This document shows positions 1 to 10,285 of a DNA stretch of 10,285 nt, one piece after another. Source of the DNA: an uncultured Bacillota bacterium (GTDB taxonomy: Bacteria; Bacillota; DTU025; MWDF01); the NCBI GenBank assembly GCA_963823655.1, contig CAWGMK010000011.1:1-10285 (forward strand). Direction: 5' to 3'. Position 1 is the first letter of the stretch; every line of letters begins with the position of its first letter. Position numbers and translations under genes: made by a program. The notes beneath the pieces were generated by a model. That model was not told the origin of the DNA. It saw only the letters and a list, made by a program, of their open reading frames with translations, and did no database searches.

Positions 1-147
1 GATAGAGTCCGTCAGAGGATTTCCTGAAAGAACAGGTATAGAAGATCTAAAGCCAATCATACGGGGACCGGCGGAAGCATTCGGCTCCCAGGCCGGCATT
101 ACTTTATTCATCCCGCCGGCTATTGGTCAACTGACGAGAAACGATGA
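1..147 (+). CDS. Possible 3' end of an upstream gene, product unidentified
   Basis: One frame reads ANHTGTGGSIRLPGRHYFIHPAGYWSTDEKR-TGA(145-147), ending at a strong hairpin. The frame is uncertain because of indels, and I recognise no motif. Confidence 0.2.
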
Positions 148-182
148 ACAGGGGGCATGTAAGAATATGCTCCCTGTTCGTC
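143..182. terminator. Inverted repeat, probable (bidirectional) terminator between convergent genes
   Basis: GATGAACAGGGGGCATGT-AAGA-ATATGCTCCCTGTTCGTC forms an 18-bp stem on the + strand with three G-U pairs. It lies ~110 nt downstream of the minus-strand gene that ends at 292. Confidence 0.6.
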
Positions 183-291
183 AATTCGCTAGCTATATTT
201 CCTCGAATTTCTGGTTACTATGGGCCTTAGACGCAATCTGTCGATAAGAAATGTGCTAGTTTCCACCAATCCGAAAGTCTTTGCTCCTACA

Positions 292-992
292 TTACCTGGC
301 CAAGATATTGCTGCCCTTGTCATACGCTACCTTCACGCTTTCTATCTCAACTAGCAATTGTCAAACCCTTCGAAATCCGTGTTCGAGCGAGGATGTTGGG
401 GCAGAACTCAACCGAGGGCGTAGACGGGTCATATTTAGCTCCTTCTATCACAGTTGAATCCATTGTGATCGACATCCATCGCCATCCTTAGCTGATAACC
501 ATAGTATTAGCCCCGGTCCTGGTCCAGTCCCGGCACAAGGCCCGTGGAGTTCATATGAACAATCATGCTCGGAAACGCATCATGATCTGTTTATCGCATT
601 ACTTTCTGCTGTGGACGGTTTCAGCTGCGATGTTGTCAAACTCGATCGCGAAGTGATTACTGCCGGGGCCGATTTCTTTTTAAAATACGCTATCTGCAAG
701 TATAAAAGAGAAGAATGCCGTATGACTGCTGTCCAGGTTCAGATTGAATGCTATCGTCACGGTGAAATCGCCGGAGAACATGTTAGGACAGGCGATCACC
801 ATATCATGCAACCTGACGCCGCTATCAACGAAATCGTGCCCCACTCCCTCGTAGTACCACTCATCGGCCCCTTCGCCGAAGTCACCCTCAAGCTCAAAGC
901 TGTAGACATACACAAGCGTTTTCGCAACCGCATGCCAGCGCTAATGCCATTGCAAGCATAACTACCAAAACGATCCTGAACGATCTCATCAT
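292..992 (-). CDS. Secreted/lipoprotein of unknown function, paralog 1 (beta-rich; frameshifted in this sequence)
   Basis: GGGGTGGG RBS then MMRSFRIVLVVMLAMALALACGC (signal peptide ending in GC). After a frameshift it continues KTLVYVYSFELEGDFGEGADEWYYEGVGHDFVDSGVRLHDMVIACPNMFSGDFTVTIAFNLNL (ORF 680..913), then pieces GANTMVI and ...VEIESVKVAYDKGSNILAR-TAA(294-292). It aligns by eye with the 1254-1926 gene. Confidence 0.7.
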
Positions 993-1196
993 CCCACCCC
1001 ACTTTCAGGGGATATGCTTTCAGCATTGCAAGGATAACTCCTGCAACAGCTGAAAAAGTTGGATATGTAGTAATAGGGAAGGGCAAAAAGATGCCAGGTT
1101 ATCCAAAAGGGAGCCCAAACTTACTTTTTCGGCGGATATTGCATTGAGGACGGCCAAAACAATCCGTGGCGAAAATCCAGACCAAAGACTTAAGCA

Positions 1197-1227
1197 TAAA
1201 TGGGGAAGGGGTTACTGCCCTCCCCAT
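1197..1227 (-). terminator. Rho-independent terminator after lipoprotein paralog 2
   Basis: Minus strand ATGGGGAGGG-CAGTAAC-CCCTTCCCCAT followed by TTAT, ~27 nt after the stop at 1254. Confidence 0.6.
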
Positions 1228-1253
1228 CTGTGAGCTTCTATGTTTGATTGCAG

Positions 1254-1926
1254 CTAGATCGAGTTGCCCTTCTCATACTTCACTTTGACGCTCCTCAGAT
1301 AGAAGCCGGCATCAGCGGTGAAGCCCGTGTGGCGCACATACAGGTAAGGCCTGTAGTATTCAGCCAGGTTTCCGCTTTCCATTGTGAAATTCCAGGTGCT
1401 TAACCCATTTATCAGCACGTTGAAAGCGTTGCCTGTCCTTCTTATAGTGAATTCGTTAACGCCATCCTCCATGCCGTCCGGGCCCCAGGACCTGTCATCC
1501 CAGATATTAGCGGATTTGCGCCTTGCCCAATGCTGTGCCTTGCGGTAAGAAGGTCGAAGTACTCTGTAACAATGCCTGCGTGGCTGGCCTATGGAGCTGA
1601 CATTGCCATCTACCATGAAGAATGTGAAGTACCCACATAATCCTTGTATTCAAGAATTTTGGCAGCTCGATTTCGAACTCGAAAGTGCACTCGAAATCAC
1701 CTTTGAACGCCACGGGGGGCTGAAAGGGCCATATCTTCGAGAAGCAGGCCGCTTTCTGAGGTGAAGCTATAATCGGAGCCACCGGTGACCCACGCACCCC
1801 CTCATCATCCAGGAAGGTCTGGTTATCGATGAAATCATGGGAGTACGTCGTCTTACAACCGGTTAGAAGTGCCCCCACCATCACGATAACGACTAAAAAT
1901 AATGAGCCCTTTGCCATTGCACGCAT
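1254..1926 (-). CDS. Lipoprotein of unknown function, paralog 2 (possible ConA-like/DUF1080-like beta-sandwich; frameshifted)
   Basis: AGGGGGA RBS, then MRAMAKGSLFLVVIVMVGALLTG-C with a clear lipobox LTGC. ORFs 1507..1962 and 1254..1616 join into one product containing PVAFKGDFECTFEFEIEL and GVNEFTIRRTGNAFNVLING, ending YLRSVKVKYEKGNSI. Confidence 0.75.
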
Positions 1927-2019
1927 AATATTTCCCCCTTTGAGTTTTTGCCTGTCAACCACTTTCTTTTACTTAGGTATATGGAGCTAATAATCCTGCA
2001 CTATAAAATTGATAGAAAA

Positions 2020-2050
<31 letters not shown>

Positions 2051-2055
2051 GGAAA

Positions 2056-2801
2056 TCAGCCCTGATCGATTTGTATAGGTACGATCTTCCTTTTCTGCCG
2101 CAAGGCGAGGGATGATTTTCAGGAAACTAAGGACGTTCAAGGCCGTTTGGGCACGCTTGAGGCTCATTGCGGCGCTTTTGGCGAAGTCGGCGCTGGTGAA
2201 GTCGGTAGGAAGATCTTCCGGCACCAACAAGGAATAATCGGCGAGGGCCTCCTATAAAGAGCTCCTGTTTCCAGGCTGAGCGGAAGTCGGTCGCACCTGC
2301 TGTAACTCTTCTTCCTGTCATCGCTCCAACCGTTTAGGAGCCGGTACTCTTCAAGGTCGACAAGCATGATGCATAAAGAAAGGTTCGGGTGCGCAAGCAA
2401 GGGCTTGATCCGATAGAGCTCGTAAAAAGCATCGTAGATGTTGCCATGCTTCGGGGAAAGGCGAGGCTTCGAGACCTGCCCACCTGTCTGGGTCGATCCA
2501 AAGCAGCCACTTCTTCGCGGGCAAGGGATAGACAATCGTCACCTTGTGTTCGGAAAGGAAGGCCACAAGCTTTGCTCTCAGCTTGTTGAATTGCCGCGTC
2601 TGGATTTCATAGATGTGATCGCCGGAGAATATGTCTGCGAAAAAAGACCCCAAGCTTCTTCTCATGCCTGGTCAAATCGGGCTCCAGGTAGAGTTTGATA
2701 GTGGCATGCAGTGCCTTCTCACCCAGAGTGCCTATACAGCTTATGGAGGGGTTGCCGTCAATGAATGCTTGACGGGCGGCTTCAAACCGGGTCTTGTCCA
2801 T
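2056..2801 (-). CDS. Conserved hypothetical protein with a PD-(D/E)XK-like nuclease motif and possible C-terminal winged helix (frameshifted; 3' end uncertain)
   Basis: ORFs 2607..2801, 2351..2665, 2164..2535 and 1973..2230 stitch into MDKTRF...IGTLGEKALHATIKLYLEPD...FFADIFSGDHIYEIQTRQFNKLRAKL...VTIVYPLPAKKWLLWIDPD...PRLSPKHG..YDAFYELYRIK...DLEEYRLLNGW...FTSADFAKSAAMSLKRAQTALNVL...GRKGRSYLY. From memory this resembles a widespread Clostridia-type hypothetical family. The nuclease call is inferred from the E...AD...EIQ pattern. Confidence 0.65.
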
Positions 2802-3097
2802 CGTGCCGAGCCCCTTTTCAAAAAACTAGTGTGTTGAAGAACGCCAAACCTGCGATAATGCTACATTGATAGCATATTGCTTGCCCTAATGCTAGATAGG
2901 AGAGGGCTCAACCAAACGAACCGCTTAAGATTCCGAATAACTGTCGCCATTTTGTGAAAATGAAAAACGAGCCAGGCTTGTTGCCAGTTAGTTGCCTTTC
3001 GCACTTTAGGAGCTCATCAAAATTACTTTAAGAAATATCGGATTTTGAGCTATCATCATTAGTATGACGGATAGGGCCATTCGTTGGAGGTGATTGT

Positions 3098-3944
3098 ATG
3101 CCTGACATTTAGGCCTCAGCGCAGATTTTCCGCCAATATGAGAATCTGAAGCCGGTAGGAAAAAGGCTCGCCAATTACATCATGGATAACGAAAGGGAAG
3201 TCATACACCTTTCGATTACGGAGCTTGCCGAGAGGGCCGAAGTGAGCGAGACTACGGTAATAAGATTTGCAGGCAACTGGGGTATGAGGGCTATCAGGAC
3301 TTTAAAATCAGGACGGCCCAGGGGATGGTGCCGGAACTGAGCAATATACATGAGGACCTTTCCGAAGGCGACAGTCCGAGATCGGTCTTGAAGAAAGTGT
3401 TCGCCTCCTCCATAAGCGCGATCGAGGATACACTTCAAATCATTGACGAGGTAGCCTTCGACAAGGCGGCAACAGCCATCGCAAATGCTACAAGGATAGT
3501 GTTTTCGGGTGAAGGCGGGTCAGGGATCATAGCAAAAGACGCAGAACATAAATTCATAAGGCTGGGGATTCCCACATGCTCCAACCTGGATCCTTATATG
3601 AGGCTGGCAGCTGCGACTTTGATGAAGCCGTCTAAGTAATGTTGAGCATTTCCCACAGCGGCAGCACGAAGAATATCGTTGAAGCATTATCATTGGCAAA
3701 GAAGAGCGGTGCTACAACTATTTGCATCACGCAATACCAGAAGTCTCCCATTACCAAAGTCGCCGATATTGTGCTGACGGTATTCTCGAAGGAAGTTGAG
3801 TACAGGAGCGAGGCCATGGGCTCGCGTATAGCCCAGCTATGTGTAATCGACAGCTTGTATGTGGAAGTAGCCAAGAGGCTAAGGGAGAAATCATGGGATA
3901 CGATCAAGAAGGTGCGCGAGGCGCAAGTGACTCTGAGGTACTAG
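3098..3944 (+). CDS. RpiR/MurR family transcriptional regulator (HTH + SIS domain; frameshifts near 3110, 3268, 3635)
   Basis: GGAGGTG RBS and ATG at 3098. The HTH reads LANYIMDN..EVIHLSITELAERAEVSETTVIRF/CRQLGYEGYQDFK. The SIS domain reads IVFSGEGGSGIIAKDAEHKFIRLG, LSISHSGSTKNIVEAL...GATTICITQYQKSPITKVADIVL and SRIAQLCVIDSLY. Confidence 0.92.
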
Positions 3945-4054
3945 TGCCAACGGCTAAATATCAGCGCTCATCATATTACCCCACTCTGACTAATGGAATG
4001 TAGGCTATCGGGCGTGTATCCCAGGCTGGAACTATGCCCAGCATCCAAATACTT

Positions 4055-4180
4055 TGTGAAGAAAAATATATTCTCTTTTTTCGTTTTTAGAAAGGAATAT
4101 TTTATTTTTGCGTGTATACTTATATATAAGTTTCGATAAATATTGATCGAAATCATTCTCGATGAAAATAAGGGAGGTAG
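4055..4180 (+). promoter_or_regulatory. AT-rich operon promoter region with candidate operator palindrome (4131-4152) and RBS
   Basis: Very AT-rich intergenic DNA with candidate -10 TATACT at 4115-4120, the palindrome TTTCGATAAATATTGATCGAAA (20/22 symmetric) and AGGGAGGT RBS before ATG 4187. No clear -35 identified. Confidence 0.55.
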
Positions 4181-4186
4181 CAGATC

Positions 4187-5142
4187 ATGTTCAAGAGGTT
4201 GACGATCCTGAGCCTGGCAATTCTAATGGCAGTAGTATTAGCGGGTTCGGCAATGAGCGCGTATCCTACGCAGCCCATCAACTACCTGATTGCCTTCGCA
4301 GCAGGCGGCGAATCGGATATTACTGCACGTATGCAGCAGAAGTACCTTGAGCAGGAGTTAGGCGTCCCTATCGTAATGACATACAAGACGGGCGGCGGCG
4401 GCGCTGTTTGCTGGGCAGAGCTTGTCCGCTCCAAGCCGGACGGATACATCATAGCAGGCGTTAACGAGCCGCACACAATGCTTCAGCCCATGCAGAGCAA
4501 CAGCGGTTATGAGACAAGCCAGATCCAGAGGGTTGCACTCTTCCAGTTCACCTCCCGCGCGCTGATCGTTCGCAAGGACAGCCCTTTCAAGACTCTTCAG
4601 GACCTGATCGACTTTGCAAAGAAGTATCCCGGTATGGTGACGGTAGGCGGCAGCGGCAGCTGGGCGTCGACCCACTTTACAACAATGTTGCTTAAGAAGG
4701 CAGCCGGAATAAAACTAACATACGTTCCTTTCGCAGGTTCAGGCGACACAAAACCCGCAATCCTTGGTGGTCATGTATCGGCGATAGTTGCACATCCAAC
4801 GACTGCAGTTGGTATCAAGAAAGACATAAGGATACTGGCAGTAGCGGCAGAGACGCGCTCTGCGGTGTTCCCGGATGCTCCTACGTTCAAAGAGCTTGGT
4901 GTCCCTGGCGTCATTGAAGGTTCCTACAGAGGCGTCGCGGTGCCCCCCGGCACTCCGAAGGACATTGTGAACAAGCTTGCTGCGGCCTTCAAGAAGGCTA
5001 ATGAAGACCCGGTATTTGTTAAGACCATGACGGATCTGGGCTTCGACCTCCTGTGGAAGGGCCCCGAGGAATATGAAAGCTGGATCAGGAGAGGACAGTT
5101 TATTACACAAACCTGCTTAAGACCCTCGGTTACACAAAATAG
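4187..5142 (+). CDS. tctC: Tripartite tricarboxylate transporter substrate-binding protein (TctC/Bug family)
   Basis: Signal peptide, then YPTQPINYLIAFAAGGESDITAR, YKTGGGGAV..AELVRSKPDGY, YVPFAGSG, ILGGHV and FPDAPTFKELG, all Bug/TctC hallmarks. A missing base at ~5087 would restore WIKERTVYYTNLLKTLGYTK-TAG(5140-5142), so the ORF-track end at 5209 is likely an artefact. Confidence 0.93.
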
Positions 5143-5162
5143 CTTCTGGACAGGCTTCGTAA

Positions 5163-5180
5163 GGGGGGCGAAAGCCCCCC
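5163..5180 (+). terminator. GC-rich GNRA hairpin between tctC and tctA (mRNA-stabilising or partial terminator)
   Basis: GGGGGGC-GAAA-GCCCCCC is a perfect 7-bp stem, 20 nt after the reconstructed tctC stop, with only a weak U-tract (ATTTG). Confidence 0.65.
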
Positions 5181-5225
5181 ATTTGAATGCTCCTATGAAG
5201 ATTAATTAATGATTGCGAGGGACGC

Positions 5226-6736
5226 AAGAGGGCTCTTGAAGGCCTTCTGGAAATTTTAACTCCTCAAATTCAACTTTACATCCTGCTGGCGACCATAGGT
5301 GGGATGATAGTTGGCGCATTACCTGGGCTTACTGCGACAATGGCGGTTGCCGTAATGGTCCCGCTGACTTTCGGAATGGAACCGGTGACAGGCCTGGCAG
5401 TCCTTGGCGCTATTTACATGTCGGCAATATATGGCGGATGCTTCTCGGCCATCCTCATAAACACACCGGGAACTCCAGGTTCCATAGCCACCTGCTTTGA
5501 TGGCTACCCCATGTGCGTAAAAGGCGAGGGAATGAGGGCTATTGTCGGCGCGACAGTCGGCTCCGTAATAGGCGGCGTCGTGAGCCTGGTGGCCCTTTTG
5601 ATTAGTCGCCCCCGCTTGCTGCCATATCCTTCAATTTCGGACCCCCTGAATACTTCTGGCTTGCCGTATTTGGGCTTACCGTTATGGCCAGCATGGGAGG
5701 AGAGGGCTCGTTGGTAAAGACTTTCATGGCGGGAGGGCTCGGGCTTCTTATCAGCTGCATAGGAATGACCATAATGGGCGGGCAGCTGCGTTTGGCTTCA
5801 ATAACTACCACATGCAGGGCGGCATTGACCTTGTATCGGCGATGATCGGCCTCTTTTCATCCCTGAGGCGCTGAACTATATGAGCTCCTTCGGCTCCATG
5901 TACAAGATTTCCGAAGTAAAGAAGCCAAAGGGCGCAATCTGGGCTGCGGTCAAAGAGACGCTTGCTCTTAGGGCTACGCTGGTGCGCTCTTCTCTAATAG
6001 GATTGATCGTAGGCATTTTACCGGGAGCAGGCGGCACTATCGCCAACATGATTGCCTACAACGAAGCGAAGAAGGCTTCAAAAGACTCGGCAAAATTCGG
6101 AACTGGGCTGCTTGAAGGTGTAGTCGCACCGGAGACTGCGAACAACGCGACAGTCGGAGGCGGGCTAATACCGACGCTTACACTGGGCGTTCCGGGCACC
6201 ACGGTCGCGGCTGTCATCTACGGGGCTTTGCTATTGCACGGCCTAAGGCCCGGCGCTGAACTGTTCACCTCAAACGGCAAGATCGTTTAGCGGTCATGTT
6301 CGCCATACTCATTTCCACAATAATGATGGGCGTTATTGGGCTTCTCGTAGGCATACAAATGTATAGAGGAGTTTCCAAGGTGCCGACGAATTTCATGGCG
6401 CCGGCAATAGTCGCACTGTCTATTGTGGGAGCATATGCGGTCAGGAACAGCAGCATGGATGTAATAGTGATGCTTGTGTTCGGGCTCCTAGGATACATCC
6501 TCAAGGAGATGGGACTTGCTCCAGGCGCTCTGGTGCTCGGCCTCATATTAGGCCCCATCGCCGAGGCAGGCTTCGTCAGATCGAGCCTAATCGGTCAGGC
6601 AGCCGGCTATTTCAACATTTTCGTCAAGAGGCCTATCAGCCTGATACTGATAGCCCTTACTCTCCTGTCACTTATCTGGCCAATAATCACAAATTACCTG
6701 TCCAAACGGGGTAAGGGGAGGGTTTCAGGTGCATAA
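5226..6736 (+). CDS. tctA: Tripartite tricarboxylate transporter permease TctA (several frameshifts; start approximate)
   Basis: GMIVGALPGLTATMAVA, YGGCFSAILINTPGTPGSIATCFDGYPM, FGPPEYFWLAVFGL, GILPGAGGTIA, GVVAPETANNATVGGGLIPTLTLGVPG, HGLRPG and LGLILGPIAEAGFVRS are the canonical TctA motifs. They are spread over ORFs 5304..5717, 5880..6290 and 6296..6736. Confidence 0.93.
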
Positions 6737-7183
6737 GAAGAGAAATATCGACCTTATTGCCGCAATTTTCGTGGGGGCTGTAAGCCTTGTCTTCTGGACC
6801 CAGCTTAAGGAGATCAACTCCCCCATGGATGTGATCTTCCCCAAGAGCGTACTCATAGTAATGTTTGCTCTTTGTGCGATTTGTTGATCAAGGCGTTCAC
6901 CAAGCCTGAGCTCAAAGAGCTGTTCGCTATAAAGAACAGGAACATGGTCGCTTTGGGTGCGGTATGCCTTGTGGTATGGGTGGCGCTTCTCGGAGTAACT
7001 GGTTTCATTTCAATAAGCGTGTTGGCATTTACGCTGCTCTCCTGGATCATGCAGGATAAGCAGAAAAGGACCGTGAAGTCGGCCATCAACTCCGTCATCG
7101 TAGGCAGCATACTTATCGGGCTTATCTACCTGGTGTTCGTAAAATTGCTGCTTGTTCCGCTTCCAAAGGGCTTCCTTATTTAA
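6729..7183 (+). CDS. tctB: Tripartite tricarboxylate transporter small membrane subunit TctB (frameshift ~6880)
   Basis: A GTG start overlapping the tctA end follows a GGGGAGG RBS and gives MHKKRNIDLIAAIFVGAVSLVFW...IFPKSVLIVMFALCAI. It then joins ORF 6872..7183, with GVTGFISIS and the typical TctB C-terminus YLVFVKLLLVPLPKGFL. Confidence 0.88.
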
Positions 7184-7220
7184 GGGTTTGAAGTAAATAG
7201 CAGATTAGGGGGGTGTACCC

Positions 7221-8107
7221 TTGTTGCCGAAAAGGATTGGCTTCATAGGCTTCGGCGAGGCAGCTTCAGCATTTGCGAAAGCTCTCTCCGAACATGGAGC
7301 AAGCATAGAGGCCTTCGACATCCTGATCAATACTGAGGACGGCCTAAAGGCGCTGAAGCACAGAAGCGATGGCGTAGATGTGAGGTTTCGCAAACTCGAA
7401 GATGTCATTAGTGATTCCGAGCTGATCATATCTACCGTCACTATGGACGTTGCTCTGGCTGCTGCTCGAAACTGCGCCGGGCTGCTGTCTTCCTCAAAAG
7501 TATATTTCGACCTTAATTCCACTTCCCCAAAAATAAAAATCGAGATATCGGAGACCATCAAAAAAACCGGGGCTGGCTTTCTGGAAGGCGTAGTCCTCGG
7601 CGCGATAGGGGCCACCGGAGCTGCCACCAAAGTGCTACTCGGCGGCGATTTGGGCGAAGAGTACGCGGTCAAGCTTAAGGAACTGGGGCTAAACACCTCT
7701 TTTTTCAGCAGGGAGATTGGCAAAGCCTCCACTTTCAAGATGATAAGAAGCGTTTTCAGCAAGGGCGCAGAAGCACTGCTGCTGAGATGCTCCTTGCCGG
7801 CAAGAAAGCTGGCCTGGAGGAGGAGCTGTGGAAGGACATAGTTGGGTTCATGGAATCCAAGCCGTTTGGCAAGATAGCCTCCAATTGGATACAGACACAT
7901 GCGGTAGCTTGCGAGCGCAGGTACTATGAGATGCTCCAGGTCTGCGGGACAATGGAAGAGCTGGCAATCGAGCCTATAATGGCCACTGCCACCGCAGAAG
8001 TGTTCAAACACTCCGTTGAAGCGGGCCTGAAGAATAGTTTCCGGGACAAGGCATCAAGCGTAAATGAGGTAATAGACGTGCTTTCCCAACATGTGGGCAA
8101 TATGTAG
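7221..8107 (+). CDS. NAD(P)-dependent oxidoreductase, 6-phosphogluconate/3-hydroxyisobutyrate dehydrogenase-like (DUF1932-type C-terminus; frameshift ~7782)
   Basis: Rossmann motif [21 protein letters not shown], catalytic-Lys segment [19 protein letters not shown], and C-terminal HA..RYYEM. ORFs 7221..7841 and 7787..8107 join. TTG start with AGGGGG RBS. Confidence 0.85.
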
Positions 8108-8118
8108 GAGAATCATCG

Positions 8119-8988
8119 ATGAAAAAGACGACGCAACTAAAAACGCTGCTGAAATCACCTCAGCTTGGTTCATACTCGAAGCGCATGATGGCATGAGTGC
8201 GAAAATCGTCCAGGAAGCGGGCTTCAAAGGGATTTGGGGAAGCGGGCTTACGATATCGGCAGCTATGGGAGTGCGCGACAGCAACGAAGCAAGCTGGACG
8301 CAGGTTGGAAGTTATGGAGTTCATGAGCGACGCCGTGGATATTCCGATTCTCCTCGACGGCGATACCGGTTATGGCAATTTCAACAACTTCCGCAGGCTC
8401 GTCAAGAAGCTTAAGCAAAGAGACATCGCGGGAGTGTGTATCGAAGACAAGCTTTTCCCGAAGACGAACTCCTTTATTAACAGCACGAACCAGCCGCTTG
8501 CGGACATACGCGAGTTCGCTAACAAGATAAAAGCGGGGAAGGACACGCAGTCAGATCCCGATTTCTGCATAGTCGCCCGCATTGAATCGTTCATCGCCGG
8601 CTGGGGCCTCGAGGAGACTTTGAAGAGGGCCCACGCCTACCACGAAGCAGGAGCCGATGCCCTGTTGATCCACAGCAGGATATCCAAGCCCGATGAAATC
8701 CTGGCATTCATGAAAGAGTGGAAAAACACCTGCCCCGTGGTCATTGTGCCGACCATGTATTATGACACGCCGGCAGAGGTGTTCGAAGAGGCTGAATCTC
8801 GCTCGTAATATGGGCAAATCACCTCATGAGAAGCAGCATTGCAAGCATGAAGGAAACAGCCGCGCAAATTGCATCAGAACGGTCCATAAGCAGTGTGGAG
8901 AAGAAAGTAGTCTCCGTAAAGGAGATATTCCCGCCTGCAAAACGCGAAGGAGCTTGAAGAAGCCGAGAGGATCTATTTGCCCTCCTGA
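8119..8988 (+). CDS. pepM: Phosphoenolpyruvate phosphomutase (PEP mutase), single-domain (frameshifts ~8168, 8306, 8795, 8931)
   Basis: AGGAG RBS. Reconstructed as [94 protein letters not shown]...[13 protein letters not shown]...[15 protein letters not shown]...LIHS...[10 protein letters not shown]...VIWANHLMR...VSVKEIFRLQ...YLPS. The diagnostic EDKxxxxxNS motif is at 8443-8472. Confidence 0.93.
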
Positions 8989-9052
8989 GCAAACGGATAA
9001 CATTACTTGGTTTCGATTAATTTCGGGTATGACAGCTTTGGAGGCGTTTCCG

Positions 9053-10089
9053 ATGAATGCCAAAGTCATGGTTGAGGTAGATTGGCTGAGGAAGATCTCC
9101 CGTAGAATCCTTGAGATGCGCGGCGTAAGACAAGGATTGCTCCGATGTTGTGACCGACATGCTCGTCGAGGCGGACCTGTGGGGGAGGAATTCCCATGGA
9201 ACAATGCGCCTCGCTAAATGGGCACCCGGGATCGAAGAGGGAACGATAGCCAAGCGCAATGAGATGAAGCTTATTAGAAGAAGCGGCTCCATCGAGTGGT
9301 TCGAGGGGAATATGACTCTTGGCCCCGTCTCCGCAATGACGGCGATTGAATTGTGCCTGAAAAGGGCAAAGGAATCCGGAGTGGCAATCTGCTGCGTATC
9401 CGGCGCGTCCCACATAGGAATGCTGGGCTATTACGCCCAGAAGGCAGCCCTCAAGGGGCAAATCGGGATAATAATGTGCAATACGGAGCCTGCCATGGCA
9501 CCTTACGGAGGTTTAGATAAGGTGATTGGCACAAATCCGATTGCGGTGGGGATACCTTCCGGCGTTAATCCGCCAATAGTGCTTGATATGGCAACTACAG
9601 TGCATGCAAGGGGAAGAGTTGTGGAAGCCCTCGAAGAGGGCGAAGAGTTGCCGGCAGGATGGGCTGAGGACGCCTTCGGTGAGCCGACAATAGATCCAGC
9701 CAAGGCGCTTGAAGGCTCACTGCTTCCCGACCGGGGGCGTAAAAGGATACGCCCTGGCAATAATAGTGGACATACTCTCCGGCGCCCTCTCCGGAAGCTC
9801 GGTCGGCACAGGCGTGCTCGGCTCTCACGATATGAGCAAGCCTTCCTCAAGAGGGGACTTCTACATGACAATAGACCCGGACCATACAGTAGGCCGTTCA
9901 GCGTTTGAGGCATCTGTTATGGACCTTGCGGGACAGATCAGGTCTTCAAGGACTAAAGAGGGAATGTCGATAATGCTGCCGGGCGACCCGGAAATGGACG
10001 AAAGGCAGAGAAGGCTTGAAAAGGGCATACCGATGGTACAGTCGATAGTGCAGAAGCTCGAGATGCTGGCCAGCATGCAAGCAAAGTAG
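9053..10089 (+). CDS. Ldh_2 family (malate/L-lactate/sulfolactate/ureidoglycolate) 2-hydroxyacid dehydrogenase, ComC-like (frameshifts ~9130, ~9730)
   Basis: GGAGG RBS and ATG 9053. Motifs LVEADLWGRNSHG, SHIGMLGYYA, NTEPAMAPYGG...IGTNPIAVGIP, VLDMAT, PTIDP..AL.G.LLP.GG.KGYALA and MLPGDPE across ORFs 9150..9908 and 9709..10089. Confidence 0.92.
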
Positions 10090-10166
10090 TGCAAACATAC
10101 ATCCGTGTCCGGCTTGGCTGAGCAACAGGCAAAATAGCAAATCCGTAAGACACATCCGAAATGACG

Positions 10167-10220
10167 GACGATGACGGCTTTCTCAGTGGGGTTCAGACCT
10201 GAGAAGGCCGTCATCGTTTA
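10167..10220. terminator. Long inverted repeat, probable bidirectional terminator closing the operon
   Basis: ACGATGACGGCTTTCTCAG-(12 nt)-CTGAGAAGGCCGTCATCGT is a 19-bp stem with one G-U pair, followed by TTAAATCTCTTGTTT. Confidence 0.7.
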
Positions 10221-10234
10221 AATCTCTTGTTTAG

Positions 10235-10285
10235 TTAAACCTGCTCGTAATCAGTATAATCAGGCTCATCGAATATGAAGCGGAA
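10235..10285 (-). CDS. Possible 3' end of a convergent gene
   Basis: The minus frame FRFIFDEPDYTDYEQV-TAA is open from the window edge and stops just before the hairpin. Too short to identify. Confidence 0.3.
   Translation of the reverse strand, partial: FRFIFDEPDYTDYEQV

Follow-up and report, generated by a model that had tools for sequence, protein, structure and literature searches.

A predicted phosphoenolpyruvate mutase in a putative operon for uptake and catabolism of a C3 carboxy-phosphonate in an uncultured Bacillota bacterium

In passages of PMC8931226, the EDK-X5-NS motif serves as the criterion for phosphoenolpyruvate mutase (PepM), and a pepM gene bearing it is treated as a marker of phosphonate production. 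What, then, does such a gene do when it lies in a unit that also encodes an importer, an RpiR-type regulator and two dehydrogenases? The locus that raises this question occupies contig C11 of an uncultured Bacillota genome (G000); the entire 10.3-kb contig is the window analysed here (10,285 nucleotides). It aligns end to end, at 86.4% identity, with a second copy in the same bin, G000:C7:199168-209356, in which each gene except tctB is a single open frame and from which we transferred the gene boundaries. The proteins of the two copies are 89-98% identical. The features of the window copy, with indels as seen against C7, are as follows.

3098-3944, + strand: rpiR-family regulator gene (HTH_6 and SIS, Pfam), with 1-nt deletions near 3267 and 3633
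3945-4186, + strand: AT-rich spacer between rpiR and tctC, carrying a ribosome-binding site ahead of tctC; presumed promoter/operator region
4187-5142, + strand: tctC, periplasmic solute-binding protein of a TTT (PF03401, 168 bits), with a 1-nt deletion at 5086
5229-6736, + strand: tctA, large permease (PF01970, four frame pieces, profile positions 2-423), with deletions near 5603, 5790, 5857 and 6293
6729-7183, + strand: tctB, small permease (PF07331), 3' of tctA (order C-A-B); split in C11 and split once on C7
7221-8107, + strand: NAD(P)-dependent dehydrogenase of the beta-hydroxyacid dehydrogenase fold (NAD_binding_2 and DUF1932), with a deletion at 7783
8119-8988, + strand: pepM, phosphoenolpyruvate mutase (PEP_mutase, Pfam), with four indel events within the gene
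9053-10089, + strand: Ldh_2-family, ComC-like dehydrogenase (PF02615), with insertions at 9127 and 9726
10168-10217, + strand: 19-bp hairpin with a U-rich tail (fold -37.3 kcal/mol, z -6.3)

Pfam and the intact C7 copy bear out the gene content, order and strand given in a preliminary description of this DNA, from rpiR through tctC-tctA-tctB, the NAD_binding_2/DUF1932 dehydrogenase, pepM and the Ldh_2 dehydrogenase to the strong hairpin. They also agree with its statement that the unit lacks Ppd, a synthase, an aminotransferase and a nucleotidyltransferase: Pfam detected none of these, and no glycosyltransferase, in the unit or its flanks. The spacer at 3945-4186, in which AAGGGAGG precedes the tctC ATG, is visibly AT-rich and is presumed to be the promoter/operator of the operon, but a sigma-70 consensus scan gave no + strand match within it, and the scan total (9 matches against 7.3 expected) is at chance level. 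As for the terminator that had been placed after the Ldh_2 gene, a terminator consensus scan gave no match 3' of that gene and missed the hairpin at 10168-10217, but none of 200 shuffles folds as well, and the hairpin, which separates the operon from a convergent gene, is probably a terminator. No Rfam families were found in the window.

Judged by its sequence, the pepM product is a true PepM, as had been proposed, and neither a phosphonopyruvate hydrolase nor a lyase. The C7 protein scores 396.6 bits on TIGR02320 and its counterpart in a related genome, G002, 387.2 bits (equivalog cut-off 319.55), while the C11 fragments match PF13714 in pieces only. End-to-end alignment of the C7 protein to PEP mutase of Mytilus (1m1b) gives E 3.6e-129, and the EDK-X5-NS motif is the same ten-residue string in both. 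Phosphonopyruvate hydrolase (PalA, TIGR02321) was considered and rejected, as the C7 protein reaches 238 bits against a cut-off of 374.4 and has Asn at the position where the hydrolase 2dua, with EDKTFPKDTS, has Thr.

The regulator, intact on C7 with 282 residues, combines the N-terminal HTH_6 and C-terminal SIS domains that define RpiR/MurR proteins; its best NCBIfam matches, MurR/RpiR and HexR, all lie under cut-off, and no equivalog cut-off is reached. PF03401, PF01970 and PF07331 occur together in C11, C7, G002 and the metagenome locus L095, which identifies the transporter as a TTT. TctC is 95% identical between C11 and C7 and 47% identical to TctC of the metagenome loci L094 and L095, against 28-29% to its only two paralogues in G000. 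TctA has an intact 503-residue copy on C7, and the 153-residue TctB of G002 aligns to both G000 copies in two frames. The DUF1932 dehydrogenase has weak NCBIfam matches only (tartronate semialdehyde reductase, 26.6 bits; cut-off 340.75), and its best solved relatives are uncharacterised proteins; it adjoins PepM in G002, L094, L095 and the Paenibacillaceae locus L002, and is a candidate phosphonolactate dehydrogenase. The best NCBIfam match of the Ldh_2 enzyme is L-sulfolactate dehydrogenase (ComC, NF040650) at 302.7 bits, below the cut-off of 500, so that we class it as a PF02615 member rather than as ComC; its best solved relative, 2x06, is also an L-sulfolactate dehydrogenase. It is a candidate second phosphonolactate/phosphonopyruvate oxidoreductase. 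Sulfolactate, the substrate of its nearest characterised relative, is the sulfonate analogue of phosphonolactate.

We give about an even chance to a catabolic reading, in which the unit would serve, under RpiR control, to take up and break down a C3 carboxy-phosphonate, with 3-phosphonolactate as the likeliest substrate. A known analogue supports it, namely the sulfolactate module slcHFG-slcC-comC of Chromohalobacter salexigens, Roseovarius nubinhibens and Taurinivorans muris, which likewise has a TTT with tctB 3' of tctA, followed by two dehydrogenases; SlcC may share the fold of the DUF1932 dehydrogenase. As parts of PMC10507020 and PMC5812351 describe them, slcC and comC each encode an NAD(P)-dependent dehydrogenase, one of them a member of the Ldh_2/ComC family, and the two enzymes convert a 3-substituted lactate to a 3-substituted pyruvate. 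The likeness is drawn from these published descriptions, and the unit differs in that a true PepM is encoded between the dehydrogenase genes, SuyAB is not linked and the Ldh_2 enzyme falls below the NF040650 cut-off. The PepM equilibrium, given in a portion of PMC12871164 as favouring PEP more than 500-fold, also supports the catabolic reading.

Two phosphonate systems offer further comparison. In Variovorax sp. Pal2, phosphonoalanine is catabolised via phosphonopyruvate by PalB and PalA, with their own transporter and regulator, according to the relevant part of PMC3266647. [quoted passage not shown] In the VlpB branch (valinophos; phosphonolactate), in the passages that describe it, PepM adjoins a dehydrogenase as it does here, and VlpB, a 2-Hacid_dh_C enzyme found in clusters with tailoring genes, interconverts phosphonopyruvate and phosphonolactate. 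Unlike VlpB, the dehydrogenases here are of DUF1932 and Ldh_2 type and are encoded beside an importer, with no tailoring genes.

The preliminary description had suggested looking for other pepM genes with TTT, Ldh_2 and RpiR genes beside them, and all seven genes do recur in G002, in the same order; the proteins are 54-83% identical and the flanks differ. A scan of metagenomes found two relatives. L094 and L095, themselves 84.5% identical, carry a PepM-type protein (40% identical, motif EDKKFPKDNS; in L095, 312.2 bits on the phosphonopyruvate hydrolase model TIGR02321, below the cut-off of 374.4) with the dehydrogenase (46-47%), TctC (47%), TctB, TctA (36%) and Ldh_2 (30-33%), in an order that differs from that of G000 and G002. 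In the Paenibacillaceae MAG (L002/G409), PepM (77%) and the DUF1932 dehydrogenase (47-56%) close a locus that encodes AraC and ROK regulators, three sulfatase-family proteins (of those scanned, one is over cut-off, as an arylsulfatase with 664.6 bits; cut-off 481), a CBM96 protein and two SBP_bac_1 proteins; Pfam matched neither glycosyltransferases nor nucleotidyltransferases at this locus. Linkage thus extends beyond one lineage and takes two gene orders, as the expectation of conserved synteny would have it, but the module is rare: this dehydrogenase occurs in one of the 80 closest PepM loci, 401 genomes of the bacterium's own phylum gave 8 matches at E <= 1e-20 including G000 itself, with only G002 close, and none of 401 sampled genomes from the phylum of L046 matched at E <= 1e-50. 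Independent supporting cases are therefore few, and we count this rarity against the catabolic reading.

The unit might instead be biosynthetic, with PepM making phosphonopyruvate, one or both dehydrogenases reducing it to phosphonolactate for use elsewhere, and the transporter importing an unrelated compound or a precursor. PMC8942020 and PMC12871164, in the portions that treat it, accept reduction to phosphonolactate by VlpB-type enzymes as an early branch point, and the motif-bearing pepM is, as noted at the outset, taken as a production marker. Because a dehydrogenase that reduces phosphonopyruvate is thus a published biosynthetic pull, the absence of a pulling enzyme, on which the preliminary description relied, is not established: Ppd, an FrbC-type synthase, a PalB-type transaminase and a VlpB-type (2-Hacid_dh_C) dehydrogenase were not found in the unit or its flanks in G000 or G002, but the two dehydrogenases, of other folds than VlpB, could serve as pull enzymes. 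In a PepM tree built by a quick method (81 of 83 rows used), the module PepMs fall in one clade (SH-aLRT 93) together with a Ppd-linked locus and Chloroflexota loci, one of which, L004, looks biosynthetic, its PepM lying beside a VlpB-like 2-hydroxyacid dehydrogenase, a glycosyltransferase and a FemAB/GNAT protein. G002, the sole related genome with the operon, moreover encodes a genuine Ppd (399.6 bits; cut-off 312.5), an orphan on another contig, and a single PepM, so that PepM there could feed biosynthesis. These points count against the catabolic reading, as do the Ldh_2 score, which falls short of the sulfolactate dehydrogenase cut-off, and the lack of a characterised close relative for the other dehydrogenase.

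We nevertheless consider a biosynthetic role unlikely. Tailoring, activation, attachment and export genes were not found within the unit or next to it in G000, G002, L094 or L095; the transporter is of an SBP-dependent uptake type whose SBP is conserved with the module rather than with its paralogues; the regulator is of RpiR type; and a single reduction needs no two dehydrogenases of different folds. The ppd or other biosynthetic genes that the preliminary description had named as telling against its reading were not found in the unit of G002 or its flanks, although sister locus L004 and the Ppd-linked locus do carry such genes. A Ppd-like gene stands beside PepM in 47 of the 80 closest PepM loci, against which the absence of Ppd from G000 (97% complete; best score 20.6 bits against 312.5) supports catabolism; in the same genome PhnW and PhnX did not exceed cut-off and PhnJ was not found.

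Sulfolactate, or another C3 sulfonate or carboxylate, might be taken up and racemised by a unit of slcHFG-slcC-comC type to which PepM was added in a side role or to act on a sulfonate analogue. The order TTT(C-A-B)-dehydrogenase-...-Ldh_2 fits that module as described in parts of PMC10507020 and PMC5812351, and sulfolactate dehydrogenases are the best named relatives of the Ldh_2 enzyme. SuyB-like GD_AH proteins are present in G000 and G002. Inhibition of PEP mutase by bound sulfopyruvate also speaks for this alternative. We nonetheless find it improbable: PepM is kept in the module in both gene orders and in two PepM lineages that differ greatly, it has the full signature of the enzyme and can be aligned from end to end to a characterised PEP mutase, DsrA was not found, and the Ldh_2 score of 302.7 bits misses the sulfolactate dehydrogenase cut-off of 500. 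The GD_AH genes are unlinked to the operon and occur in all seven genus genomes searched, including the five members without a close PepM, and so are not tied to it.

The frameshifts that the preliminary description reported are present in C11, with 23 indel events against C7 from position 3050 onwards, of which 16 are deletions of 1-2 nt and 7 are insertions; they are most likely assembly errors that call for no evolutionary explanation, since at least one is absent from near-identical public contigs: those one letter off C11 (X1 record 4, X2 record 11) have the extra A at 5086. C11 represents a second variant of the locus, 86% identical to the first, on a contig that was poorly polished. That the frameshifts are real and the contig a decaying duplicate of the operon is improbable, for although every gene of the copy is frameshifted at least once and its long-ORF cover (ORFs of at least 200 aa) is 0.38 against about 0.8-1.3 for most other contigs in the bin, the C11/C7 differences fall overwhelmingly at third codon positions (tctA, 17/7/189), 1-2-nt deletions typical for consensus errors of long reads predominate, contigs of run X3, several letters in 100 off C11, have the C7 state at nine sites (5793, 5857, 6293, 8112, 8167, 8305, 8793, 8930 and 9127), and split genes occur outside C11 too, in tctB on C7 and on contig C12.

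The catabolic reading, whose basis is gene context throughout, is thus the best supported, at roughly even chances, drawing on the protein families, the true-PepM signature, linkage in several lineages and a genome without known phosphonate genes. Of the catabolic operon first proposed, the linkage of a true PepM to an importer, RpiR and two dehydrogenases stands, whereas we infer what is imported, which way the flux runs, how the dehydrogenases share the work and any ATP gain or energy conservation. Its novelty needs tempering, since the title of Ternan, McGrath and Quinn (1998) already announces PEP phosphomutase activity in a Burkholderia cepacia that mineralises phosphonoalanine, and so points to a catabolic PEP mutase as proposed here; the substrate there was reportedly phosphonoalanine, with no gene or operon identified. 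In the proposed pathway, periplasmic TctC would bind 3-phosphonolactate for import by TctA and TctB, and the DUF1932-type and ComC-like Ldh_2 dehydrogenases, each perhaps handling one enantiomer as SlcC and ComC do with sulfolactate, would oxidise it to phosphonopyruvate. PepM would then convert phosphonopyruvate to PEP, its thermodynamically favoured direction, so that the bacterium would break the C-P bond while keeping the phosphoryl group.

The window makes up the whole of contig C11, one of 13 in a 2.3-Mb bin (genome G000), and Pfam scans recovered a co-directional run of seven genes within it, laid out as follows.

Features of the operon in the window
3098-10089, + strand: open frames for RpiR, TctC, TctA, TctB, a dehydrogenase, PEP_mutase and Ldh_2 (Pfam scans)
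RpiR regulator, + strand: HTH_6 and SIS (Pfam)
TctA, + strand: four pieces that jointly span the full Pfam profile
Dehydrogenase, + strand: NAD_binding_2 and DUF1932 (Pfam)
3945-4186, spacer before tctC: AT-rich, with a good ribosome-binding site
3' of Ldh_2: 19-bp hairpin with a U-rich tail, -37.3 kcal/mol, z -6.3

The preliminary description had reported these genes on one strand between an AT-rich promoter and a terminator. Gene content, strand and AT-rich spacer are borne out by the Pfam scans and the spacer sequence and, together with the hairpin, they make that observation correct; the hairpin speaks for the terminator, while simple promoter and terminator scans of the window add nothing above chance. 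Matches to a sigma-70 promoter were no more numerous than in shuffled sequence, and nowhere in the window did an Rfam family, riboswitches included, reach its gathering score. Upstream of rpiR lie three minus-strand genes (292-2804) with no Pfam or NCBIfam match. A 904-nt contig from an RNA library spans tctC at 4146-5049 with 28 differences from the window, which does not show transcription. Window sequence occurs in eight sequencing runs at shares of 0.13 or less each, so we claim no habitat, and gaps in the coverage of the window by public runs X1, X2 and X6 carry no meaning.

The window aligns end to end with a second copy of the operon in the same bin (G000:C7:199168-209356). The alignment has 1261 mismatches and 94 gap openings (86.4% identity), and on contig C7 every gene except tctB is a single open frame.

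The operon on C7, with mismatches between C11 and C7 by codon position (1/2/3)
RpiR: single open frame, 282 aa; mismatches 7/0/82
TctC: single open frame, 318 aa; mismatches 12/4/92
TctA: single open frame, 503 aa; mismatches 17/7/189
TctB: split once, two frames (11799-12262 of L092, the C7 locus)
Dehydrogenase: single open frame, 295 aa
PepM: single open frame, 300 aa; mismatches 9/4/93
Ldh_2: single open frame, 377 aa, start likely later

The mismatches fall mostly at third codon positions and the proteins of the two copies are 89-98% identical, so both have been under purifying selection. From position 3050 on, 23 indel events separate the two copies; relative to C7 the window shows 16 deletions, each of 1-2 nt, and 7 insertions. 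Near-identical public sequence bears on one of these sites only: contigs one letter off the window (X1 record 4, X2 record 11) carry an extra A at 5086, which the window lacks. Contigs from run X3, which lie several letters in 100 off the window, share the C7 state at 5793, 5857, 6293, 8112, 8167, 8305, 8793, 8930 and 9127. The frameshifts in the window most likely arose through errors in the consensus of a co-assembled variant whose contig has low coverage; that the C11 copy is instead a pseudogene is unlikely, given the third-position bias, the indel pattern and the public contigs that carry C7 states. Contig C12 also holds split genes, such as pieces resembling an aldehyde:ferredoxin oxidoreductase, and with the split tctB on C7 this means that assembly indel errors are not confined to C11. 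The three unmatched minus-strand genes, whose C7 counterparts (L092 5447-7894) encode 286, 217 and 246 aa, differ most between the copies, at 75-90% nucleotide identity with many indels. Over the last 1.3 kb (9001-10285, which takes in Ldh_2 and the 3' end) identity between the window and C7 rises to 99%, compared with 75-94% for the remainder; this may reflect a strain bubble that collapsed into shared assembly sequence, or recent recombination or exchange.

Against the PEP mutase equivalog model the intact PepM on C7 reaches 396.6 bits, above the cut-off of 319.55; against that for phosphonopyruvate hydrolase its 238 bits stay under the cut-off of 374.4. It aligns with the solved Mytilus PEP mutase over 289 residues (E 3.6e-129) and shares with it a ten-residue motif, in which the solved phosphonopyruvate hydrolase has Thr where PepM has Asn; a review ascribes the functional split between mutase and hydrolase to one active-site substitution (PMC3266647). 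Surveys of genomes and metagenomes use pepM with EDK-X5-NS to mark producers of phosphonates (PMC8931226).

The operon layout matches that of the sulfolactate module slcHFG-slcC-comC, in which a tripartite tricarboxylate transporter (TTT) with tctB after tctA is followed by two dehydrogenases, enzymes that interconvert the sulfolactate enantiomers via sulfopyruvate (PMC10507020, PMC5812351). Among phosphonates, phosphonolactate corresponds to sulfolactate and phosphonopyruvate to sulfopyruvate, and phosphonopyruvate is the substrate of PepM. The simplest reading, each step of which we infer from gene context, would be that the TTT system takes up phosphonolactate, that the dehydrogenases oxidise it to phosphonopyruvate and that PepM rearranges this to PEP. 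The SIS domain of RpiR proteins usually senses phosphorylated ligands, so the regulator fits the catabolism of phosphonolactate. The equilibrium of PepM lies more than 500-fold toward PEP (PMC12871164).

For Ldh_2 the top family match is L-sulfolactate dehydrogenase (302.7 bits, under the cut-off of 500), and among solved structures the closest is 2x06, a sulfolactate dehydrogenase. The DUF1932-type enzyme has no close characterised relative among family models, solved structures or the protein atlas, where names are generic; its family comprises 847 proteins at E <= 1e-30, nearly all unnamed. Searches of plasmids yielded matches of 33% identity or less for this dehydrogenase and 42% or less for Ldh_2, in unrelated catabolic settings (tricarballylate, aromatic cleavage, SuyAB-TauE in Haloarcula, TTT-RraA in Sinorhizobium). 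We take SlcC to belong to the hydroxyisobutyrate dehydrogenase family; no such link was found in the literature searched, including passages of the mBio paper.

The preliminary description had looked to conserved synteny of pepM with TTT, Ldh_2 and RpiR genes, and without a gene for phosphonopyruvate decarboxylase (Ppd), as support for catabolism. Among 41 related genomes a close PepM occurs only in G002, from the same genus, besides a 559-aa form in G038. In G002 all seven genes stand in identical order with different flanks. Its rpiR is preceded by a divergent gene for an HpcH/HpaI-family aldolase (L093, on contig C11 of G002, 6126-6926, minus strand), which is not at that position in G000. 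With the dehydrogenase as query, a metagenome scan returned two relatives, loci L094 and L095, mutually 84.5% identical, both of which run from a PepM-type protein through the dehydrogenase (46-47%), TctC (47%, against 28-29% for the sole two G000 paralogues), TctB and TctA (36%) to an Ldh_2 (30-33%) on the opposite strand. Their PepM-type protein, 38-40% identical to the operon PepM, carries EDKKFPKDNS and falls under both curated cut-offs. Such linkage recurs as the seven-gene unit in G002 and, in part, in L094 and L095; the module is rare, and G002 has a Ppd on another contig. The rarity leaves few independent cases, which counts against a catabolic role: samples of 401 genomes from the organism's own phylum and 401 from that of locus L046 contained no further close dehydrogenase.

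Among the 80 closest PepM loci of species genomes, the dehydrogenase is present in one, L002 of a Paenibacillaceae MAG. This locus and two further stretches encode AraC and ROK regulators, three sulfatase-family proteins, a GFO/IDH/MocA oxidoreductase, two SBP_bac_1 proteins, a xylose-isomerase-like protein, a CBM96 protein, PepM, an unknown protein and the dehydrogenase, a degradative-looking setting. The locus (L002/L118, contig C37 of G409), rich in sulfatases and solute-binding proteins, closes with PepM, a 349-aa protein that matches nothing in Pfam or NCBIfam, an arylsulfatase and the dehydrogenase of DUF1932 type; as a whole it may serve the degradation of a sulfated or phosphonylated glycan. 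A Ppd-like gene adjoins PepM in 47 of the 80 loci, and in 26 of the 37 that extend 5 kb or more to either side of it.

In a quick PepM tree of 81 of 83 rows (two were left out because their best match was under 250 residues or contained a stop), the operon PepMs group with one Ppd-linked locus and with three loci from Chloroflexota (SH-aLRT 93 for the clade), which counts against catabolism. At L004, one of those three and from a Chloroflexota MAG (3982-16187), PepM directly follows a PGDH-like 2-hydroxyacid dehydrogenase resembling the phosphonopyruvate reductase VlpB, alongside a GT4 glycosyltransferase, a kinase-like protein, a FemAB/GNAT protein and an amidohydrolase; this is a candidate biosynthetic cluster for a phosphonolactate-derived product. 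Reduction of phosphonopyruvate to phosphonolactate is moreover an accepted biosynthetic pull (PMC8942020, PMC12871164), again to the detriment of catabolism. By a rough estimate the interconversion of PEP and phosphonolactate along this path is near reversible, so that its direction would be set by context.

G000, at 97% completeness, has no Ppd (best score 20.6 bits), no PhnW or PhnX above cut-off, no PhnJ and no DsrA. G002 likewise has no PhnW or PhnX above cut-off, and its sole PepM is that of the operon; its orphan, bona fide Ppd (L096, on its contig C9, 8943-10091, minus strand; 399.6 bits, cut-off 312.5) counts against catabolism, and is flanked by genes for a subtilase, hypothetical proteins and an outer-membrane protein, with no phosphonate genes adjoining. 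SuyB-like GD_AH genes occur in all seven genus genomes searched, five of them without a close PepM, and are therefore not tied to the operon.

A 1998 paper, by its title, reportedly found PEP phosphomutase activity in a Burkholderia cepacia that mineralises phosphonoalanine. A catabolic PEP mutase is therefore no new idea, and the claim of a new pathway in the preliminary description gives way to that extent; what stands is that no gene cluster for it was found described. Specifically, the literature searched, in part and with supplements outside its scope, held no description of a catabolic pepM operon or gene cluster, of entry through phosphonolactate or of a link to TTT, and the 'pre-Ppd other' families in the supplement of PMC8942020 may include this cluster type. 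In that literature every genetically defined route through phosphonopyruvate frees phosphate by hydrolysis, and in PalB-PalA it is the C-P bond that is hydrolysed (PMC3266647), whereas a mutase route would retain the phosphoryl group as PEP. We propose, tentatively and as a possibility somewhat short of probable, an undescribed energy-conserving C-P cleavage in a fermentative bacterium, with dedicated TTT import of phosphonolactate, its oxidation by two dehydrogenases of complementary stereochemistry, and PepM run in reverse so that phosphorus is kept as the high-energy phosphoryl group of PEP.

By its gene context the operon challenges pepM as a pure marker of production and, if the proposal is true, part of the pepM-based producer counts would be phosphonate consumers. 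It would also provide a substrate class for the widespread, uncharacterised DUF1932-type dehydrogenase family, and phosphonate would be a source of carbon and energy beyond its role as a phosphorus source, which would be relevant to anaerobes.
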